Shown: positions 1 to 64,000 of the stretch, piece by piece
Layout of the letters: each line of letters opens with the position of its first letter
Position numbering within the stretch: the stretch's first letter is position 1
Virus record (IMG/VR): IMGVR_UViG_3300008108_000202
Length of the DNA: 64,000 nucleotides
DNA from: an uncultured virus (IMG/VR IMGVR_UViG_3300008108_000202)
Taxonomy: Duplodnaviria > Heunggongvirae > Uroviricota > Caudoviricetes
Reading direction: 5' to 3' (one strand)
Translations under genes and position numbers: made by a program
Notes under the pieces: generated by a model
The model's input: only the letters and a program-made list of their open reading frames with translations
Told to the model about the DNA's origin: nothing
The model's database searches: none

Positions 1-124
1 TCTCTTGTATCAAACTTTTTGTAGTCCAAACGATTCCTTTATTGAACTTAATCATTTTGGTAATATCTCCTACGACTCATTCTCAACTCACTTGCCTAAG
101 CCTTGTCCGTTGTAAATTCTTTTG

Positions 125-198
125 TGTGTATGATGGGTTACGATCCCATTACCTTTGGTTCCACAAACCAACGCTCTACCGATTGAGCTACATACACC
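125..198 (-). tRNA. tRNA-His(GTG), G-1 present, atypical T-loop GATCGTAAC
   Basis: Cloverleaf; anticodon arm TTGGT-TTGTGGA-ACCAA; acceptor GTGTATG/CATACAC. Confidence 0.9.
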
Positions 199-206
199 AT
201 GTATTG

Positions 207-276
207 TACCGATAAAGGGTAACGATCCCAATGACAACCAGGATATGAGCCCGGCTCGGACACCTGTCCTATCGGT
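207..276 (-). tRNA. Degenerate tRNA with CAT anticodon (Met or Ile2)
   Basis: Anticodon arm CCGGG-CTCATAT-CCTGG, acceptor ACCGATA/TATCGGT; very short D-arm and weak T-stem. Confidence 0.55.
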
Positions 277-282
277 ATGTTG

Positions 283-371
283 AGGAAAGCAGTGGTAACG
301 ATCCACAATCGGTTTCTCACCGATCACATTGTTTAGCAAACAAGTCCCGTCGCCTTCAGGGATTACTTTCC
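283..371 (-). tRNA. tRNA-Ser(GCT)
   Basis: GCT anticodon, long variable arm GATCGGT-GAGAA-ACCGATT, acceptor GGAAAGT/GCTTTCC. Confidence 0.85.
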
Positions 372-376
372 ATTTG

Positions 377-449
377 TGCTCATCACCGGTTACGATCCGA
401 TTCTCTCCACGATATCAGCGTGGTGCTTTCCCGATTAAGCTAGATGAGC
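377..449 (-). tRNA. tRNA-Ile(GAT)
   Basis: CCACG-CTGATAT-CGTGG; acceptor GCTCATC/GATGAGC. Confidence 0.9.
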
Positions 450-452
450 CTG

Positions 453-986
453 TTATAATAGTTTTTCGTGTATCTCAGCATGACAATTTGAGCACACTAA
501 TAAACATTTATCCACTTCTTCTTTTAATCTGTCAAATGACAAACTCTTTCCTGAAATTGTGAAGTCTTTTTCATTTGGATTTTTATGGTGGAATTGTAGT
601 GCGGTCAGACATTTATTATAACCACATATTTCACACTTCCCTCCCTTGTATTCAATCAATTTCTTTTTAGTTCTCTTTCTCCATGATATAACAGATTGAG
701 ACCCACTAATCTTTTTAACCCTAACAACACTTTTAACGTGTTTTTTAACAGTTTCAAAAGACCTACCCGTAATCCTTACAACTTTTTTTAAGGAACCCAC
801 TTCATCGTATAATTTTTGAAGTTGTTCTTTTTCTTCTTCTGTTACTTTTTGATTGTTGTTGCCTAATTTATGTATCTGACAATGATACGACACTGTTGAC
901 ATTGCGCAACCTAAAATTTTTGTAATTTCTTTGTAGGTTTTTCCTTCTTTCCTCAAAGATATAATTTTTTCCGAATACCTTTCCAT
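453..986 (-). CDS. HNH endonuclease with N-terminal HTH (putative homing endonuclease)
   Basis: CEICG...LQFHH...CLLVCSNCHAEIH; N-terminal HTH (KTYKEITKILGCAMSTVSYH). Confidence 0.85.
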   Translation of the reverse strand: MERYSEKIISLRKEGKTYKEITKILGCAMSTVSYHCQIHKLGNNNQKVTEEEKEQLQKLYDEVGSLKKVVRITGRSFETVKKHVKSVVRVKKISGSQSVISWRKRTKKKLIEYKGGKCEICGYNKCLTALQFHHKNPNEKDFTISGKSLSFDRLKEEVDKCLLVCSNCHAEIHEKLL

Positions 987-1036
987 AACATTAACATTTT
1001 ATATTAATAAATATCTGATAGTTCGGAAAAAATAAG

Positions 1037-1124
1037 CTGATGGGGTGGGATTCGAACCCACGGTGGAGAAAATTCTCGTCGGATTAACAGTCCGATGCGT
1101 TCGGCCAACTACGCGAACCCATCA
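1037..1124 (-). tRNA. tRNA-Asn(GTT) with long variable arm
   Basis: TCGGA-CTGTTAA-TCCGA; GGTTCGAATCC T-arm; extra arm GAGAATTTTCTC. Confidence 0.85.
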
Positions 1125-1133
1125 ATTTTTTTG

Positions 1134-1216
1134 TGGGAGAGGAGGGACTTGAACCCCCACGTCCTCACGGAAACGGTTTTACAGACCGCCGAGCCAACCA
1201 ATTGCTCAACACTCCC
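1134..1216 (-). tRNA. tRNA-Tyr(GTA)
   Basis: GCGGT-CTGTAAA-ACCGT; long variable arm; GGTTCAAGTCC. Confidence 0.92.
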
Positions 1217-1222
1217 AAATTT

Positions 1223-1355
1223 AGGAAATCAGAAGATGGTTGCGTGGACATCTGATTTTACGATTGGCGTTACTTTGGTGTATATCTCCCAACTCCGATG
1301 ATACTGACCGATATACACTCTCGTGTCATTAGTATCACCCTTCCCCAATCAACCT
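1223..1355 (-). ncRNA. Candidate structured ncRNA with pseudoknot
   Basis: Several perfect helices (see findings) between tRNA-Val and tRNA-Tyr. Confidence 0.55.
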
Positions 1356-1359
1356 ATAG

Positions 1360-1430
1360 TACCCCAAGATGGATTTGAACCACCACCGATAGTATGTAAC
1401 ACTATCACGCTCCCATTACGCCATTGAGGT
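1360..1430 (-). tRNA. tRNA-Val(TAC)
   Basis: ATAGT-GTTACAT-ACTAT; GGTTCAAATCC; acceptor ACCTCAA/TTGGGGT. Confidence 0.88.
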
Positions 1431-1499
1431 GTTTTAGTTTTTCAGAACAAAAGTAACCATTTTTTGGTAACTATCACCCCTTTTTACTAAATTTTTTTG

Positions 1500-1574
1500 T
1501 GACCCCGGTGAGACTTGAACTCACGACCCCTCCGTTAAAAGCGGAGTGCTCTAAACCAACTGAGCTACGAGATC
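1500..1574 (-). tRNA. tRNA-Lys(TTT)
   Basis: CTCCG-CTTTTAA-CGGAG; canonical D and T arms. Confidence 0.93.
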
Positions 1575-1592
1575 TTCTGTTTGTCATACTTG

Positions 1593-1781
1593 TCACTTTC
1601 CATAAGACATTAGTTTTTGATTGTTTATTTTTATTTCTGTTTCTACCCTTTTTAGTTCTTCACTTAAATCCCCACGGTAGGATGGGTCTTTACTAATTTT
1701 GGATAAACTTAAGTAATAATTGTTTAAACCCTCAAGTCTTCCTTTAATTGCAATTTTTTCACATTCTTCGTTTGTTACCAT
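1593..1781 (-). CDS. Hypothetical protein between tRNAs
   Basis: 62-aa ORF MVTNEECEK...; longer track ORF overlaps tRNA-Pro. Confidence 0.55.
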   Translation of the reverse strand: MVTNEECEKIAIKGRLEGLNNYYLSLSKISKDPSYRGDLSEELKRVETEIKINNQKLMSYGK

Positions 1782-1796
1782 TTTTTTAAATTTTAG

Positions 1797-1869
1797 TAGG
1801 GTAGACAGGGGTCGAACCTGCATCGTCCACGTCCCAAACGTGGTGACTTACCAATTAGTCAACTACCCT
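1797..1869 (-). tRNA. tRNA-Pro(TGG)
   Basis: CCACG-TTTGGGA-CGTGG; GGTTCGACCC. Confidence 0.92.
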
Positions 1870-1875
1870 ATGTTG

Positions 1876-1959
1876 AGGAAGCCTGAGGTGTCGATCCCCA
1901 TACCTTTCAGTACCGCCCGTTTTCAAGACGGGGTTGCAAGCCGTTGCAATTAGACTTCC
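1876..1959 (-). tRNA. tRNA-Ser(TGA)
   Basis: CCCGT-CTTGAAA-ACGGG; long variable arm; T-loop GATCGACAC. Confidence 0.88.
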
Positions 1960-1968
1960 TTTTTGTTG

Positions 1969-2040
1969 ATCTCCCCCGAGGGTTCGAACCTCAATTCCAT
2001 GGACCAAAACCATGTGTCCTGCCAGTTAGACGAGGGGAGA
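1969..2040 (-). tRNA. tRNA-Gln(TTG)
   Basis: CATGG-TTTTGGT-CCATG; GGTTCGAACC. Confidence 0.92.
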
Positions 2041-2079
2041 ATTTAAGGCCAATATGTCAAAGAACATTTTCTTTTTTTG

Positions 2080-2151
2080 AGGTCTCTGTCGGAACTGACC
2101 CGACAACTCAACTTTACAAGAGTCGTATTTTTCCTGTTAAACTAAGAGACC
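2080..2151 (-). tRNA. tRNA-Thr(TGT), atypical T-loop
   Basis: CGACT-CTTGTAA-AGTTG; acceptor GGTCTCT/AGAGACC; T-arm GTCGG-GTCAGTT-CCGAC. Confidence 0.82.
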
Positions 2152-2160
2152 AATGTAAAA

Positions 2161-2189
2161 CAAAAAACCCGAGATTTTGTGTCTCGGGT
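2161..2189 (-). terminator. Intrinsic terminator directly upstream of tRNA cluster (attenuator terminator)
   Basis: ACCCGAGA-CACAAAA-TCTCGGGT followed by T-run on minus strand. Confidence 0.8.
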
Positions 2190-2220
2190 CTTTCATTTTT
2201 ATTTTATATTTGATGATACG

Positions 2221-2331
2221 TTATACCATACTATTAAATGAAAGACACCGAAGACGCTGAAGCGTAATATACGACTTGACCCAATTCTGACACGGGTTAC
2301 TAAAGTTCATATGTTTCATTGTTGTTTTCAT
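2221..2331 (-). CDS. Putative attenuator leader peptide, 36 aa (MKTTMKHMNFSNPCQNWVKSYITLQRLRCLSFNSMV)
   Basis: Short ORF whose 3' part is complementary to the terminator 5' arm; TATTTAT motif 7 nt upstream. Confidence 0.65.
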   Translation of the reverse strand: MKTTMKHMNFSNPCQNWVKSYITLQRLRCLSFNSMV

Positions 2332-2413
2332 CTTGGTTATAAATATATGTATTTTACAAAAAGTTTTAAATTCTTTTACAAATTTAGTAATATTTTTTTA
2401 TTTGACAAGCATT

Positions 2414-2527
2414 TTATTGATTTTTTTCATAAAATTCTTCTTGATCCTCTTTTAATTTATGTAAATAAACATAAAATTCTTCAGAGTTTATAAATTCATT
2501 ATGAATTATTTCTAAAATTTCGTCCAT
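2414..2527 (-). CDS. Small acidic hypothetical protein (37 aa)
   Basis: MDEILEIIHNEF...; TAACTTTG promoter-like element immediately upstream. Confidence 0.45.
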   Translation of the reverse strand: MDEILEIIHNEFINSEEFYVYLHKLKEDQEEFYEKNQ

Positions 2528-2608
2528 GTAACAAAGTTAAATATTTTTTTAATAAAAGACAACTTTTGTAGTTTAATTGGATATTTATATAATATAATCC
2601 ATTAGACT

Positions 2609-3130
2609 ATGAAAAAAGAAGAATTAGAAAACTTGATAAATGATGGTAAGTCATTGAACCAAATTAGTAAGGAAATAGGTAAGTCTTTAACATCTGTTAG
2701 GTATTGGGCAAAAAAACACAAAATACCTTTTGAAACTAAAAATTTCTCAAATCAAGGGATAAAGGATTATGGGGAATCAAGATTATGCCCAAGATGTAAA
2801 AAATCATGTTCTATTGATCAATTTTATGATAGGAGAGGTAAAAAAAATAGTTCAGTATATTGTAAAAAATGTACCACTGAACAGGTTGTGGAACGAACTC
2901 AGAAATTGAAACAAGAAATGGTAAACTATAAAGGGGGTTGTTGTGAATTATGTGGGTATGACAAATATATAGGTGCGTTAGATTTTCATCATATAAACCC
3001 AAATGAAAAAGATTTTACAATTGCAAAAGTTAGACAATATAAATTTGATGAAGTAATAAAGGAAGAATTGGATAAATGTATGTTAGTATGTTCTAATTGT
3101 CACCGTGAGATACACGGTGGATTAAAGTAG
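2609..3130 (+). CDS. HNH endonuclease with HTH and Zn-finger (putative homing endonuclease)
   Basis: CPRC..CKKC; CELCG...LDFHH...CSNCHREIH; paralog of 453..986. Confidence 0.85.
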   Translation: MKKEELENLINDGKSLNQISKEIGKSLTSVRYWAKKHKIPFETKNFSNQGIKDYGESRLCPRCKKSCSIDQFYDRRGKKNSSVYCKKCTTEQVVERTQKLKQEMVNYKGGCCELCGYDKYIGALDFHHINPNEKDFTIAKVRQYKFDEVIKEELDKCMLVCSNCHREIHGGLK

Positions 3131-3204
3131 TACACCCGCCAGGATTCAAACCTGGAATCTACTCATTAGAAGTGAGTTGCATTGTTCAATTATGCTACGG
3201 GTGC
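3131..3204 (-). tRNA. tRNA-Arg(TCT)
   Basis: ACTCA-CTTCTAA-TGAGT; acceptor GCACCCG/CGGGTGT. Confidence 0.9.
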
Positions 3205-3210
3205 GTTTTA

Positions 3211-3396
3211 TCAGATCTTCTTTACCTCATAAGTATGACCTGAATCTGAATTAGTTTGAAAGATGTCTTTCATTTTTTCAGCATCTTCTTCTGTTTCAAA
3301 TTCCCAAACTTCATTATCACTATTTAGAAGGATAACAGGTAGTCTTTTTGTGGGGATTGAACTTGATACTTTTACGTGTTTAACTATTACATACAT
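3211..3396 (-). CDS. Hypothetical protein
   Basis: 61-aa ORF. Confidence 0.65.
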   Translation of the reverse strand: MYVIVKHVKVSSSIPTKRLPVILLNSDNEVWEFETEEDAEKMKDIFQTNSDSGHTYEVKKI

Positions 3397-3443
3397 ATGA
3401 CAATTATAATAACTTATTTTTGATCTGTCAATAGGTATAAAAC

Positions 3444-3467
3444 AAAATGGGGATTACTCCCCACTTT
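3444..3467 (-). terminator. Intrinsic terminator
   Basis: AAAGTGGGGA-GTAA-TCCCCATTTT. Confidence 0.7.
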
Positions 3468-3543
3468 GCTAGATAATAAACACCTCCCTTTCTTTTGATG
3501 GTTTATCCTCACCCAACAACTACGTCAGATAAGTTTCATCGGG

Positions 3544-5310
3544 TTAATCAGTACCTTTAATTTTCTTAAGTATTGATTCAACCATAGTTTTTTTCTTCTT
3601 ACTTTGTATTGCTTCTGAAATTGTATTTTTAACAATTGACTCAAGTTGCATTCCTGGAGTTTTTTGTATTGTTTTCATATAATCTTTTAAACAAAACTTA
3701 TCAATACCAACTTTTGATCTTTTCTTATCGGTTGTTTGATAACATCTATATAATGACTTTAATTCATCTCTAATTCCAAATTCACCCTCAACAAAGTTTT
3801 TATCTTCATCACATTTTATAACGGTTTCTTTTAATTTAGTTAAAGTGTTTGAATCCAAACCTTCAAGATCCTTAAATTGTATAATTCTTTCAGATTTGAA
3901 TGCTCTATAATAAAGTTGTTTAACCGCACTTTTACAAGCCTTTCTTTTTACTTCAGGTCTTGTATCTGCCGATTTTGCTGTATTTATGATATTATCAACA
4001 TCAACTTTCTCTGACTCAGAATAAGATGCTTTCCATATTGGAGTTGTGTTTCCGTAATGTTTTTCATAAACACTTCCTCCATATTGTTCAAGACTTTTGA
4101 AAAATTCACCAACAGTAGTTTTTGTTCCTAACAACTCAGGTTTATCTAATGATGGTTCAACAAAAGTATAACCTTTTGATTCAACGAATTTTTTAACTTC
4201 AGGATTAATTACTACCTCATCTTTTTTTGGTGTTGGGGTAGGTGTAGGAGTTGTACCTTGTGGTTTTGTATCACTCATAGGATCCGATGAAGATTTTGGT
4301 GGCATTCTACTAATGTTTTGCTCAAACAATCTTAAGTTAAGAACTTTCTTAACAACGGATTCTGACATGGTTTCATAAGAATCATCAAATGTTGATTCTT
4401 CTTCTGTTGGTTGCCAATCACTCTTAGGATCTTTAATAAGTTTAATAATTGTTTTTTGATTATTATCTAAACCTGCAGTTAAATAACCAACCTCACCTTT
4501 TTTTGCTTTACCTTGTGGGTGTATTGGGTATAAGACAACATAGTAATCACCATTTTTAAAATCATTAACTAATTTTTGAATTCCTGATTCTGATGTTGTA
4601 TCAATTTCTTGTGGTGTCAATTCAACCTTTGATTCATTTTTATCGTATTTAATTACATATACAAACGTTTGAGTTTTTGGTATAAACTTTAATGCTCCCA
4701 AATTAGTTATTTGACCATTCTTCATTAAAGTTTTCCACCATTCTTTTTGTTCTTCAGGTCCAAATTTCAATCCACCACCAGGAGTTACAGGAGAAGAAGA
4801 ACAGATTGATTCAATCTCTTCTTTTGTTGCAGAAGTTTTACCTGTTTTTAATTTTAATGCGGACTCTGTATTTGACCCAAAGTATGAATCTTGTTTTGAT
4901 CCGAGACATCCTTGTAGTTTGTAAATTGATCCATTAACATTTGGACTTCCCTTTGAGGATCCAGGATCTTTACATCCTTTTACAAATGGCCCTGTTGTAC
5001 AATCATTGTATGTTTGACTTACAGGTGTTATTGTATCGTCAGTGTTTGAGGTTACTTCTTTTCTTTTAATATGATAACTTGTACTATTGTTTGCTTTACA
5101 CAAATAAGTTTTTTTATCGTATATTTTTTCACTTGCTTTGTTATAATTTTCTTCTGGTTGTCTAGACCAACCATCTGACGCTAATGCATTAAGATCGGAT
5201 TTACATTTACTAAAAGAGGGCTCTGTGGTTGGTTTACCACCTGGTTTACCACCATCTTTTTTTGGCTTACCACTTGGTTTACCTTCACTAATATATTTAA
5301 TTGGTTTCAT
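3544..5310 (-). CDS. Large hypothetical protein with peptidoglycan-binding-like motif
   Basis: 588 aa; LQGCLG..QDSYFGSNTESAL resembles PG_binding_1 core; PT-rich linker. Confidence 0.7.
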   Translation of the reverse strand: MKPIKYISEGKPSGKPKKDGGKPGGKPTTEPSFSKCKSDLNALASDGWSRQPEENYNKASEKIYDKKTYLCKANNSTSYHIKRKEVTSNTDDTITPVSQTYNDCTTGPFVKGCKDPGSSKGSPNVNGSIYKLQGCLGSKQDSYFGSNTESALKLKTGKTSATKEEIESICSSSPVTPGGGLKFGPEEQKEWWKTLMKNGQITNLGALKFIPKTQTFVYVIKYDKNESKVELTPQEIDTTSESGIQKLVNDFKNGDYYVVLYPIHPQGKAKKGEVGYLTAGLDNNQKTIIKLIKDPKSDWQPTEEESTFDDSYETMSESVVKKVLNLRLFEQNISRMPPKSSSDPMSDTKPQGTTPTPTPTPKKDEVVINPEVKKFVESKGYTFVEPSLDKPELLGTKTTVGEFFKSLEQYGGSVYEKHYGNTTPIWKASYSESEKVDVDNIINTAKSADTRPEVKRKACKSAVKQLYYRAFKSERIIQFKDLEGLDSNTLTKLKETVIKCDEDKNFVEGEFGIRDELKSLYRCYQTTDKKRSKVGIDKFCLKDYMKTIQKTPGMQLESIVKNTISEAIQSKKKKTMVESILKKIKGTD

Positions 5311-5312
5311 TA

Positions 5313-6641
5313 TTACTCAATATATTTAAATGTTCCGTTTTTATATTCATATTTAAAATCTTGACTACCATCATTAACGATAAATATATCACCATCTTTT
5401 CTAAAAGTTTCGTTACCAGTATAATCGGATCCCCAATCATTTTTAATAAATTCAGTAAAGTCACCAATTGTTACCTCACCAACACCAACTTCAGTATTAG
5501 ATTCTTCACTACTTTTCCACCATTCTTTACCACTACACAAATCTCTATAAAAGTTAGAATCTGAAATAGTCCAAAAATCAGGAATGTCAGCAAAGGACAA
5601 TAAACTGCAAGTTGTTTTTTTCCAAAGACCATTATCCATACCAATAAAATCCCCAAAAGCAGACAAAGCGGTTGCTATACCAATAAAACCAACGGCACAT
5701 CCTGGTGCCTTATAAAAAGTTTTCCAATCTATCTTACCAATCCCACAACTTTCTTTCAGTTTTTGTGCCATTTTTTGTATTCTACCCAATTTTTGAGATT
5801 GTTTACCCGCCGTACCTGAGTTAATTTTTTCAATTCTAGTTCCTACTTGACCTAAAAAATCATTTACATCTATGCTAGTTTTACCTTTATACATTGTTGT
5901 ATATACAAATTCACGTAATTCCTCAGTTTGATCATCAGATAATTTATATTTTGACTCCTTTAATCCTTGATCAAATACAATGTCAAATTCCGGGTCAGTA
6001 CCTTTTACATATTTTCCAGGACTTGATATTGTTGTTGTGGTTGGGCTTGGTTTTGTTACAAATTTACTTTTACCCGCAGATCCTACAACATCATCAACTA
6101 CACCTGAACTCTTCAAACTATTGTAAGAGTTATCAACAAACTCTTTTCTTAATGCGATAACTAAATCATTTATTTGACTATCGGATTTAATTAAAGTTTC
6201 AGACATATTATTAAGATAGTCCATAACTTCACTAGAAGTGTATTTATTTCCTGATGTTTTTAATCTATTTATGGTGTCCAGGGCTTTTTTATGGACATCA
6301 CCACCCAGTTGACCCCAAACTTTTTTTGCAAAATTAGTCAAATTAACATCACTTAAATTGTTAATAATTTTAATTACAACGACTTGAGCGTCACTACCTC
6401 CTTTAGCTAGTTTTGTAATATCATCAGGCTTAAGAGTTCCTTTAGGTAACCCAAACTTTTTTTCTAATTTTGTAATTTTTGCCGTAATATCATCAGTAGA
6501 TTTAACACCAAACCTTACGGATGCTGAAATTATATCATCAACTATACTTTCATTAAGTATTTGAGATTTTTCCGAATCTATCTTCATCATCTCAAGAATT
6601 CTTGTTACTTCTTCTTTTAGGATCAAATTTTTATCTTTCAT
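5313..6641 (-). CDS. Hypothetical protein, one hydrophobic segment, ILKEE leader
   Basis: 442-aa ORF. Confidence 0.75.
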   Translation of the reverse strand: MKDKNLILKEEVTRILEMMKIDSEKSQILNESIVDDIISASVRFGVKSTDDITAKITKLEKKFGLPKGTLKPDDITKLAKGGSDAQVVVIKIINNLSDVNLTNFAKKVWGQLGGDVHKKALDTINRLKTSGNKYTSSEVMDYLNNMSETLIKSDSQINDLVIALRKEFVDNSYNSLKSSGVVDDVVGSAGKSKFVTKPSPTTTTISSPGKYVKGTDPEFDIVFDQGLKESKYKLSDDQTEELREFVYTTMYKGKTSIDVNDFLGQVGTRIEKINSGTAGKQSQKLGRIQKMAQKLKESCGIGKIDWKTFYKAPGCAVGFIGIATALSAFGDFIGMDNGLWKKTTCSLLSFADIPDFWTISDSNFYRDLCSGKEWWKSSEESNTEVGVGEVTIGDFTEFIKNDWGSDYTGNETFRKDGDIFIVNDGSQDFKYEYKNGTFKYIE

Positions 6642-6693
6642 TTTTTTTATTTATAAATATTTATTTTTTTTAAAAAAAATTAACCACTTGAGT

Positions 6694-8829
6694 TTATTTT
6701 TGTATTTTTGGGGAATATGTGACTCTATTATGTCCTTTTCTACCAACCTCATTAAACTTATCAAAATTTATTGGGTTCCATTTTTTAAACCTCTCACTCC
6801 AAATATAGAAATCATAATTATCTTTATCCCTTTCCAGTTTTTCAAATTCAAAATCATTTAAAACTTCTTTTGTTGATTTTGGTTTAAGTGTAATTTTATC
6901 ATCTTGTACTGGTTCTAACTTACCAAATAATTCTTCATCCTTTATATTATCCGTTTTTGTTGTTTCATTTGGTTTTCCGATTTGTTGTTTACCTCCAAAC
7001 CACTTTTCGGCAGACCTATCCAATTCTTCTTCAGTTCCAAATTCAAGCATGTTAGAAGCAATATTTTCTTGACTTACTTTACTTAATTGTTCTTCTAAGA
7101 CTCTAGCTTGTTCTTCTGCCTCCGGTAATCCTTTTTGTTGTATCAAATAATAGAGTTTTCTAATATCAGAATTTTGTCTATCCTCATCTCTACCAAAAAC
7201 CGCCAAATATAATTTATCAATACCTACCATAGTTCCACCAACATTTATTAACATTTTTGGGATAGTACCAACTGGGAATTCCTTTTTAAATGAATTAATA
7301 ATCCACGACATTGTTTGGTAGAACTTTTTTAAAGATTCCTTTGGTGATAGTTTACTCACCTCCTTCAAAAAGTTGGATGGGATGTTTTTAGTTACATTTT
7401 TACTAATTTGTTTTTCAACTCCCTGAGTGATTTCCTTCTCTATTACGCCAAGCTCCTTTTTCAAATTTTGATAAACAACTTTTTGGGTGGTTTCTAATTC
7501 ACCTTTAGCACCTTTCTCTAATAATTCTAATGTTCCTTCTTTACCTAATTTAACCGCAGTTTTAGATCCTCTAAGAACTTTTAAAAATTCACCACCAGGA
7601 ATAATCTCAAGGGCTAACATCATTGATCCCATATATTTATCACCCTCATAGAAATATGTTGCCGAATCACCCAAACCTGCCGCTGTTGATACACCTAATA
7701 GAATTGGGCTTAATGGTGAAGGTATTAATCCTAAAATTAATGTACCAATTTCAACAATAGTTAAAAAAGTGTGCATATCAGAAGATGTCATTTCTCCTGT
7801 TGGATATCCACCTTTCCATCCAGGTACTTTAACCAATTTTGGGTAGTCAGCGATTTTTATTTGTGATAAATTATCTGTACCCCAATACGTAGTAAACCAA
7901 TTCCACCAACCATCAGGAAATAATTCTGATCTATATGCATTTTTGTCTAATTTAAATGTATCATTTAAATCTTTCTGTATTTTACCCCAATCAAAATAGA
8001 AATTGGTTAAAAATGTATATTGTGGTGGTTTTAATCCTTGAGCATTTTCGTCTTTTTTTGAATTAACTTTATTTGCCATGCTCAAATTAAAACTATCTAC
8101 GGTCATATAAGATCCTGGAGGACAAGTACTCCCAACTTTTTTTACACAAACTGAATATGCACTATCACCGGCACCAACTATTCTTTGTTGTATTTTATCT
8201 GTTAATTTTTTTGTTGCTCTAATTGCAGCAAGAGCAAATGCGTGGTTATTACTAATCGCACCACTAGGATCTAATCCGTTTGATTTTAAAAAATCAATTG
8301 TGGGTTTTAATTCTTCTGTTGCCTTTTCCGATTTTATTTGTTTCAAATGGTCTTTATATTGTTGACCATATTTAACCCAAGCCTTTCTAATATATTCATT
8401 ATCATAAGCACCTTTCGGACTCAAATTAATAGTTTTTGCAAATTCAGGGTCTTTGTTTATAATCCAACTTCTAAATTTATTTCCTTGATCTGTATTTTTT
8501 ATATAAAAAACGGATCCAATACCTGATTTTTTAAAAACATTTGATAATACTGAAATTGCATTTTTATCTTTTGTTGAATCAAGATCAACATATTGATCAT
8601 TAAATTCTATTCTAGACCATTTACCATCAGAAGGAGTCCAATAATAGGTTTTACCTGTTGGGCTGTCAATTCTAATTCTATTGTATTCCTTTTCATATGT
8701 TACAATATAATCACCAACTTTTGCCGATTGCTCAACCAATACAACATTATAGTTTTCCTTTAATGTCATTTTTGAATCGTACTTCATATTAAGAAGAACT
8801 CTATGTAATATGTCCTCCATATTATTCAT
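6694..8829 (-). CDS. Large hypothetical protein with hydrophobic hairpin (possible virion/ejected protein)
   Basis: 711 aa; FLTIVEIGTLILGLIPSPLSPILLGVSTAAG hydrophobic region. Confidence 0.75.
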   Translation of the reverse strand: MNNMEDILHRVLLNMKYDSKMTLKENYNVVLVEQSAKVGDYIVTYEKEYNRIRIDSPTGKTYYWTPSDGKWSRIEFNDQYVDLDSTKDKNAISVLSNVFKKSGIGSVFYIKNTDQGNKFRSWIINKDPEFAKTINLSPKGAYDNEYIRKAWVKYGQQYKDHLKQIKSEKATEELKPTIDFLKSNGLDPSGAISNNHAFALAAIRATKKLTDKIQQRIVGAGDSAYSVCVKKVGSTCPPGSYMTVDSFNLSMANKVNSKKDENAQGLKPPQYTFLTNFYFDWGKIQKDLNDTFKLDKNAYRSELFPDGWWNWFTTYWGTDNLSQIKIADYPKLVKVPGWKGGYPTGEMTSSDMHTFLTIVEIGTLILGLIPSPLSPILLGVSTAAGLGDSATYFYEGDKYMGSMMLALEIIPGGEFLKVLRGSKTAVKLGKEGTLELLEKGAKGELETTQKVVYQNLKKELGVIEKEITQGVEKQISKNVTKNIPSNFLKEVSKLSPKESLKKFYQTMSWIINSFKKEFPVGTIPKMLINVGGTMVGIDKLYLAVFGRDEDRQNSDIRKLYYLIQQKGLPEAEEQARVLEEQLSKVSQENIASNMLEFGTEEELDRSAEKWFGGKQQIGKPNETTKTDNIKDEELFGKLEPVQDDKITLKPKSTKEVLNDFEFEKLERDKDNYDFYIWSERFKKWNPINFDKFNEVGRKGHNRVTYSPKIQK

Positions 8830-9077
8830 AATAACGTATTCGCCTTTCCTCTAACAAGTTTATTCAAGGATTTCCAAGTTACCTTATAATCTATTTGGTT
8901 TGCCACACTTCTTGTTAATCCTGTTTCCCATTTTGTGACCGCAGGATAACCTTCACCCCCACCACCTGAAGATGGAGCTGCCGCGGCGGCATCATCTTGC
9001 TCACCAATTTCACCCTCATTATCGGTAAAAGTATATTTCTTCATTAAGAAAATTAAATCATCTAAATTTGCTTCCAT
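8826..9077 (-). CDS. Hypothetical protein
   Basis: 83 aa; stop overlaps next start. Confidence 0.7.
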   Translation of the reverse strand: MEANLDDLIFLMKKYTFTDNEGEIGEQDDAAAAAPSSGGGGEGYPAVTKWETGLTRSVANQIDYKVTWKSLNKLVRGKANTLL

Positions 9078-9152
9078 AATTATTTATATAAATACTTGTG
9101 GGAATGTAAAATTTTTGTATCTTTGTGATATAAGTTAATAAATAAACCAAAT

Positions 9153-9659
9153 ATGAAAAGCATTTTTTATTTTATCGTTTCAATCTTTATTCTAACTTCT
9201 TGTGTTAAGTATGAACAAGCACCTCTATTGAGTTTGAGTGGTGAATACCGTGTTGATAAGATCACATATGAAGAAGTTGATAACACTTCTTCAAGTAATA
9301 ACTATGTTTATTACCCTGGTGATCTATATGTTAACCCAAGTGAGGTATTTCCAATGGATACTATTGAGGTTGGTTTTACAAGAATTCATATGGATTATTC
9401 TATGATGAGATTTAAACCTATTGATAATCCTGACGGATCTGTTACTTGGACTAAGGAGTGCTACTACTACGTTCACGGTCAAACCACACAATATGATCTT
9501 GGGTATATTCAAGTTCAAATTGATGGATCAACTCGTACATTTAAGATTATTGATGATGGTGATGAATCTTTGGTGTTGAGAACTACGGGTACTTGGGCTA
9601 GTGGTAGTGCCGGATCTGATGTTTCCGTAACAATGTTTTTGACAAGAGTCGGGCCTTGA
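9153..9659 (+). CDS. Lipoprotein (beta-rich, lipocalin-like)
   Basis: Signal peptide with lipobox LTSC; TATCTTTG promoter upstream. Confidence 0.75.
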   Translation: MKSIFYFIVSIFILTSCVKYEQAPLLSLSGEYRVDKITYEEVDNTSSSNNYVYYPGDLYVNPSEVFPMDTIEVGFTRIHMDYSMMRFKPIDNPDGSVTWTKECYYYVHGQTTQYDLGYIQVQIDGSTRTFKIIDDGDESLVLRTTGTWASGSAGSDVSVTMFLTRVGP

Positions 9660-9670
9660 TTGTCCGACTC

Positions 9671-9979
9671 TTAAAATAATTCAGGTTTAGGTAATTTTTT
9701 TGGATTTACGATATAGTATTCGTTAAGATAGGAGATTAACATTTCTTCATCAATGGTATCAAAATCTCCAAAGTCGTCAAATTCTTCCTCATCTTCATCC
9801 TCTTCATCATATAGATCAAAGGCTTCTTGTATTAAATCATAACCAAACTCTTCGGCTTCATCAATATTGATTATATCATTTCTGACCTCATCTTCATCAT
9901 CATTCATCATTCTGAATGATACTTCAATTCTTCTTGAGGTTTCGTGTATATAATATGAAACTATTTCGCTGACTTCCAT
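9671..9979 (-). CDS. Acidic hypothetical protein
   Basis: 102 aa, very D/E rich. Confidence 0.75.
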   Translation of the reverse strand: MEVSEIVSYYIHETSRRIEVSFRMMNDDEDEVRNDIINIDEAEEFGYDLIQEAFDLYDEEDEDEEEFDDFGDFDTIDEEMLISYLNEYYIVNPKKLPKPELF

Positions 9980-10017
9980 TTGTTTCGAACATAAACCATT
10001 ATAAGATAAAAGAAATA

Positions 10018-10707
10018 TTAGTTATATTTTTTAAACCTTTTGAACATATCTAAAGATTCATTTATCTTTTGAGTTAATTCAGGTAATATTTCCTCATCAA
10101 CATCATTTGTAAATTCATCTTCCATTATTGGGTCAAAATCGTCATCCTCATCGTAGTCATCACCATAATTAAAATCATCTTCATAATAATCATTATATTT
10201 CTCAAAATCATCATCCATTTCAGATCCAACTAATCTTGTACCCTCAAAATCAGACATTCCTGGTTCAAATATCTTTGGTAATTTTCTGTAATTTTCAGGA
10301 GAGTAATCATCAAAACGTATCTTCATTCTATGATCATCCCAACCTTCCTCAACTTCACCACAATCGGAACATTTATCTTCCAATCCAAGTGAGATATACT
10401 CAATATTCTCGTCCTCCCAGTTTGTTTCACCATCAATATCAACGGTTCCATTGATTAGATCCATATCACCATCTCCAATCATATCCAATCCTGAATGTGA
10501 TTCGTTTATACCAATGTTTGTATATGTCTTAACCTCACCTTTATTGTTAACTGTAATTCCTTCCTTATCATTTGCAAAATCTTGCACATAAAGAGGTTGC
10601 TGATTGTTTTGCCCATATTGAGTAACATAACCATCATAAAGTGATTTATGTTGATCTAAAATGTTTTTTCTTTCTGCTGGTGTTATACCAAAAAAATATT
10701 GTGCCAT
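10018..10707 (-). CDS. Acidic hypothetical protein
   Basis: 229 aa; N-terminal E.K.I..QH motif shared with 30166 and 55743 ORFs. Confidence 0.75.
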   Translation of the reverse strand: MAQYFFGITPAERKNILDQHKSLYDGYVTQYGQNNQQPLYVQDFANDKEGITVNNKGEVKTYTNIGINESHSGLDMIGDGDMDLINGTVDIDGETNWEDENIEYISLGLEDKCSDCGEVEEGWDDHRMKIRFDDYSPENYRKLPKIFEPGMSDFEGTRLVGSEMDDDFEKYNDYYEDDFNYGDDYDEDDDFDPIMEDEFTNDVDEEILPELTQKINESLDMFKRFKKYN

Positions 10708-10734
10708 AGTTTTCTTTTTTTATAAATATTAATG

Positions 10735-11382
10735 TTAAGGTATTCTTCCGCCTGCAATTTTAAAGTAGGCAACTATCATCTTTTTTGAGAATTCGTCAAC
10801 CGCCTTACTAACTTTTTTTAAATTAACTTCTTCCCCTTTTTCTTGTAAGTATTTCATAGATCCTCTGATCATTTCATCCCTAACTTCATCCGCCATTTCC
10901 AATACTTTTTCATATTCCTCTTCATTATGAATATTATCATAATGATGTTCATGTTCAATCCTTTCTCTACCCATATAAAGATATGGTCTTGCACCAAACA
11001 TATTTGTTATTGATGATGATCTTAAAGCCTTTAAATATCTGTGTAATAATCCGTGATTAAAGTATCTAAATAATTCTCTATTTTGTTCATAAAAATTTTC
11101 GTTTAAAAAATTCTTTTTTTTTATTACAGTTTCATTTGTGGAAAATACTCTACTTTTTCTTGACTGGGATTCCTTCATCCATTTGTCCGCACCTTCAACC
11201 AAGGAGAGTCTTGATCCATTATCCCAATTTACATAATATATTTTATCACCAAAAACTTCAGAAACACCCATAACAGTTCCTTTCATTCCTGTTGTTATTG
11301 GGAAATCATCATTCATTTGGATACATATTACTCTATCTCCTTCTTCTAATTCCGGGTTATATTTTGACTTATCCATACACAA
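10735..11382 (-). CDS. DUF4314-like domain protein
   Basis: GDRV..IQMND..PI..G.KGTV..V...VNWDNGS.LSL motif. Confidence 0.65.
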   Translation of the reverse strand: MCMDKSKYNPELEEGDRVICIQMNDDFPITTGMKGTVMGVSEVFGDKIYYVNWDNGSRLSLVEGADKWMKESQSRKSRVFSTNETVIKKKNFLNENFYEQNRELFRYFNHGLLHRYLKALRSSSITNMFGARPYLYMGRERIEHEHHYDNIHNEEEYEKVLEMADEVRDEMIRGSMKYLQEKGEEVNLKKVSKAVDEFSKKMIVAYFKIAGGRIP

Positions 11383-11415
11383 ATAAATATATCACAATAT
11401 TTATTTATATAAATT

Positions 11416-12036
11416 ATGAAAATAATAATCACAGAAAACCAAAAAAAATCATTATTAAATGAGTCTATTGCAAATAAAATTGCGGATTCAGTAACTAAAA
11501 TGAAAAATTTCACTAAAAAAGTTATTAGTGAGTCATCCGAACAAACAGGACTTGATTTTTCGTTCTTATTAAGTTGGGGTGCGACTCTTGGGGGTCTTAT
11601 GATTCCTGTTTCTCAATTTATTGAGGGTAATCATCCAGAACTATCCTCAATGGATCTATCTCTTATTATTATTGGTGCAATAACAACATATTATACTTCA
11701 AACAAAAAAATAATATCAAAATTACTTGATGAAATTAAAAAAAGAGGTTTAATTGATATTTTTGATGAAGTGTTGTCAGCTACCGAAAATTTAAAAAACG
11801 TATTTTTGTCTTTCGTTGAGAGTTTAAATATCACCGTTAATAGAATGTCAAATATGTTGGCATATACTTTTATAATACCTCTATTACCTCAATTACTTGA
11901 AATTGCACAATCAGGGTTTGATGAAAATTTAATTAGATCATTATCAATGAGATTGGCTGGGTATGGGGTTGTTACCATCTCAAGTACGGTATTAAAAAAT
12001 TTAATAACAAAGATTATAAAAAGATTTAGAAGTTAA
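11416..12036 (+). CDS. Membrane protein with MKIIITE leader
   Basis: Several hydrophobic segments. Confidence 0.75.
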   Translation: MKIIITENQKKSLLNESIANKIADSVTKMKNFTKKVISESSEQTGLDFSFLLSWGATLGGLMIPVSQFIEGNHPELSSMDLSLIIIGAITTYYTSNKKIISKLLDEIKKRGLIDIFDEVLSATENLKNVFLSFVESLNITVNRMSNMLAYTFIIPLLPQLLEIAQSGFDENLIRSLSMRLAGYGVVTISSTVLKNLITKIIKRFRS

Positions 12037-12419
12037 ATCTCAATTAAGTAATGAATTTCATAACTTAAAATATCCTCAAACATAGTATATTTAAGATCAG
12101 TAATCATACCGCCAGCAAAATTATTTTCATAACTTCTATTTAAATTCAATTTTTCATCAAAACTTATTTTTTTAAATAATTTAAACATTTTACTATTCGT
12201 ATCGTTTAAAACCACAAAAAGGTCTTCAATCATTCCACTAAACTCAATACTTACCTTAACAAACACAGAAAGTGTATATACTCCACCATCATCAAGGTCA
12301 ACATCAAAATCAATTTCTGTATTAGCATCTATTCCACCAACAGAATAAATTATATATTTAATCTTATCAAGTTTTTTTACCAAATCAGGATTATTTCTAA
12401 ATTGTTCTTTATATGACAT
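12033..12419 (-). CDS. Hypothetical protein
   Basis: 128-aa ORF. Confidence 0.7.
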   Translation of the reverse strand: MSYKEQFRNNPDLVKKLDKIKYIIYSVGGIDANTEIDFDVDLDDGGVYTLSVFVKVSIEFSGMIEDLFVVLNDTNSKMFKLFKKISFDEKLNLNRSYENNFAGGMITDLKYTMFEDILSYEIHYLIEI

Positions 12420-13031
12420 TTATTTATGATTTAATATTTTATTTATGATTTTATCACTTTCTTGATCTGACAATCTGTGTAGATCTTTATGGGTGTCAAA
12501 CCATTTTCTAACCACATCCTCAAATGGTTTTTTAGTTAATTTTGATAATCTTTTAAAACCATAATGTTGAGCGTCAATTTCATGTGGTTGACTATAATAA
12601 GTATAAGGATCTGAAGTTGTTTGTCCCCCAATATCATAAGTCTTTTTAATTTCTTGATAAAAATGTCTCAATTCATGTGCAATTAGTTCATTTAGTTCAC
12701 CAATTAAATCATATAAAATACCATTTTTATTTGTTGGGTTATAAGATATATTAATTTCAATCGTTTCCTCCTCATTTACGTAATTTGCATTAACCACAAA
12801 ATCATCCACACTTTCATTTTCCTCAATGGACAAATCAATAGTTAGATTAGACCCAAACTTCTTTATATTATAAACCATTTCATCACGATCCTCAAAATAT
12901 TCAGGTAATGTAAATTCACCATTATCATTTTCTTTAAAAACAATAATAATATCTCTTACCATTTCTCTTATAGTATGTCGCATGGAATTGTTTTCTAGTA
13001 AAACTTTTTTTATACTTTCTCTCAAATTCAT
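12420..13031 (-). CDS. Putative zinc metalloprotease with leader
   Basis: AHELRH (HExxH) plus downstream EIDA; leader MNLRESIKKVLLE. Confidence 0.7.
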   Translation of the reverse strand: MNLRESIKKVLLENNSMRHTIREMVRDIIIVFKENDNGEFTLPEYFEDRDEMVYNIKKFGSNLTIDLSIEENESVDDFVVNANYVNEEETIEINISYNPTNKNGILYDLIGELNELIAHELRHFYQEIKKTYDIGGQTTSDPYTYYSQPHEIDAQHYGFKRLSKLTKKPFEDVVRKWFDTHKDLHRLSDQESDKIINKILNHK

Positions 13032-13100
13032 ATTAATAAATATAGTAATTTTTTTTATAAATTGTTGTTTTTGTTAAACTAAAATATTATCATTGAATCA

Positions 13101-13529
13101 ATGGAATTAATATCAACACATCCTATCAAAAAATCTGATCTTGGTTTTCACGGAAATTTATTCGGAGGAAAATTACTTGCATGGCTTGATGCTTCGGCTG
13201 TTGCTTATGCTATGCAACTATGTGACACACCAAGAATGGTCACAGTATCAATTGATAAATGTATTTTTGAGAAACCCGCAAAAGAAAGTCAATTAGTTAA
13301 AATTTTTGGTTATCCATCAAATTTAGGTTTAACATCGGTTACTCTTTATATTGAAGCGAGGGCTCACAACGTTAGAACTGGTAGACAGGAAATAATATTG
13401 AAAACTCATACCAAATTTGTTTACATTGATGAGGAAGGTCATCCAGTACCAATTGGGGAAAAAGCAAGAAAACGAATACAAACATTAATTGATAAAATAG
13501 AAACAAATGAAGATGAAAAAGAAATTTGA
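13101..13529 (+). CDS. Acyl-CoA thioesterase (hotdog fold, YciA-like)
   Basis: HGNLFGGKLLAWLD...VTVSID...FVYID motifs. Confidence 0.85.
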   Translation: MELISTHPIKKSDLGFHGNLFGGKLLAWLDASAVAYAMQLCDTPRMVTVSIDKCIFEKPAKESQLVKIFGYPSNLGLTSVTLYIEARAHNVRTGRQEIILKTHTKFVYIDEEGHPVPIGEKARKRIQTLIDKIETNEDEKEI

Positions 13530-14472
13530 TTTTGAACACATTACATTATTACCAAATTTGTCTTATGTGGAAACAAGATCAGAATGTGATACCACAATTA
13601 GATTTGGTAAACATAAATTTAGGTTACCTGTTGTTCCTGCAAATATGGAAAGTATCATTAATGAGGAAATGGCTATTGAATTTGCAAAAAAGGGGTATTT
13701 TTATGTTTTACATAGATTTGGTGTTGATCAAATTGAATTCATTAGGGAGACAAAAAAATTAGGGTTGATAAGTTCAATATCAATTGGGGTGAACAATGAT
13801 TCTTATGAACTAATTGATCTGTTATCAGATATTGATATGGTTCCAGATTATATTACAATTGATATTGCTCACGGTCATTCTTTGAAAATGAAGAAAATGA
13901 TCAAACACGTAAAAAGTAAATTACCTCACACATTTTTAATTGGTGGTAATGTTTGTACTCCATCGGCAGTTATTGATCTTGAGGAGTGGGGTTGTGATTC
14001 CGTTAAAGTTGGCATTGCTGGTGGATCCGCATGCACTACATACCACTCAACAGGATTTGGTAATCGTGGTTGGCAGGCAAATATGATTATGGATTGTTCT
14101 AAAGTTGCAAAAAAACCTATAATTGCGGACGGATCAATTAAAGAACATTCAGATATAGTTAAAAGTCTTGTACTGGGAGCTTCAATGGTTATGATTGGGG
14201 GGATGTTTGCCGGATATAAAGAGTCACCGGGTAAACTAATTCAAAAAGATAAAAATTGGTATAAAACTTTTTGGGGATCCGCATCATCAGAACAAAGTGG
14301 TAAATCAAGTAGAATTGAGGGGACAAAAATTTTAGTACCATATAAGGAAGAATCAATTTTTGATAAACTTAATGAAATTGAGGAATCATTACAAAGTGCC
14401 ATATCCTATGCTGGGGGTAATCCCGCAACACTTGATTGTTTTTGTACCGTTGAGTACGTTGTGGTAAAATAA
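13507..14472 (+). CDS. guaC: GMP reductase
   Basis: PVVPANM, ITIDIAHGHS, KVGIAGGSACTT, IIADG, LQSAISYAG. Confidence 0.92.
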   Translation: MKMKKKFDFEHITLLPNLSYVETRSECDTTIRFGKHKFRLPVVPANMESIINEEMAIEFAKKGYFYVLHRFGVDQIEFIRETKKLGLISSISIGVNNDSYELIDLLSDIDMVPDYITIDIAHGHSLKMKKMIKHVKSKLPHTFLIGGNVCTPSAVIDLEEWGCDSVKVGIAGGSACTTYHSTGFGNRGWQANMIMDCSKVAKKPIIADGSIKEHSDIVKSLVLGASMVMIGGMFAGYKESPGKLIQKDKNWYKTFWGSASSEQSGKSSRIEGTKILVPYKEESIFDKLNEIEESLQSAISYAGGNPATLDCFCTVEYVVVK

Positions 14473-15477
14473 TTATAATTCCTTTATTTTAATTACCAAA
14501 TCACCATTTCCTTTAATGACTCTGTGAAATGTTTCGGAGGGGATTTTAAAACGATCCCCTTCTTTTAACATTTTAGGTAATTCATTATCCATTTGGAATT
14601 TCCATCCACTTCCTTTTACAACTTCAACTATTCTATCTCTTTCATCACGATGCCATTTAAGTTCGTGATCATCAATATTCTCATCAAAAACTCTGGTTTT
14701 TATTCCGTTTTTAATTGTTTGGTTAAATGGTAATGTGGATTCGTCAAGTTTTCTACCTAAACATTTTAATTCCCATTCTAAATTTTGTTTATGACTTTCA
14801 ATTGTTGAACTACTACCCCCTTTTATTTCGGCATCTTTTAATTGAGGGATTCCATCCCTTAAAATGGGTATCATTTTTTTTATTTGGATGTTAGATCTAT
14901 CTGAATCATCCTGAGTAAATGGTTTTTCAAATAATGAGATTATTCTAACACTTAACCCATCGTTGTATTTTTCTTTACCCACAATTGAGGTATATCCAAC
15001 AAAATTTTCACTTTTTAATGGTTTAAATCTTGATAAGAATTTATTGATTCTATTTTCCATTCTTTGGAAATATTCTTCAGTATATTTTTCTTCTTTAATT
15101 GTCATTTTTTGTTCAGGTAGAAATTTTCTTACTTGAGGTATTAATTCGTCCTCATATTTTTTATAATCATTTTTTGTTTTCATATGAATATCATAGTCCG
15201 CCTCTTCAAGAATCGGGAAAATAATTTTAATTCTTTTAATTAATTCCAATCCGTGTTGTCTTGCCATATTTTTTGCAGGATATGTTAAGAATTTATTAAA
15301 AATGTAAAATAAATTTATGGTGTAATTTGATTGAAATCTGTTCCACAAAATATACGGATCTATTTTAATAAACTTAAAGTCAACATCATCTGTTCCATAC
15401 ACAAAAGGCTCATAATTATCAATAATTTTTCTTATTGATAATTCTAACCTATCAATCATTTTCTTATTTAATTTCAT
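14473..15477 (-). CDS. Multi-domain hypothetical protein with C-terminal cupin-like domain
   Basis: ELKWHRD...FHRVIKG cupin-like motifs. Confidence 0.7.
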   Translation of the reverse strand: MKLNKKMIDRLELSIRKIIDNYEPFVYGTDDVDFKFIKIDPYILWNRFQSNYTINLFYIFNKFLTYPAKNMARQHGLELIKRIKIIFPILEEADYDIHMKTKNDYKKYEDELIPQVRKFLPEQKMTIKEEKYTEEYFQRMENRINKFLSRFKPLKSENFVGYTSIVGKEKYNDGLSVRIISLFEKPFTQDDSDRSNIQIKKMIPILRDGIPQLKDAEIKGGSSSTIESHKQNLEWELKCLGRKLDESTLPFNQTIKNGIKTRVFDENIDDHELKWHRDERDRIVEVVKGSGWKFQMDNELPKMLKEGDRFKIPSETFHRVIKGNGDLVIKIKEL

Positions 15478-15480
15478 AAA

Positions 15481-16116
15481 TCACCAATAACCTCCATATG
15501 TTTTACCACCCCATAGATGACCATAACGATTAATTCTACAAGCCCAATAACCTGCCTTCATTCTGTCTTTCTTATCTTTACAATTATGACGAGCTGCAAA
15601 TCTTCTTCTCGCCTCAGGATTTGACACTTTAGCGGTTAAACCACCTTTAACATCTCCAAATGTTATTTTTTTGATCTTACCTGTTGATGGATTTTTAACA
15701 TATACTTTATATTTCTTTCCACCACCAGTATTCCTCATAGGGTATCCAACCTTAACTTTTTTACCCTGATATTCAGCCTCAGACAATAGTTCTTCTTCTG
15801 TCATTAGATAAGGACAATCTAAAGAAACAATCTCCCCGGTACTTAATTTTACTCTTTTACCTAAATCAGTTTCAATTAACCATTTATCACTATTACTTAA
15901 TTGAATAAAACCTAAATTGTGTAGATCTCTAACCTCACAAACCAGATCAAAGTAAGAATCAGAATACGGTCTGAAAACATTTTCGGTTAATGAAATTCCA
16001 TTATTTAAATGATAGGACAGGTCATCAGATATAACCACATTTTCAGTTAACATCATTTTTTTTGGTGAAAAAGACTCATTTAAGACCCTTTTTACTATAT
16101 GTTCAATTTTATTCAT
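15481..16116 (-). CDS. Hypothetical protein with leader and basic C-terminal domain
   Basis: IVKRVLNE leader; ARRRFAARHNC...AGYWAC. Confidence 0.75.
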   Translation of the reverse strand: MNKIEHIVKRVLNESFSPKKMMLTENVVISDDLSYHLNNGISLTENVFRPYSDSYFDLVCEVRDLHNLGFIQLSNSDKWLIETDLGKRVKLSTGEIVSLDCPYLMTEEELLSEAEYQGKKVKVGYPMRNTGGGKKYKVYVKNPSTGKIKKITFGDVKGGLTAKVSNPEARRRFAARHNCKDKKDRMKAGYWACRINRYGHLWGGKTYGGYW

Positions 16117-16192
16117 ATTAATATATATTTATATACATAAATACCATAAAACTTATTGTTTATTAGATATTTATTTAAAAAGTTTTTTTACT

Positions 16193-16717
16193 ATGAAAAG
16201 ATTAATAAAAGAAAGTGATATTAAAAGAGCACTTTATAAAATTATTAAAGAGGATAATATGGATTCCTCCAAAAAAAGAGAAGTTAAACCAAGATGTATT
16301 CCTGAAAATGTCATCCAATTAGATGAGATTGTTGGGGACTCTGAAGATTTTGGTAGATACTCTTCAGGTATCTCTAAAAGAAATAGAGGTGTTAATGGAT
16401 TTGTTGACACATTAGGAATATTAAACAACATCAGATTATTTAAGGATGTTAAGGACGGTGGTGAACATTTGGCATATGAAATGATGAACAATTTAAATCG
16501 TTTCAGAAATAAAAACTATTATGATGAAACAAGTGGTCAATGTAATAAAGCAATGGATAAGATCCTTGAACTTTACAAAGAGAATGAACACGGAACAGAA
16601 TTAGTTAAGGACATTGAGAAGGTTTTAAACCTACAAGTTAGAGAAGATGAGTATACCCCTTCTCCAAGAACAAAAGAGTATTTAAAACAATGTATTAACC
16701 TTATAAAAGGTGTATAA
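16193..16717 (+). CDS. Hypothetical protein with leader
   Basis: 174-aa ORF. Confidence 0.75.
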   Translation: MKRLIKESDIKRALYKIIKEDNMDSSKKREVKPRCIPENVIQLDEIVGDSEDFGRYSSGISKRNRGVNGFVDTLGILNNIRLFKDVKDGGEHLAYEMMNNLNRFRNKNYYDETSGQCNKAMDKILELYKENEHGTELVKDIEKVLNLQVREDEYTPSPRTKEYLKQCINLIKGV

Positions 16718-16829
16718 TTTTTAATTAGGGCCGTTGTCGTTAAGGCAACATCTAAAAGGGACAATTCGCTACTGTCCCTTTTTTATTTGTAAAATATTTA
16801 TTGTAAATAAACCTAAAAATATAAATAAA

Positions 16830-16961
16830 ATGGCAAAGGCAAAAGGATCATCATCATCACAACTAAAACAAAGTTTTGGTAAAAAAAGAGTAGGTAAATT
16901 AAAGAGAAAATATGGCCCTAAAGAACAAAAACCAAAGGCATATAGAGGACAAGGTAGGTAA
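16830..16961 (+). CDS. Small basic protein ending YRGQGR
   Basis: 43 aa K/R-rich; start after A-rich spacer. Confidence 0.65.
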   Translation: MAKAKGSSSSQLKQSFGKKRVGKLKRKYGPKEQKPKAYRGQGR

Positions 16962-17014
16962 TATAGGTTTTTTACAAAAAATGTAAATATTTATAGTAAT
17001 AAAAAACAAAAATT

Positions 17015-17248
17015 ATGAAGAAAAATTTTTTTAGAGAAATGTTTACAGATGAGAACGATGTAGTATCATCAAAAAGAATTGCCGGTATGTTATGTGTTGT
17101 TGCATTAGTGATCTCATTAGTTGCAAACACTTTCACTCACGGAGACATTAAACCTTCAGATGCATTGGTTGATGCGGTTGCATTATTCGCATTTGGGGCG
17201 TTAGGGCTGACCTCAATTGATAAATTCACAAAAAATAAGTTCAAATAA
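17015..17248 (+). CDS. Two-TM small membrane protein (holin-like)
   Basis: SSKR motif followed by two hydrophobic helices, basic tail. Confidence 0.6.
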   Translation: MKKNFFREMFTDENDVVSSKRIAGMLCVVALVISLVANTFTHGDIKPSDALVDAVALFAFGALGLTSIDKFTKNKFK

Positions 17249-17336
17249 AGAGGTTCAATTTAGTTTTTTCATATTATTTTTTTAATTCCCCTCCAAAAGA
17301 GGGGTTTTTATTTAAAAAAAATGTTATCTTTGTATT

Positions 17337-17492
17337 ATGAAAGATAAAAACATTAAAAACAAGGTGGCTCATAAGAAATATGAGAGAGTTTATGAATTTG
17401 ATGATTGTACAATTATCTATAAATACGACACAAGTAAGACCACTTCTGGGCCTTTTGAGACCGAAATTAGACAGAAAAAACCTAAAAAATGA
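17337..17492 (+). CDS. Small hypothetical protein (51 aa)
   Basis: MKDKNIKNKVAH...; TATCTTTG promoter upstream. Confidence 0.55.
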   Translation: MKDKNIKNKVAHKKYERVYEFDDCTIIYKYDTSKTTSGPFETEIRQKKPKK

Positions 17493-17535
17493 CCTTTTTT
17501 AGGGGGTATTTTAGGGTATTTTTACCCTAAAATAC

Positions 17536-17745
17536 TTAATTTTTAACCAAATTTCGTCTAATTTTGGTCATTTCATGATCAAAAGTGAACATTTTTTCCA
17601 AAATATCGTGTTTTTTCATCGTTTTTTGGTGTTTTTTAATGAAATTATTGAATAATTCACTACAAATTAGTAGTTGATCGGTGTTTTTTACTGATTTTAA
17701 CACCTTTATGACCCATTCAAAGTCAGATTTAGTTGTTTTTTTCAT
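17536..17745 (-). CDS. Hypothetical protein
   Basis: WV.KV..S....QL motif, similar to 50295..50522. Confidence 0.65.
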   Translation of the reverse strand: MKKTTKSDFEWVIKVLKSVKNTDQLLICSELFNNFIKKHQKTMKKHDILEKMFTFDHEMTKIRRNLVKN

Positions 17746-17942
17746 TTTTTCTTAAAAAAATCACCAAAATTTTGTAATTCCTTCATTAAATCCCTATTAT
17801 TTAAAGGAAATTGAGGTGTTTTACTCATATTTTTGATCAAATTAAACATTTCTTTACCATATTTTTTCCACCACAGGTAAAAACCAATAAAAATGGTTAA
17901 AATAACTAAAGAAAAGAATATTAGTGCTATTGATAGTATCAT
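17742..17942 (-). CDS. Small membrane protein
   Basis: N-terminal TM helix. Confidence 0.65.
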   Translation of the reverse strand: MILSIALIFFSLVILTIFIGFYLWWKKYGKEMFNLIKNMSKTPQFPLNNRDLMKELQNFGDFFKKK

Positions 17943-18271
17943 ATTTGTATGTTTTTACAAAAAATACGATTAATTTACATCTTAATCAACGTTTTTTACT
18001 GTTTTTTACATAAAAAAAGATAGAAAATATCAATATTGGTGTAATAAGACCAACTATTATCTCAATGTTCATTATTTTGGGGTTAAAATGTTTATTTATC
18101 CTGTTTAGGATCCGCAATATTATGTGTTAAACGAAAAATCGTTATTAAAGGAGTCTATTAAAATGGAATAAATCGGTTATATCAATAAATAGTGTTCATA
18201 ACTGAGTTAAAATGTGATTTTGAGTAAACAATACCTTTATTTTACCATTTATTGGGTTTATTTTTTCATAT

Positions 18272-18544
18272 ATGGAGCGTCATTTACAGATAATTCTAAA
18301 TAGAGCATTAAAAGAACATAAAGATTTGTTATATGGATCAAATTCGGAGATTATAGTTGAAAAAATTGATTGGATTATTACCAAAAAATCACATATTATT
18401 AATGTTAAGATTATTATGGATGATCCTAATCTATATTTAGAGTCTCATCCCCACGGAATTGACTTTCTTATCCACGAAAGTTTACCAATAATAGGAAAAA
18501 TTAAAAATGCTGTAGTTATTTCAACGGTAGAGTTTAAAGATTAA
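18272..18544 (+). CDS. Hypothetical protein
   Basis: 90-aa ORF. Confidence 0.65.
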   Translation: MERHLQIILNRALKEHKDLLYGSNSEIIVEKIDWIITKKSHIINVKIIMDDPNLYLESHPHGIDFLIHESLPIIGKIKNAVVISTVEFKD

Positions 18545-19119
18545 TCCCACCACCATCTAATTCTCTCATTTAATATTCTAAAAAGTAGATTTTGTGCTTT
18601 TTGCTGATTATATATTGAGATATAATGACAAAGTGTTCGTTTATCAATGTTAGGTTTTAGTTTTAAAATTTTACGAACAGTAGATGGGTATTTATTAATG
18701 AAATCATCATAACGATTACTTATTACATCAATATCAAACCCTTTTGAATTGTGTTTTCCCGGAATTTCAGAAAAAACAATTTTGGATTCTTCATAATCAA
18801 GATATTCAATTTCATAAAATTCTGTTTTAACCCTCTCAATTAGATTTAATACAATTGTCATATCACGATTATCGGTTGCAATACGTGTATGGCGATTGGC
18901 ATTGACGAGTTCTTCTCTTTGTAGTTCTATTTTTTTTTGTAGAATGGTGAATATGTATGAATCATCCCAATTTCTATCTTTATATAAAGTTGGGATCCAC
19001 CTAATTATATTTTTTATTCCAGTAAAAAATGAATAAATGAAAGATGGGAAATATCTTTTTATTGATTTTCTTTCCCATGCCGAATCTTTAGGTATTTTAA
19101 GTGGTTTGTACTTTTTCAT
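18541..19119 (-). CDS. Hypothetical phage protein
   Basis: 192 aa; DRNWD...WWWD. Confidence 0.75.
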   Translation of the reverse strand: MKKYKPLKIPKDSAWERKSIKRYFPSFIYSFFTGIKNIIRWIPTLYKDRNWDDSYIFTILQKKIELQREELVNANRHTRIATDNRDMTIVLNLIERVKTEFYEIEYLDYEESKIVFSEIPGKHNSKGFDIDVISNRYDDFINKYPSTVRKILKLKPNIDKRTLCHYISIYNQQKAQNLLFRILNERIRWWWD

Positions 19120-19172
19120 TTTGTTATTTTAATGCAAAGATAGGTAAACTTTTAGGATAACAAAATAAAAAA

Positions 19173-19784
19173 TTATATTTTAGGTGGTAATGGTGGGTTG
19201 AGTAAGAATTTACGATTAACCCAAGTTCTCAACTCATTCTCAACAAAATATTCTGGAACTTCCTCATCGTCAGGCATTTCACTCGCCAATTCTGAAATAT
19301 ATCTGGCAAATTGTACTTTATACTTTGGTTCCATCATTGTCATTAAACCATCAGATATAAAGAATATTTTTGACAAAGGATCTTTAATACCTAATTCTCC
19401 TTCTGCAATATTAAAAGCTCTTAATACTGATTTACCCCACCAAGTTTTATAGTTTGATGTTTCTTCTAATGTCGGTCTAACTATTTTATTTATTGCTCTT
19501 ATTGCCGATCCGAATACGCCTGCAAATATGAGTTGGGGTATGAACCACGGTATTAGTCTGATTGTTGCCTTAAATCCGCCTTCACCAACAAAAAGAGCTA
19601 ATCTCTTTTTTCTTGATTCCTCAACTAAAGCTCTTAATTGTCCGAATGTTATTTTACCTTGAGCATTACAGAATCTTTCACTATCACAAATATTCTTTAC
19701 CGCTTTTCCTGATGGTTCAATTGATTCAACTTCCATCATTAACTCAATAATTTTTTTTTGTTCTTCTGTAATTATTATTTTCAT
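19173..19784 (-). CDS. Hypothetical protein with MKIIITE leader
   Basis: 203-aa ORF. Confidence 0.75.
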   Translation of the reverse strand: MKIIITEEQKKIIELMMEVESIEPSGKAVKNICDSERFCNAQGKITFGQLRALVEESRKKRLALFVGEGGFKATIRLIPWFIPQLIFAGVFGSAIRAINKIVRPTLEETSNYKTWWGKSVLRAFNIAEGELGIKDPLSKIFFISDGLMTMMEPKYKVQFARYISELASEMPDDEEVPEYFVENELRTWVNRKFLLNPPLPPKI

Positions 19785-19856
19785 ACTTAATAAATATTTG
19801 GCAGATAGGAATAATTGTGTTATATTTGTAGTATATTTATTTAAAACAAGATAGTT

Positions 19857-20135
19857 ATGTGTTCAAAAGAGGAAAAATTGAAGTCTTTGTCTGTTAGTGT
19901 TGAGAAATTTAAATCTAAATTGAGATTCTCAATCAATAGTTTTGTGTTTTTTCTGTCTATGATGTTTATTCATATGATGAATCCTGTATTTGGGTCATTT
20001 GTAACAATTGGGTTTGGGATCGCCTCTCTTGTTTTTATTCAACAAATAATCCGATCTTACAATTATCTAAAGTTTTACAAGATGTCATATAATGCATATG
20101 TTATTATGCATGAAGTTATTGAGGACATGAAATAA
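19857..20135 (+). CDS. Two-TM membrane protein
   Basis: Two hydrophobic helices; TATATTTG upstream. Confidence 0.65.
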   Translation: MCSKEEKLKSLSVSVEKFKSKLRFSINSFVFFLSMMFIHMMNPVFGSFVTIGFGIASLVFIQQIIRSYNYLKFYKMSYNAYVIMHEVIEDMK

Positions 20136-20160
20136 AAAAAGGGACTCAAGTCCCTTTTTA

Positions 20161-20592
20161 TTATTTTTTGTATCCACCTCCGAAACTATGACCACTTTTC
20201 ATACCTCCGACCATTGGTTCCATAATGTTTTTATAGAATTTAGATTTGTGAAATCTACTTGGTTCTGCCTCAAATTTAAACATTGGCATTCCTTTTGAAG
20301 TTGTTGTGATTCTAACATCACCTCTATAATTAGAGTCTTTAGCCTTCTCTAAAACTGACTCAATTGAGTTAATAAGATCTTCTTCCTCAAGACCGTTTTC
20401 TTCCAAAAGGTCTTCCATTCTTCTAATTAGATCTGTTTTAAGTTCCTCAAGTTCTTCTTTTCCAGGACCAAACATACCTTCTTCCATTTCACCATGCATA
20501 CCTTCTTCCATATCCATATGCTGAGTTTCAGTAATAATTCTTTCTATTAGGTCTGTTAATTCACTTTCCGTTAATCTTATAACTTTTTTCAT
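20161..20592 (-). CDS. Hypothetical protein with RLTE..IITE leader
   Basis: 143-aa ORF. Confidence 0.75.
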   Translation of the reverse strand: MKKVIRLTESELTDLIERIITETQHMDMEEGMHGEMEEGMFGPGKEELEELKTDLIRRMEDLLEENGLEEEDLINSIESVLEKAKDSNYRGDVRITTTSKGMPMFKFEAEPSRFHKSKFYKNIMEPMVGGMKSGHSFGGGYKK

Positions 20593-20648
20593 AATATTTT
20601 TTTGTTTTTTAATTATTTATCTATAAATATATTGGTTTTATAAAAAAA

Positions 20649-21143
20649 TCATTCTCCACGTAATTGAGGTATAACATTTTCAGAAAAAAACATACTAAAT
20701 TCGTGTTCAATCGCTTGAATTTTATCTTTCAATCTAACGTCTTCATCTGATAATACACTATAAAAATCAAAATCTAAGAAATACCCGTTTAAGTTTGTAA
20801 TAATTACCCCCAAATATTCATCTCCATCAAATTTAAGTTCACCATAATAATAAATGTTATCACCATCAGTTGATTCTTCACTAAACGTAAACTGAACAGG
20901 TAAACGAGAAATATAATCTGTGAATACCTCACCTTCTCTTTCATCATATTTTTCGGTAGGATCCACAAACTCATCAGGTCTTCCTCCCTTATTCATATAA
21001 TCAGAATAATTTTTTAAATATCTCTTTTCATCAATAGTTAATGATTCATAACCACCATCAGACATTTTATCTAATATTGAGTCAGTTTTTTCTTGACTCT
21101 CAATTATTCTATTATATTGGGATTCTGTAATTAAGAATTTCAT
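20649..21143 (-). CDS. Leader protein with DUF6576-like motif
   Basis: DSILDKMSDGGYESLTIDEKRYL. Confidence 0.7.
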   Translation of the reverse strand: MKFLITESQYNRIIESQEKTDSILDKMSDGGYESLTIDEKRYLKNYSDYMNKGGRPDEFVDPTEKYDEREGEVFTDYISRLPVQFTFSEESTDGDNIYYYGELKFDGDEYLGVIITNLNGYFLDFDFYSVLSDEDVRLKDKIQAIEHEFSMFFSENVIPQLRGE

Positions 21144-21430
21144 TTTTTCATATAATTCATATATGCATTTTCCGCATAATCCAAAAATTTATCACCATAA
21201 ATACGAACTAATCTGTTCATTATTAATTGAGGATTTTTTCTCATATACCTTAAAACATCATTTGGTATTTGTTCTTCATATTTACCAAACATTTTTTGGA
21301 TCTGAACTTCCCTTGGTTGTTTCCCAACTTCTGGCTCAACACTAAATGAATTTTCATCATCAAATTCAAATTCTTCTTTGATAACTTTAGTTAGTGCTTT
21401 TTTTATTATGTTATTTGACACATTTTTCAT
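21140..21430 (-). CDS. Hypothetical protein with leader
   Basis: Start reassigned to MKNVSNN to avoid overlap. Confidence 0.7.
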   Translation of the reverse strand: MKNVSNNIIKKALTKVIKEEFEFDDENSFSVEPEVGKQPREVQIQKMFGKYEEQIPNDVLRYMRKNPQLIMNRLVRIYGDKFLDYAENAYMNYMKK

Positions 21431-21449
21431 ACATATAAATACTTTGTTT

Positions 21450-22013
21450 TTATAAAAGTTCCACATAAATCTCGTCAGGACTAAAACTATAATTTTTACC
21501 ACATATTTTATATCCCATATCCTGTATCGTATCCCTAATATCCGTATACACCTCATTCCAAATATTATCAGGAATTTCATCTATGTAAAGTAGACTATAA
21601 TAATGTCCATCATCAAAAAATTCACCATCTAAAATTTGAAATTTTATTTCAAAGGAATTATCCCTATCAACTTCTGAAATTTTTACTATCTTAAAGGTAA
21701 AGTCATATTCACCAACATATATTCCCATATCCTCCAAATCATTAGTTGTAAGAACTCTACCTTCATAATTATTTTTTATTTCTTCCAATATGGTATCAAA
21801 ACCACCATACCACTCAACGATCCATTCTTCTAATAATCCATAATGTTCCAAACCAACTGATTTTGCTAACGCCAAATTGGCTTTTGGTTTTATTCCCATG
21901 GATTTTTGCTTATCCCATAATTTGAATATCTTGGATTTAAGTTTATCTGATGGAGTATAAAATAAACTTTCCTTTATAACTCGTCTAACTATTTTATTTA
22001 ATGGTGTTTTCAT
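21450..22013 (-). CDS. Leader protein, FKLWDKQKS family
   Basis: Paralog of 22010..22573. Confidence 0.78.
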   Translation of the reverse strand: MKTPLNKIVRRVIKESLFYTPSDKLKSKIFKLWDKQKSMGIKPKANLALAKSVGLEHYGLLEEWIVEWYGGFDTILEEIKNNYEGRVLTTNDLEDMGIYVGEYDFTFKIVKISEVDRDNSFEIKFQILDGEFFDDGHYYSLLYIDEIPDNIWNEVYTDIRDTIQDMGYKICGKNYSFSPDEIYVELL

Positions 22014-22573
22014 ATGTGTATTGTTATGTGATCCAAATATGAACCAAACCCATATTCTTTAGCAACTGAATCTATTAATTCCTTAACCAAATCTTTTATC
22101 TCATAGGATATCTCCCATCTAATTTCATCATCTATTGATTCTATGTCAGTTAAATCCAACCAGTCACCTGTTGTTATTAACTCAACCCCACCATCAATAA
22201 TTTTCATAACGGCAATAATCTCAACCCCACCTTGTTGGGTATTGCGAAGACTCATTTCCTTTATTCTAAAACTGAATTCGTATCCACCAACATTGATCTC
22301 TAAATTTCTTAAATCATCTGTAGTTAAGTGTTTATTTACTAATTTATTTTTAATTTTTGAATATACTTTATCAACTCCACCATACCAATCAACTAATATC
22401 GTATTTAAATCATATTCACCAAGCTTAAATGTATGTTTTAAGGCGGAATTAATTTTAGGTTTTATACCTAAAGATTTTTGCTTATCCCACAACTTAAATA
22501 AAGTTTTTCTGGCATATTCTTTTAATTTTAGATACTCACTTTCCAATAAAACCTTACGAATAATATCTCTCAT
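22010..22573 (-). CDS. Leader protein, FKLWDKQKS family
   Basis: Paralog of 21450..22013. Confidence 0.78.
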   Translation of the reverse strand: MRDIIRKVLLESEYLKLKEYARKTLFKLWDKQKSLGIKPKINSALKHTFKLGEYDLNTILVDWYGGVDKVYSKIKNKLVNKHLTTDDLRNLEINVGGYEFSFRIKEMSLRNTQQGGVEIIAVMKIIDGGVELITTGDWLDLTDIESIDDEIRWEISYEIKDLVKELIDSVAKEYGFGSYLDHITIHI

Positions 22574-22627
22574 ATGAAATAAATATCAATTAAACATTTT
22601 ACAATACCATAAATTAATCATAAACTT

Positions 22628-23071
22628 ATGAAAACAAATAAAAATATGGGAAAAGTACAAAATGGTGATGTAGTAACGGTACATTACACAGGAAAATTGG
22701 AAGATGGATCCGTTTTTGATTCATCATTAAGTGAAGGTAGAACACCAATTACCGTTAAATTGGGTGAAGGTACTCTAATTAAAGGATTTGAAGAAGGTCT
22801 ACTTGGAATGGAAGTTGGAGAAAAGAAAACCGTAAACATATCTCCAGATAATGCTTATGGATTTAAGAATGAAGGGATGATTAATGAAGTTGCAAAAACT
22901 CAAGTACCTGAAGGAGTTAATGTTGGTGATATGTTGCAAGCAAATACACCTGCTGGACCTGTCAATGTTAGAGTTGTTGAAGTTAGGGATGAGGTTATTG
23001 TAATTGATGCAAACCACCCTTTGGTTGATAAGACTTTAATTTTTGATCTTGAGATTGTTGGGATCAATTAA
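22628..23071 (+). CDS. FKBP-type peptidyl-prolyl cis-trans isomerase (SlyD/SlpA-like)
   Basis: VHYTGKLEDGSVFDSS...IDANHPL..KTL.FD. Confidence 0.92.
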   Translation: MKTNKNMGKVQNGDVVTVHYTGKLEDGSVFDSSLSEGRTPITVKLGEGTLIKGFEEGLLGMEVGEKKTVNISPDNAYGFKNEGMINEVAKTQVPEGVNVGDMLQANTPAGPVNVRVVEVRDEVIVIDANHPLVDKTLIFDLEIVGIN

Positions 23072-23104
23072 ATAAAAAAAGGTGAGATTATGTCTCACCT
23101 TTTT

Positions 23105-23536
23105 TTATTCTACATCAATTTTAAGTTCAATACTAACTATTTTTACTGTATAAAAATTTTCACTCCATCCAGGTTTGAATTTTATTTGATAATCTTCAGG
23201 TAATGCATTATAGATATCATTTAAATCGTTAGACATTTTTTCAGTGAATTTAATTCCGTACTTCTTATCATCAATCAATGGGAGTAATGTTGAGAAACCG
23301 TATCTATCATAAAAACTTTTTAATGATTCCCTATCCCACAACTGATTTCTTTTATGTTCGTCTCCCGCATATTCAAAAAACTTATCATAATCAATTATTA
23401 TTTTAACAAAAAGAACCAGATCAAATTTATCATATTCATTTTCATTAACCATAATACCTTTAATAAATGGGTATTTCCTTTTAATACCCCTTGCAAGCAT
23501 CTCAAAAGCTTTATTTTGTTTTTTGGTTAATTCCAT
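23105..23536 (-). CDS. YPFI-family hypothetical protein
   Basis: KRKYPFIKGI. Confidence 0.7.
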   Translation of the reverse strand: MELTKKQNKAFEMLARGIKRKYPFIKGIMVNENEYDKFDLVLFVKIIIDYDKFFEYAGDEHKRNQLWDRESLKSFYDRYGFSTLLPLIDDKKYGIKFTEKMSNDLNDIYNALPEDYQIKFKPGWSENFYTVKIVSIELKIDVE

Positions 23537-23748
23537 AACTATAAATACAAAGATAATACAAATTATCTTTTGTTGTATTTAAAATATTCCTTACGATCCC
23601 TAATTATTGTTATACCAATGAATAATAGTGCAAATATAAATATAAATGATTCCATATTCTATACTTACATACATAATACAATAAGTTAGTTAAGGTAATG
23701 TTAACAAATCTTTATTAAATAAAAAACCCACCTGATGGTGGGTTTTTG

Positions 23749-24207
23749 TTATTTTAAGAATCTTAATTTATATAATGTTGAATTTATTAATTCACATATC
23801 GTATCAATTTGATTTTGCAAATAGGAATCTTTACAACAATCTCTCAACCCATCAACCTTCTCATTTAGATCTTTCATATATTTTACGGTTGATTCAGTAC
23901 TACTCCATTTTTCAAAATCCATACTTTTGTACGTGTCAACAATTCCATACTTACCTTGATAAGATTCAACTAACCCATCAATTAAAGGATCAATACCTTC
24001 GTAATATCCCTGTAGTGCGATATGTTCAGCATATGATTCTGTTTGTAGATGTAATATGTGTGATTGTGTTTGTGAGTGTAGTAATATTGATGCTAATTCT
24101 GCGAAGTCTGAAGTTTTACCTTTTGATTCTTCTTCATTTTCATCATCAACCTGTTCTAATAGTCCTCTTTTTTTCATCTCATTAAAGAGTTCTTCTTTTA
24201 AATCCAT
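23749..24207 (-). CDS. Ferritin/Dps-like four-helix protein with acidic N-terminal extension
   Basis: HILHLQTESYAEHIAL..YY...DGLVESYQGKYG...YKL.FL. Confidence 0.75.
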   Translation of the reverse strand: MDLKEELFNEMKKRGLLEQVDDENEEESKGKTSDFAELASILLHSQTQSHILHLQTESYAEHIALQGYYEGIDPLIDGLVESYQGKYGIVDTYKSMDFEKWSSTESTVKYMKDLNEKVDGLRDCCKDSYLQNQIDTICELINSTLYKLRFLK

Positions 24208-24237
24208 TTTTTTAAATTTTAAGTTTATTCTAAACCA

Positions 24238-24354
24238 TTATAGTTCTTTTTCAATCCTCTTTATAAGGTCATAATTTTTTTTCATTCTCATGAGATTTTT
24301 AACCAAATTTTGTCTATTTCTTTTTGGTTTTCCTTCTTTTCTTGCCTTTGCCAT
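24238..24354 (-). CDS. Small basic protein (38 aa)
   Basis: MAKARKEGKPKRNRQNLVKNL...; TATTTAT upstream. Confidence 0.55.
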   Translation of the reverse strand: MAKARKEGKPKRNRQNLVKNLMRMKKNYDLIKRIEKEL

Positions 24355-24421
24355 AATAGTTTATTTATATAATAAATATCATCATAAACAAAAAAACCCA
24401 CCTATAAGGTGGGGTTAATAA

Positions 24422-24610
24422 TTATCTCATTAAACTTTCAAGTTGTTTCATAATTTTGAGTTGCCTTTGTTGTAACTCATAAATTTCTCTCTTTTGTCTA
24501 TCGTTTAGATCAATTGATTCGCCTTTAATTGATGAGATTTGATTTGATAATCTTGTATGTTCATTCAATAGTTGACCATACAAATCTGCCTTTACTTTGT
24601 TGTTGTCCAT
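24422..24610 (-). CDS. Coiled-coil hypothetical protein
   Basis: 62-aa ORF. Confidence 0.65.
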   Translation of the reverse strand: MDNNKVKADLYGQLLNEHTRLSNQISSIKGESIDLNDRQKREIYELQQRQLKIMKQLESLMR

Positions 24611-24658
24611 AATTTAAATATAATTATTTTATTTAATAAGGAAATAATAATAAATTAT

Positions 24659-25420
24659 CTATCCTCTACATCTTTTTCCAAATATACCCATAAATCCTGA
24701 TAATATTGAGTCTGTTTCACAATTGAAGTAATCGTTTATTTCAATACAAGATTTTGATGGGGTAAAATTTTCATCTTTTTTATTTGTACACCATTCATTT
24801 GAGATTTCCACCGCATTCCATAATGGTTCTAAAAATTTTTGTCCTTTAAAAATATTAAAAATTTTTCTTTTATCTGGTGATTTCCTTATGTCGTCCCATT
24901 TTGTTTTATTTGGGTTATTAGGATCCGATTTAATTGCAATATCCATCAAATCATTTAGGATATCATCTTCAATCCTACGATCAATAAACATACCTTCTTT
25001 AATACTTTTTTGTAATAAATCATATTGAGTCTCAATCATATTTTGATCCATATATAACTCAATCGCACGTATTAAGTTTTTAACACTATTAAGATTAGGA
25101 ATAAATTCAGACCAATCGTCCCACAATTCATCATCATATCCATCATCATAAAAAATCTCAAATTGATCATTTTTATTTAGTTCAATTAATAACCCTTGAG
25201 ATATAACCTTATCATCATCACCAATAGTTTCATCTAATTTAATATATATGAAAGGATTAAATTCTTTGGTTCCCTCATCATATTTTATATCAATCGTTGG
25301 ATACTTTTTTGATAGTTTATCATACGCCATTTTTAGTGTATTATAACCAACTTCAGATTCATTAATAACTCTATCAATGATTCTTGATATATCCGCCTCC
25401 GTTAATGTTATTATTTTCAT
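24659..25420 (-). CDS. Leader protein (LTE..IIDRVINE)
   Basis: 253-aa ORF. Confidence 0.75.
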   Translation of the reverse strand: MKIITLTEADISRIIDRVINESEVGYNTLKMAYDKLSKKYPTIDIKYDEGTKEFNPFIYIKLDETIGDDDKVISQGLLIELNKNDQFEIFYDDGYDDELWDDWSEFIPNLNSVKNLIRAIELYMDQNMIETQYDLLQKSIKEGMFIDRRIEDDILNDLMDIAIKSDPNNPNKTKWDDIRKSPDKRKIFNIFKGQKFLEPLWNAVEISNEWCTNKKDENFTPSKSCIEINDYFNCETDSILSGFMGIFGKRCRG

Positions 25421-25432
25421 ATCTTTATATAA

Positions 25433-26044
25433 TTATTTTAATTCTTGATAAAATTTATCCGTAATACTTAATTTTGGTTTTATTAATTCATAATAATCAT
25501 TATTGAAGAAGTTGATTAGATCGCTAATTGTTTTAATTTTATTAAATCTTCCTACACGGAAAAGGTTTATAGAGTCTAAATTATAATCATAGTATGTGGA
25601 ATCCCCAAAACGTTTTCCTTTAATAATATTACCATAATAAGACCCATCAAATGGTATCTCACACTCACCTTCATATAAAAATGTCGCATAACCACTAACC
25701 CATCTATCCTCAACATAATAATTAAATGATAATGTCCCATCAAAATGGTGATAAAAAACATCAACCATAGATCCATCATTATACGTATAACTCTTTTTTA
25801 TTAATTCACTACCGAAGATATAATGATAAAACAAATCTTTCATTTGCTGGCAATTAAAGTTTTCAATAATAAAAACATCTTTTAATGTTTCTATTATCAA
25901 ATTCAAGTTAAAACCGGTAATTGTTTTTATCATTCCAATAGTTTTATCCTGATTATATAACGATAAAATCAATTTTTCACTTCTAGTTTTTTTGGAAGAT
26001 TCTTTAAGAATTTTATATTGGGATTCACTTATGATAAATTTCAT
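25433..26044 (-). CDS. Leader protein (MKFIISESQ)
   Basis: Start reassigned to leader Met. Confidence 0.75.
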   Translation of the reverse strand: MKFIISESQYKILKESSKKTRSEKLILSLYNQDKTIGMIKTITGFNLNLIIETLKDVFIIENFNCQQMKDLFYHYIFGSELIKKSYTYNDGSMVDVFYHHFDGTLSFNYYVEDRWVSGYATFLYEGECEIPFDGSYYGNIIKGKRFGDSTYYDYNLDSINLFRVGRFNKIKTISDLINFFNNDYYELIKPKLSITDKFYQELK

Positions 26045-26109
26045 AAATATAAATATCCTGTAAATACAAAAACCCCACATAGGTGGGGTTCATATCATTA
26101 CTAAAATAA

Positions 26110-26322
26110 TCAAAGCCATTTATCCTCAAAATAAGGATAATACTTCATAAAATTTTTGTGTCTTGATATTAACATATCGGTCTCAATAGAAATAATAAGA
26201 GACCAAATAAAGACCCCAAAATAACTAACCTCAGAAAAGGATACGAACAGGTATTTCAAAGAAATTAAGATCACCAAAACAGATAGAACACCATTAATAA
26301 AATAAATTGTTAGATTTTTCAT
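26110..26322 (-). CDS. Two-TM membrane protein
   Basis: Hydrophobic 70-aa ORF. Confidence 0.6.
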   Translation of the reverse strand: MKNLTIYFINGVLSVLVILISLKYLFVSFSEVSYFGVFIWSLIISIETDMLISRHKNFMKYYPYFEDKWL

Positions 26323-26334
26323 ATATAAAATGTA

Positions 26335-26805
26335 TTAAAAAGGAATGTTATTTTCAATTAGTAATTTATCCAAACCATCAACTTCAATTCCCAATTCGGT
26401 ATAAAGTTGATAGTTCAAGACATCTCTAGTACGAGATAAACCTGTAACACGACCGTGTTCTTCTTTTGTTAGCTCCACCGTTGAGGAATATTTCCTTAAT
26501 AAACCTATAAATGAATCCAGACTCATATCAGGATTATTATTCAACTCAAAGAAAATATTTTTCATCGCCTTTGATCTTTGTATGAAATGATCATCAACAC
26601 CTTTAACATTTGATTCAATTACTCGTTTTGATTTTAGACCTGTTCTCAATTCAGAAGAATTTGATAGATCCCATAATGGGTTGCGATTTCGGGACATAAA
26701 CATTTTGTATAAGTTAACGTCATTCTTAACTTCCCTATAACGACTTAAAAGACACTTAAAGTCTTTTAGTGTTTCCTCACACTTGAGTTTAAAATTTTCT
26801 TTCAT
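26335..26805 (-). CDS. Hypothetical protein
   Basis: 156 aa; TATATTTG upstream. Confidence 0.7.
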   Translation of the reverse strand: MKENFKLKCEETLKDFKCLLSRYREVKNDVNLYKMFMSRNRNPLWDLSNSSELRTGLKSKRVIESNVKGVDDHFIQRSKAMKNIFFELNNNPDMSLDSFIGLLRKYSSTVELTKEEHGRVTGLSRTRDVLNYQLYTELGIEVDGLDKLLIENNIPF

Positions 26806-26887
26806 ATTACAAATATAGTAAAATATTTGAGAATAAAAATTTTACCCATGAATTTTATGTAATTTTTTTCTGGGATAATAGTTATAA

Positions 26888-27292
26888 TTATTCGGGAATA
26901 TTTACGGCAACATACCTAACGTAAAATATACCTTTCTGATTAAAAACGTTAACCAAAATACTTTTAATTATATCATCCAAGTTATCCCCATATCTTTCAA
27001 TACTAACATTATAGGCTTCCTCATTTTCATATTCATATTCGTCATCATAACCGGCAAAAATATGAGTTATTTTTCCAATATAACCAGATCTCATTTTAAG
27101 ATCCTCCTCAATATAAACCCAATCAACTTCTTCATCAGGAAATAATTTAACGAATTCCTTAAAATCAAAATAAATGACAATCAAATCTTCACCCACAATG
27201 TGATTATCATTTCTTTCCAATCTTATATCAACAATAAAAGGATATCTTGGTTTTAGAGAACGATATAGTTGATTTAGATATTTTTCATTCAT
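26888..27292 (-). CDS. YPFI-family hypothetical protein
   Basis: PRYPFIVDI...LFPDEEVD. Confidence 0.75.
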   Translation of the reverse strand: MNEKYLNQLYRSLKPRYPFIVDIRLERNDNHIVGEDLIVIYFDFKEFVKLFPDEEVDWVYIEEDLKMRSGYIGKITHIFAGYDDEYEYENEEAYNVSIERYGDNLDDIIKSILVNVFNQKGIFYVRYVAVNIPE

Positions 27293-27321
27293 AACAATAA
27301 ATATAATAAAAAAGATTTGAG

Positions 27322-28020
27322 TTAAATATATTCTCCCGGTAATAACATACGATAAACTTCTAATCCCGTTTTTTCTTCAAACCACTCTTTGAAAAGTGGG
27401 ATCCATTTCTTTCCGAATTTTTGACTTAGGTCATCATAAATCCAATCCTCAATTAATAATCTATTTTTAAACCCACCATACTCACCAAAATAAATATACG
27501 CTTCACGATCCTCTATCGTGAAAGTATATGACCCAAACGCTTTAATCTCATCCTGATAGAAATCATAAAGCTCAAACCCAACATCATAATCGGGATGTAG
27601 TCTTTGGTTAAAATAGTTTATAATAACCTCATTAACTCTTGATTCTGTAATCGTATTTTTTGTTTGATTAATATAATCGTCAATATAATTTTTTATCTTT
27701 TCTTCCAATCTATCCGTATACTCCTCCCAAAGGGAATATGACAATTCCATAGATTTACTATAATCAATACCAATCATTTTAACCCATTCACCCATCCTAA
27801 AACCACCAGGTGTAGTAAACGTAAATTCATCAGAGCTGTTAAAGGCTAAGTCGTAAAATGTCCCATCTTTAGAAAAAGGGTATTTTATAAAGGCAACATA
27901 ATTATATTTCATATACTTATATTTTTTACCCCCAAATATTTTGGTTTCATTTATAAGCATATCAAGAAACTTATCATAAATTTTTAATTTAAATTGTGTT
28001 TCAGTTATTATGTATTTCAT
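27322..28020 (-). CDS. Leader protein with internal ITES junction
   Basis: MKYIITETQ; two-domain. Confidence 0.75.
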   Translation of the reverse strand: MKYIITETQFKLKIYDKFLDMLINETKIFGGKKYKYMKYNYVAFIKYPFSKDGTFYDLAFNSSDEFTFTTPGGFRMGEWVKMIGIDYSKSMELSYSLWEEYTDRLEEKIKNYIDDYINQTKNTITESRVNEVIINYFNQRLHPDYDVGFELYDFYQDEIKAFGSYTFTIEDREAYIYFGEYGGFKNRLLIEDWIYDDLSQKFGKKWIPLFKEWFEEKTGLEVYRMLLPGEYI

Positions 28021-28033
28021 TTACAAATATTTT

Positions 28034-28321
28034 TTAATGGTGTTCATCCCAATACTCCCTTATAACCTTTTCATATTTTTTATCAATAAATTTTTGGAAT
28101 TTATATGTATCAATTAAATCTAATTCACTATAAACACTAATATCATAGAGATTTTTAAAATAACTATGTATTGAATCGGTTATAACATTAACCTCAAATT
28201 CTCTAAAGTTTTTTGATCTATAGTTATATGTCCATTCCTCCAACATCTTAACAAGATAATTTTCAAACACTCCTTTATGAAATCTGCGTTTAAAAAATAT
28301 TGGAATCTCATTACCACTCAT
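28034..28321 (-). CDS. RR-family hypothetical protein
   Basis: IPIFFKRR. Confidence 0.7.
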   Translation of the reverse strand: MSGNEIPIFFKRRFHKGVFENYLVKMLEEWTYNYRSKNFREFEVNVITDSIHSYFKNLYDISVYSELDLIDTYKFQKFIDKKYEKVIREYWDEHH

Positions 28322-28472
28322 ATTAATAAATATGGTTAAAAATAAAAAACCCCACTGATGAGGTGGGGATTACGTTTAAAAGTGTAATATAATACACTAT
28401 TAGATCTTAAATTGATAAAATTCTTTTAAAATGAATTAAAAAGTGTAATATAATACACTTTTTCATAAAATA

Positions 28473-28967
28473 TTATAATTCACCAGTTTCAATATAATAA
28501 TTAAAGATCGTATTAAATATTTTTTTAATATACATTGGGGACATTCTATCCAACCACACATCATATAAGTCGGTGTATTCATCATAGGCATTTCCATCTT
28601 CATCATATTCGTAAATAACAATCACAGCATAACCTTCATCATTAGATATACCAGAATTGGATAAACCAATTTGTTCAATATATGATTTATAAGTTATACC
28701 ATTCTGTTCTTCTTCACCATATAATATATCTAATCCGAATTCATGTAGATGTAATAACCTACTACCATACGCTTCTTCTTTTCTAACGGCATCCTCAATA
28801 AATTGGATCTTATTTCTGTTTGATCCAAAATAATCAGGCATAAGTTTATCAAAAACCTTAAATCCACCCAACGACTTTATTGATTGTATCAAACCCAAAT
28901 CATCAATCATATTTTTAATACGATCAACAATTCCTTTTTTTTGGTTCTCATTTAAAATGATTTTCAT
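28473..28967 (-). CDS. Leader + GG-helix family protein
   Basis: MKIILNENQ; SLGGFK. Confidence 0.75.
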   Translation of the reverse strand: MKIILNENQKKGIVDRIKNMIDDLGLIQSIKSLGGFKVFDKLMPDYFGSNRNKIQFIEDAVRKEEAYGSRLLHLHEFGLDILYGEEEQNGITYKSYIEQIGLSNSGISNDEGYAVIVIYEYDEDGNAYDEYTDLYDVWLDRMSPMYIKKIFNTIFNYYIETGEL

Positions 28968-28979
28968 ATATAATAAATA

Positions 28980-29255
28980 TTACCTGTTTCTTTCCCAGTA
29001 TTCTTTTAACTCCTGATAGAAATTGGTTTTTATGAATTGTATAAATTGATTTCTAACCATAACATATTCTTCTTCAGGTATATTCATTTTTCTAACGATA
29101 TCACTTGAAACATCCCAAGCCAATTCAGTTAAAAAGTTATCAACACTATCAATACGATAAATAGTATGACCTAACAAATATCTATAAATTTTTTCTTCTA
29201 TTTCTCGGTATCTCCTAATGAACTTGGTTTGATTTTCCGTTATAATTATTTTCAT
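28980..29255 (-). CDS. Leader + RR family protein
   Basis: MKIIITENQTKFIRR. Confidence 0.75.
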   Translation of the reverse strand: MKIIITENQTKFIRRYREIEEKIYRYLLGHTIYRIDSVDNFLTELAWDVSSDIVRKMNIPEEEYVMVRNQFIQFIKTNFYQELKEYWERNR

Positions 29256-29548
29256 TTTTTCTTTTTTACTTTATTGTACCCTTTTCTAATCTCCTTATTA
29301 AATTGTCCTGAAACAAAGATCAAAAAATCAATCCTATTATAGTCAATATTTGGGTATCTTTCTTTAAATATTTCCGATACTCTATTAACAACCCACGACT
29401 CATATACCCCAAAGTTATCAGGTCTAATATACGATATATCCGCCTTGATAAATTCTCTTATATCATTAATAACCCTTAGAACAATTTCTTCCAATTCATA
29501 GGTTCTTCTAATCAAACCCAATTGAGCTTCGGTTATGGTAATTTTCAT
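29252..29548 (-). CDS. Leader + RR family protein
   Basis: MKITITEAQLGLIRR. Confidence 0.75.
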   Translation of the reverse strand: MKITITEAQLGLIRRTYELEEIVLRVINDIREFIKADISYIRPDNFGVYESWVVNRVSEIFKERYPNIDYNRIDFLIFVSGQFNKEIRKGYNKVKKKK

Positions 29549-29607
29549 ATTAGATAAATACTTTGTAAAATAAAAAAACCCCACCTGTAAAAGATGGGGT
29601 TATGGGT

Positions 29608-30144
29608 TTAAAATTTTATTTTAGTTTTAATGTGTTCCAGACCTTTTCCTTTTGCTTCAACCCATTTATTTTGACCCTTTAGACTATAATAATATTTTCC
29701 GTTAGATAATTTATAATCGTATGTTCTATCGTTGGTGGTATTTATTTTATCTTGTTGTTTTGACATATCTAACTTCTTTGCCGCAACCGCTCTATCCCAA
29801 CCTTTTTGTTTAATTAGGTTGGAAATTTGACTTAGTCTACTCTGATCCACACCACTTTCTAAGTTGATATCGGACATTTTAAATCCATTTTTTGCTAACC
29901 AAGATTGATATTCACTACTATATTCATTAAAAAAATCATCTCTAATTGATGGATCCTTATATTCCACACCTATTCTTGGTTGATTTTCATCCACAAATTT
30001 AGAAATTAATATTTTTTCCAATTCATTACCACTATTGGTTGATTGTTCAATAATAATATTGGATTTACCATATAAACCCTCATTAATCACACGTCTTACA
30101 ATTCTTGTAAGATCTCTTTCGGTAAGTTTTACTATTTTTTTCAT
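29608..30144 (-). CDS. Leader protein
   Basis: MKKIVKLTERDLTRIVRRVINE. Confidence 0.75.
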   Translation of the reverse strand: MKKIVKLTERDLTRIVRRVINEGLYGKSNIIIEQSTNSGNELEKILISKFVDENQPRIGVEYKDPSIRDDFFNEYSSEYQSWLAKNGFKMSDINLESGVDQSRLSQISNLIKQKGWDRAVAAKKLDMSKQQDKINTTNDRTYDYKLSNGKYYYSLKGQNKWVEAKGKGLEHIKTKIKF

Positions 30145-30165
30145 AATAATGATATTTTTTTCATT

Positions 30166-30519
30166 TTATTTCAATGACCCCCAAAGATCCCCAATAGTTG
30201 GCTCCCAATCATCACCGTCATTATCGTCAAATTCAGAATTGCCCAATAAATCCTGACAAAAAGATATTATTGATCTCAAATAGTTTTTTCTTTCATCATC
30301 AGACATTCCCATTAAATCATATTCAATATCATCAAATATTCCGTGTGTATCCAAAGGAGAATTATCATCCTCATATTGTTCAACCAGTGGGTTAACATTA
30401 CCAAGTTTATTCTCAACCAACCCTTTAAAGTTTTTGATATCCAAGTTCATACCCCCGGTATGTTGTTCTCTTATTGAGTTTTTTTCCTCTTCGGATAAAT
30501 TATTTAATAAATTTTTCAT
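30166..30519 (-). CDS. Acidic hypothetical protein
   Basis: MKNLLNNLSEEEKNSIREQH. Confidence 0.75.
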   Translation of the reverse strand: MKNLLNNLSEEEKNSIREQHTGGMNLDIKNFKGLVENKLGNVNPLVEQYEDDNSPLDTHGIFDDIEYDLMGMSDDERKNYLRSIISFCQDLLGNSEFDDNDGDDWEPTIGDLWGSLK

Positions 30520-30647
30520 AATTATAATTATTTAGTTATAAATATCTCAATTTTTAATAATTATCAATTTAAATATTCTTCTTCGTATTCACTACAATCT
30601 GCATTATCATAATAATCCTCAATTTCCCCACCAAATAATTCCTCCAA

Positions 30648-30727
30648 ATTATCGTCAAATTCAGAATTGCCCAATAAATCCTGACAAAAAGATATTATTG
30701 ATCTCAAATAGTTTTTTCTTTCATCAT
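30648..30727 (-). repeat. 80-bp exact copy of 30220..30299 (gene fragment without start)
   Basis: Direct sequence comparison. Confidence 0.85.
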
Positions 30728-30760
30728 TTAATTACATCTATACTTGTGACATTCAACTAG

Positions 30761-31051
30761 TTAAAAACCGATATCCTCCAACCTATTTTTGATTGCTTTT
30801 AGAACTTTACCTCTCATTTTATTTGACTTGTTCATATTACTCCAATTACTTTGCATCTTTACAAGTTTTTTCATTCCCTCTTCTCCACTACATTTATTTA
30901 TATCAAATAAAATTTCATCAAGGTTTTTTCCCTCAAAAGTTGATATTTTTGATTCACTAAAAATAACATCAGACGTATTCAATTTTTTATTTGAATTTTC
31001 TATTAGGAAGTTCCTAAAATTGTCTATGTGTTGTCTCATTTCTTTACTCAT
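30761..31051 (-). CDS. Hypothetical protein
   Basis: 96-aa ORF. Confidence 0.65.
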   Translation of the reverse strand: MSKEMRQHIDNFRNFLIENSNKKLNTSDVIFSESKISTFEGKNLDEILFDINKCSGEEGMKKLVKMQSNWSNMNKSNKMRGKVLKAIKNRLEDIGF

Positions 31052-31167
31052 AATTTTCTTTTATATATGTTTATTTAATTCTTTCATTACTCGCGAAAAT
31101 TTATTATAACCCAGATTTGCTCAAAAGAATTCTGTAATTCCTCATCATCCATTTCTTCCCAATATCT

Positions 31168-31322
31168 TCAAATATTCCGTGTGTATCCAAAGGAGAATTA
31201 TCATCCTAAGATTGTTCAACCAACCCTTTAAAGTTTTTGATATTTAAGTTCATACCCCCGGTATGTTGTTCTCTTATTGAGTTTTTTTCCTCTTCGGATA
31301 AATTATTTAATAAATTTTTCAT
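31168..31322 (-). pseudogene. Truncated copy of 30166..30519
   Basis: Near-identical 5' part and upstream region, internal deletion between TCAACCA microhomologies, TAG at 31206..31208. Confidence 0.8.
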
Positions 31323-31365
31323 AATATAATTATTTAGTTATAAATATCTCAATTTTTCATAAATA

Positions 31366-31749
31366 TCAAATATCAAGAAATGGAATATCCAATGTCTTAA
31401 CCTTATATACGGCAGCATATTCTTCATCATATTTAACAACGGATTGGACAAGCACATCAATAATCCTATTTACCTCTCCCCCATATTCAGATACGTCATT
31501 ACCTCCGGCTGCTTCATTAAATACAAACATTGGATTCATTAACATCCCTCGCTTAATAAAATCAAAATCAATTGTATATTTGGGAAACATATCACGAAGA
31601 AGTTCAAGATCAATAATAAAGAAAAAATTATGTTTTCTTTCATACGACCATCTTGCAATTGCGATATCTTTTTTATATTCCAAGTCAATAATGAAAGGGT
31701 ACTTCAAATGTACAACTCTAAGTATGTTCTTTAATAATTTTTCGTTCAT
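31366..31749 (-). CDS. YPFI-family hypothetical protein
   Basis: LKYPFIIDL...DMFP. Confidence 0.78.
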   Translation of the reverse strand: MNEKLLKNILRVVHLKYPFIIDLEYKKDIAIARWSYERKHNFFFIIDLELLRDMFPKYTIDFDFIKRGMLMNPMFVFNEAAGGNDVSEYGGEVNRIIDVLVQSVVKYDEEYAAVYKVKTLDIPFLDI

Positions 31750-31750
31750 A

Positions 31751-32107
31751 TTAATTTTTAATTATTGGTCTATACATTCTATATGCGGTTTCATCATATC
31801 TGGTAATAACGCCAATTAAGATATCAATTGTTTTATTCACATCATTACCATAGTCAATCATTGTACCATAATACCTAAATATATGAGATATGTTTGGAAC
31901 CCGAATCTCTTGTTTAATATAGTAATAATCAATCTCTTCATCAGGGAACATATTATGGATTATATCAACGTCAACAACAAAAACAAAATTATGATCCGAT
32001 GTACTATAAAATGGACTATCCTCCATATTATAATATTCTATATCAATAATGAACGGATATCTGGCCTTTGCCACCTTCAATAAGTTATTTAATATTCTTT
32101 CATTCAT
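31751..32107 (-). CDS. YPFI-family hypothetical protein
   Basis: ARYPFIIDI...NMFPD. Confidence 0.78.
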   Translation of the reverse strand: MNERILNNLLKVAKARYPFIIDIEYYNMEDSPFYSTSDHNFVFVVDVDIIHNMFPDEEIDYYYIKQEIRVPNISHIFRYYGTMIDYGNDVNKTIDILIGVITRYDETAYRMYRPIIKN

Positions 32108-32112
32108 ATATC

Positions 32113-32352
32113 TTATGTCTTTACCTTATAAATGGTTCTACGATCCTCATCATATTTGATTATGGTCTGTATTAAAATTTGAATCATATTGTCAACCTCT
32201 CTACCATAACTTTGCGTTTCATCTGATTCAATAAACGCATGGGTGGGGAGAGTAAGAATATTACGATTGTCTTTAATAAAATACTTATCAATTCTATAAT
32301 CAGGAAACATATCATGTAACATCTTAAGATCAAAAGCAAAAATAAAGTTCAT
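32113..32352 (-). CDS. N-terminally truncated YPFI-family protein
   Basis: Starts at the NFIF strand; DMFPD. Confidence 0.65.
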   Translation of the reverse strand: MNFIFAFDLKMLHDMFPDYRIDKYFIKDNRNILTLPTHAFIESDETQSYGREVDNMIQILIQTIIKYDEDRRTIYKVKT

Positions 32353-32471
32353 ATAAAAATAAATATATCCAAATATAGAATAAAAAAATCCGACGAAGTC
32401 GGGAACGGGTTATAAAAAAATATACCAAAAGGCAGAAAATAAAAAACCCCACTCCTGAAGAATGGGGATAT

Positions 32472-32789
32472 TTAATGTTCATATAAGATTCTATATGATT
32501 GATTATCACTAATTGAGGTTATTAACATATTGGTTATTCTATTTAGATCATCACCAAAAGAAAGGTAATCATCAAAGATATGGGAAATGTTGGGAACTCT
32601 AGCGTGACTTACAATATAATTATAATCAAGTTTTTCATCGGGAAACATATTATGAAGAATATCTATGTCAAAATTAAAAATAAACAAATATCTTGGTGTT
32701 CCTATTTTCTCATAAAAATCCAAACCAGTGATAAACGGAAATTTGGATCTGACAACCTTTAATACGGAATTCAATCTTTTTTGATTCAT
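32472..32789 (-). CDS. YPFI-family hypothetical protein
   Basis: SKFPFITGL...NMFPD...RVPNISHIF. Confidence 0.78.
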   Translation of the reverse strand: MNQKRLNSVLKVVRSKFPFITGLDFYEKIGTPRYLFIFNFDIDILHNMFPDEKLDYNYIVSHARVPNISHIFDDYLSFGDDLNRITNMLITSISDNQSYRILYEH

Positions 32790-32882
32790 ATTAGATAAAT
32801 ACTCCAAATTTATGAAAAATTTTTCCAGAATTTTTTTTAGATATAGGGGGATAAATTAGAGAAGGGGGTGATGTTATGGAAA

Positions 32883-33185
32883 TTATGATTTCATTGTTTT
32901 ATAATACTTTTTCATTTCATTATAATATTTCTTTTTTAAATAGGGAACAAGTCCCTGAAAAATTTGTACCAACTCATTTCTATTTCTAAACCAATTGTCA
33001 TCATCAACATCCAGATCTTTATGATCATGTATAAAAGTGCTAATCACACCTAAAACAACTGTATTAAAATAATCCTCAAAAGTATTGCTATGAAACCAAT
33101 TACCTTTAGCTTTATAATGTCGTTTAATCAGTTTATCAATAATCTCCATATCACCGATATTATTTTCGGTGATAATAATTTTCAT
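32883..33185 (-). CDS. Leader + RR-like family protein
   Basis: MKIIITENN. Confidence 0.7.
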   Translation of the reverse strand: MKIIITENNIGDMEIIDKLIKRHYKAKGNWFHSNTFEDYFNTVVLGVISTFIHDHKDLDVDDDNWFRNRNELVQIFQGLVPYLKKKYYNEMKKYYKTMKS

Positions 33186-33344
33186 ATAATATAAATACCC
33201 AAATTTTATGAAAATTTTTTTCAGTATTTGGGGGTCAATTAAAAGAGGGGGTTGTGTTTTACAGATTAGAAGGAGTTTACTTTACATATTATAAAAAAAC
33301 CCCACTGATGAGGGTGGGTCAGTATTAATAATTGTTATTGGAGA

Positions 33345-34007
33345 TTAACCCCCAAATAAACCTGAACCCTTAAATTCGTTATACATCAATTCTATTTTTT
33401 CTTTTTTAAATTTTTCCAACACTTTTTCTATCTTCTCCTTTGAAAACTCACTAATATTATCACAGTAGAAACGTTCATATTTCTTATTGATGTTTTCACA
33501 ATCAATAGAATCATAATTATCCAATACATCTTCTATCATATCAATGTAATGTGTAACCGTAGAAAATCTATCCCCATGGTTCTCCTTAATCATTTTTTTT
33601 GAATCACCAAATTCTATCGCCCCCTTTATAAGACGGGTTATCTTTGTTTTCTCATTATCAGATAACTTTAATCCCGGTTTACCATAAAGTTCCTCCAAAT
33701 AATTAATTCTACCTCTTTTACTAATAATATGAATAAGTAAAATTATTTTATTTATATCGTATGATTCTTTTATCCCAACCATAACGTGGTAATCAGACTT
33801 TTTAAAGAGGTATAAATCCATATCATCGTTTTTTGTCAAATACTCAAAATTGTTTTTAATTAATAAATCATATAATGGTTTATATTCACTTTTACCACTA
33901 TACTCAAATTGAGATGAATCTATTAAGTTATCATATTGACCTTCCTGAATAACCCTCCTAACAATACGAGTTAAATCTGACTCTGTAAGTTTTATTATCT
34001 TTTTCAT
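33345..34007 (-). CDS. Leader protein
   Basis: MKKIIKLTESDLTRIVRRVIQE; start reassigned. Confidence 0.75.
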   Translation of the reverse strand: MKKIIKLTESDLTRIVRRVIQEGQYDNLIDSSQFEYSGKSEYKPLYDLLIKNNFEYLTKNDDMDLYLFKKSDYHVMVGIKESYDINKIILLIHIISKRGRINYLEELYGKPGLKLSDNEKTKITRLIKGAIEFGDSKKMIKENHGDRFSTVTHYIDMIEDVLDNYDSIDCENINKKYERFYCDNISEFSKEKIEKVLEKFKKEKIELMYNEFKGSGLFGG

Positions 34008-34289
34008 ATAAGATAAATATACCCACCCATTAGTATGGGGAAAATAGTTTTCATTTTTTCCCAAAAATTTTTCCAGAATTTTTTTTACGAATACTTTGTT
34101 TAAGGGATTGTCCCCCCTTTTTGACTGTCAGAATGTCATATATGGGGGGCATACGGAGGGGGGGAGGGGTATGATCCCCAATAAGGGGGTATGCCAAGAT
34201 CTGAGGGAGGGGATTATAAGTTATTAACATATGTTGATAAATAATACCTCCCCCCTATCAGTTCACATATGTAAACATAATGATTGGGG

Positions 34290-34676
34290 TTAATTATAAT
34301 ATGAATTAGTATTAATAAATCTAATGGTGTAATGTTCATCACTCCTCTTCACAGAATTTATTAATGCCTCAGCCAATTTAACTATGTTGGTTCCGTACTC
34401 ATATAGTCTCCCATCACAAACATTAAAGTAACCATAGAAGGCTTCAATTGGTAGGTTGGATCCGTCTTCATTATTTTTTAGATATTCAAGATTAACAATT
34501 GCTTCGGGGAACATATCCTCTATCTTTTCTATATCATAATAGAATGTAAAGAAATGGAGACCCTTATCTTTATTGTGACTAAAGTTTATGTATCTATATC
34601 TAATATCAACAATGGATGGATACTTTACCTTCATTAACTTCAGGATCCTGTCTATTATTTTGTCATTAATTTTCAT
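34290..34676 (-). CDS. YPFI-family hypothetical protein
   Basis: VKYPSIVDI...DMFPE. Confidence 0.75.
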   Translation of the reverse strand: MKINDKIIDRILKLMKVKYPSIVDIRYRYINFSHNKDKGLHFFTFYYDIEKIEDMFPEAIVNLEYLKNNEDGSNLPIEAFYGYFNVCDGRLYEYGTNIVKLAEALINSVKRSDEHYTIRFINTNSYYN

Positions 34677-35009
34677 AAGTAATATATAAAAATAAATATA
34701 TTGTTCTTTGGTTATCTCAATTATTATCCGTATATTTGTATTGACACTTGAGGGATCAGTTAAGTCGGGCTGTGGGGAACAACCATTGAAGCTTAATCAG
34801 AGGCAGCCTGCTTTATAAAAATATAAGCACAAGAAATTCCCCATCGTTAATTGGGGATCAAGACATTTTTATTTTGGTTTGGATATCTTCTCAAGCTTTA
34901 CGTGCTACTGCGACTGAATGATTAATTCCCTACGTGGGGAACAAAGACATCTTATAATAAATATATGGTACTACTTGAAAAGATAAAGATTTATTCGTAT
35001 CTTTATTAT

Positions 35010-35177
35010 ATGATTTGGACTACCACACTTATGTTTATTGGAATGTTGTTGTTAATATTCATCCCCATTATTATCTGTAGTGTTATTATCAACTACTTCC
35101 CCAAGTCAAAACTATCTTCATTCATTAGAAAACATATCATTACAGATCAGGATCTTGATCCACCTGCTCAACTTTGA
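35010..35177 (+). CDS. Small membrane protein
   Basis: Hydrophobic N-terminus. Confidence 0.55.
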   Translation: MIWTTTLMFIGMLLLIFIPIIICSVIINYFPKSKLSSFIRKHIITDQDLDPPAQL

Positions 35178-35448
35178 TTCTTGAATGTTCCCTGATTAAC
35201 ATATTCACCTCGTTGAAATCTTTCTCCGATAATCCTCTCTTCTGATAGATGTATTCTATCACATCCCCCATATCACATCCCGTCATAATAATAAAGTTCT
35301 GAACAATTGGTTTGGATACACCCTTCATTATATGTGTCTCAAATATACAAGTTCCACTGTGGGGAAAAGTGGGATGACAGTATGTCAGAGTAATAGTACG
35401 GTTTTCCTTGGTTATCGTACATATAAATTCATCTAATAATTCCTTCAT
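35140..35448 (-). CDS. Hypothetical protein
   Basis: 102-aa ORF. Confidence 0.5.
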   Translation of the reverse strand: MKELLDEFICTITKENRTITLTYCHPTFPHSGTCIFETHIMKGVSKPIVQNFIIMTGCDMGDVIEYIYQKRGLSEKDFNEVNMLIREHSRIKVEQVDQDPDL

Positions 35449-35449
35449 A

Positions 35450-36215
35450 ATTTACATTTGTTAACCCCATCAGTGGGGATTTTTGTTAATAACTTTATGT
35501 TAAAAAACTTGTTTTTGTCAAAATGTCAGTCGTGAGTTAAACACGACACAATCCCCTCACAGGGTTTTAACCTTCCCACTCCTTCCCACAATCAACCAAA
35601 AAAACCTGACAAATTGTACCTGACAATATGTCTGGCGTCAATTTTTCCCCTCTGATGGGGTCAATAAGACCACTTTTTTAACTATATATAAATTCCAGCA
35701 AAAAATATATAGTTATACCTGTAGATCGGTGGACAGTCCTTTAGGACGTTAGGTTAATCTCTTCAACCCGACTAAAAGGAGGTTCAACCCCCACTTTATG
35801 TGGGTTATAGTGTCCCTCACAACATTTCTCCCTTCAATAATAAGACACCTAAACAACATACTAAATAGTTCCTTAAAACTGATTTATTTAAATAATCATT
35901 TATGATCCCCATGGTAAATCACAAACGAACAACATTATATGTTCTTACATATAATTCACCACAAAATAATGAAATTATATGTAAATGAATATAATATAGA
36001 ACAACTTGATCTGTTACTCTATTGTCTTCTGAATAAATGGGGGTAAGTAACGACCTTGTTCATAAGACGAGGGTAAATAACACCCCCTTCATTAAAGATG
36101 GGGAGAACGAAACGAAGTGGGGTGATTTAAAAAAAAGGGGGGATATAAGAGTATAGGATTAAATTATGAATGAGATCCGTAGTGAGTTTACGAACGGTAG
36201 GATGGAATGAATGAT
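35450..36215. other. Long non-coding region, candidate replication origin/packaging region
   Basis: No long ORF; DnaA-box-like 9-mer, TGACA/TGTCA and TGGGG motifs, hairpins. Confidence 0.4.
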
Positions 36216-36216
36216 T

Positions 36217-37050
36217 TTATCCTATAGTCTTCTTATCTATTAACGATAATCTTTCAGTCTCTATATCACAATATTCTTTGGATAACTCTGAACCAATATA
36301 GTTTCTGTTTGTTAGTATACACATTTTTGATGTTGTACCACTTCCCATAAACGGATCATATATTAAATCATTTTCATTTGACCAACTCATTATATGTCTT
36401 CTTACCAATTCTTCAGGGAATATTGCTGGATGTTTAAATGCAATCTTATCATTTGTTGTATTACCACCACCCACATAGAAATCCCATATATTATATTCAG
36501 GAACCATCTCCTTAACAAAGTAATCATTCTCATTAAACTCTCCGTCTTGATTTCTTGAGAACTTTTTCTTTCTATATGTTCTCTTATCATTACATTTATT
36601 ACTTCTCTCCCTGAGTTCTATATTGGTTGTCTTTGGTTTACCTTTTGAGAACACAAACATATACTCAAACATCTGTTGATATCTTGTCCCCGAATTTGGC
36701 ATAGGATTTAATTTCCTATAGATCATTGTGTCGTGAACGTTAAACCCAATCTCCTTAAAATATAATGCTTGCCTAAATGAATTTAATGTTTCGGATCCAT
36801 TAACCATGCTGTCATTTACAACCCACACAACAACTCCACCTTTTTTGGTAACCCTATATAATTCTGTTGATATTTGCTCAAACGGAAATGAATACCCATT
36901 GTGATCATCACTTATTTTTCCCACCCTGTTGTTGTAATTTCTGATTTCATCATATGGTGGCGAAGTTATTGTTAGATCAATAAAATCATTTGGCATTGAT
37001 TTCATTGTAGTTAAACAACTCTCATTATATGTCTTATTGATCTCCATCAT
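36217..37050 (-). CDS. DNA methyltransferase, N4-C/N6-A beta class
   Basis: TSPPY before HPAIFP..DPFMGSGTT; no cognate REase adjacent. Confidence 0.92.
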   Translation of the reverse strand: MMEINKTYNESCLTTMKSMPNDFIDLTITSPPYDEIRNYNNRVGKISDDHNGYSFPFEQISTELYRVTKKGGVVVWVVNDSMVNGSETLNSFRQALYFKEIGFNVHDTMIYRKLNPMPNSGTRYQQMFEYMFVFSKGKPKTTNIELRERSNKCNDKRTYRKKKFSRNQDGEFNENDYFVKEMVPEYNIWDFYVGGGNTTNDKIAFKHPAIFPEELVRRHIMSWSNENDLIYDPFMGSGTTSKMCILTNRNYIGSELSKEYCDIETERLSLIDKKTIG

Positions 37051-37135
37051 TTAATATTTTTTATTGCAATCAGGTCAACCTTATTCTTGTCTTGTGGTAA
37101 GGTACTTCACATATACCCAACCGTTATAAGTAATA

Positions 37136-37327
37136 TTATTTTTGTTCAGATATATTTAATATTGATGAACTATGCTGTTCTCCACAATCAGAACACCAAC
37201 AAACTTGTATTATCATAGACACTTTCCCAAAGTTTTTATCTTTATAAAAATCATTACCACTTTCAATATTTGTCTCTATCATATTAGAAACAACATTTGT
37301 ACTTTTACATTTTTTACATTCAAACAT
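37136..37327 (-). CDS. Small zinc-ribbon protein (cassette 1)
   Basis: CKKC...CSDC. Confidence 0.7.
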   Translation of the reverse strand: MFECKKCKSTNVVSNMIETNIESGNDFYKDKNFGKVSMIIQVCWCSDCGEQHSSSILNISEQK

Positions 37328-37432
37328 AGTTCATTTTTTAATTGTTAAACAAAAATAATACAACTTATAACAAATGATAAACAACATTAAAACGATTGTT
37401 TATCATCGGACGTTATAAACAATAAAAAATTA

Positions 37433-37663
37433 TTATTGTTCTTCATCTACAATAAACCAATTTCCGTTAAAAATATTTAGTTCTCCGTTAGCGTTCTTTT
37501 GGTTAATTATCTCATACCAGTTTGTTGGTAAGTTATCTATAATTTCAATCTCAAACTCAATATTTTCTTTATCAAGCATTAACACTTTATAGTTACCAAA
37601 ATCGTAATTGTACAATAGTGTTCCAATCTCCAATTGATTTATTGTTTCTAATTTCTGTTTCAT
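37433..37663 (-). CDS. Hypothetical protein (cassette 2)
   Basis: 76-aa ORF. Confidence 0.7.
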   Translation of the reverse strand: MKQKLETINQLEIGTLLYNYDFGNYKVLMLDKENIEFEIEIIDNLPTNWYEIINQKNANGELNIFNGNWFIVDEEQ

Positions 37664-37724
37664 AATTTTTTACATGTTTATAACAACAAATATACAAAAA
37701 AAATTCTAATACTATTATAGTTTA

Positions 37725-38180
37725 TTAAATAGTTTGGTGATAATATTTTATATAATAGTTAATAACCATATCATATATTTCTGAAATTACCTCATCAGAT
37801 AATTCGTCGTATCCCATATATCGTCCAGCTGTAACTTGTTCCCGTTCCCGTCCACCATAATAATATACTGAAACATAATGAGAAAATAACCCTTCTATTT
37901 GACTAAGTGTTTCATCAGTATCTGTTAATACTATTGGGGTTTCGTACATATCATATAGAATTAAAATGTTATTATCATCGTGATTATATACAAGATCACT
38001 TATAATTTTTATTTTTAATCGTTTGGTTAGTGAATCATCCCCTATTATATCAAGTATTCTTTTTATCCCACCGAAGATCTTTGTTGCGGTAATGAATCCA
38101 GCATCATTAATGGTTTTTATTACCATCCTTTGTTTCGGATTGGTTTCTTCCCTTAATATATGTCTAATTCTTTCTTTCAT
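37725..38180 (-). CDS. MKERIRHILREE leader + GG-helix protein
   Basis: Shared leader and IFGGIK. Confidence 0.8.
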   Translation of the reverse strand: MKERIRHILREETNPKQRMVIKTINDAGFITATKIFGGIKRILDIIGDDSLTKRLKIKIISDLVYNHDDNNILILYDMYETPIVLTDTDETLSQIEGLFSHYVSVYYYGGREREQVTAGRYMGYDELSDEVISEIYDMVINYYIKYYHQTI

Positions 38181-38181
38181 A

Positions 38182-38643
38182 TTATCCCATCGTTTCTAAA
38201 TCTCCACCATCAGTTGTAAAGATGTTTTTTGGGACTATCCCATATTGATTTTTGATCCATATTTTAATCCACAGTAAAATATAGAAATGATCACCATTTT
38301 CCATAGTGTTTATTACCTTTAAAATATCATTGGACATAAATAATGTTCCACCATCATTCATTTCCTCCGTTAGGGCAAAATAGTTTAATCCTTCCCTGAA
38401 TCTCAATAATGTATACTCATCATCATATTCATCAACAAAAATTATCTCATCCATATCATTAAACAAATTGAGAAATTTCATTGAGTTTTCTACCCCCAAT
38501 ATTCTAATCAAATTATTAACCCCTCCTACCGAACTTATTGCTTGGGAAAGTCCCGCACCTCTAATAATGGAGATGATCCTTGATCTGAGTCTTTCTTCTC
38601 TGCTTTGCTCTTCCCTTAATATATGTCTAATTCTTTCTTTCAT
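38182..38643 (-). CDS. MKERIRHILREE leader + GG-helix protein
   Basis: Shared leader and VGGVNN. Confidence 0.8.
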   Translation of the reverse strand: MKERIRHILREEQSREERLRSRIISIIRGAGLSQAISSVGGVNNLIRILGVENSMKFLNLFNDMDEIIFVDEYDDEYTLLRFREGLNYFALTEEMNDGGTLFMSNDILKVINTMENGDHFYILLWIKIWIKNQYGIVPKNIFTTDGGDLETMG

Positions 38644-39080
38644 TATTTAATTTCATTTAAATGCTTTGACGTTGTGGAGATAATCATAAAATCTTTTAAA
38701 TTATATTCCTGACCCAACCAATCATATAAGTAATTTATTGTATCATTATTGTTTAATTCAAAATCATCTCTTAGAACATCCACTATTTTAGCATCATCAA
38801 TATAAAGTCTATTTACTATATAACTAAAAACCATCAGGTTATGGTTTTCTTTATATGGATATTTATACAATCCAGATATTTCTTCTGATTCTATTGGTGT
38901 CATTCCATTAAATAGATGTAGGTAATCCATTGGTGTTTCAATATTCATTATTTTTTTAAAATTATCAAAACCACCTACCATTTGAAATGTCTTTTCCACC
39001 CCAAGATCTTTGATCATAGTCATAACTCTATTTTGAATTGATCTTTCTTCTCTTAATATATGTCTAATTCTTTCTTTCAT
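38643..39080 (-). CDS. MKERIRHILREE leader + GG-helix protein
   Basis: Shared leader and VGGFDN. Confidence 0.8.
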   Translation of the reverse strand: MKERIRHILREERSIQNRVMTMIKDLGVEKTFQMVGGFDNFKKIMNIETPMDYLHLFNGMTPIESEEISGLYKYPYKENHNLMVFSYIVNRLYIDDAKIVDVLRDDFELNNNDTINYLYDWLGQEYNLKDFMIISTTSKHLNEIK

Positions 39081-39083
39081 CTT

Positions 39084-39536
39084 TTAATCCGCATATATTA
39101 TATCCCCGCTTGGTAAAAAATAGAGTGCCCTTCGGATATCCCCTTTAATGTTATATTCATTTTTGAACCATAGCTTTATTGTTGATGATCTATCTGATTC
39201 GTTTCTATAAAAATGACTAACCCCCTCAAGTATTCTACTACCCACATATAATTTTATATACCCATAATCTTCTTCATTAAGAACAAATTGAATGACTCCT
39301 TCATCTGTTTTATAAAATATATCATTACCATCAATTTCAATATTTAATCCTTTGAATATTTTCAAGAATTGTATTGGATTATGTATATCTAAAAACCTGA
39401 ACAGATTATCCATACCTCCCACCAAATTCGCCGCAAATTTTGTCCCCTCATTTTTTATCATTGATAATAACTTCTCTTTGAAAACTTCCTTTCTTTCTTC
39501 CCTTAATATTCTTCTTATGGATTCTTGTAGGTTCAT
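39084..39536 (-). CDS. MNLQESIRRILREE leader + GG-helix protein
   Basis: Shared leader and VGGMDN. Confidence 0.8.
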   Translation of the reverse strand: MNLQESIRRILREERKEVFKEKLLSMIKNEGTKFAANLVGGMDNLFRFLDIHNPIQFLKIFKGLNIEIDGNDIFYKTDEGVIQFVLNEEDYGYIKLYVGSRILEGVSHFYRNESDRSSTIKLWFKNEYNIKGDIRRALYFLPSGDIIYAD

Positions 39537-39541
39537 TTTTT

Positions 39542-39856
39542 TTAATGATATAATTTATATAATTGTTTAATTTTACCCTCAAGTACGTTGGAAACTTTTT
39601 TTACAAATTCTATCTCTTCTTGTTCTGGTAAATCTTCCCATCCCAATTCATATTCATTCCACATAATTGCCTCCACGGCTCTTAAAGTTAATTCATATTT
39701 AAATTGTTCATAACTTTCTGTTTCACCATATACTTGTTCGGCGTTTACTGGAAGTAACCTACTAACCTGATCAATATCAATTCTTCTACGAAAGAATTTT
39801 GATTCATTCAATAGTTCTTCTTTTAATATTCTTCTTATGTTCTCTTGTAGGTTCAT
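39542..39856 (-). CDS. MNLQE leader + RR family protein
   Basis: SKFFRRR. Confidence 0.8.
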   Translation of the reverse strand: MNLQENIRRILKEELLNESKFFRRRIDIDQVSRLLPVNAEQVYGETESYEQFKYELTLRAVEAIMWNEYELGWEDLPEQEEIEFVKKVSNVLEGKIKQLYKLYH

Positions 39857-39857
39857 A

Positions 39858-40274
39858 TTAACACCATACTGATGATACTTTTATGTCGTTTCCTCTAACT
39901 ATTCCTTTTCCTAATTCATAAACCATATCTCTAATTTTTTCTTCTAAATCAATTTCTATACTTCTGTTGATCCACGCATCTAAATTGTTTGGGTCACGTA
40001 ATGGAATATTAACAAGAGTTCTAATTGAATGAAACCATTTTGACACTACAAAGTTACATATTGGTTCATTTAAATCGTGTTTTAATATTGTATTAACAAT
40101 AAACATCATATCTTCCTGTGTTCCTTTTAATTCAAGTATTTTATGAACTTTTTCTAACGAACCTATTACATTTGATGCCCTTAAAAACCCATTGTTTTTT
40201 ACCAAATCTCTAACAACACTTTTAAGGGATCTTTCTTCCCTTAATACTCTTCTTATGGATTCTTGTAGGTTCAT
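39858..40274 (-). CDS. MNLQE leader + GG-helix-like protein
   Basis: Shared leader. Confidence 0.8.
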   Translation of the reverse strand: MNLQESIRRVLREERSLKSVVRDLVKNNGFLRASNVIGSLEKVHKILELKGTQEDMMFIVNTILKHDLNEPICNFVVSKWFHSIRTLVNIPLRDPNNLDAWINRSIEIDLEEKIRDMVYELGKGIVRGNDIKVSSVWC

Positions 40275-40745
40275 TTAAAATTTTTTTATTTTAGAGAGTA
40301 CGTTAATGATATTATCTAATTCTGATATAGATAGGTTTTTTAATTTTTCGGCTCCATCATAATAATTTTCCCAATCATACTCCCCCATGTCTTCATCATA
40401 ACCATATTGTTTGTATGTGTAAAATCCGGCAACATAAATATCAATTACTTCCGTAATATATTTAGAATAATCTGTGTTATTATGTCTTGTATTAACAAAA
40501 ATATCGTGGTCTCTAACATCAATATAATCCCCATTTTCTTCACCATATCTTTTCACAATCTCACTTATCAATTCTATCATTTCACTTTTAGTTATATTAT
40601 CTCCATATAGTTTTTTAAACTTACTATAATTCCCTACCGCTCTGATCGTATTTAATACCCCAAACTTATCAATCATGGTCTTTAATTTATCTGTGATTGA
40701 TGACTCTTCCTTTAATATTCTTCTTATGGATTCTTGTAGGTTCAT
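40275..40745 (-). CDS. MNLQE leader + GG-helix-like protein
   Basis: Shared leader; similar to 28473 and 37725 ORFs. Confidence 0.8.
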   Translation of the reverse strand: MNLQESIRRILKEESSITDKLKTMIDKFGVLNTIRAVGNYSKFKKLYGDNITKSEMIELISEIVKRYGEENGDYIDVRDHDIFVNTRHNNTDYSKYITEVIDIYVAGFYTYKQYGYDEDMGEYDWENYYDGAEKLKNLSISELDNIINVLSKIKKF

Positions 40746-40746
40746 A

Positions 40747-41145
40747 TTATTGTTTCGGTATCATTTTTAAATATGGTAGGGGTTTATTCATCATATAATA
40801 TGCTAACGCTCTGTGGTTTCCTTCATTTCCTACCGCTGGATAATCAAGTCCCCTTTTTTTAATGTCTCTAACAAGTTTTCTAATATAGGGGTCTTCCTTT
40901 GCGTTCTCAATATCCCACTCACCAAAAACAGAAAATAAATACTCCTCGTTTTCTTCAGGACTAATTAAAACATATTCATATAAATAATCTTCAGGACCCT
41001 CATCGTAATTATCTTCAAACATAACTTCTATATCTTGTTTTGTTTGTTCAGGTAATTCGTTAAATTCATATGATTCACCAACAACCCCTTTGAACTTATT
41101 GGTTTCCTCCCTTAATATTCTTCTTATGTTTTCTTGTAGGTTCAT
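40747..41145 (-). CDS. MNLQE leader + ParB/Srx-like domain
   Basis: DIKKRGLDYP...EGNHRALA. Confidence 0.7.
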   Translation of the reverse strand: MNLQENIRRILREETNKFKGVVGESYEFNELPEQTKQDIEVMFEDNYDEGPEDYLYEYVLISPEENEEYLFSVFGEWDIENAKEDPYIRKLVRDIKKRGLDYPAVGNEGNHRALAYYMMNKPLPYLKMIPKQ

Positions 41146-41747
41146 TTTGTATAATAAGTAATTATATTAATTGCATGTTTAACAACCATGCTACCCGCAA
41201 GGTTCCACATTTCATCCAGAATTGTGTCGTCACCTTTTATTACCTTTTGAAGTATTTTCTTGTTTAATCTAACAATGTTTTCTTCATTATGTTCTAAACC
41301 ATTTTCTTTTATGATTCTGTGAGATATTATGGGAATCATACTTCTTACATCTTGGATTGCCTGTTTAAACTCACTTTCGGAAGGTTTATTCAATTCTTCC
41401 CTTAATATTCTTCTTATGTTCTCTTGTAGGTTCTCAACTAATCTGTAACTAAATCTTGGTTTTTTTAATATTTTAGCAGCAATTAACCTATGGTAACCAT
41501 CTTCTAAACCTTTTTCATCATAAACCAAATCAGTTATCTTATCGGGGTTATTAATAAAGTGTTTTATTGTCTTTATGTTTTCATTCTTGTGGTCAGATAG
41601 TGAATCCCAATTATCAACAATATCTTGTAAAGTATAATCTTTTAAAGTATTAAACTTTGAATTTTTGTACTTACTAAATTCTTTATTAGTTGATTTAGTT
41701 TTTTTATCTTCCCTTAATATTCTTTTTATGTTCTCTTGTAGGTTCAT
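41142..41747 (-). CDS. Fusion of two leader modules; ParB/Srx-like N-domain
   Basis: EDGYHRLIAA; internal NLQENIRRILREE. Confidence 0.75.
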   Translation of the reverse strand: MNLQENIKRILREDKKTKSTNKEFSKYKNSKFNTLKDYTLQDIVDNWDSLSDHKNENIKTIKHFINNPDKITDLVYDEKGLEDGYHRLIAAKILKKPRFSYRLVENLQENIRRILREELNKPSESEFKQAIQDVRSMIPIISHRIIKENGLEHNEENIVRLNKKILQKVIKGDDTILDEMWNLAGSMVVKHAINIITYYTK

Positions 41748-41776
41748 AATTATAAATATCATATATTTATCTTTAT

Positions 41777-42211
41777 ATGAAAGTTATTATAAACGAAAAT
41801 AGAATGAAGCCAATTCTACGTAAACTTCTTAATATGGTATACGAAGGGTTTGATGATATTTACTATGATTGGGCTGATTATAATTGCGGAATGGGAGTAT
41901 GTTGTGATCCATATGCCGTTGGATTTACTCTACCTAAAAGTCATCATGATGACTATCTATTTAAGTTGGTTGATGGTGAAAAATATGATGATGATGGGGA
42001 TTATCCTGAAGAACTTAAAGGTGATTTACCTGAACCTTGTTATGAACGTCCAGATCTAAAAAATCCTTACTTTGATACCATAATATTTTATGATGATTAT
42101 GCCGAACGAATTAAGAATGTTTTGGGTAATGAAAAAAATTGGGAATTTGTTTTATTGGATGTAATAAATGAAATGTTTGGGTGTGACGCAATTAGAATTA
42201 TTTTTAGATAA
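41777..42211 (+). CDS. Leader protein in inverted orientation
   Basis: MKVIINEN; Cys-rich acidic domain. Confidence 0.75.
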   Translation: MKVIINENRMKPILRKLLNMVYEGFDDIYYDWADYNCGMGVCCDPYAVGFTLPKSHHDDYLFKLVDGEKYDDDGDYPEELKGDLPEPCYERPDLKNPYFDTIIFYDDYAERIKNVLGNEKNWEFVLLDVINEMFGCDAIRIIFR

Positions 42212-42235
42212 ATTAATCCCCACAATTTGACACTA

Positions 42236-42303
42236 CTTTTGAAATAAATAGGTAATTCAGTTTCTTCCCTTAATATTCTTCTTATGGATTCTTGTAGGTT
42301 CAT
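42236..42303 (-). pseudogene. 68-bp duplicate of 5' end of 42300..42632 gene
   Basis: Identical to 42565..42632. Confidence 0.75.
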
Positions 42304-42632
42304 CTAATTTCGTAGAAGTGTTTTAGGTTTTGTTTTGAATAATATTTACTTAAAAAATCCCATAGTTGATTAAATCTGTTGTCACCATCACTGAGTTCTA
42401 ATTCAAAGTTTTCAATTACCTCTTCTATTAAATTTGATGTGACAAGCACATTAAATTTATATGGTGTCATCGCAAATAACTTTTTTTTATTGTCAGTGTA
42501 TCTTTTTGACACCACCTTTAAAACAAATTGATATATTTGTTCAATAGTTTTCATATCTAACCTTCTTTTGAAATAAATAGGTAATTCAGTTTCTTCCCTT
42601 AATATTCTTCTTATGGATTCTTGTAGGTTCAT
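42300..42632 (-). CDS. MNLQE leader + RR family protein
   Basis: LPIYFKRR. Confidence 0.8.
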   Translation of the reverse strand: MNLQESIRRILREETELPIYFKRRLDMKTIEQIYQFVLKVVSKRYTDNKKKLFAMTPYKFNVLVTSNLIEEVIENFELELSDGDNRFNQLWDFLSKYYSKQNLKHFYEIR

Positions 42633-42644
42633 GTCTATTAATTA

Positions 42645-42947
42645 TTACTCATTATTACATTTTGTATCGGTTACCATTGTAAAGAGTTTCAATGGTAATA
42701 TTTTTTTTATAAATTCATTTAATTGATTATCTAAAGTCCAAGGTGATGATCCGTTATATAAAAGCAAAATGACATATAATCCATCTGAAAATACGGCAGC
42801 AACATCACACACATTTTTTTCACCAACATACGCAATTGTTATTTTTTCCAAAGCATCAGAAAATTTACCTCTTTCAACCCCTTCCTTATTGAACTTTTTT
42901 ATTGTTTGTTCTTTGAGGGCTCTTCTTATATTTTTTTTAATTTCCAT
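42645..42947 (-). CDS. Leader protein
   Basis: IKKNIRRALKE. Confidence 0.7.
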   Translation of the reverse strand: MEIKKNIRRALKEQTIKKFNKEGVERGKFSDALEKITIAYVGEKNVCDVAAVFSDGLYVILLLYNGSSPWTLDNQLNEFIKKILPLKLFTMVTDTKCNNE

Positions 42948-42952
42948 ATATT

Positions 42953-43405
42953 TTATTTTACAGTTGCCATTGATGGGTATTGAAATGTTTTCTCCTTAAA
43001 ATTATCAACAAATCTAGCCTTTATTCCGGTTTTAGATATGAAGAAGTCTCCCACCACCGATTGTTTTTGCCAATCTAATTTATATACTCTTGATAGTATA
43101 TTCCATATCTCATCCCAATCAACATACAAAATATTTGATACTGTATCATAAACCATTAAATTCTTACCTGGTTTTCTTCTAAATAAGATCCATTCAGGTT
43201 TTACTTCACTTGGAACCATTTCCAAATCATCAAATATTTTAATATAATCATTTGGGTTTCCGTTAAATGCAATTCTATTAATGCTTTTAACATCAATACC
43301 AATCAACTGTGAAGTTTTTTTTAACCCATATTGTTTAACCATTGAGGTTAACTTACTTTTTAGGGATCTTTCTTCTTTTAATATTTGTCTAATTATTTCT
43401 TTCAT
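42953..43405 (-). CDS. MKEIIRQILKEE leader protein
   Basis: Similar C-domain to 38643..39080. Confidence 0.8.
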   Translation of the reverse strand: MKEIIRQILKEERSLKSKLTSMVKQYGLKKTSQLIGIDVKSINRIAFNGNPNDYIKIFDDLEMVPSEVKPEWILFRRKPGKNLMVYDTVSNILYVDWDEIWNILSRVYKLDWQKQSVVGDFFISKTGIKARFVDNFKEKTFQYPSMATVK

Positions 43406-43995
43406 TTTTTGTCATTACCACTACTATATTTTATTTTACCGAACTCATCTCGTTCCCATTTTCTCCAATCACCATTTGAATCTTTATAAGTTTTTGGCAT
43501 ACCATCTTTATAATATTCATATCGTTTCCAGAATCCATCTGAATTTTCATAATATATCATATTACCGTCATCATCATATTCATTTCTTTCTTTAAATCCT
43601 TTTGAATCAACTGAAAAAACCTGAGATCCAAAATCATTATATTTATTTAAAAACCAATCACCAAAATGTGTTTCATAATATAAAATATTACCATTTTCAT
43701 TAGCAATAGTTTGTCCGAAAGGGGAAACTCTAACAGGTTCACTAAATATATAACTAAAGATCTCTGTGAATAATTCTAAATTATCATCAAGAAAATAAGA
43801 ACGTAATGTTTGAAAATAAGGTGGTTCTATACCAGATAGGACATCATCTATGTCATTCCCAAGGGTCTTTTTTAAATTCTTAAAACCACCAACAGCATTA
43901 ATTGCACGAATCAATCCGTGTTTTGATATAAGATCTTTTATTTTTTGTGTTGACGATCTTTCCTCCCTTAATATTTGTCTAATTATTTCTTTCAT
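43402..43995 (-). CDS. Leader + GG-helix + YD-like repeats
   Basis: EYDDDGNMIYYENSDGFWKRYEY repeats. Confidence 0.8.
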   Translation of the reverse strand: MKEIIRQILREERSSTQKIKDLISKHGLIRAINAVGGFKNLKKTLGNDIDDVLSGIEPPYFQTLRSYFLDDNLELFTEIFSYIFSEPVRVSPFGQTIANENGNILYYETHFGDWFLNKYNDFGSQVFSVDSKGFKERNEYDDDGNMIYYENSDGFWKRYEYYKDGMPKTYKDSNGDWRKWERDEFGKIKYSSGNDKK

Positions 43996-43996
43996 T

Positions 43997-44488
43997 TTAT
44001 CCAATGTGAAAATTATATCGTTTTTGGGATGTTATATCAATTTCAATATCATCCCAATCAAAATTATATTCATTACATAATATCTCACTGAAAGATCTAA
44101 ATAGATATTTAATCTCATATTTTATGTTCCACCAATCATTATGAAAACGAATTTCGTCACCTAATAAATCATATGTTTTATCATATTCATTAACCTCACC
44201 TTCAATTATATCATAATAAAAAATAAGTTCATTATTGTTCGTATTTTCAATATGTTTTAAAGTAAATTTTATTTTATATCCACTCCTGTTTATTGAAAAT
44301 ATTTTTCCAAGTAAATACTTTGAGAGTACAATGGATGGTCTCATTTTTAATATCTTACCTATCGTTTCTATTCCTCCAAAATATAATGATGTTTCTTTTA
44401 ACCCTTTGGTATCAATTAAATGTAATACTCTTTTTTGTAAAGATGTTTCTTCCTTCAATATTTTTATTATGGATTCCCTTAAAATCAT
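43997..44488 (-). CDS. Leader + GG-helix protein
   Basis: MILRESIIKILKEE; C-domain resembles 21450/22010 family. Confidence 0.8.
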   Translation of the reverse strand: MILRESIIKILKEETSLQKRVLHLIDTKGLKETSLYFGGIETIGKILKMRPSIVLSKYLLGKIFSINRSGYKIKFTLKHIENTNNNELIFYYDIIEGEVNEYDKTYDLLGDEIRFHNDWWNIKYEIKYLFRSFSEILCNEYNFDWDDIEIDITSQKRYNFHIG

Positions 44489-44729
44489 ATATTATAAATA
44501 TAACAAAACCCACAATCTATTGGATCATGGGTTTGTAAAACTTGATTTTTTTTAATTATTCAAAATAGAATTTGTCAACAGGAATTCGTTTCTCCATATA
44601 GTTTTTGTTTGTGTATAGTCTTGAAAATGTTATTTTTTTGTAGTATTATAAAAACCAAAAAAAGGTTCATCAAATCCAAGTGCTTTCATTCTTAAAGCAA
44701 GTGGATATGGTACAAATTCATATTCCATA

Positions 44730-44951
44730 TTACTTAATGTTTGTTAGTGGATAAGCATTTAAAAATCTATCTGCAACTAATTCAAAATTTTCCTTAGTTC
44801 TTGGGTAGTACTCATTAGCTGCTTCTTCCAATGCAGCTTCTACATGAAGTTTGGCAAATTCAATCATTACTTCTCTTATATCAAACTCTATACTTGGTAC
44901 ATTTTTATGTTGCAAGTCTAAAAATTCTTCTGCTGTTGGTATTTTTTCCAT
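44730..44951 (-). CDS. Hypothetical phage protein
   Basis: IPTAEEFL...EFAKLHVEAAL. Confidence 0.7.
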   Translation of the reverse strand: MEKIPTAEEFLDLQHKNVPSIEFDIREVMIEFAKLHVEAALEEAANEYYPRTKENFELVADRFLNAYPLTNIK

Positions 44952-44952
44952 A

Positions 44953-45192
44953 CTACTTAATTTTACGATACACAGGTTCTTGTATCAGTTTATACTTAGA
45001 TTCTTTCTCACAGGGAACACATTTCTGAGGAGTTCTGATTGAAAAAAGAGCTATCAGAGAAGTTATATAAACAAAGAACCATATAACATATTTGAATGAT
45101 TGTCCGTTGTTGTCAAACTTAGCAAGTGTTGCCCCAACAGGAATACATAGTATTAAAGCTGCTATTATCTCAATTATCTCCATATCACACAC
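44953..45192 (-). CDS. Two-TM membrane protein
   Basis: Hydrophobic segments. Confidence 0.6.
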   Translation of the reverse strand: MCDMEIIEIIAALILCIPVGATLAKFDNNGQSFKYVIWFFVYITSLIALFSIRTPQKCVPCEKESKYKLIQEPVYRKIK

Positions 45193-45442
45193 GTTTTAAA
45201 ATTAAAAAATTACATATTAATAATACAAATATATAAAAATTGTTTGGATCCACAAAATTAAACCCAAACAATTTTCTTTTTACCAACACCACAATTTAAA
45301 GATTTAGTTAACTCATCAATGAATTCTTTTTCACTTACTTTACAATATTGATCACTCTCATTATCAAAATTCATTACCATTTTAAAATACTCAAGAATTG
45401 ATTTGTCCATCTTTACTATTTGTACATTATCTTTCATAATTT

Positions 45443-45769
45443 TTATTTTTGTTTATTATACCAATTAATGAATTTCACAACACCATCAAAAGCGATATTT
45501 ATTTCACAAGAAAAAACAGTTTCTTCAAGATCCCTAAGTATGTAAATATCATTTGCGTCTTTTGGATTACTCAATAGGTTCTTACACGTTTTAACTACTG
45601 GCATCAACCATTCCCAAGACTTATTATATTTCATTTCATTAGGCTCTAAGAAAGGAAAATCCAAATCATAAAAATAGTATCTATCATCATTTATACCTTC
45701 GTGATATCTAAGTGTTTTAATACCCATAAAGTCCGCGATCATTACATTCTTTTCTTCAATTGTTACCAT
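45443..45769 (-). CDS. Hypothetical phage protein
   Basis: IADFMG...SWEWLMPVV. Confidence 0.72.
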   Translation of the reverse strand: MVTIEEKNVMIADFMGIKTLRYHEGINDDRYYFYDLDFPFLEPNEMKYNKSWEWLMPVVKTCKNLLSNPKDANDIYILRDLEETVFSCEINIAFDGVVKFINWYNKQK

Positions 45770-45774
45770 ATCTT

Positions 45775-46137
45775 TTATTTTTCTCGTTCAATAAATTCAA
45801 TTAACTTTTCAAGACAAGCAATCTCTGCAAGTTCAAATGTCTCATATAAGTCACCGTAGTATATCCTGTCCTTTTGAAAGTTATCAAGTGTATAACTCCA
45901 ATTATTTTTTGTCACTTGGTTTATTTTGATTGTCCACAGGTAGTTTTCTCTAAACCACCTAAATGCTTGTGAGAATGTTGGGGCTAAAACATTTGTTTCT
46001 GCCACATTGTTTGGATTTACATATTTAATTTTACCTAATTCCTTAAATCCGCCCATATAAAAACTAAAACAAGGTTCATCAAAACCCAATTGTTTCAATT
46101 TTAAAGCGTGGTCATAAGGTACAAATTCTTTTTCCAT
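45775..46137 (-). CDS. Hypothetical phage protein
   Basis: EFVPY..ALKLK.LGFDEPC...APTFSQAFRWFRE; truncated paralog near 44630..44728. Confidence 0.75.
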   Translation of the reverse strand: MEKEFVPYDHALKLKQLGFDEPCFSFYMGGFKELGKIKYVNPNNVAETNVLAPTFSQAFRWFRENYLWTIKINQVTKNNWSYTLDNFQKDRIYYGDLYETFELAEIACLEKLIEFIEREK

Positions 46138-46238
46138 ATCTCTTAGTCTTTTCTATTTATATTAATACCTATGATAATTCCCGTGATTATCCCAATCGCT
46201 AACATTAATGTTTCTATATTCATATCTCTTATTGTTTA

Positions 46239-46511
46239 TTACTCATTAATAACTTCTTTAGCCAGTCTTAAAATACAATCTTTGTATGACTCTGTTTCAA
46301 CTGAACCGTAGGTTTTACCCCAAAGACCAGTAACGATTACTTGTGTCTCTTTAAACGGTAATGGTTCATTAATTTTGGTTTTACCTAACACCAATAACAT
46401 ACCTTCAATCGCACCCAATCGTCTTAGAATATCTTTACTATTGTGTTTTTGATCGTGCATGTTAATAATGATAATTGAAATGTCTTTTTTGATTTCTTCT
46501 CTGGTCTTCAT
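46239..46511 (-). CDS. Hypothetical protein
   Basis: Start reassigned after TATCTTTG promoter. Confidence 0.65.
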   Translation of the reverse strand: MKTREEIKKDISIIIINMHDQKHNSKDILRRLGAIEGMLLVLGKTKINEPLPFKETQVIVTGLWGKTYGSVETESYKDCILRLAKEVINE

Positions 46512-46598
46512 ATCTCTTATTGTTTCTACAAAGATACAACGCAAATAAAAAACCCACAACCTGTTAAAGTGTGGGTTTTGATTATTGTTATTATTATA

Positions 46599-47246
46599 TT
46601 ATTTTTTATTTGAAATATTATAGAAGTAGTCATCGTTATCATCAACCGCCCATTTATTACCATCTTCACAATAAAATTCTTTTGTTGATACTTTAAAGTC
46701 AGGAGTTTTTATTCCACCAGGTGTTAAAGATTGATCATAAAATAGAACCCTATTGTTTGGTTGAGCAGCAAATTGACCATTATCCAATTTGATTATGTTG
46801 AATGATTTGTGTTCATTTGGAGTTTCAGATAATGACACATTTAACTCGTTTGGATCTGAATGGCAGGAGTCTATTGTGAATATATATGTACCATTGTACA
46901 TTTTCTTATTCTTCATAAATACCTTACAAGTTAACCCTGATAATGTGGATTTTTTTATTACCGTTATATTATACGAGAATGCGTCCCATATCTCAAGATG
47001 ATCAAGAGGTAATTGTTCTTCATTATTTATATCTGTTTTCCAAACATATGCAGATATAGGAAGTTTATCATATAATGCCCCATAATTAGAAAGATACGAT
47101 TCTATATATAATGCTTTACCTTTAATTGATTTAACCGATACCCAATAACAAGGTTCAAATTCTCCAAATCCTTTTTGTAAGTCGTACAGGTATTCTTTTT
47201 TAACGAAACATTGTATTGGCGGTAAATTAGCAACTAAATAACTCAT
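46599..47246 (-). CDS. Conserved-looking hypothetical phage protein
   Basis: 215 aa; LDNGQFAAQPNNR. Confidence 0.8.
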   Translation of the reverse strand: MSYLVANLPPIQCFVKKEYLYDLQKGFGEFEPCYWVSVKSIKGKALYIESYLSNYGALYDKLPISAYVWKTDINNEEQLPLDHLEIWDAFSYNITVIKKSTLSGLTCKVFMKNKKMYNGTYIFTIDSCHSDPNELNVSLSETPNEHKSFNIIKLDNGQFAAQPNNRVLFYDQSLTPGGIKTPDFKVSTKEFYCEDGNKWAVDDNDDYFYNISNKK

Positions 47247-47368
47247 ACATATAAATATCTTTTCAGATTATTTATATTAACCAAACATAAAATAACCCAA
47301 AGCAATACCAGCAAACACTCCAACAATAGTACCTATAAAATACCATTTCTCATTAAAATCTTTCATAA

Positions 47369-47668
47369 TTATGAACATTTTTTATCAAATTTTTTTATAT
47401 ATTTTCTACCTCCATTATCAGAGATTATTCTTTTTACGTAGTTGTATATATCCGTATTATACTCTGATTCATCTATTATTTTTGTGTTATATAATCTATC
47501 AAAGGTGTTATCGGCTAATGTATTAAAAAAGTCTTCGCCATTAAAAAAATACACACATATGTCATCGTGGTTCAAATATCTATCACCGATTTCTTGAATT
47601 ATTTCCATTATAACTCGTGTTCTTCTAATTAACTTTGTTGGTATTTTTTCTGAACTCATATTACTCAA
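47369..47668 (-). CDS. RR-family protein
   Basis: IPTKLIRR. Confidence 0.7.
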   Translation of the reverse strand: MSNMSSEKIPTKLIRRTRVIMEIIQEIGDRYLNHDDICVYFFNGEDFFNTLADNTFDRLYNTKIIDESEYNTDIYNYVKRIISDNGGRKYIKKFDKKCS

Positions 47669-48011
47669 TAATAAATCTAATAATAATTCTCACATTACCT
47701 TCTCTTTTAATCCCCGACCTAACCAATGACTTGATCAAATTATTTAAATTAATACCATAATTTGACATTTCAGGTGTGACTCCATCAAAAATATAAACAA
47801 CATCTCTTACCACATAATTTATATCGTTCAGATATCCATAATCAATATATGAATCAGGAAAGGTCTCATCAAGAGTTTTGAGATCAACACTCACGAAAAC
47901 AGCATATAAAGGAATATAATCAAGCGTACCAGTATCTTTTATTTCAATACCAGTAATAAACTTGTATTTTGCTCGTAATACTTTTGTTATTAATTGTTCT
48001 AACTTATTCAT
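47661..48011 (-). CDS. YPFI-family protein
   Basis: AKYKFITGI...TFPDSYID. Confidence 0.72.
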   Translation of the reverse strand: MNKLEQLITKVLRAKYKFITGIEIKDTGTLDYIPLYAVFVSVDLKTLDETFPDSYIDYGYLNDINYVVRDVVYIFDGVTPEMSNYGINLNNLIKSLVRSGIKREGNVRIIIRFIIE

Positions 48012-48910
48012 CACCAATCTACTCCAGTCCCAAAGGTGCCTTCAAACCATGTTTCACCTTCAAACAATACTATTTTTTTATCCCAATCATCTTGTAATCG
48101 GTATCTTATTTCTGACAATAAATAATCAAAATTCCATCTATTAGTATTTGTATGTATGTCAGCCCACACTTGGATCCTATGTCCTTTAACAATATTAGTT
48201 ATAGTTAATTTGTTAACCGCATTAACCTCATTAAGTTCTGACATTTCACCCAAACCCCAATCTTCAGATTCTTCCTTGATCTGTTCAAAATAATAGTTGA
48301 TCAATTCCTGTAAAAATTCTTCAGTATAGAAATCTACCCCATCCATTATTTTTTTGTAATTATCAACACCACCAACACTTCTAACCGCAATGCCAATTCC
48401 GTTTTTTTTTGTGATGTTTATAAGTTTACTTTGGAGTGCGGTTTCTTCTTTTAATACCGATTCATTTATTTCGTTAGATGATTTAAACACCTCAGCATCA
48501 ATCATTATTTTAGCCTGAGGATAATTTACAGGATGCCATGCAACATCTACTTTGAATGGGAAAAAATCATTCAAACTATCTTTTATTGTTCTTGCGAACC
48601 AAGAATCAATATTTGACGCAGTACTATCCGTATCAAAATAGATTTGGATTAATTTACGACCGGATCTGTTTTTAACCTCAATGAAACTAACTCTAATTTC
48701 ATCTATATAATTAAAATAATAAATGAAGTCCTTAACTAATGATGCCTGAACCTCAATATCATCTAAATCAATATTTAATATCTTAACCAAGTTATTAAAC
48801 CCCCCAACAGCTCTTGATGCGTTGACAATACCATGTAGTTTGATTAGTAGTTCTAACCTTTCCTGTGTTTTTGTTTCTTCCTTTAAAATATGTTTAATTA
48901 GATCTTTCAT
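48011..48910 (-). CDS. Tandem fusion of two leader + GG-helix modules
   Basis: ILKEE..VGGFNN and internal VLKEE..VGGVDN. Confidence 0.8.
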   Translation of the reverse strand: MKDLIKHILKEETKTQERLELLIKLHGIVNASRAVGGFNNLVKILNIDLDDIEVQASLVKDFIYYFNYIDEIRVSFIEVKNRSGRKLIQIYFDTDSTASNIDSWFARTIKDSLNDFFPFKVDVAWHPVNYPQAKIMIDAEVFKSSNEINESVLKEETALQSKLINITKKNGIGIAVRSVGGVDNYKKIMDGVDFYTEEFLQELINYYFEQIKEESEDWGLGEMSELNEVNAVNKLTITNIVKGHRIQVWADIHTNTNRWNFDYLLSEIRYRLQDDWDKKIVLFEGETWFEGTFGTGVDW

Positions 48911-48918
48911 TTGTATAT

Positions 48919-49539
48919 TTAATAAAAATGGATGTTGGCACCTTCAACCCTTCTTGTTACAGGTTTATCAGGAAATTCGGTCTCAAAAAATTCTTTTAAC
49001 GCCTCTTTAAATAAAGAGTCCCTAAACATCGGGTATCCACCAATAAAATCATGAACTCTATCTCTTAATTTATGATCATACCATAGTTTTTCTTTTTCAT
49101 ATATAACAAGACCTTTATATTGATTATCATATAAAACATAACCATCGTTTATATAACCACCGTATGAAACTAAAATCTTATCAATCAATTTTATTATAGT
49201 ATTTTTAACTCTGTTAATTTTTTCATCATCCCATTCATCCCAATAACGATCAGACATAGATACTTCATCCAACCGATCCATTTTTGTGTAGTTTTCACGG
49301 TAAAATTGTTTGATCCTATCTTTTCTAAACCTTAAAAATTCTTCAATTATTAAATCGTCAAGTTCTAATATACTTTTATATTCTGGTAATACATTTGCGT
49401 ATTTTAACTCAATTATTTCATTATAAATACCAAGTAAAAAATGTTCAGGAGTGCGATAATCTGATATGTACATATTGTCCATAACACTATTTAATATCTT
49501 ATCCAGAATATGTATTCTTCTTTTAATTGACGGATCCAT
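48919..49539 (-). CDS. RR-family two-domain protein
   Basis: MDPSIKRR. Confidence 0.75.
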   Translation of the reverse strand: MDPSIKRRIHILDKILNSVMDNMYISDYRTPEHFLLGIYNEIIELKYANVLPEYKSILELDDLIIEEFLRFRKDRIKQFYRENYTKMDRLDEVSMSDRYWDEWDDEKINRVKNTIIKLIDKILVSYGGYINDGYVLYDNQYKGLVIYEKEKLWYDHKLRDRVHDFIGGYPMFRDSLFKEALKEFFETEFPDKPVTRRVEGANIHFY

Positions 49540-49599
49540 TACATATAAATACTAATACAAACAAAAAATCCCCAAGAATAGTCTTGAGGATAATAAGAA

Positions 49600-49713
49600 T
49601 TAATAACTCTTATTTTTGTGCTTAACTTTCCTATTATACACTTTTTTGCTTTTGTGTACTGAAGGTCTTGTTGCTGCCCATATCTCTTGCTGTGTTATTT
49701 GAATCGTTTTCAT
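49600..49713 (-). CDS. Small basic protein, ArfA/BrfA-like (37 aa)
   Basis: MKTIQITQQEIWAATRPSVHKSKKVYNRKVKHKNKSY. Confidence 0.55.
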   Translation of the reverse strand: MKTIQITQQEIWAATRPSVHKSKKVYNRKVKHKNKSY

Positions 49714-49721
49714 AAGTATTA

Positions 49722-50147
49722 TTAAATATCCGTATACAAAGGTAAGGAATTTTTATAAAAATTACTAATACTAACCAAAGAAATTTCATCAATCCCTTGA
49801 AATTTTAATCCAAAGATGTCAATTATCATTTTTTCTATTGATGGTACTATCGTAACATTCCAAAAGATTCCTTTGGTAAGATAACTTTCATAATGTATGA
49901 CCATTATTGTTCTTTCTTGAACATTACTATAAAAGTTTTGACTAAAATCAGAAAAGTTATCTGGAGATTTGACAAAACTTTTTTTTACTATTTCTATGTT
50001 TCGTATCCCAATAATTTCACCATCACTGATTTTTCTTAAAAATTTTGTAATCAACGTTAGTTTTCTATAACTAACATGATTATAAATATTTTTGTAAGGA
50101 TCAGGAACTTTTATACTTGTATGTAATGAAGTATTAAAACATGACAT
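49722..50147 (-). CDS. Hypothetical protein
   Basis: 141-aa ORF. Confidence 0.6.
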   Translation of the reverse strand: MSCFNTSLHTSIKVPDPYKNIYNHVSYRKLTLITKFLRKISDGEIIGIRNIEIVKKSFVKSPDNFSDFSQNFYSNVQERTIMVIHYESYLTKGIFWNVTIVPSIEKMIIDIFGLKFQGIDEISLVSISNFYKNSLPLYTDI

Positions 50148-50294
50148 AGTTATATTATTTTAACCATCGCCTGATAAAAAGAACTCCCATCAACACATAA
50201 ACCTCCTTGAGGTATCCAATCCTCTTTTATTAGTTCGTTTACTTTTTCAACCAACTCCATTGGATCTTTACAAGAAATAATTCTATATTCCATA

Positions 50295-50522
50295 TTATTT
50301 AATAAAAGATTGTCGTTTTAACTTTAACTTATTCTCAAGTGGATAAACAACATCATAGAGGTGACTATTCCAGTATTTATCGGGGTTGTTAATCAATAAT
50401 TGTTTATCAAAATTTCGGATCAATTTATATACGGTAAATGTCTGTTGATATGTCTCACAAGAATCAATTACCTTTTCAATCCATTTTCCAATATCACCCC
50501 AGTGATTACTTCTTTTTTCCAT
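50295..50522 (-). CDS. Hypothetical protein
   Basis: WIEKVIDSCET. Confidence 0.7.
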   Translation of the reverse strand: MEKRSNHWGDIGKWIEKVIDSCETYQQTFTVYKLIRNFDKQLLINNPDKYWNSHLYDVVYPLENKLKLKRQSFIK

Positions 50523-50523
50523 T

Positions 50524-50778
50524 TTATTTTTTTACTAAGTTAGACAAAAAATCGTGAGATTTATACATTTTAACATAAAAATTTGACGATCTACCTCTAT
50601 TGTGTTGACCATCAATATATCCTTTTTCATATGCATTGTTTACCATGTCTCTTTCTTCAGATTCAAGAGACTTAACTTTTTCTTTAATTTCATCAAGGAT
50701 CTTAATTATATCAAGATTAGATTCCTCAATCTTTCTACTATCAATCCATTTAGCCAACTTTTGTCTATAGGTTTTCAT
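50524..50778 (-). CDS. Hypothetical protein
   Basis: 84-aa ORF. Confidence 0.7.
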   Translation of the reverse strand: MKTYRQKLAKWIDSRKIEESNLDIIKILDEIKEKVKSLESEERDMVNNAYEKGYIDGQHNRGRSSNFYVKMYKSHDFLSNLVKK

Positions 50779-50960
50779 TTTTTCTCTAGTCTCTTTTTTT
50801 CTTGATTTACATATGATTCAGCACCTTTCTTTGTACTCCAATGAGATACCAAACCTAATACGTTTCTAACATATTTCCAAGTTGAGAAAATATTTTTCTT
50901 ATACAATACGAAATATATTGTTTTGGTTGGTTCTCGGTATTCTTCAACTTTAAACTTCAT
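50775..50960 (-). CDS. Hypothetical protein
   Basis: 61-aa ORF overlapping next start. Confidence 0.65.
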   Translation of the reverse strand: MKFKVEEYREPTKTIYFVLYKKNIFSTWKYVRNVLGLVSHWSTKKGAESYVNQEKKRLEKK

Positions 50961-51190
50961 CTACATAATATATAGATAAAATATTAAATTGTCAAATTAT
51001 TTTTTATTGTCAAAATACAGGTACGACAAATAAGTAAAGATTACAACTTGGATTAATCTTACCATTGTTTTTGAATCAAACGGATTTAATGATCCAAGAA
51101 TGTATCCAAAAACTAAATAAACTCCGATCGCAATAAGTAATAAATTTTTAATATCATTTTTTTCCATGAAACAAATATAGTAAAAAAAAA

Positions 51191-52489
51191 TTACTTTTTA
51201 TATTCTATGAAAATATCCATTGGGTAAAATCCTGTTTTTGCATATATTTCATCAACAAAAACTGTTCTTAAAATATCAGGTAAATTATATAATAGATCTC
51301 CTCTATCTCCATCTTCACTTACTTCGTATACATTTCTCCATTTACCTTCATCATCAATAACTAATCCACTTACCATCACATAAATACTAATATCCGCAGG
51401 GTGTTCAACAGGATTATCAAATTTGAAATCTGTAACTTTATATTTTATTCTAAAATAATTGGTGTTGTATTCTCCATCGGTTAAGTATTTATTGATCGTA
51501 TCTATTGATTTTTTCTCATCAAGTATCCCATCCTCACTTAAAAACCCTTTCCAAAAAAGATATACATTGTTTAAATTATCTATTCTTGTAAAGTTAGAAT
51601 TACCTAGACCTAACGCCGATATTGTTTTACTTAAAAAATTCTCCCCATTTAATAATTGTGGATTTTTTTCCCAAAAATCAAATACCATTTTTTCAACCCT
51701 TTTGTTACCAGACATTAACATATCATATAAATGGTTCTCATTTATGGTTTTCTTTTTTTTCCTACCTTGACAATGAGCTCTTTGTGAAAATCCTTTTGGG
51801 TTATTACAATCAATACTTCTTTTATATTTTTCTGACCATTTTTCTGTTACTTCTTTCTTGTCAGATATTTTTCTAACACTAACGATCTTAACACCTTCAC
51901 CTTTATTCTTAAGTGTTATTTCATTTTCGTGAGGATATAATAAATTATTATGAATTGTTTGATCAACATCAATAAGATCTTTTGAAGCCGATACCGTTAT
52001 CATAAATGAATTATCCCCAACCCCATCGGCAAAGGAATGACTTGATAATAGATCCTTTTTGTTTTTAGCGTAGTGAGATCCAGGTTTTTTGGTATCAATA
52101 TCTTTTCTATCGTCAGCTCTAATTATTCTAAATAATTTAATTTCGGATGGTAGATTTTTTATTGATTGTATAATTGATTGAATTTCTTCTTTTATTTCTT
52201 CCTCAGAATAACCCATATGTTTTTTACCCTGATCTATTAAACTTTTTAATTCTTTTTTTGAAAGTTTGGGTATGTCTTTTTTTGCTTCATTAATATCTGA
52301 TTTATAATTTTCCCAAAACTTTTTAAGTTCATCAAAATCATATTCCATTAATTTTTGATCCCACCCACAAGAATGACATAGATATGGGTGATCATCATCA
52401 TTTTCCTTTACCCAAGAATGACCGCACTTACATTTGATTTTTTCACCAAATATTCGTTTTTCTTGTTTTTCAGTTATGATAATTTTCAT
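51191..52489 (-). CDS. Multi-module leader protein with Zn-ribbon and possible ADP-ribosyltransferase-like domain
   Basis: CKCGH..CHSCG; LFR..GSHY..ENEI; modules joined at INE/VTE sites. Confidence 0.7.
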   Translation of the reverse strand: MKIIITEKQEKRIFGEKIKCKCGHSWVKENDDDHPYLCHSCGWDQKLMEYDFDELKKFWENYKSDINEAKKDIPKLSKKELKSLIDQGKKHMGYSEEEIKEEIQSIIQSIKNLPSEIKLFRIIRADDRKDIDTKKPGSHYAKNKKDLLSSHSFADGVGDNSFMITVSASKDLIDVDQTIHNNLLYPHENEITLKNKGEGVKIVSVRKISDKKEVTEKWSEKYKRSIDCNNPKGFSQRAHCQGRKKKKTINENHLYDMLMSGNKRVEKMVFDFWEKNPQLLNGENFLSKTISALGLGNSNFTRIDNLNNVYLFWKGFLSEDGILDEKKSIDTINKYLTDGEYNTNYFRIKYKVTDFKFDNPVEHPADISIYVMVSGLVIDDEGKWRNVYEVSEDGDRGDLLYNLPDILRTVFVDEIYAKTGFYPMDIFIEYKK

Positions 52490-53340
52490 ATTAATTTATC
52501 TTTTGGAACCCAAGGTTTTAAATTATCAGATTTTGATACGATGTCTTCCTTCGGTAGAAACATAACATCTCTTTGTCTTACCCCAGGTTTAAGATTTCTT
52601 GCTTTAACCTCTAAAACTTTATCTCCATTTATAAAGATCCAATAATGATGATGTGGATACACAGGTGTTCTACCATTAACACCAAATATAACCGCATTTC
52701 CATCACTTGATATTGCATAGTATTTAAATGGTTTTACTTGATAATTTATTTTTTTACCATTTTTTGTTGTTGCAACAATGTCAACACCACTTTTATCTAA
52801 TGATCCTCCAACCTCGGCAACAACCTCAACAGAATCAAAGACATCAGAATGTTTTTTAATAATATAATCTTTGGCAACTAATTCATTTTCATCACCAGCA
52901 CTTTTACTTTTGTTTAATACTCTATATATTTCATTAGATATTTCATTACCATTAACGAATATGTCTTCAAATTCTCTATCCAAACCATCACCAATTATTT
53001 TAACAGCCTCTTCTCTAGTGGCATTATCCGGAACATTAAAATAATTCGCCAATATCATTGCAACAACATAATGAGTGTTTATATACGCCAATGGGCTATG
53101 CTCGTTTCTACCGATAAAGAAATAATGTCCTGATCTATTTTCAACACCTATTTTTTTCAATGAATCAGAATGTCTTAATAATACATCTTCAATCATTTTT
53201 CTATATAAACCTTTTGATGGATCCTTGGCAGATGGTTTTTCATTTGTTCTAAGAACTTGTTTTACTTTACTAATAGTCCAAGCCTCATTTAAAAGGTTAG
53301 TTAATAAAAGTGATTGAGTTTCGGTTATAATTATCCTCAT
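52486..53340 (-). CDS. Leader protein with PD-(D/E)xK-like nuclease domain
   Basis: GDENE...LDKSGVDIVA...YQVK. Confidence 0.65.
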   Translation of the reverse strand: MRIIITETQSLLLTNLLNEAWTISKVKQVLRTNEKPSAKDPSKGLYRKMIEDVLLRHSDSLKKIGVENRSGHYFFIGRNEHSPLAYINTHYVVAMILANYFNVPDNATREEAVKIIGDGLDREFEDIFVNGNEISNEIYRVLNKSKSAGDENELVAKDYIIKKHSDVFDSVEVVAEVGGSLDKSGVDIVATTKNGKKINYQVKPFKYYAISSDGNAVIFGVNGRTPVYPHHHYWIFINGDKVLEVKARNLKPGVRQRDVMFLPKEDIVSKSDNLKPWVPKDKLI

Positions 53341-53354
53341 AATATATAAATACC

Positions 53355-54029
53355 TTAGTTTTCTTCTTTTGGATCAATGTAAAAAGTTTTACCTTCAATA
53401 TATTCTTCAGTAACCCATAAATGATTAACTTCTATTTCTTTTTTATTTATTATTATTTCACCGCTTGATCCTTCATTGATTTCCCATCCAGGAAATTTAA
53501 CACTTAATATAGTGTAACACATTTGTTCAATTTCCTTACTAACTTTTACTTCCCCAATGTTAGATTCACCCATATCCCTTAAATAACCATCATCACCACC
53601 ACCATCATAACCAATTATTACGTATTTTGGTTTACCTATTTCCTTAAAGTACGTTTTAATCTCTTCCATCCATCCTGGTTTTTCTTCTTTAAGATCATAA
53701 TACGCACCTGAACTACTTTCGCCATAATATTGCACATCTGTTTCAATTTTGAAGATCTCTTCTTCAGTATCAATATTAAAATACACTCTTACATATCCAG
53801 TTGGACTACCCACATCAATATATTGATTTGTTATTTTTGATGCCATGTTATCAATCAATGATTCCACATATTGATCTAATGGAGATAAAAGAGGTATATG
53901 TCCACCAGGTATATCAATTCTATTATCAATATAATCCATAGTACCATCCATTACCGCCCCTTCAATCATACCTTTAGTTGCTCCCGATCTTTTCAACAAT
54001 GAAAATAATAATTTTGCATTCCTATCCAT
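53355..54029 (-). CDS. DUF6878-like protein
   Basis: YDGGGDDG...GWEINEGSSG. Confidence 0.7.
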   Translation of the reverse strand: MDRNAKLLFSLLKRSGATKGMIEGAVMDGTMDYIDNRIDIPGGHIPLLSPLDQYVESLIDNMASKITNQYIDVGSPTGYVRVYFNIDTEEEIFKIETDVQYYGESSSGAYYDLKEEKPGWMEEIKTYFKEIGKPKYVIIGYDGGGDDGYLRDMGESNIGEVKVSKEIEQMCYTILSVKFPGWEINEGSSGEIIINKKEIEVNHLWVTEEYIEGKTFYIDPKEEN

Positions 54030-54049
54030 AATGTTTTTAATAATAAATA

Positions 54050-54403
54050 TCAGTCATTAAATTCCAGTTTCATTGTTTTTATCATCCACAATGGTTTCTC
54101 GTGTTTTTTCATCGCATCCAACCATTCTTTTGCCGATGGTATATAATTATTACAATCTTCTTTTACGTGACTCTCTAAACAATACCTAGTGTATACTATT
54201 TTATCTTCACTATTTTTGAAGTGTGTTCCAAATATTTTTTCACCCATAAAAATACCTTCTGAATGATGTAAAAATATTCTATGGTCAGAATGTCCAACCC
54301 ACCCCTTCGTTTGATCCATCCATTCGTGTAGATGAATATAATCTTCCCATTTTCCTCCGAATTGTCTTGCGTTTGATTTTGAATGGATTATTGGATGCGC
54401 CAT
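54050..54403 (-). CDS. DUF6915-like protein
   Basis: MAHPIIHSKS..FGG...H.WMD.TK...HR..HHSEGI...HVKED. Confidence 0.75.
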   Translation of the reverse strand: MAHPIIHSKSNARQFGGKWEDYIHLHEWMDQTKGWVGHSDHRIFLHHSEGIFMGEKIFGTHFKNSEDKIVYTRYCLESHVKEDCNNYIPSAKEWLDAMKKHEKPLWMIKTMKLEFND

Positions 54404-54464
54404 ATAAATAATTTTTTATAATTATACAAATAACCAAAAGATTACTAAAGACATATTTATATGT

Positions 54465-55427
54465 ATGATGAATTCATACTTTAAATTATTAAAAGAAAAC
54501 TCCGAGGAAAGTATCTTCAGTAAAATGGAGATCAAGTTATTTAAATTTATTAATAGATTTAAAAAAGAGTTGGGTGATAGATCAACAATGATAAGATTTA
54601 TTGAAAACTCGTTGTCAACATTTGGGATACCGAAGAATGAAGCGAATAAGTATTATGAACTTTATACATTAAACTATAGACCAGATGGTGATTATGAAAA
54701 TGTTACCAAATCAAACTTTAAAGATCCAAAAATATATTCAAAACAAAAAAGAACAACAAACGCAGGTGCCAGAGAATTTACATCAAATAAATTACCATTT
54801 GCCGGATCAAACTTAAGTGGTGAATGGACAAATACCCGTGATAATGAATGGGCATATATTGTTAAATCTTATGGATGGTATCCAATATATGTCTTTAAAT
54901 ACAACAAATGGTTTGAAGTGGATAACACATATTCATCCTCAACTTCAAAACAGATGAGACAATCGTATCCTGTGAAATACAATTCAGACCTAAAGGATAT
55001 GGCAATTATTGTAAACAATAACGAGATTAATCAAGTTATTAATGGTCATTTAAAACCTGAAGATCTACTATCAACAAGAGCAAATTCCTTTATTGAGTCA
55101 ATGAAGACAAAACAAAAGAAGAAAGAATTAACTACGTTTACTCATGGATGGGGAGATAAAAAAGTCAGAGTTAGATATCTTATTTCAAGTGTAAGAAAAT
55201 CAGGATCAATGTATAAGATAACGGTAGACGTTATGAACGTTGATAAGTTTATTGGAAATAAGTTAGATAGGGAAGCTGGTGATTTCTTTAATGATGAAAT
55301 GGAAAACATTGATAGAGATCTAATCAAGAAATACATTCAATACCATTTCGCCGATAAATATGGTTCACAATTCAAAGGTTTAAGTGGTGATATTTACACC
55401 ATTAATGTAATTTTCAAGGGGAAATAA
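54465..55427 (+). CDS. Hypothetical protein
   Basis: 320 aa; SYGWYPIY...YSSSTSKQ. Confidence 0.78.
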   Translation: MMNSYFKLLKENSEESIFSKMEIKLFKFINRFKKELGDRSTMIRFIENSLSTFGIPKNEANKYYELYTLNYRPDGDYENVTKSNFKDPKIYSKQKRTTNAGAREFTSNKLPFAGSNLSGEWTNTRDNEWAYIVKSYGWYPIYVFKYNKWFEVDNTYSSSTSKQMRQSYPVKYNSDLKDMAIIVNNNEINQVINGHLKPEDLLSTRANSFIESMKTKQKKKELTTFTHGWGDKKVRVRYLISSVRKSGSMYKITVDVMNVDKFIGNKLDREAGDFFNDEMENIDRDLIKKYIQYHFADKYGSQFKGLSGDIYTINVIFKGK

Positions 55428-55473
55428 AAAAGTCGGACATAATCCGACTTTCCAATAAACACACCAAAGAATT

Positions 55474-55698
55474 TTAATTCAAAAGTAGTTTTGCCATTTC
55501 AACGGCAATATCCTTTGTTTTAAAACCTTTCTCAACCATTTTCTTAGCGTGAAAGATATTGTATTCAGTTGATCCAACCTCTGTTTCTGTAGATCCAGGT
55601 CTACGATTTTTCTTAGGTCTCATGTTATCCTTAGCGTAGATGTCGTAGAATCCAACTTTACAAATGTAACGACCTTTTTTTCCTGATTTTGTTGCCAT
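55474..55698 (-). CDS. Basic hypothetical protein
   Basis: 74-aa ORF. Confidence 0.7.
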   Translation of the reverse strand: MATKSGKKGRYICKVGFYDIYAKDNMRPKKNRRPGSTETEVGSTEYNIFHAKKMVEKGFKTKDIAVEMAKLLLN

Positions 55699-55742
55699 GT
55701 TTTTATTTTTTTTTAAGTTAAACGATAAACAAATTTAGTTAT

Positions 55743-56108
55743 TTATTTTTTATTTTCCAAAATAAAATTCAAAAATTTTCTAATTGTTTTTTTTATTTTT
55801 TGTGCCTCTAGTGATAATTTATTTGTTGGTTGGTCGTATATGTCAAATCCAATCATATCTGCTTCCCACAGAAGTTCTATTATTTTCCTTTCCATAATTT
55901 TTTTATTCACAAAAGAATGAAACCCATGTTCTGGAAATCCATCAAAACGATATTCAATTACTTTTATGGGATTATCATCAAATCCAAGTATTCTTTCAAT
56001 TACCGTTATCCTCCTGATTAGGAAATTAAATATTTTGGGATCAATCTCTTCATGTTGTGAGGAGATCTGATCTTTTTCATTTTCACTAATGTTTAGTTTC
56101 ATATTCAT
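55743..56108 (-). CDS. ISE..K..I..QH leader + RR family protein
   Basis: FNFLIRR. Confidence 0.72.
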   Translation of the reverse strand: MNMKLNISENEKDQISSQHEEIDPKIFNFLIRRITVIERILGFDDNPIKVIEYRFDGFPEHGFHSFVNKKIMERKIIELLWEADMIGFDIYDQPTNKLSLEAQKIKKTIRKFLNFILENKK

Positions 56109-56122
56109 TTTAATAATAAATA

Positions 56123-56827
56123 TTAAATGAATTCAATTTCATTGGTAACAGGATCCCACTCAACATTTAATGGTCGGTTTTTAAAGATATATCTTCCATC
56201 CAAAACTGAAGCATTAATATAATGTGTATTACCATCAAAGATATATCCATGACTTTCATGAATGTGTCCAAAAACCACAATCTTTGGTTTAATCTCCTCA
56301 ATTCTTTTCATAAGATCTTCACATCCAACACTCATACCACCAAAACCAATGGTATCCAATTTTCCGAATGGAGGACCATGCACAATTAGAATATCAGTAT
56401 TCAATGGAATCATATCCCACTTTTCTTTCAATTTCTCACCACGAGGAACATTGAATGCCCAATTATAGAATTCAGGTTGCCAAGGAGTTCCCCATATTTT
56501 AATCATATCAATATAATCAACTTCACCCTCACCAAGCATGATCAGATCATCCTGAAGATATTCAATGGTTTTGTATCCAGTAAGTAATCCTCTTACCTTA
56601 TCACTTTCATCCTGAAAACCCCAATCGTGATTTCCCGCAATAAACAATTTATGATCGTAGTTATCAATCTTATCATACCAATCAAAGAAATGAGTTAGTT
56701 CATTTATATACCCACGACCTGTCATATCTCCAGCATGGATTAGAATATCTCCACCCGGAAGAAATCTATCCAAAACATTGTGTTTGTTATGAGTATCAGA
56801 TATAAATGTAAGTCTCCACTTTTTCAT
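56123..56827 (-). CDS. Calcineurin-like metallophosphoesterase (MPPED/239FB-like)
   Basis: SDTH, HAGD, AGNHD, HGPP, FGHIHE. Confidence 0.92.
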   Translation of the reverse strand: MKKWRLTFISDTHNKHNVLDRFLPGGDILIHAGDMTGRGYINELTHFFDWYDKIDNYDHKLFIAGNHDWGFQDESDKVRGLLTGYKTIEYLQDDLIMLGEGEVDYIDMIKIWGTPWQPEFYNWAFNVPRGEKLKEKWDMIPLNTDILIVHGPPFGKLDTIGFGGMSVGCEDLMKRIEEIKPKIVVFGHIHESHGYIFDGNTHYINASVLDGRYIFKNRPLNVEWDPVTNEIEFI

Positions 56828-56854
56828 ATTACAAATATAATAATAATTTTTGTT

Positions 56855-57741
56855 CTAATCTATTTTTTTTCCTTTTTTAATTGCATTATCAATGTCATCA
56901 GGAAAACGACTTTTTAAAAAAGATATTGATTTAACTCCATTTTGAATTGTTTCTTCAACACCTAATTTGGATTCTCCGCTAGTGTATGTGCGTTTCACAC
57001 TATTTTGAATGGTATTTTCAATTCTCCCACATAAAACACCACCAGATGATCGGGCGGTAATCACCCCATTTTGAATGGCATTCTTAACTTTTCCCAAATG
57101 GCTTGCAGAACATACATGGTGGATCTTACCCCATTTTGTATGGTATCTTCAATTCTCCCACATGAAACACCACCAGATGATCGGGAGATAATTATCCCAT
57201 TTTGAATTATGTCTTCTACTGGATCATTTTCAAAAGGAAAAACCTCTTCGGTGTTTTTCACCCCATTTTGAATGGCATTCTTAACTTTCCCCAAATGGCT
57301 TGCAGAATCATACATGGTGGATCTTACCCCATTTTGTATGGTATTCTCAACAACATCAGGTCTCGATTCATTGCCATTTTTGGTGGATCTTACCCCATTT
57401 TGTATGGTATTCTCAACTATACCGGCGTATGCCTCAGTCGTTGCTACGGTGGCTCTTACCCCATTTTGTATGGTATTCTCAACCTCATTAATTCCAAGGA
57501 ATCTTGATTCAAACCATTTCTTTATAAGATCATTTTTATTATCTTTTATCCCCAACCAAGTAAAAATCTTTTCAAAGAAAAGATAGTTATACCAAAGATT
57601 TCCACTACTACTAATGAATTCAATTACCCATTTTTTATCATCAGTAAAAATCAACCAAAAACTTTTGTCTTTAGTGTATAAATCAACACCACAAATTTGT
57701 TTATCAATTGTTTTAAACAATAATTTTTCTAATCTACTCAT
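56855..57741 (-). pseudogene. 22-aa tandem-repeat protein with a 1-nt frameshift near 57110
   Basis: ENTIQNGV repeats at 66-bp period continue across both ORFs; one interval is 65 bp. Confidence 0.75.
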
Positions 57742-57769
57742 AAAACAAATATATGGAATTATTTTTAAA

Positions 57770-58006
57770 TTAGGAAATAATTTTAATCTCACTTTCGGTT
57801 TCAATAACAACTCTTGCACCACAATTTAATAATGGTTTTTGATCACCGCTACCACAATAGATTATTTTGCTAGGTCCAAGAATTTCAACCTCATTACAAT
57901 AGGTATTCTTTTTTCCTTCCTTAATTGTAATAACAGGAAGATCTGTATCCTTTGTCTTGTTGGATCTTATATGATGTTGATTAACGTGAATTCGTTTCTT
58001 TGCCAT
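57770..58006 (-). CDS. Hypothetical phage protein
   Basis: RIHVNQH.IR.N...CGARV. Confidence 0.75.
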   Translation of the reverse strand: MAKKRIHVNQHHIRSNKTKDTDLPVITIKEGKKNTYCNEVEILGPSKIIYCGSGDQKPLLNCGARVVIETESEIKIIS

Positions 58007-58245
58007 TACGTTTTTCTTATAACCATTTTAAATCCATTCATATCATTGAATAGATCATAAGTATTATAACGATTGTCATTTATAAAACCATAACCTTTAA
58101 ATTTGAAAATGATACAATCAGTATTATTATACCAACCATGAATGGCATTTGTTGCATAATCAATTGAGAAACTTCTAAGTTTTCCTTGATCAAATAATTC
58201 TTTCATTCCATCTTCAAATTCTTCCTTTGATATTTCAATGATCAT
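58006..58245 (-). CDS. Hypothetical protein
   Basis: 79-aa ORF. Confidence 0.7.
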   Translation of the reverse strand: MIIEISKEEFEDGMKELFDQGKLRSFSIDYATNAIHGWYNNTDCIIFKFKGYGFINDNRYNTYDLFNDMNGFKMVIRKT

Positions 58246-58424
58246 ATATAATAATTATCTTTCTTGTCAATTAACCATTCGGCAACTTCCATTTCTTTTG
58301 CCAATTTTTCTGTACCAAAAACTCTAATGAATTCCATTTTTAATTTCACGGGTATTTTGATCATCTTTATATTACCATCTTTTGCTTCAACCCAAATGTT
58401 TAAATTTTTCTTGCTAAATTTCAT
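58242..58424 (-). CDS. Hypothetical protein
   Basis: 60-aa ORF. Confidence 0.6.
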   Translation of the reverse strand: MKFSKKNLNIWVEAKDGNIKMIKIPVKLKMEFIRVFGTEKLAKEMEVAEWLIDKKDNYYI

Positions 58425-58436
58425 AATTTGTTTTTT

Positions 58437-58757
58437 TTAATAACCATTTAAAGAAATGACAACACCTCCCATTAATACAACACAACCTGAAATAATTGCA
58501 GCAGATCTACCTCCTTGTTGGAAGAATGGTTTCTTTTCCGTAGTGGATCCGCCTACATAAAATGGTGTAGTCAATGCCCCTGCTACAATAAAACTTGCTC
58601 CACCTAACACCATAACCGGGCCTACTCGAACATCTCTACTATTATCCAAAATATTAGATTTGTTTAAGTGAAGGTTAATGGTTTGTTTTGGTGGCGCAAC
58701 TTGTGAGAATGCACTTGTGGAAAGTGCTAGTGCTAAAGATAAAACTAATTTTTTCAT
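58437..58757 (-). CDS. Signal-peptide membrane protein
   Basis: MKKLVLSLALALSTSAFSQ; two Gly-rich hydrophobic helices. Confidence 0.72.
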   Translation of the reverse strand: MKKLVLSLALALSTSAFSQVAPPKQTINLHLNKSNILDNSRDVRVGPVMVLGGASFIVAGALTTPFYVGGSTTEKKPFFQQGGRSAAIISGCVVLMGGVVISLNGY

Positions 58758-58866
58758 ATAACTTATGTTTTTAATTTTTAAAAAAACAGGCTTTGCCTAC
58801 CTGTGGTGAGTTCCAAACTTACATCGGATACAAATCCTCAAAGAGGGAAACAAGGGATCCTGTATG

Positions 58867-59553
58867 TTAATTTGATAAAGGTGCTTTAATTGTTGGGTGT
58901 GATTGGTAATCTATTAGTTTTATTAAACTATGGTCTAATTCATCAAATGGAACAGTAAACCCATCTGTTCTTCTCATATCACCACATATCATTAGTTTTG
59001 GTAAGGGATATGGTTCTCTTGTTCTTCCAACCACTATTTGTTTTTTAATACCTTCATTCATAGGACCATTTGGGTACAGTGTTGGGGATTCTTCAAATAT
59101 AGGTTGTCCAATCTGTTCCTTGGCTTGTTCAATGTGATTCAAGTATAAATGCGTATCACCTAAATTACCAATCAATTCATCAGGAACCATATTAACTTGT
59201 TTTGCAATGATTTCAAGTAGTAAACCATAAGATGCTATATTGAATGGTAAACCTAAGAATGTATCTACTGAACGTTGATTCCACATTAAAGAGATTGCTC
59301 TTTTTGGGATGTTATACCAACTAAAATTATCTTTTGGCAATTCATATTCATCCCATTCACCAGGATACGTTTTCTTAAAGTATTCAACTCTTTCATCAAA
59401 ACTCAACTCTCTTGTATAAACTTGAAATCCATAGTGACAAGGTGGAAGAACCATTTTTCCTTCTGTGATATGTTTTCTTCCGTATCTATTATTAAAATCT
59501 TTATCTGTTTTTAGTTTTTCTAAAAACTCTTCTTTTGTTAATTTTTTATCCAT
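58867..59553 (-). CDS. thyA: Thymidylate synthase, C-terminal half
   Basis: LPPCH catalytic motif, QRSVD, LGLPFNIASY, GDTHLY.NH. Confidence 0.9.
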   Translation of the reverse strand: MDKKLTKEEFLEKLKTDKDFNNRYGRKHITEGKMVLPPCHYGFQVYTRELSFDERVEYFKKTYPGEWDEYELPKDNFSWYNIPKRAISLMWNQRSVDTFLGLPFNIASYGLLLEIIAKQVNMVPDELIGNLGDTHLYLNHIEQAKEQIGQPIFEESPTLYPNGPMNEGIKKQIVVGRTREPYPLPKLMICGDMRRTDGFTVPFDELDHSLIKLIDYQSHPTIKAPLSN

Positions 59554-59562
59554 AACTTACTT

Positions 59563-59982
59563 TTATTTTACTATAATATCATTCAAATGAATTGAACGAC
59601 CATCACACTCCGTTTTTACATATACGTAAGAAAATATGTTACGTTCAACAGGTGCGGAACTTAGGTACCAGTTACCGATTACAAAATTTCTTTTACCGTC
59701 ACCAAATGACATATTTTGTTGTATTGTAATTTTATTACCAATTCTATATTCCTGTTCAGTTACAGTTGATTTAAAATAAATCTCATTACTATCATCTAAC
59801 AATAGTTCATAGGATTCTCTACCATTACCAGTAATTAGTTCCCAGTCACTACTACCTATCACCATTAATTTTGGTAATTTATTTTCTTCTGAGGGGCATT
59901 CGTCATTTAAGAAATGAAAGTAATCACCTTTTTTAATTACTAAATCCTCTGTTTTTTTGTGTTTGTAGATAATTTTACTCAT
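59563..59982 (-). CDS. Hypothetical protein inserted between thyA halves
   Basis: 139-aa ORF, no recognisable nuclease motif. Confidence 0.7.
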   Translation of the reverse strand: MSKIIYKHKKTEDLVIKKGDYFHFLNDECPSEENKLPKLMVIGSSDWELITGNGRESYELLLDDSNEIYFKSTVTEQEYRIGNKITIQQNMSFGDGKRNFVIGNWYLSSAPVERNIFSYVYVKTECDGRSIHLNDIIVK

Positions 59983-60009
59983 AATTCCAATTTTTAAAAT
60001 TTTTGTTTT

Positions 60010-60714
60010 CTACTTAAAATTCTTTAAATAATCTTGATAAAGTTCATCATCAGTTCTATAATCAGTAACAGGTAAATCTGCTACATTCCACGCATTAACC
60101 ATCAAACGTCTTGAGTCTGGGTTTGTTTTAAGGTCGTGGATTAGGTTTGATATTTGGTCTATTGATTCAATATTCCATTTTAGCATCGGTCTTTCTGGGT
60201 GAGATGGGTCTACTATATCGCTGGTCTCCCATTTAATATTTAACCAATCTCGCCATTGCTTACCATATATTCTACCTAACTCACCCCACTTGTTAGCAAA
60301 CTCATTATCTGTTTTTATTTTGTTGATGAATTCTTCTTGTGTGTAAAGAGAATATTCTTCGTTAGTAAAAAACCCATCAAAAGATTCTTCTAATTTTAAC
60401 CATTTTCTACTAAAAGTACCTTCATCAGCATTTTTACAATAGTTCTTATAAGCATCACCATCCCAGATATGACAATTGTTATCAACTAAGTATTTGATAT
60501 TTGTATCACCACGTAAGAACCATAACAATTCTGTTACAATTCCTTTCCAATACATTTTCTTTGTTGTGAGTAAAGGAAATCCTTCTGACATCTTATGACG
60601 GATCTGCTTTCCGAATATGGATAGGGTTCCTGTACCAGTGCGATCATCCTTACGAACACCATTGTCTAGGATGTCTTGTAGGAGTGCTTGGTATTTTTTA
60701 TCTAGTGTGTTCAT
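60010..60714 (-). CDS. thyA: Thymidylate synthase, N-terminal half
   Basis: DRTGTGT, FPLLTTKK, ELLWFLRG, YGKQWR, NPDSRR..NAWN. Confidence 0.9.
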   Translation of the reverse strand: MNTLDKKYQALLQDILDNGVRKDDRTGTGTLSIFGKQIRHKMSEGFPLLTTKKMYWKGIVTELLWFLRGDTNIKYLVDNNCHIWDGDAYKNYCKNADEGTFSRKWLKLEESFDGFFTNEEYSLYTQEEFINKIKTDNEFANKWGELGRIYGKQWRDWLNIKWETSDIVDPSHPERPMLKWNIESIDQISNLIHDLKTNPDSRRLMVNAWNVADLPVTDYRTDDELYQDYLKNFK

Positions 60715-60937
60715 TCAATATTCCTTTTAATCGTTTAATTTCCTCAATTACATCATCACCCAATTCAATCTTGGACATCATTGATAAGTCCACAACTTGT
60801 GAGTACAACAGATCAATTAGTTCCTGTTGTGTTTTGATTATTTCTTGTTCATTCATACCATTATCCATAGGTTTCATACATTCTCCTGTACAACTATCAC
60901 CGCAGTTGTACATACATCCATTTGTTCCTTTATTCAT
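60698..60937 (-). CDS. Hypothetical protein with Cys-rich N-terminus
   Basis: CMYNCGDSCTGEC. Confidence 0.65.
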   Translation of the reverse strand: MNKGTNGCMYNCGDSCTGECMKPMDNGMNEQEIIKTQQELIDLLYSQVVDLSMMSKIELGDDVIEEIKRLKGILNEHTR

Positions 60938-61229
60938 AACTTTCTATTTTTTTATTGTCTCTGTAAAATTCCTTAATAAGATTACACATTTCAGTTTGTT
61001 CTGTGATGTTTACTCTAGTCGGATTTCTATTTATTGATTCCAACCTCAATTGATAAACCTCATCCTCATTCAAATCACTCAATAAGTAGTAATCGGCCAA
61101 ACCAAAGTACAACGATATATCATATTCGTTTATATCAAAATGTATGTCATCAACATCAAATGTGAAATACTCATTAACTTTTGGTTTATTATTCCAAAAT
61201 ACTTCATTAACCTTAAATAACCAAATCAT
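60930..61229 (-). CDS. Hypothetical protein ending IESYE
   Basis: 99-aa ORF. Confidence 0.65.
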   Translation of the reverse strand: MIWLFKVNEVFWNNKPKVNEYFTFDVDDIHFDINEYDISLYFGLADYYLLSDLNEDEVYQLRLESINRNPTRVNITEQTEMCNLIKEFYRDNKKIESYE

Positions 61230-61243
61230 AATATTCTATTGTT

Positions 61244-61420
61244 TTAAAAATTTTTAATTAATTCTATTAAAGCCACTAATAATCCCCAAATTCCTACAAT
61301 CGAAACACCAATCAATATTATTACTAATATCTTTGGATTTATATACAATAATGTACCTACTGCTATTAAAATTAAGGTGGCAATTACCTTAGAATTTTTT
61401 ATTAAATCATTAATTTTCAT
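61244..61420 (-). CDS. Small two-TM membrane protein
   Basis: 58 aa, MKINDLIKNSKVIATLILIAVG... Confidence 0.55.
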   Translation of the reverse strand: MKINDLIKNSKVIATLILIAVGTLLYINPKILVIILIGVSIVGIWGLLVALIELIKNF

Positions 61421-61426
61421 AACTTT

Positions 61427-61627
61427 CTATTTTTTAAAGTAATTTATTCTGGATTTTGGAAGTGGGTGTTCATTACCTTTACTATCCCTTAGAAGATATA
61501 ATCCTCCTTTTGTTTTTTTAACAATAGTGAACACTTCATCAGAAGGATAACTTCTCCAAGGTTGAGACATTCTAAGATCCCGACCAAAATCTATTGTGGT
61601 TTCTTTTCCGATATATTCATCATTCAT
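61427..61627 (-). CDS. Hypothetical protein
   Basis: 66-aa ORF. Confidence 0.65.
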   Translation of the reverse strand: MNDEYIGKETTIDFGRDLRMSQPWRSYPSDEVFTIVKKTKGGLYLLRDSKGNEHPLPKSRINYFKK

Positions 61628-61633
61628 AACTTT

Positions 61634-61894
61634 CTATTGTTTTGGTGTTATTGTTATTGGATTATTTTTCCAAAATTCTTTACCCTCTATACTATTATTA
61701 AAGAACATAAAAAATTCTCCATACTTACTTTTTATTTTTTCCATTTTTTCAATGTTAATTTCATCACTATCTCTAAAACTTACAGAAATATTATTAAATG
61801 GATGTAACACCCCATCAAAATCTTTATATGTGTATCCTAATAGAGCAACTGGTAGTTTGCACTCACCTTTTATTTGTTGGTAAATTTTATTCAT
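61634..61894 (-). CDS. Hypothetical protein
   Basis: 86-aa ORF. Confidence 0.65.
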   Translation of the reverse strand: MNKIYQQIKGECKLPVALLGYTYKDFDGVLHPFNNISVSFRDSDEINIEKMEKIKSKYGEFFMFFNNSIEGKEFWKNNPITITPKQ

Positions 61895-62222
61895 AACTTT
61901 CTATAGTTTCGTTTTGATATTTTGTTGTGATTAGTTTGGTTGGTGCTTCATCTTCAACAACCTCCCTTATGTGGTCGTGTTCTAAATTACCAACCAATAA
62001 ATCATATCCTTTATTATCTTGTAACCATTTTGCTCTTTCTTCTAAACTCAACTCTCGTTCTTGAATTTTTAGTCCCCACTTTTCAGAGAACTCAGGATCC
62101 GTTTTACATTTGTTGATGAATTCTTCTTTAGTCCAAGCAGTATCTTTATACAGAATATGATTTTTTTCTCTATAACTCTCATACGCCTCATCAATAATCT
62201 GATTGTATCTTTCTTTACTCAT
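61887..62222 (-). CDS. ThyA-insertion-like family protein
   Basis: KEEFINKCKTDPEFSEKWGL..RELSLEER..PTKLIT. Confidence 0.8.
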   Translation of the reverse strand: MSKERYNQIIDEAYESYREKNHILYKDTAWTKEEFINKCKTDPEFSEKWGLKIQERELSLEERAKWLQDNKGYDLLVGNLEHDHIREVVEDEAPTKLITTKYQNETIESYE

Positions 62223-62403
62223 AACTTTCTATTTTATATCTTATATCTGTTCTATATTCATGTCTATCATAATAAGGCCAAATCATCTGACCTTCTTCAG
62301 TTTCTTTAAACATTATTTCTATTTGAAAAGAATCTAACTGATACATATCTTCAGTAAACCATTGATATCCATTGGAAAAATATCTTATTTGTTTCTTACT
62401 CAT
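62215..62403 (-). CDS. Hypothetical protein ending IESYE
   Basis: 62-aa ORF. Confidence 0.65.
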   Translation of the reverse strand: MSKKQIRYFSNGYQWFTEDMYQLDSFQIEIMFKETEEGQMIWPYYDRHEYRTDIRYKIESYE

Positions 62404-62809
62404 AACTTTCTATTGTTTCGTTGTTATATGTTAGTGTGATTAGTTTGGTTGGTATGTTATTTCTATCCCAAGATTCAACCGTCATGGGTGATACAAACTC
62501 AGAATCATACTTAGCCAATTTTCTTCTTTCTTCCAAACTCAACTCTCGTTCCTCAATCTTTAGTCCCCACTTTTCAGAGAACTCTGGATTGATTTTACAA
62601 ATATTAACGAACTCTTCTTTTGACATCTTTTTACCTGTACCAGGAATACAATCTTTCTCAAAATTCTTATACACCTCATCAATGATCTGATTGTATCTTT
62701 CTTTTGATGTGATGTATTTATTAACAATTCTCTCAATCCCGATTGAGGTGTACCCAAGTTTTTTGTCTTGATTAACCCAAGTCATAAAGTCCAATAATTC
62801 TTTATTCAT
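62396..62809 (-). CDS. ThyA-insertion-like family protein
   Basis: Paralog of 61887..62222. Confidence 0.8.
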   Translation of the reverse strand: MNKELLDFMTWVNQDKKLGYTSIGIERIVNKYITSKERYNQIIDEVYKNFEKDCIPGTGKKMSKEEFVNICKINPEFSEKWGLKIEERELSLEERRKLAKYDSEFVSPMTVESWDRNNIPTKLITLTYNNETIESYE

Positions 62810-63191
62810 AACTTTCCAGTGTTTCTTTGTTGTATGTTAGTACTGTTAGTTTGGTTGGGATGTTTTGTTGGTCTAACTCAAAATCTTTCCAATCAGATTT
62901 CATAAAAGGGTTATTACCATTTAAATGAATTTTAAACCACTCATTTCTTTCTTGGGTACTCAACTCTCTTTCCTCAATCTTTAATCCCCACCTTTCAGAG
63001 AACTCAAAACCTGACTTACATTTGTTGATGAACTCTTCTTGTGATAATAATCTAGGGGTTGCATGGTAAATAGGTCCTTCTACAACTATAATGTCTTTAT
63101 TGATTTCTAAATTAAGATTTAATCCTTTGGTTTTATCAATAAAATTCTTATAAACCTCATCAATAATCTGGTTGTATTTTTCGTTATTCAT
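62802..63191 (-). CDS. ThyA-insertion-like family protein
   Basis: Paralog of 61887..62222. Confidence 0.8.
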   Translation of the reverse strand: MNNEKYNQIIDEVYKNFIDKTKGLNLNLEINKDIIVVEGPIYHATPRLLSQEEFINKCKSGFEFSERWGLKIEERELSTQERNEWFKIHLNGNNPFMKSDWKDFELDQQNIPTKLTVLTYNKETLESYE

Positions 63192-63192
63192 A

Positions 63193-63555
63193 TTACCATC
63201 TATTTTGTTTCCATTTATCATCACCCTGATCTTCCAACTTTCTAACGATACTTAAGGCTTCTTGTGCAGTTGGTGTTTTAACATCAAAATCATAAGCAAT
63301 TCTACCGACAGAATAAACTAAATACTTGAGGTATTTTCTTTCTAATTCAAGTGTATGTTCAGAATCATAAGGTATTTTCATTGCAGAATTGTCATCAGAA
63401 AAATATAAAGACATATAAAAAGGGTTGACAATATCTAATAATTCCGTAAACCATTCTTTTGATACCCTTTCAAATGTTTTTCTACTGGCTGATGTAATCC
63501 AGGTATTGGTACTACTCCATTCCTCTTTTGTTAATGTTATTGATATTTTATTCAT
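63193..63555 (-). CDS. Hypothetical protein
   Basis: 120-aa ORF. Confidence 0.7.
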   Translation of the reverse strand: MNKISITLTKEEWSSTNTWITSASRKTFERVSKEWFTELLDIVNPFYMSLYFSDDNSAMKIPYDSEHTLELERKYLKYLVYSVGRIAYDFDVKTPTAQEALSIVRKLEDQGDDKWKQNRW

Positions 63556-63907
63556 ATGTCTCTATTGTTTCGTTGTTGTATGTTAGTGTGATTAGTTTGG
63601 TTGGACCAGGTAAGCTTTGTAATATAGTCATTAAATTAGATTCAGACAACTTATCTATATCTATTATCTTGGATTGATGTTTGGGATTGTAGTTTTGTTT
63701 TTCTAACCAATTATTATAAGCATGTGCTTGTTCCTTTAAGGATAACTCTCGTTCCTCAATTTTCAATTCCCACTTTTCAGAGAACTCAGGATCTGTTTTA
63801 CATTTGTTGATGAATTCTTCTTTAAGTAGAAAAGTAAGGTACATCACATGCTTATTTTCTTGATGGTACTTTTCATACACCTCATCAATAATCTGTTCTT
63901 TATTCAT
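63548..63907 (-). CDS. ThyA-insertion-like family protein
   Basis: Paralog of 61887..62222. Confidence 0.8.
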   Translation of the reverse strand: MNKEQIIDEVYEKYHQENKHVMYLTFLLKEEFINKCKTDPEFSEKWELKIEERELSLKEQAHAYNNWLEKQNYNPKHQSKIIDIDKLSESNLMTILQSLPGPTKLITLTYNNETIETYE

Positions 63908-64000
63908 AACTTTTGTTTAATTTTTTCATATGATTTTTCTAAAGTGGAAAGTAGTTGTTCAACGGCATTTTCTCCTTCTCCAATAGCAATTTCTTCGTTA

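What the first reader, a model, noticed from the sequence alone, without database searches (positions are those of the whole stretch)
1223..1355. Pseudoknotted ncRNA candidate embedded in the tRNA transcript
Seen (minus strand): GATTGG(1350..1345)/CCAATC(1267..1262) encloses a hairpin GTGATAC..TGAC/GTCA-GTATCAT whose loop GTGTATATC (1318..1310) pairs perfectly over 9 bp with downstream GATATACAC (1286..1278), an H-type pseudoknot; then hairpin AAATCAGA/TCTGATTT, whose loop CAACC could pair with the 5' GGTTG. It starts about 5 nt after tRNA-Val and ends just before tRNA-Tyr, so tRNA processing would release it. I cannot assign it to a known family.
Basis: seen in the sequence. Interest (0 to 1): 0.7.

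Follow-up and report, generated by a model that had tools for sequence, protein, structure and literature searches.

The report
Conserved knotted RNA between phage tRNAs
The 142-base gap between two phage tRNA genes encodes one member of a large, uncatalogued family of intricately folded RNAs found almost only in uncultured phages; its fold is well supported but its job is still unknown.

Summary
The pseudoknot is supported by covariation: 5 of its 9 pairs change on both sides across 32 distinct relatives, with 98.6% of cells paired.

The element (window 1217-1358, minus strand) belongs to a family of at least 107 distinct sequences. The family is absent from Rfam 15 and from 50,697 GenBank phage records. 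In 185,579 prokaryote genomes, only 1 of 50 pattern hits was real.

The core is a three-way junction: P1, helix A with a loop-E-like internal loop, and hairpin D with an invariant 17-nt loop. The pseudoknot lies in a swappable central domain.

One claim falls. The D-loop CAAC pairs with an internal GUUG (55 of 58 sequences), not with the 5' GGUUG.

The element is 96-97% identical between phages whose neighbouring tRNAs are only 55-82% identical.

My reading is a stable trans-acting RNA cut out by tRNA processing, with an unknown partner. The scan met this family before on other DNA (e1-5812681).

The parts
1217..1358 (-). Whole RNA gene: the spacer between tRNA-Val and tRNA-Tyr, 142 nt
   Evidence: Covariance model R1 scores 150.9 bits, E 9e-36, at 1218-1358. 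High conservation starts and stops at the tRNA borders.
1353..1356 (-). P1 5' strand (UAGG)
   Evidence: Pairs with 1222-1225. Variants UAGG/CCUA, AAGG/CCUU and AGAGG/CCUCU occur, and AAG/CUU in L232/L235.
1345..1350 (-). Helix A 5' strand (GAUUGG)
   Evidence: 99.7% of cells pair over 63 sequences and 3 of 6 pairs change on both sides.
1340..1344 (-). Internal loop 5' side (GGAAG); the GAA half of a loop-E-like motif
   Evidence: G15, G16, A17 and A18 are at least 90% conserved in 63 sequences. Position 19 covaries with position 83 as G/A versus U/U. The GAA/AGUA consensus itself is recalled, not from a call.
1297..1339 (-). Pseudoknot stem 1. Outer helix B is 1339-1332 with 1304-1297; a 3-nt bulge follows; inner helix Bi is 1328-1325 with 1308-1305. 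The loop carries pseudoknot strand C.
   Evidence: B: 6 of 8 pairs change on both sides. Bi: 3 of 4.
1310..1318 (-). Pseudoknot helix C 5' strand (GUGUAUAUC)
   Evidence: Pairs with 1278-1286. 5 of 9 pairs change on both sides and 98.6% of cells pair.
1278..1286 (-). Pseudoknot helix C 3' strand (GAUAUACAC)
   Evidence: The equivalent helix in type-2 relatives has 4 of 6 pairs changing on both sides.
1290..1293 (-). GUUG in the third pseudoknot loop (CGGAGUUGGGA): 5' strand of tertiary helix T1
   Evidence: Pairs with D-loop CAAC at 1239-1242. All four pairs are standard in 55 of 58 sequences; shuffles average 30.9 and peak at 42 in 10,000.
1268..1275 (-). Internal loop 3' side (AAGUAACG); the AGUA half of the loop-E-like motif
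   Evidence: A85, G86 and U87 are nearly invariant, and A88, A89 and G91 are invariant in 63 sequences. Position 90 is free, with C, U and A all seen.
1262..1267 (-). Helix A 3' strand (CCAAUC)
1259..1261 (-). Junction strand J2/3 (GUA of CGUAAAA)
   Evidence: UAAAA is invariant in 63 of 63 sequences. The preceding base is G in 46 and A in 17.
1226..1258 (-). Hairpin D: stem 1258-1251 with 1233-1226, and a 17-nt loop at 1250-1234 with invariant GUCCAC and CCAUCUUC
   Evidence: Three stem pairs change on both sides; one of them shows four pair types (GC 36, AU 9, CG 9, UA 9).
1239..1242 (-). CAAC in the D loop: 3' strand of tertiary helix T1
1222..1225 (-). P1 3' strand (CCUA). It follows the 3' strand of stem D directly, so P1 and D can stack.
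   Evidence: No gap between the two strands in 58 of 63 contexts.
1359..1430 (-). tRNA-Val (UAC) directly upstream; its 3' processing would make the RNA's 5' end
1133..1216 (-). tRNA-Tyr (GUA) directly downstream; RNase P cleavage at its 5' end would make the RNA's 3' end
   Evidence: tRNA-Tyr is the flush downstream neighbour in 25 of 63 contexts.

Best explanation
Window 1217-1358 (minus strand) is the gene for a stable non-coding RNA of about 142 nt. It belongs to a large family confined to phages.

SHOWN: the fold.
- A three-way junction in which a short closing helix P1 runs straight into hairpin D.
- A second arm made of helix A, a loop-E-like internal loop and an H-type pseudoknot.
- A 4-bp tertiary helix T1 that ties the pseudoknot's third loop (GUUG) to the 17-nt loop of hairpin D (CAAC).
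- An invariant core (GGUUGA, GGGAA/AGUAA, UAAAA, GUCCAC...CCAUCUUC, UUUCCU) that is kept while the central domain is swapped among at least six architectures.

INFERRED: how it is made. It is transcribed with the tRNA genes. Only 1-8 nt separate it from them, so the tRNA-trimming enzymes cut it out. RNase P, cutting at the 5' end of tRNA-Tyr, makes its 3' end. 3'-end processing of tRNA-Val makes its 5' end. That RNase P separates polycistronic tRNA precursors comes from the abstract of PMC7049720 as shown in a search listing.

INFERRED, least certain: what it does. The invariant junction and D loop are the working surface and the variable domain is a clamp that holds that loop in shape. The RNA acts in trans by binding a conserved partner. 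That partner would be a protein or RNA of the host's translation or RNA-processing machinery, or a defence protein. The RNA would then be a decoy or cofactor during infection.
For: Fold:
- Covariation on 32 type-1 sequences, 18 type-2 sequences and 63 sequences of all types. All beat 500 shuffles on percentage of cells paired and on covariation score. Cells pair at 90.8-97.8%, against 33.9-55.5% in slid controls.
- T1 is fully paired in 55 of 58 sequences, against a shuffle maximum of 42. Matched sets are GUUG/CAAC 26, GUUG/CGAC 13, GUUU/GAAC 11, GGUG/CACC 3 and GGUG/CGCC 2. In the larger set, D-loop CCCC goes with GGGG in the central domain.

RNA on the tRNA strand:
- 65 of 1248 cells are G-U pairs, which would be mismatches on the other strand.

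Selection:
- The element is 96-97% identical between three phage groups whose shared tRNAs are 55-82% identical. Free positions show three different bases.

Not coding:
- The 19-codon frame has an ATG in 17 of 32 sequences and is intact in 11 of 32.

A product rather than a mere spacer:
- The family keeps a fixed slot (upstream tRNA-Trp in 14 and downstream tRNA-Tyr in 25 of 63 contexts). It also occurs with no flush tRNA in 17 of 63 contexts.
- In five such contigs it lies between same-strand ORFs with unrelated neighbours.
- Two different paralogs sit in tandem in L210 and L257.

Phage-only:
-.

Expression hint:
- Contigs from RNA libraries of three studies cover the element at depth 2-16.
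Against: - No RNA ends, abundance or strand were measured. The RNA-library evidence is assembled contigs, and DNA carry-over is not excluded.
- No partner is known.
- No antisense target stood out in the window. GAAGATGG occurs 5 times on the coding strand against 1.1 expected, and none of the five I checked against the ORF list is at an ORF start.
- The promoter is not identified. A perfect TTGACA-17-TATAAT lies at 3431-3403. But an intrinsic-terminator-like hairpin at 2191-2157 stands 5 nt before tRNA-Thr, between that promoter and the element.
- In five contigs the element is intercistronic, 4-6 nt after a stop codon in three of them. That fits a cis-acting processing or stabilising role as well.
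- About 50 invariant nucleotides is more than most protein-binding small RNAs keep. That level is typical of ribozymes and riboswitches.
Confidence: 0.55

Rival explanations
1. It is a cis-acting punctuation module. The folded block is recognised by an endonuclease, possibly as a tRNA look-alike by RNase P or RNase Z, or it blocks exonucleases. Long phage transcripts would then be cut and their pieces stabilised at that point. The excised RNA itself would have no further role.
For: - In five contigs without flanking tRNAs the element sits between same-strand ORFs, with neighbours of unrelated function. It begins 4-6 nt after the upstream stop in three of them.
- P1 and stem D share a continuous 3' strand in 58 of 63 contexts. 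Their summed length peaks at 12 bp (26 of 63), the length of a tRNA acceptor plus T arm (that length is recalled). T1 could stand in for the tRNA elbow.
- Spacing to neighbouring tRNAs is 3-7 and 5-8 nt. Neighbouring tRNAs in L003 lie 5-6 nt apart.
Against: - In 46 of 63 contexts a tRNA already provides the processing signal, so a second signal would be redundant.
- The P1+D sum ranges from 10 to 15 bp and is not tightly held.
- The D loop is 17 nt, not a 7-nt T loop. Neither ARAGORN nor Rfam tRNA or tRNA-like models match the element.
- A fixed slot in the array and tandem unlike paralogs look like genes for products.
Confidence: 0.2
2. It is a new catalytic or ligand-binding RNA. The invariant junction and D loop form an active site or binding pocket, and the swappable pseudoknot domain is a peripheral clamp, as in ribozymes and riboswitch aptamers. 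It could self-cleave to help tRNA maturation, or soak up a small molecule.
For: - About 50 invariant nucleotides lie in loops and junctions, around a three-way junction with a covarying tertiary helix, while the peripheral domain is exchangeable.
- Ribozymes beside phage tRNAs have a precedent in the theta ribozymes (PMC10879173, passages read).
Against: - No known ribozyme or riboswitch family matches, even at E up to 10 or up to 1 on 15 relatives.
- The gap to the upstream tRNA is 3-7 nt, and an upstream tRNA is flush in only 27 of 63 contexts. Theta ribozymes abut the tRNA 3' end within 1 nt in 77% of cases.
- No expression platform follows the element; a tRNA starts 5-8 nt after P1.
- The helix order (A B C B' C' A') differs from the HDV-type nested double pseudoknot (by inspection; the HDV order is recalled).
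Confidence: 0.12
3. It is a short protein gene: the 19-codon frame ATG(1329)...TAA, with a purine-rich stretch upstream.
For: The frame is open in the window. Three of four substitutions among the closest relatives fall on third codon positions.
Against: - The ATG is present in only 17 of 32 type-1 sequences.
- In 5 of those 17 a stop follows after two codons, and one more is cut at 11 codons. The frame is intact in 11 of 32.
- Other subtypes have unrelated sequence at that place.
- Substitutions follow base pairing, not codons.
Confidence: 0.01
4. It is a DNA-level feature, either a small mobile element or a protein-binding site that spread recently between phages. That would explain near-identity inside diverged flanks.
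For: The element is 96-97% identical between phages whose flanks no longer align.
Against: - Substitutions are compensatory in helices and include G-U pairs that are valid only on one strand.
- Free positions carry three different bases, so the copies are not recent.
- The family spans many diverged forms (107 unique sequences).
- The element always has the orientation of the neighbouring tRNAs.
Confidence: 0.02

Closest known systems
Phage T4 small stable RNAs, species 1 (rnaC, 139 nt) and species 2 (rnaD, 119 nt)
   Same: They are small stable RNAs encoded flush inside a phage tRNA cluster, on the tRNA strand and next to a homing endonuclease gene (annotation of NC_000866). Their function is listed there as unknown.
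   Different: No sequence or structure likeness: model R1 finds nothing in the T4 tRNA region at E up to 0.1. By inspection, rnaC ends in a tRNA-like T arm and acceptor, which this RNA lacks.
Phage T5 stable RNAs (RNAI, RNAIII, RNAIV, RNA1, RNA2, RNA2H, RNA3, RNAX)
   Same: They are several stable RNAs 'with unknown functions' interleaved with tRNA genes and HNH endonuclease genes (annotation of NC_005859). The window has the same layout, with an HNH ORF at 453-986.
   Different: R1 finds no match in the 14-kb T5 tRNA region. The best hit has E 0.18 and does not lie on an annotated RNA.
Theta ribozymes (minimal HDV-like ribozymes beside phage tRNAs; PMC10879173)
   Same: A pseudoknotted RNA placed directly beside phage tRNA genes.
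   Different: Theta ribozymes abut the tRNA 3' end within 1 nt in 77% of cases and are gut-phage elements (passages read). Here the gap is 3-7 nt and a flush upstream tRNA is present in 27 of 63 contexts. The helix order differs, no HDV-type Rfam model matches, and cleavage is untested.
tRNA (as an architecture, not as a family)
   Same: There are two helical stacks, P1 on D and A on the pseudoknot arm. A loop-loop tertiary helix joins them, and a short 3' single strand follows the closing helix. It is probably processed by the same enzymes.
   Different: It has no cloverleaf, no T loop and no anticodon arm. Neither ARAGORN nor the Rfam tRNA model calls it.
GOLLD, ROOL and manA RNAs (ornate RNAs of phages and prophages, often near tRNA genes)
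   Same: They share the genomic niche: structured RNAs of unknown function in phage DNA near tRNAs. This is recalled, apart from the abstract of 10.1101/2024.12.08.627333 seen in the listing.
   Different: Those RNAs are several times larger, apart from manA, and have Rfam models. None of those models matches here.

Membership tests
Any Rfam 15 family | Covariance-model score at or above the family's gathering score | tested here: not met
   No match in 1217-1358 at gathering threshold over the whole window. With E up to 10, the only overlaps are sX4 (15.4 bits against 70 needed) and, on the other strand, sR35 (13.7 against 60). There is no match inside the element in 15 diverse relatives at E up to 1.
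tRNA | Cloverleaf recognised by ARAGORN or Rfam RF00005 | tested here: not met
   call the two neighbours but nothing in 1217-1358.
H-type pseudoknot | Loop of one hairpin pairs with sequence 3' of that hairpin, and both helices are supported | tested here: met
   Helices B/Bi and C cross. C has 5 of 9 pairs and B 6 of 8 pairs changing on both sides. The same topology with other sequences is seen in 18 type-2 members (C 4 of 6, B 8 of 8).
T4 species 1 / species 2 RNAs | Homology in sequence or structure to rnaC or rnaD | tested here: not met
   R1 finds no hit in L135 at E up to 0.1. No similarity is seen by eye.
T4 species 1 / species 2 RNAs | Encoded flush within a phage tRNA cluster on the tRNA strand | tested here: met
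T5 stable RNAs | Homology to an annotated T5 stable RNA | tested here: not met
   The best R1 hit in L189 has E 0.18 and lies off the annotated RNAs.
Theta / HDV-like ribozymes | Cleavage site within about 1 nt of the tRNA 3' end, and a nested double pseudoknot | tested here: not met
   The gap from tRNA end to GGUUGA is 3-7 nt and a flush upstream tRNA occurs in 27 of 63 contexts. The helix order is A B C B' C' A'. No HDV-type Rfam hit was found.
Theta / HDV-like ribozymes | Self-cleavage | not testable with these tools
   This needs an in vitro transcript and a cleavage assay.
Loop E / bulged-G (S-turn) motif | GAA on one strand opposite AGUA on the other, next to a helix (consensus recalled) | tested here: met
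   GGGGAA and AGUAA flank helix A and are at least 90% conserved in 63 sequences. One subfamily has AGAAA instead. The three-dimensional form is not testable here.
Riboswitch | Conserved aptamer followed by an expression platform upstream of a regulated gene | tested here: not met
   A tRNA starts 5-8 nt after P1 in 38 of 63 contexts. No terminator or sequestering helix follows in the window.

The most novel reading that the evidence does not exclude
The RNA is a new class of catalytic or small-molecule-binding RNA. Its roughly 50 invariant nucleotides at the three-way junction and in the D loop would form a pocket, and the exchangeable pseudoknot domain would clamp that pocket shut through tertiary helix T1. 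Made in bulk from the tRNA operon early in infection, it could act on tRNA precursors. Alternatively it could soak up a signalling nucleotide of a host defence system, as phage protein sponges do. A variant of the same idea is that T1 forms between molecules and builds an RNA-only assembly, as reported for larger phage-associated RNAs.
Probability: 0.12. Interest if true: 0.85.

Novelty: new member of a known kind. Interest (0 to 1): 0.6.

Why it matters
Small stable RNAs in phage tRNA clusters have been known since T4 and T5, and their annotations still list the function as unknown. This one is a separate family in which both the sequence and the fold are conserved.

- It is more conserved than the tRNAs beside it.
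- It is spread over at least 119 uncultured-phage contigs of 5 to 321 kb.
- It is almost absent from cellular genomes.
- It is missing from Rfam.
- It has a fully specified, testable structure: a three-way junction, a loop-E-like module, a pseudoknot and a covarying tertiary helix.

That makes it a concrete target for finding what phage tRNA-operon RNAs do. Together with earlier findings of this scan, it shows that phage tRNA operons are a rich source of unknown structured RNAs.

Tried and rejected
1. Seed CGCCAATCGTAAAATCAGA gave L014-L016. Only a 22-mer is shared, the flanks are unrelated, and there is no R1 hit. This is chance.
2. Relatives of the neighbouring 588-aa protein in viral contigs: none found. 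Synteny could not be used.
3. GenBank phages: blastn with three members at E up to 1 found no match.
4. The nearest cultured relative by thymidylate synthase is Flavobacterium phage immuto, at 64% identity. R1 on its whole genome gives only a 17.5-bit hit, antisense inside a CDS and with no tRNAs nearby. Not a member.
5. Prokaryote genomes: 50 pattern hits, against about 34 expected by my estimate. By motif check and R1, 49 are chance. L144 (27.2 bits) and L169 (17 bits) owe their scores to the pre-selected loop pattern and lack stem D. Only L163 is real; it is a 2.7-kb contig binned with a Sphingobacteriaceae MAG.
6. A second R1 hit in the window, at 20129-20235 (20.4 bits), is a terminator-like hairpin with a 6-nt loop and is not a member.
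7. Pairing of 5' GGUUG with loop CAACC: rejected.
8. The 19-codon ORF: rejected.
9. Antisense targets of the D loop in the window: none convincing.
10. A 12-bp rule for P1+D, as in tRNA: the mode is 12 but the range is 10-15. Not compelling.
11. A mutual-information search for further tertiary pairs gave only the G/A versus U/U pair at positions 19/83 and a weak link between D-stem top position 108 and T1.
12. RNA libraries: contigs from X15, X17 and X19 cover the element and X16 only its first bases. Contigs cannot show ends, strand or level, and the contig borders are explained by graph branching at the conserved block.
13. In the five non-tRNA contigs examined, the flanking proteins share no family.
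14. Papers: five searches found no description of this family. The IMG/VR catalogue of candidate RNAs (PMC10690425; passages and one supplement table read) may contain it. Its sequence files (supplements 1 and 2) could not be read and file 4 was not searched. DNAVirus_1423, which overlaps tRNA-Tyr calls there, is a 66-nt soil motif and not this one.

Full report
**The observation.** Read on the minus strand, window 1358-1217 is the spacer between tRNA-Val (1430-1359) and tRNA-Tyr (1216-1133). It lies in an array of eleven same-strand tRNA genes in the first 8 kb. This includes the perfect 9-bp complement GUGUAUAUC (1318-1310) / GAUAUACAC (1286-1278), which crosses the hairpin 1339-1297. On this single sequence the case is weak. 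The nested fold has z = -1.17, and a perfect stem of 9 bp or more turns up in 29 of 1000 dinucleotide shuffles. Rfam 15 has nothing for it, at E up to 10 on the first 5 kb or at gathering scores on the whole window.

**Finding relatives.**
- The window's own assembly is not held, and the nearest record (G001) is identical here.
- Exact seeds from the middle of the element found six IMG/VR contigs and nine metagenome contigs. In these the element is 96-97% identical, while the shared tRNAs are only 55-82% identical and the flanks do not align.
- One diverged copy (L023) changes three consecutive pairs of the last hairpin on both sides. It also puts three different bases at several unpaired positions. 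So the likeness reflects selection and not recent transfer.
- Seeds from the 5' end and from the last hairpin's loop then opened up the family, with 44 and 65 loci (one of them chance). By my count of the two lists these lie on 95 contigs of 4 to 321 kb.
- In hand are 107 distinct sequences.

**The fold.**
- The invariant core is a three-way junction. P1 is (U/A)AGG with CCU(A/U). J1/2 is UU. Helix A is GAUUGG/CCAAUC, capped by an internal loop GGAA / AGUAANG with the sequence signature of a loop-E (bulged-G) motif. J2/3 is RUA. Hairpin D has a variable stem and a 17-nt loop holding invariant GUCCAC and CCAUCUUC.
- Over 63 sequences of all types, the 22 core and T1 pairs are 95.7% paired and 9 of them change on both sides. 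Slid controls pair at 35.2-55.5%.
- With the 3'-only seed, the rare changes in GGUUGA are compensated. AAG/CUU replaces AGG/CCU in P1, and A-U replaces G-C at the first pair of helix A.
In 32 type-1 sequences, outer stem B has 6 of 8 pairs changing on both sides, inner stem Bi 3 of 4, and pseudoknot helix C 5 of 9. Overall 97.8% of cells pair and none of 500 shuffles reaches this.
- In 18 type-2 sequences the same topology is built from unrelated sequence (B 8 of 8, C 4 of 6).
- Other members carry a plain hairpin, other folds, or in one contig (L031) no central domain at all.

**A corrected tertiary contact.** The 5' side never varies (63 of 63), while the loop becomes GAACC, CACCC or CGCCC in 20 of 63 without compensation. 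Instead, the four loop bases covary with G(U/G)U(G/U) in the conserved GGAGUUG of the third pseudoknot loop. The matched sets are GUUG/CAAC 26, GUUG/CGAC 13, GUUU/GAAC 11, GGUG/CACC 3 and GGUG/CGCC 2, with three exceptions. That is 55 of 58 fully paired, against a shuffle mean of 30.9 and a maximum of 42 in 10,000. In the enlarged set an automatic rule gives 70 of 81. By eye, six of the eleven misses are the rule picking the wrong motif, which leaves five true exceptions. Loops reading CCCC go with GGGG in the central domain. Covariation cannot tell whether this helix forms within one molecule or between two.

**RNA, not protein or DNA.**
- The 19-codon frame starting at 1329 keeps its ATG in 17 of 32 type-1 sequences and is intact in 11.
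- 65 of 1248 paired cells are G-U, which would be mismatches on the other strand.
- The element always has the orientation of its tRNA neighbours.

**Context.**
- Of 63 distinct contexts, 19 have a flush tRNA on both sides, 27 on one side and 17 on neither.
- tRNA-Tyr follows in 25 contexts and tRNA-Trp precedes in 14.
- The gaps are 3-7 nt (tRNA end to GGUUGA) and 5-8 nt (CC of P1 to the next tRNA).
- In five contigs without flanking tRNAs, the element lies between same-strand ORFs whose products share no family: thymidylate synthase, primase then head closure, exonuclease and others. In three of them it begins 4-6 nt after a stop codon.
- Two contigs carry two unlike members 8 nt apart.
- Three contigs (L037, L053, and G003 = L191) have a phage tmRNA gene nearby.

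**Distribution.**
- There is no match in 50,697 GenBank phage records with three members as queries.
- In one genome for each of 185,579 prokaryote species, 1 of 50 pattern hits is real. It lies on a 2.7-kb contig of a Sphingobacteriaceae MAG.
- The runs that hold the stretch are labelled lake or freshwater metagenomes, plus five labelled fungus metagenome.
- The best cultured relative by thymidylate synthase is Flavobacterium phage immuto (64%), which lacks the RNA.

**Expression.** Contigs from RNA libraries of three studies cover the element at depth 2-16. These are assemblies, so they show neither ends nor strand, and DNA carry-over is possible. A perfect TTGACA-17-TATAAT stands at 3431-3403 on the tRNA strand. 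However, an intrinsic-terminator-like hairpin with a U run at 2191-2157 lies 5 nt before tRNA-Thr. The promoter that drives the Thr-to-His part of the array, and so this RNA, is therefore not identified.

**How it most likely works.**
- Shown: the fold, the selection, and the placement.
- Inferred: it is made as part of the tRNA precursor and freed by RNase P at the 5' end of tRNA-Tyr and by 3' processing of tRNA-Val. That RNase P separates polycistronic tRNA precursors is from the abstract of PMC7049720, seen in the listing.
- P1 pairs the two ends, and its 3' strand continues directly from stem D in 58 of 63 contexts. This would protect the ends.
- The pattern of an invariant junction and D loop plus a swappable domain that grips that loop through T1 suggests that the loop and junction are the working surface.
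- I favour a trans-acting decoy or cofactor that binds a conserved protein or RNA (confidence 0.55 for the whole chain; the first two steps are much firmer than the last).
- The rivals are a cis-acting punctuation or stabilising module, perhaps read as a tRNA look-alike (0.2); a new ribozyme or aptamer (0.12); a small protein (0.01); and a DNA-level or mobile element (0.02).

**Comparison with what is known.**
- The kind is known. T4 encodes species 1 and 2 RNAs, and T5 encodes eight 'stable RNAs with unknown functions', in their tRNA clusters and beside homing endonuclease genes. The window has the same layout (HNH ORF 453-986).
- The family is not known. Model R1, built from 63 members, finds nothing in the T4 or T5 tRNA regions.
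- Theta ribozymes also sit beside phage tRNAs, but they abut the 3' end within 1 nt and have another topology.
- Five paper searches found no description.
- A catalogue of 8,495 IMG/VR candidate RNAs (PMC10690425) may include it, but its sequence files could not be read.
- This scan met the family before on other DNA: e1-5812681 shares 27 of 35 words. It has also reported several other uncatalogued RNAs in phage tRNA arrays.

**Verdict.** The structure is real and statistically solid. It is a new family within a known kind of phage RNA, and its function is still open.

Noticed in passing
window 453-986 (-): A 177-aa ORF inside the tRNA array. It has an N-terminal helix-turn-helix and a C-terminal HNH endonuclease match (phrog_2255, E 1e-26). 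It looks like a free-standing homing endonuclease, as in the T4 and T5 tRNA regions.
   Followed up: partly
window 2157-2191 (-): A strong intrinsic-terminator-like hairpin followed by a U run, only 5 nt upstream of tRNA-Thr. The 139 nt at 2152-2290 fold with z = -3.4. Weak Rfam likeness to amino-acid operon leaders there probably reflects the terminator. It may be an attenuator-like leader in front of the tRNA array.
   Followed up: partly
window 3403-3431 (-): A perfect sigma-70 consensus promoter, TTGACA-17-TATAAT, upstream of tRNA-Arg. This is odd if the host is a Bacteroidota member, whose promoters differ (recalled). The host remains uncertain.
   Followed up: no
window 1870-1967 (-): The 98-nt spacer between tRNA-Gln and tRNA-Pro folds into a closed four-way, cloverleaf-like shape (z = -2.56; 3 of 200 shuffles fold as well). 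Neither ARAGORN nor Rfam calls it. It may be another tRNA-array RNA.
   Followed up: partly
window 198-281 (-): The 84-nt spacer between tRNA-Ser and tRNA-His folds as a cloverleaf with a 7-bp closing stem and a CAU in the middle loop. It may be an uncalled, unusual tRNA(CAU).
   Followed up: no
window 1036-1124 (-): tRNA-Asn (GUU) is 89 nt long with a long extra arm, which is unusual for this isotype. In relatives it is 73-75 nt.
   Followed up: no
window 58867-59553 and 60010-60714 (-): Thymidylate synthase is split into two ORFs that match the N- and C-terminal parts of phrog_160, with a 456-nt gap. No Rfam intron is found at gathering score, and relatives have one ORF (382 aa in L190). It may be an uncatalogued intron or an insertion.
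   Followed up: no
window 2152-3129 and 3205-3543: Long stretches in and beside the tRNA array with no convincing same-strand ORF. The only ORF there, of 173 aa, is on the opposite strand and has no Pfam match. They could hold further RNAs.
   Followed up: no
L210 170-425 and L257 (same layout): Two unlike members of the family in tandem, 8 nt apart, between a tRNA and tRNA-Tyr. The first has a CACC-type D loop and an AGAAA loop-E variant. The second has a GAAC-type D loop with AGUAA.
   Followed up: partly
L037 26-409, L053 26-409, L191 3460-3855: Phage-encoded tmRNA genes lie one tRNA away from, or about 700 nt from, the element.
   Followed up: no
window, whole: G+C is 29.6% with strong strand asymmetry (plus strand T 38.6%, A 31.8%, C 17.5%, G 12.1%). 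The element itself is 41% G+C.
   Followed up: no
run X17, contig record 10, on window 1133-1217 joined to 1527-1570: A relative's contig joins tRNA-Tyr to tRNA-Lys with 31 other letters between. That array lacks both the element and tRNA-Val.
   Followed up: no

Follow-up and report, generated by a model that had tools for sequence, protein, structure and literature searches.

The first block of phage tRNA genes in the DNA analysed here (a stretch of 64,000 nt, referred to as the window) is preceded by a small cassette, read on the minus strand, which was interpreted, with a probability of roughly 40%, as a translation-linked, cis-regulatory transcription attenuator of the first tRNA operon. 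The cassette itself is almost certainly not a chance arrangement but a real, conserved and functional one. In minus-strand order it comprises the promoter P1, a TATATTTAT box, a 36-codon ORF, a hairpin at the stop codon, an A-rich stretch and an intrinsic terminator, followed by tRNA-Thr(UGU) (Table 1). A preliminary description of this DNA had proposed a leader-peptide attenuator. That proposal was strengthened by the conservation of the ORF and the terminator, by the signature of a translated frame and by rare codons at fixed positions, and it was weakened by the long antiterminator, which is missing outside the subclade of the window, and by the lack of a trp-type OFF state.

Table 1. Features of the cassette and of the first tRNA block in the window.
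Feature	Position	Strand	Remarks
P1 −33 element (TTG)	2406..2408	−	No or almost no variation of the TTG columns among 26 aligned relatives
P1 −7 box TAAATTTG	2379..2386	−	Bacteroidota sigma-A type TAnnTTTG; 19 nt after TTG
TATATTTAT box	2339..2347	−	Second promoter-like −7/−10 element; general gene-start signal of the phage; TATTTAT at 2345..2339
Leader ORF, 36 codons plus stop (MKTTMKHMNFSNPCQNWVKSYITLQRLRCLSFNSMV)	2221..2331	−	ATG at 2331, TAA at 2223..2221
R1, start-codon region able to pair with R2b	2325..2333	−	9-bp helix with 2244..2236
R2, candidate antiterminator strand	2236..2255	−	Duplex with 2198..2181
R2a	2255..2248	−	Competing partner of the terminator 5′ arm
R2b	2246..2236	−	Partner is R1 or the A-rich stretch preceding the terminator
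Small hairpin at or just past the stop codon	2213..2231	−	Predicted fold
R3, A-rich stretch plus terminator 5′ arm	2181..2198	−	From sequence and folding
Intrinsic terminator	2157..2189	−	Stem 2189..2182 with 2174..2167, loop 2181..2175, U-tract 2167..2157
tRNA-Thr(UGU), first gene of the tRNA block	2079..2151	−	From tRNA finder; 5-nt gap after the U-tract
Further genes of this tRNA block	124..2040	−	Gln, Ser-UGA, Pro, Lys, Val, Tyr, Asn, Ile, Ser-GCU, His

The preliminary description had listed a TATTTAT motif, a 36-codon ORF at 2331..2221 and a terminator at 2189..2161, 10 nt before tRNA-Thr, and each of these was located where it had been placed; the reported leader peptide, 36 amino acids long, was identical to the translation of 2331..2221. 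Within the remainder of the first tRNA block (124..2040), the array is interrupted by an HNH endonuclease ORF. The tRNA-Ser(UGA) gene of this block was overlooked by the tRNA finder in the window.

Transcription from P1 is predicted to start near position 2374. In the −7 box of this promoter, the TA and TTTG bases were retained throughout the 26 relatives, and the middle two bases varied (AA, TC, TA or CA); most columns of the ATATATTTATAA block were invariant in the same 26 sequences. Promoters of the P1 form (TTG, 18–21 nt, TAnnTTTG) were also present at seven places in the tRNA array of G001, a 56.7-kb viral record with 24 tRNAs in 14 kb and a CheckV completeness of 19%. This record is identical to the window over 751 nt around the cassette (window 1900..2650), and it is therefore uninformative for covariation. 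Promoter-like elements feeding the first tRNA block were found only upstream of the leader ORF. No plausible promoter was recognized by eye in the 5-nt gap between the U-tract and tRNA-Thr, and the next P1-like promoter past the terminator lies 2.3 kb downstream in G001, with none between. Since the tRNA block has no promoter of its own, its transcription must pass the terminator.

According to PMC9723704 and PMC6847099, TAnnTTTG at −12 to −5 is the flavobacterial sigma-A box, and flavobacteria lack Shine-Dalgarno sequences. In the window, which has a G+C content of 29.6%, a Shine-Dalgarno-like motif was seen at 4 of 61 ORF starts. Given the TAnnTTTG boxes and the scarcity of Shine-Dalgarno motifs, the host is probably a member of Bacteroidota, and many mRNAs of the phage are probably leaderless.

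The neighbouring 61-aa gene (ORF61) was used as a query and yielded 26 viral loci, 12 of which contained a homologue of the leader with 69–79% identity. These 12 loci share the order ORF61, tRNA-Arg, variable inserts, leader, tRNA-Thr, Gln, etc. A pattern search with the invariant box and the ORF start retrieved 39 viral and at least 120 metagenome stretches. Among the matches listed there were 140 usable stretches, 98 of them unique; 73 of these represent the leader family and 25 are other genes or small ORFs, with weak similarity to the leader family in only one of the latter (L082).

All 73 distinct relatives among the matches listed, from viral and metagenome contigs, carry a frame of 35–37 codons and a terminator, with energies between −8.4 and −16.6 kcal/mol and a median of −12.3. 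In 72 of them the tRNA starts 9–22 nt past the U-tract, and in the remaining one 56 nt past it; tRNA-Thr comes first in 71, tRNA-Trp in one and tRNA-Gln in one. The conservation of a leader ORF and terminator ahead of tRNA arrays, which the preliminary description had suggested looking for, was thus found throughout the family as covered by the matches listed. Searches with individual parts of the region returned little: an exact 18-mer of the R3 region occurred in viral contigs at four loci, all in unrelated coding DNA, a 24-mer of tRNA-Thr at none, and no relatives of a neighbouring 588-aa protein were found in viral contigs. In the GenBank phage collection only five records were obtained, each matching tRNA-Gln alone.

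It could be supposed that a chance ORF and a chance complementarity happen to lie beside an ordinary terminator, as AT-rich DNA is rich in matches of the AUGAAA/UUUCAU type and ordinary terminators of the window gain up to 6.0 kcal/mol by pairing with upstream sequence. This explanation is effectively refuted by the conservation of the cassette: among the matches listed, 73 of 73 distinct sequences, which come from many samples, have the frame open.

The frame of the leader was examined at the level of gaps, stops and codon positions. Gap runs within the coding part, at eight places, were all 3 or 6 nt long, those after the stop codon measured 1–7 nt, and each of the other two frames contained at least two stops in every sequence (relatives among the matches listed). 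In the 12 loci, the entropy of the leader ORF was 18.3/18.8/21.3 for the three codon positions, with pS 0.30, pN 0.22 and pN/pS 0.75. The neighbouring 61-aa gene gave 31.3/20.4/59.9 at the same loci, with pS 0.69, pN 0.18 and pN/pS 0.26. Comparable values were obtained for 22 unique leader coding sequences (entropy 19.9/20.2/21.6, pN/pS 0.77).

By these comparative measures, the frame of the leader is kept, its peptide is weakly constrained and its synonymous sites are constrained. Such a combination would be expected if the ORF were a translated regulatory leader; a normal protein gene would not show it, nor would a decaying one. Most likely the leader frame is translated, its mRNA being leaderless or having a short leader, as for the other genes of the phage. 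The peptide had no match in Pfam, NCBIfam or PHROGs. A type I toxin or small hydrophobic peptide locus was considered and rejected: the peptide is basic and polar, matches no protein family, and ohsC remained below threshold (26.4 vs 50 bits).

Codon usage of the leader was distinctive. The preliminary description had pointed to GC-ending codons unusual in this DNA, and this was confirmed by a codon adaptation index (CAI) of 0.417 for the leader, as opposed to 0.58–0.76 in 59 genes, and by a GC3 of 0.417 against a mean of 0.219. A CAI as low as this was reached by 0.2% of 873 windows of 36 codons inside genes. For 56 distinct leader coding sequences among the matches listed, the CAI ranged from 0.345 to 0.558, which is 2.0–4.6 standard deviations below the same peptides recoded by genome usage.

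The rare codons lie centrally in the ORF and keep the same alignment positions even when the encoded residue differs; the first eight and last eight codons are common ones. Among the 56 coding sequences from the matches listed, the fixed-position rare codons were CCG in 56, ACG in 54, UCG in 48, CAG in 44 and AGG or CGG in 52. There is no run of one codon in the leader ORF, which speaks against the attenuator reading. The peptide does sample 16 of the 20 amino acids, as had been counted in the preliminary description, yet the count carries no information, and its coverage of the amino acids of the downstream tRNAs is trivial given an array of at least 24 tRNAs.

The rare codons of the leader were readable by tRNAs of the downstream block at a median of 79%, compared to 39% of rare-codon occurrences in phage genes, a comparison that was made post hoc and on related sequences. 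Individual values differed: 10 of 11 rare codons were readable in the relative L037 (P 0.0006), and only 7 of 12 in the window (P 0.14).

These features also bear on a rival explanation, in which the cassette would be an autonomous, ordinary and fast-evolving small gene with the usual box and its own terminator, and the tRNAs would be reached by constitutive partial read-through with no sensing. The motif TATTT[AG]T has 78 minus-strand occurrences in the window; commonly an ATG follows within 3–7 nt, and often a terminator immediately precedes the motif. The cassette follows the general gene grammar of the phage (terminator, TATTTAT, 3–7 nt, ATG, gene, terminator). The terminator also closes an upstream unit composed of ORF61, tRNA-Arg and a 37-aa ORF, and in most relatives among the matches listed the antiterminator is weak or absent. 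An ordinary gene would be expected to vary at third positions, as the neighbour does (pN/pS 0.26, pS 0.69), whereas the leader varies evenly (0.75, pS 0.30). Its synonymous choices are moreover biased to rare codons at fixed positions, and at least 11 promoterless tRNAs right behind a terminator with 6–8 U would be an odd constitutive design. We regard this small-gene explanation as a possible but unlikely one.

Similar cassettes elsewhere in the arrays belong to the same question. At 7944..7760 of G001, a decayed frame is followed by a P1-like promoter and tRNA-Leu, and in L039 and L096 an ORF of 26–28 aa is followed by a terminator, a promoter and tRNA-Glu. The presence of a separate promoter before the next tRNA, after the terminators of these cassettes, favours the small-gene explanation and argues against the attenuator reading. 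Two other stretches, L082 (MKTTTTYT...) ahead of tRNA-Pro and L090 ahead of tRNA-Cys, have no visible promoter between. In paralogous cassettes, the TATATTTAT-type box serves as the −10 element of TTGACA-17-TATATT. Taken together, these cassettes indicate that a small ORF with a terminator turns up repeatedly near tRNAs, as a module whose position is not always that of an attenuator.

In the RNA of the cassette, the core stem of the terminator, CCCGAGA/UCUCGGG (2188..2182 with 2174..2168), followed by UUUUUUGUUUU (2167..2157), has a stability of −11.8 kcal/mol; when A-tract/U-tract pairs are added, the stem extends to 18 bp and −21.5 kcal/mol. The element also scores as a terminator on the plus strand. 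A 194-nt region folded better than its shuffled versions (z −3.19), and one of 200 shuffles was as good. Among relatives from the matches listed, the terminator stem was 99.3% paired, with compensatory double-sided changes in four of seven pairs, and the equivalent of the stop-codon hairpin was 89% paired, with one pair changing on both sides (UA 38, AU 10). When RNAalifold was applied to all 26 sequences, the terminator was the only conserved structure.

The complementarity between 2255..2236 and 2198..2181 that the preliminary description had claimed was reproduced as 18 pairs with two 1-nt bulges and −21.8 kcal/mol. In the nascent RNA, before the 3′ arm of the terminator is made, this R2:R3 duplex is part of the minimum-energy fold. 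At equilibrium in the full-length RNA the extended terminator wins, whichever stretch of the ORF is masked, which counts against the attenuator reading. Pairing of the 5′ arm with upstream sequence brings a gain of −8.8 kcal/mol, the highest among 16 perfect-stem terminators of the window, the other 15 ranging from 0 to −6.0. The leader terminator is thus at the top of this ranking without being a wild outlier.

All six distinct sequences of the window's subclade among the matches listed keep the R2:R3 duplex, at −18.9 to −23.1 kcal/mol. A gain of at least 6 kcal/mol, the maximum of ordinary terminators, was reached by only 3 of 64 distinct sequences among the matches listed; in 28 of the 64 it was zero, and the median was −0.75. 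The long, mutually exclusive antiterminator of the preliminary description is predicted for the window and its subclade and does not appear to extend to the family, where three of 64 sequences among the matches listed rise above background.

A swap of R2 strands and terminators gave no clear sign of co-evolution: cognate pairs gave −6.7 kcal/mol vs −5.9 for non-cognate ones, and the cognate partner was better in 16 of 26 cases. At the level of the whole family, R2a:R3 forms an imperfect 6-bp helix that was 77.1% paired among the matches listed, with a covariation score reached by 0 of 500 shuffles, a control that related sequences can exceed without any structure. The main covarying pair of this helix (C-G 22, U-A 20, unpaired 19) largely follows clades. 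In three recombinant-looking sequences (L095, L142 and L146), an R2 that best fits one type of terminator is joined to another type. When RNAalifold was run by clade, R2:R3 appeared in two of three clades and the start-codon helix R1:R2b in all three.

The R1:R2b helix of 9 bp was present in 97.0% of cells across 64 distinct sequences among the matches listed. One-sided changes in it keep G-U pairs, double changes were not seen, and it was not better than shuffles; it is uninformative because its columns barely vary. A further candidate, an intra-ORF "region 1" consisting of a CCCGAG copy at codons 12–14 that would pair with R2a, was 70.3% paired and was rejected, its covariation score being reached by 500 of 500 shuffles; it also served as the control for R2a:R3 and showed no covariation.

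The geometry of the switch was considered with respect to the ribosome, whose usual footprint extends about 15 nt to either side of the P site. R2 occupies nucleotides 77–96 of the ORF and the stop codon nucleotides 109–111, which places R2 about 12–34 nt before the stop. With a ribosome positioned on the stop codon, no more than the final few bases of R2 would be covered; the half competing for the terminator would thus be free, and an OFF state of the trp type is missing. A trp-type switch, in which that ribosome would mask the antiterminator strand, does not fit these positions. Without a classical OFF state, what stays plausible is a model based on traffic, in which passing ribosomes favour the terminator, and few or upstream-stalled ribosomes favour read-through.

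For the attenuator reading, the scheme that we infer, including translation of the leader, the direction of the switch and its link to tRNA supply, is as follows. Transcription would start from host-type promoters, namely P1 and the TATATTTAT box immediately preceding the ATG, and the transcript would carry a 35–37-codon frame and then a strong intrinsic terminator; the tRNA block would begin 5–20 nt past this terminator with no promoter of its own. The passage of ribosomes, and not the peptide, seems to be what counts. A central run of rare codons (CCG, AGC, CAG, UCG, GUG, ACG, AAG, AGG) would slow ribosomes just upstream of R2. With few or slow ribosomes over R2, this strand would pair with R3 before the 3′ arm is made, and polymerase would read through into the tRNAs; with brisk traffic over R2, the terminator would form.

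A more specific version, in which the leader would act as a sensor of decoding capacity and feed back on the phage's own tRNA array, with ribosome speed setting read-through, is put forward tentatively and appears doubtful. The conserved rare codons CCG, UCG, ACG, CAG, AAG, GUG, AGC and AGG would be wobble-read by tRNAs encoded downstream (Pro-UGG, Ser-UGA, Thr-UGU, Gln-UUG, Lys-UUU, Val-UAC, Ser-GCU and Arg-UCU). The array would be turned up when those tRNAs are scarce, including after cleavage of host tRNAs, and down when they are plentiful.

The attenuator reading, if true, would describe a control element of tRNA genes that follows the principle of amino-acid-operon attenuators and is conserved in a widespread family of freshwater phages. 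If ribosome speed does set read-through, the array would be self-regulating and responsive to tRNA depletion, which bears on the contest between phage tRNAs and host defences that cleave tRNAs; the sensor would then be the first case of an attenuator with tRNA itself as its product. Leader-peptide attenuation has been reported for flavobacteria (PMC9723704). A full-text literature search, with the older literature on the T4/T5 tRNA regions outside its coverage, returned no leader-peptide attenuator before tRNA genes.

The cassette was compared with known regulatory leaders. The trp, his, thr, leu and pheA attenuators likewise have a short ORF in the 5′ leader and an intrinsic terminator directly before the regulated genes, and alternative pairings of the terminator 5′ arm and the 3′ part of the ORF, as they occur in amino-acid-operon attenuators, are predicted in the window. 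Leader codons in those systems are related to the product of the operon; here, a tie of this kind may exist through rare codons readable by the downstream tRNAs. Unlike in amino-acid operons, the genes proposed to be regulated are phage tRNA genes and not biosynthetic enzymes, no tandem codon run is present, the antiterminator strand is located within the ORF at a clear distance before the stop, and its long form is restricted to one subclade. The Rfam models Thr_leader (27.6 vs a threshold of 55 bits) and Trp_leader (21.5 vs 41) both scored below threshold, with matches over the terminator region. T-box riboswitch leaders also contain a terminator, and in both cases read-through would respond to tRNA status; in contrast to them, an ORF is present here, and decoding would be sensed instead of tRNA being bound. 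No T-box was among the 18 Rfam matches at E up to 1 in positions 1..5000 of the window.

A different comparison is offered by the lambda PR′-6S RNA-tR′ region, where a promoter, an RNA of about 200 nt and a strong terminator precede a long operon that is read with the help of Q. The layout in the window is alike, with a promoter, a transcript of about 170–215 nt, a strong terminator and an operon, and in both a short RNA is ended before the operon and a −10-like element lies in the early transcribed region. By analogy, transcription could yield a short terminated RNA up to the point at which it is carried into the tRNAs by a phage factor or by a modified or phage-encoded polymerase, and the conserved nucleotides would be loading or pause signals. 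A sigma-dependent pause could be provided by the invariant −7/−10-like box, which lies about 28–36 nt from the start of the P1 transcript, and the constraint at the nucleotide level is uniform over codon positions. The low completeness of G001 and related contigs reaching 257–281 kb suggest that the phage may be large and could carry its own transcription factors.

Such factor-dependent or temporal antitermination is nevertheless quite unlikely. Unlike in lambda, no Q-like protein or binding element was identified here, and neither a Q-like nor an N-like gene was found when the 71 proteins of the window were scanned against PHROGs. The terminator is the only conserved RNA structure found. A reading frame is dispensable for lambda 6S RNA, whereas the leader frame shows indels of 3n only and is open in 73 of 73 relatives among the matches listed; this, together with the pattern of rare codons, is left unexplained.

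The terminated leader transcript could also be the product itself, a trans-acting small RNA that possibly has a dual function with the peptide. Uniform conservation at the nucleotide level, promoters of its own and a strong terminator would suit such an RNA. Precedent for trans-acting attenuator RNAs and leader peptides is reported in PMC6614838 and PMC7298713: Sinorhizobium rnTrpL/peTrpL is, like the cassette, a terminated attenuator RNA with a small ORF, and both the RNA and the leader peptide have functions in trans, an action that for the cassette is only a rival to the attenuator reading. No Rfam family reached its threshold for the leader, the fixed place directly before the first tRNA (72 of 73 among the matches listed) would go unexplained, and retention of the frame would require an extra assumption. 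A small RNA is accordingly considered very unlikely.

A relative of the window with about 3% divergence was found in contigs of four DNA runs and lacks the HNH gene. It differs by only two substitutions in 2161..2345, one of which replaces Leu27 by Pro and falls at a bulge of the R2:R3 duplex. The DNA runs containing at least half of the sampled words of the window were labelled as lake, freshwater or "fungus" metagenomes (11 rows).

Small-ORF cassettes with a terminator, adjoining other tRNAs, were found on G001, the nearest viral record, and on other viral or metagenome contigs (see the table; L numbers denote the compared stretches, L009 being that of G001). They share two elements with the leader cassette preceding tRNA-Thr, namely its promoter-like TATTTAT-type box just before the ATG and its ATGAAAACA start. 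The small ORFs of L039 and L096 contain GAG and TTC or TTT codons, and tRNA-Glu and tRNA-Phe lie downstream, while that of L082 starts with MKTTTTYT, contains two CCG codons and is located upstream of tRNA-Pro.

Across the whole window, a Shine-Dalgarno-like motif was observed at only 4 of 61 ORF starts. Many ATGs were preceded, 3–7 nt upstream, by a TA..TTT[AG]T box, which frequently stood directly behind a terminator. Taken together, these sequence signals suggest that each gene has a promoter of its own, that the mRNAs are mostly leaderless and that the host belongs to the Bacteroidota. For Flavobacterium psychrophilum, one published study gives a proportion of leaderless mRNAs of just 5.5% (PMC9723704).

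A spacer motif, with variants, was repeated a short way upstream of several tRNA genes and may represent a pre-tRNA leader or processing signal. The gene for a conserved 61-aa small protein and tRNA-Arg(UCU) form one unit, the tRNA beginning a few nt past the stop codon of the gene.

Table: Coordinates of the features in the window and in compared stretches
Feature	Position	Strand	Remarks
Other small-ORF-plus-terminator cassettes	L009 (G001) 7944..7760; L039 and L096; L082; L090		
TA..TTT[AG]T box before ATG, examples	26815, 28979, 29560, 32801	-	
Spacer motif GTTCTTTGACATATTGG (with variants)	window 2068..2052; L009 about 7700..7684; also L039, L047, L082	- (window)	
Promoter TTGACA-17-TATAAT	3431..3403	-	12/12 perfect; directly behind terminator, ahead of 61-aa gene
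Conserved 61-aa gene	3396..3211	-	
tRNA-Ser(UGA) gene	about 1959..1872	-	aligns with tRNA-Ser(tga) of relative L024
HNH homing-endonuclease ORF	2609..3130	+	inside tRNA array
HNH homing-endonuclease ORF	453..986	-	inside tRNA array
Thymidylate synthase, apparently split in two ORFs	60010..60714 and 58867..59553	-	region 58867..60714

The tRNA-Ser(UGA) gene was missed by both ARAGORN and the Rfam tRNA model. Array content differs between near-identical phages, since the tRNA lists of the window and G001 diverge at the low window end: tRNA-His is listed in window 1..200, where G001 (L009 10071..10330) lists Arg(acg) plus Arg(tct) instead. The plus-strand HNH ORF was missing from a relative diverged by approximately 3%, in whose contig 13 other letters connect 2527 with 3130. 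Among relatives, the spacing from tRNA-Arg to tRNA-Thr ranged from approximately 0.4 to 3 kb.

The two thymidylate synthase ORFs flank a 139-aa ORF and matched consecutive portions of a single PHROG; the split may reflect the insertion of an intron or homing element.

Follow-up and report, generated by a model that had tools for sequence, protein, structure and literature searches.

Two small genes stand behind a native gene in this phage genome, and the locus raises the question of whether they are integron-like cassettes and, if so, whose recombination system they belong to. The window, the 64,000-nucleotide stretch of DNA analysed here, covers the opening 64 kb of a virus record of 126.6 kb. 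This record is 43% complete, and its sequence is present in lake and freshwater sequencing runs, with no RNA run among those listed. Positions 37123-37684 hold two integron-like cassettes flanking one complete attC-like hairpin, and the outer sites are half-sites. The features of the locus are as follows.

36217..37050, minus strand: N6/N4 DNA methyltransferase gene (PF01555, E 1e-48)
37051..37100, minus strand: remnant of a ~230-aa native gene, from about codon 72 (match to L314)
37093..37100, no strand: left junction, 8-nt microhomology common to an attC arm and the native gene
37093..37122, plus strand: left half-site, the right arm of a long attC type (complete copy at genome 83266-83351)
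37123..37371, plus strand: body of cassette 1, 249 nt from GTT to AAC, with 24-nt complementary ends
37136..37327, minus strand: cassette 1 gene, 63 aa, two cysteine pairs
37365..37418, plus strand: complete short attC-like site, 54 nt, with cores, unpaired spacers, stem, loop and fold
37365..37406, minus strand: 13-codon ORF within the central site that stops in the core immediately ahead of gene 1 and may have a role in translation
37412..37684, plus strand: body of cassette 2, 273 nt, with complementary ends and the same borders in L311
37433..37663, minus strand: cassette 2 gene, 76 aa (96% homologue in L311)
37685..37694, minus strand: right half-site, a 10-nt stub of an attC left arm that holds TATATTTG
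37725..38180, minus strand: native upstream gene of the MKERIRHILREE family, outside any cassette

All motif positions given in a first-pass annotation of the sequence (37123, 37363-37371, 37412 and 37675-37684) were re-located, and the palindrome that it described has arms of 11 bp each (37374-37384 and 37396-37406) in a site that measures 54 nt. Its claim that the ends of each cassette are exactly complementary was also correct, and the pairing extends further than claimed in both: 22 of 24 nt are complementary in cassette 1, and in cassette 2 a run of 10 nt is followed by a one-base gap and a mismatch and then by 11 more nt. As a chance level, of the 307 GTTA 9-mers on the plus strand of the window, 4 are matched by their exact reverse complement at a distance of 100-600 nt downstream; this drops to 2 of 297 when the present locus is masked. 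One antisense ORF per cassette had been proposed; the two ORFs, of 63 and 76 aa, are both encoded by the minus strand, the bottom (folding) strand of the central site.

In the central site, the unpaired spacers measure 2 nt and 5 nt, the 11-bp stem is perfect and contains no extrahelical base, and the 11-nt loop (37385-37395) is identical in Polaribacter phage P12002L. The z-scores of the fold were -4.3 for the top strand and -5.0 for the bottom strand, with 1 of 200 and 0 of 200 shuffles, respectively, folding as well. The outer sites were rightly described as half-sites, since neither folds alone (z +0.9 and +0.5 for the left region): the left one is an arm of a longer attC, identical in 33 of 33 nt, GTT included, to the copy at genome 83266-83351, and the right one is the 10-nt stub. 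Rfam gave nothing above chance at the window locus or at the two other arrays of the genome. An attI-like word near 37750 was treated as chance; it lies inside a gene and has no partner.

Homologues of the window cargo were sought in viral collections and the Atlas. For both genes, no usable family was found in Pfam, PHROG or the Atlas; with the cassette 1 gene, no Pfam family exceeded the cut-off and PHROG gave no match. The two cysteine pairs of the cassette 1 product likely form a zinc ribbon. Homologues of this gene at 81-89% were found in three other phage records, and a weak paralogue (E 0.008) lies in array C of the genome. Among the 100 longest cargo proteins tested (174 are listed), six match Pfam. 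The methyltransferase gene, which lies downstream of both cassette genes, was considered as a third cassette and ruled out: by reading, nine of nine homologues in other phages have no cassette border just upstream, and homologues sitting behind a native gene also contradict this assignment.

Two further features were observed around the unit. The gene run at 37725-41762 has common N-terminal openers, MKERIRHILREE or MNLQESIRRILREE, and a 35-nt exact repeat joins two of its genes. Just 3' of the methyltransferase gene, a 32-nt imperfect inverted repeat (36147-36231) is single-copy in the genome and unlike the att sites.

At the left end of the unit, the native-gene remnant matches L314 in 25 of 26 nt, and its peptide is nearly identical. 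The ~230-aa gene precedes the methyltransferase gene in five distinct relatives (L314, L316 with L317/L318, L320, L322 and L323), and in L316 and L320 it sits behind a TATATTTG box. Since only a short inner piece of this gene remains, overlapping the attC arm by 8 nt, an array piece appears to have taken the place of the first ~70 codons. The window unit is likely an orphan, a stranded array fragment of a phage-encoded integron-like system. The unit would have been trimmed at short direct repeats, namely the 8 nt seen on the left and, presumably, the TATATTTG box on the right. Its present reading order would be promoter, gene 2, gene 1 and methylase, and it is likely immobile unless a co-infecting phage supplies a recombinase.

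A promoter motif had been annotated at the right half-site, and TATATTTG is found there on the minus strand (37694-37687) with a predicted transcription start at about 37682, inside the GTTA core. TATATTTG is the Bacteroidota -7 element, for which the consensus and the 4-5 nt spacing were taken from PMC6847099. The strict -7 motif is strand-biased in the genome (25 vs 6), with an ATG after 4 nt in 5 of the 25; for the loose TAnnTTTG motif, the two strands are balanced (131 vs 130). A sigma-70 scan remained at chance level (16 found vs 16.9 expected). As judged from the motif, TATATTTG at the right half-site would act as a promoter.

We favour the right end as an arm stub fused to the native promoter within TATATTTG over a backward insertion behind this promoter. 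In such an insertion, the recombinase would have used exchange of the top strand to place a two-cassette circle at a GTT that closely follows the native promoter; most of a long site and the start of the native gene would then have been lost in a single deletion. This course of events is unlikely, albeit worth keeping in mind, since in L311 the own site of cassette 2 is the long type whose right arm forms the left half-site of the window, and in L316 the native promoter is followed by T-GTTA. The 10 nt after the right core are nevertheless the start of a common arm type, and the arrays of relatives too end in arm stubs (L033 and L076). Moreover, a -7 element is present in 5 of 52 unmatched distal array ends. 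Although arm types switch in some homologue pairs (see below) and, according to PMC5027507, loss of extrahelical bases favours top-strand recombination in IntI1 assays, it is the bottom strand that folds better in 224 of 229 cassettes. The fusion of an arm stub to the promoter is therefore the preferred origin of the right end.

Whether the cassettes move was assessed from homologues in other contexts. The first-pass annotation would have been contradicted by homologous genes that lack these boundaries together with a site that is invariant in relatives; instead, homologues of both genes keep the borders while their neighbours differ. The cassette 2 homologue in L311 retains both borders beside other neighbours, and so do the cassette 1 homologues in L332 and L333, whereas the borders are decayed in L334. 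One border-keeping homologue lies in an attI-bearing array. Among 11 homologue pairs in different contexts, the right-hand arm type is kept in 8 and changed in 3. Three of the 8 matches scored below the 0.8 similarity threshold and were assigned to the type by their first 10 nt. A check of relatives for different cassettes at this position had also been proposed; the position is identical in all three near-identical records compared, and swapping at this spot was not seen there. The search for an empty-site allele via the upstream gene found only near-identical records. In L334 (1500-1760), the cassette 1 homologue with decayed borders stands directly behind a TATATTTG box, apparently a second case of domestication. 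No clean excision joint was found in contigs. The joints in four runs have sides of 22-32 nt, most of them below 30, and probably come from other cassettes with common end frames.

The annotation had called for a search of the genome for more sites, and two further arrays and one attI-like site were found. Array B (65515-67310) has five sites and no enzyme. The array at 82489-83351 has four sites, and a further copy whose core is altered lies near 83660; five of the five bodies of this array have complementary ends. An attI-like site at genome 82337 starts this array, and next to it is a 15-codon recombinase stub, of which 14 of 15 residues match the N-terminus of the intact recombinases of relatives. 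The integrase reported as missing from the window is missing from more than the window: PF00589 had no match across the whole 126.6-kb record and no full recombinase was found by tblastn, in a record that lacks more than half of the genome. A CALIN has two or more attC sites close together and no integron integrase; for comparison, the window has one complete site and two halves. At least eight paralogous small genes were observed at 59860-63900 and at genome 64190-65475 and 71137-71511, one of them abutting array B.

In related phages, the sites are linked to a recombinase. A 25-nt piece of the central site occurs at at least 131 viral loci, many of them in long arrays. When 19 such records were searched for PF00589, nine matched and eight passed the cut-off, and in all eight the attC-like sites lie within a 3.4-kb locus around the recombinase gene. 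A recombinase is present in just three of six records that are at least 90% complete. A T4-like capsid gene was found in three of the five recombinase-bearing records tested, including a complete 310-kb genome.

A search by the enzyme only gave 80 loci, 52 close and 28 more distant; the 52 include near-duplicates (L157/159/160, L190/191 and L196-199), so that their counts are not independent. Upstream sites were detected in 41 of the 52 close loci, and 10 of the other 11 have less than 1.3 kb of upstream DNA; the enzyme of L180 has 8 kb upstream without a detected site. In the close loci, 192 sites lie upstream with the top strand opposite to the gene and none in the same sense, and the six downstream sites are all in one locus with a truncated gene. 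The 28 distant loci have two sites in total, both in a truncated clade member. An attI-like motif ahead of the start codon is present in 46 of 50 close loci vs 1 of 28 distant ones. Thus, the order in relatives is the recombinase gene, an attI-like site 50-60 nt before its start, and then the array, whose genes point towards the recombinase.

Arrays without an enzyme also exist. In G002 and G003 neither the enzyme nor the attI pattern was found, and P12002L has arrays without an enzyme of the phage clade. In G001 (L145, 1671-2456), an opposite-strand ORF of 261 aa, the start of which resembles a GIY-YIG endonuclease, interrupts the recombinase gene. From this split gene and the N-terminal stubs standing alone in L193 and L195-L199, it appears that the enzyme decays often.

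The phage enzyme has ~267 aa and carries PF13495 and PF00589. The catalytic residues R133, K158/K161, H217, R220, H243 and Y252 are invariant in nine aligned proteins. The I2 insertion of IntI is absent: between two patches the enzyme is ~42 residues shorter than Vibrio IntI, and KGxKxR is separated from HxxRH by 58-60 aa, compared with 106-107 in those IntI rows that could be parsed. Scores with TIGR02249 were 143-157 bits, below the cut-off of 265, and the best NCBIfam match was recomb_XerA_Arch (179-184 bits vs a cut-off of 220). Xer enzymes act on double-stranded dif sites. Enzymes without I2 are abundant: of the 8000 proteins that were scored, 6160 reached E<=1e-40.

A quick tree was built from 50 proteins; its long branches make the deep order unsure. 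The phage enzymes group together in this tree (support 97), and the group also takes in a single contig of 3 kb that belongs to a Bacilli bin. Nearest to this clade are the cultured Bacteroidota phages Ingeline and Freya (98), next outward are two Bacteroidota chromosomal enzymes (89), and the true IntIs stand apart (99). By reading, Freya_10 has the same layout, with an attI-like site, a complementary cassette and a hairpin with bottom-strand bias. In L324 (Ingeline, 4870-5000) and L325 (Freya_10, 3590-4147), an attI-like site was observed before a 35-37% identical recombinase. The Freya records vary in the length of DNA upstream of the recombinase, and the last 4.5 kb of Freya_1 has no match to the Freya_10 region. 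The phage enzyme is the putative cassette recombinase.

The ends of the cassettes obey common rules. In 91 of 146 cassettes, a set that includes segments where the detector missed a site, every one of positions 5-8 is complementary; across array junctions, this is the case in 6 of 239. In its circular form, the site has the more stable fold on the bottom strand in 224 of 229 cassettes, by a mean of -4.3 kcal/mol; for mobile-integron sites, -2.12 is reported in PMC5027507. A G.T pair occupies position 11 of the bottom strand in 175 of the 229 cassettes. Complementarity at positions 5-10 was the selection criterion for this set, so that its independent observations are limited to position 11 and the strand bias. 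The matching inner-stem position is the same G.T pair in 149 of 316 arms, many being out of register in this count. Most sites have spacers of 2 vs 5 nt. Because the site detector favours ungapped stems, the absence of extrahelical bases is noted for the site of the window. Among 217 non-redundant cassettes, the cargo is on the bottom strand in 184 and on the top strand in 6; the other 27 lack an ORF of 30 aa.

These rules bear on an explanation in which the hairpins are common repeats, either RNA signals or handles for homologous recombination, and small genes are swapped without site-specific recombination. The short site is indeed very abundant in lake runs, with a depth of 597 vs about 14 in X1 and 1061 vs about 5 in X12, and 30 of 316 arms hold a promoter element and arms can switch. 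However, the ends covary within a cassette and not across a junction, homologues diverge exactly at GTT and AAC, the sites are strongly linked to the recombinase and attI, and no Rfam family matches. We regard common repeats as a very improbable explanation, and site-specific exchange is retained.

The source of the cassettes was considered next to their mobility. The first-pass annotation had inferred that the phage acquires genes from a Bacteroidota cassette pool. A Bacteroidota host is plausible from the tree and the promoter consensus, but capture from a bacterial pool received no support. A 26-nt site pattern gave three matches at three mismatches in 401 Bacteroidota genomes, none with a TAAC core, and a gapped pattern, too strict to inform, gave no match in five bacterial genomes. 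The protein-based scan of bacterial genomes returns close word matches alone, and most of its 80 loci are unrelated recombinases. Chromosomal relatives without I2 have 372-385 aa and 41-48% identity and occur in Bacteroidota and Bacillota. In L231-L234 (Bacteroidota and Paenibacillaceae), such a recombinase is followed by a GTT-core site, and in the Paenibacillaceae loci cassette-like sites and top-strand genes come next. These Paenibacillaceae loci are possibly the bacterial counterpart of the phage system.

According to one alternative, a Bacteroidota pool supplies the cassettes and a recombinase of the host moves them, so that the phage enzyme would be incidental. Three similar sites near two chromosomal relatives without I2, complete phages with arrays and no enzyme, and the published integrase-less phage CALINs (PMC9892861) fit this explanation. 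We consider it improbable, since the short site was not found in the 401 sampled Bacteroidota genomes, two Bacillota loci have top-strand genes in an array that follows the enzyme, and the phage enzymes make up a separate clade (support 97) in which the attI motif is fixed and the arrays lie on one side. From the absence of the short site in these genomes and the differing chromosomal loci, we favour a phage-held cassette pool with Bacteroidota ancestry; as it rests on one site type and sampled genomes, this leaves room for exchange with hosts.

The phage system resembles integrons in many respects. The enzyme has a Phage_int_SAM_4 N-domain and attI near the 5' end of its gene, tandem cassettes are bounded by GTT and AAC with complementary cores within each cassette, and the hairpin sites have a bottom-strand bias, the cassettes mostly travelling with the site on their top-strand right side. 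In contrast to integrons, the enzyme lacks I2, the site of the window has no extrahelical base and spacers of 2 vs 5 nt, the end pairing runs past position 11, and the cargo is on the bottom strand, facing the enzyme, where integron cassette genes occupy the top strand and are transcribed from Pc near attI. Thus, the system is integron-like by layout and differs from integrons in I2, extrahelical bases and cargo strand, which makes it a variant of integrons.

Qi et al. 2023 described 17 phage CALINs, and IntI1 recombined five of six sites; the exception was P12002L_attC1 (PMC9892861). P12002L_attC1 has an 11-nt loop identical to that of the window site and, unlike the perfect stem of that site, one extra base; P12002L carries methylase cargo on the bottom strand. 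One negative on one site is a weak argument, and a second P12002L site did recombine. Those CALINs are alike in being integrase-less cassette clusters in lytic phages with methylase cargo. They differ in that, as far as the text of PMC9892861 was available, complete integrons occur in temperate phages alone, the sites are treated as IntI substrates, and a phage-encoded enzyme without I2, such an attI or reversed cargo is not mentioned. The nearest enzymes are the "integron-like" simple tyrosine recombinases (Smyshlyaev 2021, PMC8138268) and XerA/XerD; in the text compared on that subgroup, neither cassette arrays nor a phage clade are described. Acquisition of the I2 helix is considered to have given integron integrases their capacity for single-strand recombination, with the lack of intermediates a stated limit of that work (PMC7790495). 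In the literature compared, which also takes in PMC9024848 and PMC8618304, no description of a phage-encoded I2-less integron with reversed cargo was found.

Taken together, the two bottom-strand-gene cassettes are probably a stranded fragment of the phage group's own integron-like system, which would be run by a small tyrosine recombinase without I2. In this system, the bottom strand would fold and both ends of a cassette would pair, the recombinase would exchange one strand at G|TT, replication would resolve the product, and the cassette circle would enter attI. We infer single-strand exchange with replicative resolution from the covarying ends, which need pairing in the folded strand, and from the differing spacer sequences of attI and attC; by our own reasoning, the concatemer replication of the phage could tolerate a second exchange. 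The strand choice would come from the position-11 G.T wobble of the boxes and a 3-4-nt spacer bulge, not from flipped-out bases. A strict one-strand model is at odds with the three of 11 homologue pairs whose right arm type differs. Since the cargo follows the main transcription direction of the phage, expression would be expected from distal promoters or from the -7 elements built into some arms.

As a broader reading, we lean slightly towards Bacteroidota phages running their own sister system to integrons, in which the I2-less recombinase would exchange folded single-stranded, pseudo-symmetric sites. The pseudo-symmetry would consist of the G.T mark on both boxes, the bulged spacer and an 11-nt loop that is the same in the shortest site and in a 29-nt empty cassette. 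If true, this would be an extant case of recombination between hairpins by an enzyme that lacks the insertion credited with making it possible. It would also hint that a minimal, dumbbell-shaped circle grows into a cassette when its loop is filled, and it would mean a supply of hundreds of small genes to large phages, seeded behind native promoters as here. An abundant I2-less enzyme tied to hairpin arrays makes the origin of single-strand recombination testable, and the cultured phage with the same layout is Polaribacter phage Freya. The phage system could explain the lone negative in the published phage attC panel, and large phages may acquire their many small unknown genes through it. The locus in the window represents an end state that can seldom be read: two cassettes have become fixed downstream of a native promoter, and their left junction is located to within 8 nt.

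The 29-nt empty cassette recurs in L019 (near 2545-2573), L150, L168, L177 and others. Its middle is the loop of the 54-nt site, and the two together would form a dumbbell-shaped minimal circle. Unrelated cargo genes were also found to use one end frame, in the window at 37123-37146 and 37348-37371 and in the genome at 65956-66215 and 67046-67263; in this common frame the ORFs end in SEQK or SKQK and have the same leader. Different ORFs in one common end frame may bear on how cassettes are made.

Follow-up and report, generated by a model that had tools for sequence, protein, structure and literature searches.

What are the four small paralogous genes that stand just upstream of thyA in an uncultured Caudoviricetes virus, and how are they related to the enzyme? 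The window, by which we mean the whole stretch of 64,000 nucleotides analysed here (IMG/VR record IMGVR_UViG_3300008108_000202), was given a preliminary description, in which the segment 61887..63907 was taken for four paralogs assembled from surface insertions of ThyA. These were supposed to be decoys or regulators of the enzyme, or else the donor domain that ThyA had absorbed.

Gene array upstream of thyA

All four paralogs were found as ORFs at these positions on the minus strand. Member 1 (61887..62222; 111 aa; family HMM i-E 1.5e-46) has the order block 1, V1, block 2, V2 and block 3, and member 2 (62396..62809; 137 aa; i-E 7.6e-51) carries an additional N-terminal stretch. Member 3 (62802..63224; 140 aa; i-E 4.7e-57) is the one modelled by AF2, and member 4 (63548..63907; i-E 2.4e-38) encodes 119 aa. 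In the alignment, members 2 to 4 show 48-59% identity with member 1. The array lies 1.17 kb upstream of thyA on the identical strand, as had been described. The segment is not made of paralogs throughout: it contains the four ORFs, but also two unrelated ones in the same orientation. The first of these (62215..62403; 62 aa) shares with the family only the ..IESYE/ATG junction; it has no Pfam match at E<=0.1, weak PHROG matches (E 0.015 and 0.086) and no family-HMM match. The second (63193..63555; 120 aa), located between members 3 and 4, belongs to no family by Pfam, PHROG or the family HMM.

The C-terminal residues ..IESYE of the paralogs overlap the start of the following gene. They belong to a gene-junction motif, TAGAAAGTTATGA, in which the stop of one gene overlaps the ATG of the next; the window has 8 such sites (0.37 expected), seven of them within 60934..62818 on the minus strand. 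Neighbouring ORFs unrelated to the family end in this motif too, so that the paralogs owe some of their C-terminal similarity to the gene junction. A terminator-like hairpin (58786..58804, minus) directly follows thyA and is the sole one of its kind in 58500-64000. Sigma-70-like promoters are not in excess (23 observed, 30 expected).

Homology to ThyA without the catalytic core

The thyA of the window consists of two ORFs interrupted by a third one of 139 aa. The N-half (60010..60714, minus; 234 aa) matches PF00303 positions 1-139 (E 1.6e-49) and aligns to PDB 3uwl; the C-half (58867..59553, minus; 228 aa) matches positions 140-233, including the catalytic Cys (E 7.5e-32). Both halves match PF00303, and the four paralogs do not at E<=0.1. 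Nevertheless, EEFINKCKTDPEFSEKWG is identical to N-half residues 124-144 at 15 of 21 positions, and the remainder of the paralog aligns collinearly with C-half residues 3-99, with a 17-residue gap that takes out the catalytic-Cys loop HITEGKMVLPPCHYGFQ. The PPCH motif is found in 0 of the 4 window paralogs. The motif pairs quoted in the preliminary description for paralogs and ThyA are recovered in these alignments.

The family HMM, run against all ORFs of 78 sources, recognises thyN (i-E 3.4e-8) and thyC (i-E 1.3e-3). In the profile-profile comparison that had been proposed as a check, hhalign aligned the family significantly with unsplit insert-type ThyA (Prob 98.6, E 1.1e-15, 98 columns), leaving a single large gap that spans the catalytic core, and with the ThyA C-half alignment (Prob 97.8, E 1.3e-12). 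These values bear out the claim that segments of ThyA are fused here without the core. The family retains two pieces of the enzyme, namely the small-domain helices flanking V1 and the two central beta-strands with a clade-specific hairpin insert that carries V2, and the alignments place everything catalytic in one gap. As for membership among thymidylate synthases, the Pfam gathering threshold is not reached and the PCH loop and nucleotide-binding core are absent; common descent with ThyA segments is found.

The conserved blocks correspond to general ThyA elements: the IWDxxA helix, the small-domain helix before GELG, the FQ.Y strand and the ..L.WNQRS.D strand. Two earlier claims have to be given up or weakened here. 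The first insert (EEFINK...KWG), which had been regarded as phage-specific, aligns to the Enterococcus chain 3uwl, so it belongs to long-type ThyA as its canonical small domain. Because the blocks map onto canonical ThyA elements, the family most likely descends from thyA rather than having donated to it, and an absorbed donor domain is an unlikely source of these blocks. Compared with long-type ThyA with the small-domain insert (PF00303; PDB 3uwl, 4dq1), the family has homologous blocks in identical order, but it lacks the catalytic Cys loop, the dUMP- or folate-binding core and the Pfam match. Its members have about 100-180 aa against 370-440 aa in ThyA, and the predicted fold ends in a short hairpin instead of the C-terminal half of the enzyme. 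By eye, the family N-terminus MNKERYNQII resembles that of ThyA (MN.LDK.YQ.LL), in a region outside the hhalign alignment.

Size and distribution of the family

From 8000 candidates, 7906 scored at E<=0.01. At 50% identity, the family forms 624 clusters at E<=1e-3, 450 at E<=1e-10 and 68 at E<=1e-30, with protein lengths of 99-221 aa in all 150 clusters among the matches listed. No relatives were found in the bacterial and archaeal genomes of 185,579 species or in the ESM Atlas, tblastn of the paralogs against 50,697 phage records gave no match, and neither Pfam nor PHROG has a family matching them. The PDB sequence-profile search returned chance matches only (E 0.21 or worse), the nearest genome record (G001, a 19%-complete fragment) has no family match, and no description of the family was found in the literature searched. 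The paralogs are members of a large family of ThyA homologues, phage-only and uncharacterised: mini-proteins that are catalytically dead.

The suggested co-occurrence with insert-bearing thyA is seen in related loci. Such a gene is directly downstream on the same strand in 37 of 76 related loci, and a TS gene is absent within at least 3 kb downstream in 16 of the 76, counts made on loci that are not independent, several being one phage sampled repeatedly. Across related loci the array is upstream of thyA, on the same strand, at a median distance of about 600 bp. A 304-kb genome rated 100% complete contains one family copy, adjoining a short TS-like gene without any inserts.

Cassettes shared with ThyA

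In each family member, conserved blocks, three in number, alternate with the two hypervariable cassettes V1 and V2, which are combined as a mosaic. In the 78 proteins that could be parsed, out of 121, there are 36 V1 types and 15 V2 types, combined in 59 ways; for 11 pairs of V1 types, at least 2 V2 types are common to both. The cassettes of the window reappear with different partners in P0007, P0018, P0037 and P0105.

The enzyme itself has both cassettes. In the window, the ThyA V1 (60337..60438, minus; N-half residues 93-126) shares 33 of 34 residues with the V1 of P0122, a family member, and the ThyA V2 (59311..59388, minus; C-half residues 56-81) is flanked by RELSFDER and NIPKRA. Metagenome contigs join across V1 (joints 60338>60450 and 60344>60439) and across V2 (59300>59401 and 59304>59389). 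Family counterparts were found for 4 of 20 ThyA V1 cassettes, above the best of 200 shuffles, and for 8 of 23 V2 cassettes, above the best of 230. A conversion tract of 117 nt, 100% identical between the family gene and the thyA of one contig, is limited exactly by RELS.. and ..NIPT; it is present in L050 and L052, probably one phage, and is the only perfect tract found within a genome. No recent conversion tract was found within the window itself. Judging from these sequence comparisons, cassettes do pass between ThyA and the family. Apart from L050/L052, the contig with the ThyA cassette is not the one with its family counterpart, and mini-genes arising repeatedly from thyA would be another way to obtain such pairs. 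The mini-genes and thyA are parts of a single system, in which recombination at the conserved blocks reshuffles cassette types, each conserved as protein, among family members and between these and thyA.

V1 and V2 of all four window paralogs differ from the resident ThyA cassettes, an observation that bears on the supposed decoys. According to this idea, the mini-proteins are mimics that titrate a host sensor or partner of the ThyA surface inserts, or that regulate ThyA. They are the same kind of module as in ThyA and may even carry an identical cassette (L050), co-transcription with thyA is probable, and anti-defence genes are nearby in some loci (Tad3/Tad6-like genes adjoin arrays in 4). 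However, a decoy should have the loops of the ThyA it imitates, and in most loci, as in the window, the paralogs have other loops than the resident enzyme. The family also persists beside the insert-less TS-like enzyme, and no ThyA-sensing defence was found in the titles and abstract openings of the papers listed. The decoy idea fits poorly, and we regard mimicry or regulation of ThyA as very unlikely.

Split thyA and homing endonucleases

The ORF that splits thyA (ORF139; 59563..59982, minus; 139 aa) occupies the site where the relative L033 has a GIY-YIG-type endonuclease. It has 17 homologs, none with a name, and was rejected as a homing endonuclease, with no Pfam or PHROG family match and no likeness to the L033 endonuclease. 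A group I intron between the halves was also discarded: Rfam gives nothing at E<=1 over 58000-64000, and the halves have their own stop and start codon. The same applies to a split intein, as the halves match only PF00303 and their extensions, a 19-aa tail and a 33-aa leader, resemble ThyA's own helices and are too short for one.

The additional C-terminal tail of the N-half (60010..60069, minus; VTDYRTDDELYQDYLKNFK plus stop) resembles block 1. Unsplit ThyAs do not have it, an identical tail is present in L033, and a related one at a different split site in L066. The additional N-terminal leader of the C-half (59455..59553, minus; residues 1-33) has a third copy of the EEF..K.KTD..F motif. 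Tail and leader resemble copies of the V1-site flanks, and are seen at two split sites with different endonucleases between them. An unsplit allele is seen in metagenome contigs, where 59456 and 60073 are joined through 4 letters. The helix copies at the break may naturally hold the halves of the split enzyme together.

In related contigs, thyA is split exactly at V1 by GIY-YIG, HNH, NUMOD or DUF7487 ORFs (L004, L005, L015-17, L051, L068), a V1 split was followed up to the contig end in L045, and splits also occur at two other sites. Homing endonucleases are common around the arrays. The mini-genes could matter mainly as an archive of endonuclease-free DNA, that is, repair templates with thyA flanks, translation being secondary. 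The endonuclease of a co-infecting relative would cut thyA near V1 or V2, and repair from the upstream copy would rewrite the target site, so that the endonuclease is not taken in. The splits at V1 and at the two further sites are consistent with this, as are the placement of arrays upstream of thyA on the same strand (median about 600 bp), the L050 tract limited by conserved blocks, and the metagenome alleles with another V1 or V2 or without the split. On the other hand, no endonuclease insertion was found at V2 in any locus examined, 16 of 76 loci have no TS gene within at least 3 kb downstream, and the complete genome retains its copy without an insert-type thyA.

Selection, codons and predicted fold

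Block 2 has a pN/pS of 0.29 (75 unique sequences). Within cassette types the values are 0.32 for V1 and 0.16 for V2, both biased downward because only pairs at least 60% identical were retained. The full model is covered by 126 of the 147 family ORFs in the loci, in DNA with roughly 30% G+C, and broken copies were seen in L047 and L020. On these ratios, blocks and cassettes are under purifying selection. The rare codons TTC, ATC, AAC, GAG and CGA are conserved in block 2 and also in thyA. This pattern suggests, as far as codons can tell, DNA-level constraint or homogenisation, and hints at a role as recombination substrate at least as well as at a pure protein role; translational selection or common ancestry could also produce it.

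The rare codons common to the blocks of the family and thyA are a further point in favour of the DNA archive. Its copies, however, begin with a start codon, have an unbroken frame and preserve, under purifying selection, residues specific to the family. Silent donors would need none of these, which weakens the archive; we consider it unlikely as the main reason for the mini-genes.

The selection data also bear on a selfish or neutral origin, in which endonucleases carry flanking thyA fragments and promote segmental duplication, leaving functionless thyA-derived ORFs to accumulate. Points in its favour are the resemblance of tail and leader to copies of the V1 flanks, at two split sites that have different endonucleases, the broken family members in L047 and L020, and the segmental amplification of neighbouring genes that SegB is reported to drive in T-even phages (PMC13096335). 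Against this stand the 450 clusters (E<=1e-10), the conserved residues specific to the family, the pN/pS of 0.16-0.32, the 126 of 147 copies that remain full length at roughly 30% G+C, and the confident predicted fold. A mere by-product seems improbable to us, and strongly so.

The AF2 model of member 3 has a pLDDT of 80.9 and a pTM of 0.71, and its order of elements, H-H/E/H..H/E, agrees with that of the ThyA model, itself poor (pLDDT 62). Foldseek against the PDB gave a best E of 0.27 and the VIA-align fold search a best Z of 3.7. The BFVD search retrieved three uncharacterised family members and then, weakly, a phage ThyA (E 0.1, prob 0.92). For the predicted structure, these searches demonstrate neither a new fold nor a ThyA fold.

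Proposed origin and role of the mini-genes

We suggest that internal deletions in thyA gave origin to the family, and that tandem duplication then expanded it in an early-gene region rich in homing endonucleases; the amplification of the array would have been driven by these endonucleases. The mini-genes would be translated into a compact alpha/beta scaffold presenting V1 and V2, so that each genome would carry 1 to about 5 different two-loop proteins as its repertoire. Their most likely job would be to bind a variable target in phage-host or phage-phage conflict and, as a by-product or second job, they may hand alternative loops to ThyA via gene conversion. We have high confidence in the descriptive part, i.e. 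the homology, the family and the cassette exchange. The display or binding repertoire is a tentative proposal, somewhat short of an even chance, and for the explanation taken as a whole, from the ThyA-homologous family through cassette exchange to the display-protein repertoire, the chances look balanced.

A broader reading, possible but rather doubtful, joins protein and DNA roles. The translated, core-less mini-genes would be a cassette library, with recombination at the blocks, perhaps triggered by endonuclease breaks, rewriting two loops of an essential enzyme as well as those of the mini-proteins. Phages would then have an equivalent of pilin- or Vls-type antigenic variation, selected by host sensors that read the loops or by endonucleases that read the loop DNA.

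Descended most likely from thyA, the family shows a route from a housekeeping enzyme to a hypervariable scaffold, and it documents that cassettes move, in viruses, between the gene of an enzyme and reduced versions of it. Should host immunity or homing endonucleases prove to read the loops, the arrays would be a tractable natural system for recombination-based diversification in phages, and would also address the rapid turnover of the surface inserts of phage ThyA.

Comparison with known systems

Gene conversion from cassettes is known in bacteria from Neisseria pilE/pilS and Borrelia vlsE/vls. As in these systems, an array of partial copies is upstream of the full gene on the same strand, and variable segments alternate with conserved blocks that delimit the conversion tracts. 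Unlike them, the mini-genes have their own start codons and protein-level selection, the full gene is a viral metabolic enzyme, exchange occurs among the copies too, and the family survives without the full gene. Partial copies near a full gene and segment transfer (L050/L052) are thus shared with the cassette systems, but the copies, having ATG starts, are not silent donors.

In T4-type phages, modules are shuffled by conserved intergenic cassettes (PeSL), and in Aeromonas phage Aeh1 nrdA is split by mobE. Genes split by free-standing homing endonucleases are called 'fractured genes' (PMC2677866). This comparison applies to the neighbouring thyA and not to the mini-genes. As in fractured genes, an ORF stands between the two parts of thyA, in the window and in relatives, and in the latter this ORF is a GIY-YIG or HNH endonuclease; in contrast to them, the thyA of the window has no split intein, and its tail and leader copy ThyA's own V1 flanks. 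With PeSL and SegB the array has in common that small genes of a plastic early region are delimited by a short conserved junction, TAGAAAGTTATGA, and that endonucleases adjoin tandem copies, although the junction is here an overlap of stop and start codons, whereas PeSL is a promoter stem-loop.

Gene organisation and homology to ThyA

In the last 6 kb of the window, the genes lie on the minus strand. Four paralogous ORFs were found there, at 61887-62222 (111 aa), 62396-62809 (137 aa), 62802-63224 (140 aa) and 63548-63907 (119 aa), with two small unrelated ORFs interspersed among them. As previously described, a thyA gene lies nearby on the same strand; it is downstream and broken in two ORFs (58867-60714), the N-half at 60010-60714 (Pfam PF00303 positions 1-139) and the C-half at 58867-59553 (positions 140-233). 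The G+C content is 26-40% in the window and about 30% near the paralogs. The DNA is phage-like, the sole megablast match to named phages being a 96-bp thyA piece of Flavobacterium phage vB_FspM_immuto_2-6A.

Identity to the first paralog is 48-59%, and all four share three blocks (..YNQIIDE(A/V)Y.., ..EEFINKCKTDPEFSEKWGLKIEERELSLEER.. and ..PTKLITLTYNNETIESYE), separated by two unalignable segments, the hypervariable cassettes V1 and V2. Their terminal ..IESYE overlaps the ATG of the next gene. The underlying junction motif TAGAAAGTTATGA (..ESYE stop over the next ATG) was counted 8 times in the window, where 0.37 copies would be expected; 7 of them are in 60934-62818 on the minus strand, upstream of thyA, and another is at 39708. 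Some copies terminate or bound unrelated small ORFs, and this junction may be a boundary for whole-gene shuffling.

The preliminary description saw in the paralogs ThyA segments kept in ThyA order without the catalytic core, and this observation holds. BLASTP aligned each paralog with N-half residues 124-144 and then, collinearly, with C-half residues 3-99, with a 17-residue gap exactly at the catalytic cysteine loop, and the family HMM matched the N-half (i-E 3.4e-8). Profile-profile comparison gave Prob 98.6 and E 1.1e-15 over 98 columns against unsplit insert-type ThyA (with surface inserts harbouring V1 and V2), where a single gap spans all between ..KWG and FQ.Y, and Prob 97.8 and E 1.3e-12 against the C-half alignment. 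The idea that the inserts are phage-specific stood only in part: long-type ThyA ordinarily has EEFINK..KWG as its small domain, and the stretch can be aligned to the Enterococcus structure 3uwl, while the hairpin insert RELS..ER-V2-NIP.RA is the sole part specific to this ThyA clade.

The family blocks match general ThyA elements (..IWD..A..; the helix before GELG.YG.QWR; the FQ.Y strand; the ..S L.WNQRS.D strand). In phage immuto, ThyA is unsplit (423 aa) and contains both inserts, and no family ORF was seen within the about 2 kb inspected upstream of its gene. Since the blocks are present in ThyA generally and immuto has the inserts with no family ORF seen, an origin of the family from thyA by internal deletion appears far more economical than the earlier suggestion that ThyA absorbed the family as a donor domain.

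Family distribution and linkage to thyA

Of 8000 candidates scored in a profile search of a clustered protein collection, 7906 matched at E<=0.01; the 120 matches listed are named "hypothetical protein" or, mostly, not named, and none has a Pfam domain. Exhaustive HMMER against 1.84 billion representatives found 624, 450 and 68 clusters at E<=1e-3, 1e-10 and 1e-30, with lengths of 99-221 aa in the 150 clusters listed. Genomes of bacteria and archaea (185,579 species) and records of named phages (50,697) yielded no relatives, and no description of the family was found in the literature searched. IMG/VR contributed 76 loci, the longest contig being 304 kb. These loci are not independent, several being the same phage from separate samples; of their 147 family ORFs, 126 span the full model. 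This is a large, phage-only family. One member of 167 aa (L004:9989-10489) has block 2 duplicated (EEFINKCKTED.. then ..TPDTEFSQRWGLKIEE), which indicates unequal recombination within the gene.

The expected co-occurrence with insert-bearing thyA was observed in 37 of the 76 loci, directly downstream and on the same strand. Ten loci have a short, divergent, insert-less TS-like gene directly downstream, six a TS gene elsewhere, and 16 no TS gene within at least 3 kb downstream; the remaining 7 end too early for the call. In a 304-kb genome rated 100% complete, the only TS-family gene is of the short type and one family copy lies immediately upstream of it; in another contig 30 kb separate the family copy from thyA. 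The short gene (277-290 aa; FPCAYE.., QRSNDY.., NLHIYDRHF) is found at L007:11995-12825 and in 12 more loci (L009, L013, L024, L030, L031, L035, L039, L043, L046, L047, L056, L065). In 10 of these 13 it takes the place of thyA immediately after the arrays, and it may encode a pyrimidine hydroxymethylase-type enzyme.

Cassette mosaicism and exchange with thyA

Both segments were parsable in 78 of 121 family proteins, which together have 36 V1 types, 15 V2 types and 59 combinations of the two; 11 pairs of V1 types have at least 2 V2 types in common. Cassettes of the window itself are found in different pairings in other members of the family. The thyA genes of these phages vary at the same two places. 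Against a family library of 165 V1 and 158 V2 cassettes, 4 of 20 ThyA V1 cassettes scored above the best of 200 shuffles and 8 of 23 V2 cassettes above the best of 230, five of the latter being nearly identical to family ones. V1 of the window's ThyA is identical to that of family member P0122 at 33 of 34 positions. In L050, and again in L052, the family gene and thyA are 100% identical over 117 nt, with RELS.. and ..NIPT as exact limits and a sharp loss of similarity beyond them. The cassettes are thus mosaic and shared between the family and thyA. Contigs from four public metagenome runs join across V1, V2 and the 139-aa ORF inserted in thyA, and include chimeras of paralogs 1/2 and 2/3; related phages may be the source of these joints. 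Separately, 6 of 16 ThyAs in alignment A5 have a third RELS..ER-V-..TRT module before REP.PLP (L058, L071, L019, L025 and L042 among them, with a degenerate form in the window at 58867-59553), the insert module therefore having been copied to a second ThyA site.

Selection, predicted fold and possible role

Block 2 has a pN/pS of 0.29 (75 unique sequences). Within cassette types the values are 0.32 for V1 (22 pairs) and 0.16 for V2 (29 pairs), biased low by the use of pairs at least 60% identical. The family is under purifying selection. Block 2 retains codons that window genes seldom use: TTC, ATC, AAC, GAG and CGA stand in 66-93% of sequences, whereas their usage in the window is 4-24%. ThyA likewise has TTC, ATC, AAC and GAG, at most a hint of DNA-level constraint or homogenisation.

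The AF2 model of paralog 3 (pLDDT 80.9, pTM 0.71) consists of a long helix, V1 hairpin, helix pair, strand, V2 helices and terminal hairpin. The ThyA model, a poor one (pLDDT 62), has the shared elements in the same order. No solved structure matching the paralog model was found; BFVD returned three uncharacterised family members, then a weak phage ThyA match.

Joint translation with thyA is probable for the mini-genes: the sole terminator-like site follows thyA, and stop and start codons overlap. Each mini-protein would fold into a small scaffold displaying V1 and V2, so that one genome would hold a repertoire of differing two-loop proteins, with block recombination continually reshuffling loops among them and into ThyA. 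Their loops usually differ from those of the resident ThyA, and the family persists without insert-type ThyA. On both grounds we rank a putative free-standing display or binding role above two alternatives, a pure decoy of ThyA, as first proposed, and a purely DNA-level archive against endonucleases. No defence sensing ThyA appeared in the titles and abstract openings of the literature searched. Systems for comparison are pilE/pilS, vlsE, PeSL and Aeh1 nrdA/mobE.

Homing endonucleases and neighbouring genes

An ORF of 139 aa without a known family (59563-59982, minus strand) separates the window's thyA halves, and no Rfam intron was found between them. An extra 19-aa tail on the N-half and an extra 33-aa leader on the C-half resemble ThyA's own helices either side of V1; L066 shows the same ends at another split site, around a different endonuclease. 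The tail and leader may hold the two halves together. An unsplit allele exists among the metagenome contigs (joint 59456>60073).

Three cut sites were found in thyA: at V1 (L004, L005, L015-17, L051, L068, and L045 as far as the contig end), after YG..WR (L066, L067, L069) and at NAWNVADLP (the window, L033). ORFs between the pieces in related contigs have GIY-YIG, HNH, NUMOD, I-TevI DNA-binding or DUF7487 domains. Such endonuclease-type domains were present in 10 of the 117 representative neighbours scanned, and DUF7487 in 2 more. At the two non-V1 sites, the N-piece end (DD.LY.DYLK..) and C-piece start (..KEEFL.KLKTDK.FN..) are copies of the V1-site flanks, and it looks as if the endonuclease cassette moved along with them. 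Earlier reports describe genes fractured by endonucleases and split inteins (PMC2677866) and segmental amplification driven by SegB (PMC13096335).

A 629-aa thyA frame (L020:12153-14039, also L021) has an in-frame insert of ~270 aa after YG.GWR.W, where L066 has its HNH endonuclease. Two DUF7487 ORFs are candidate homing endonucleases of a further type: L028:11628-12647, just upstream of thyA, and L015:11577-12545, inside the V1 split. One of the two has a TnsA-like endonuclease N-terminal domain as well. Close to arrays or thyA lie homologs of the Thoeris inhibitors Tad6 and Tad3 (L014:13078-13689, L074:11534-12079, L055:12046-12615, L049:9452-9994), which in L049 and L055 directly adjoin them. 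Anti-defence genes are therefore part of this region too.
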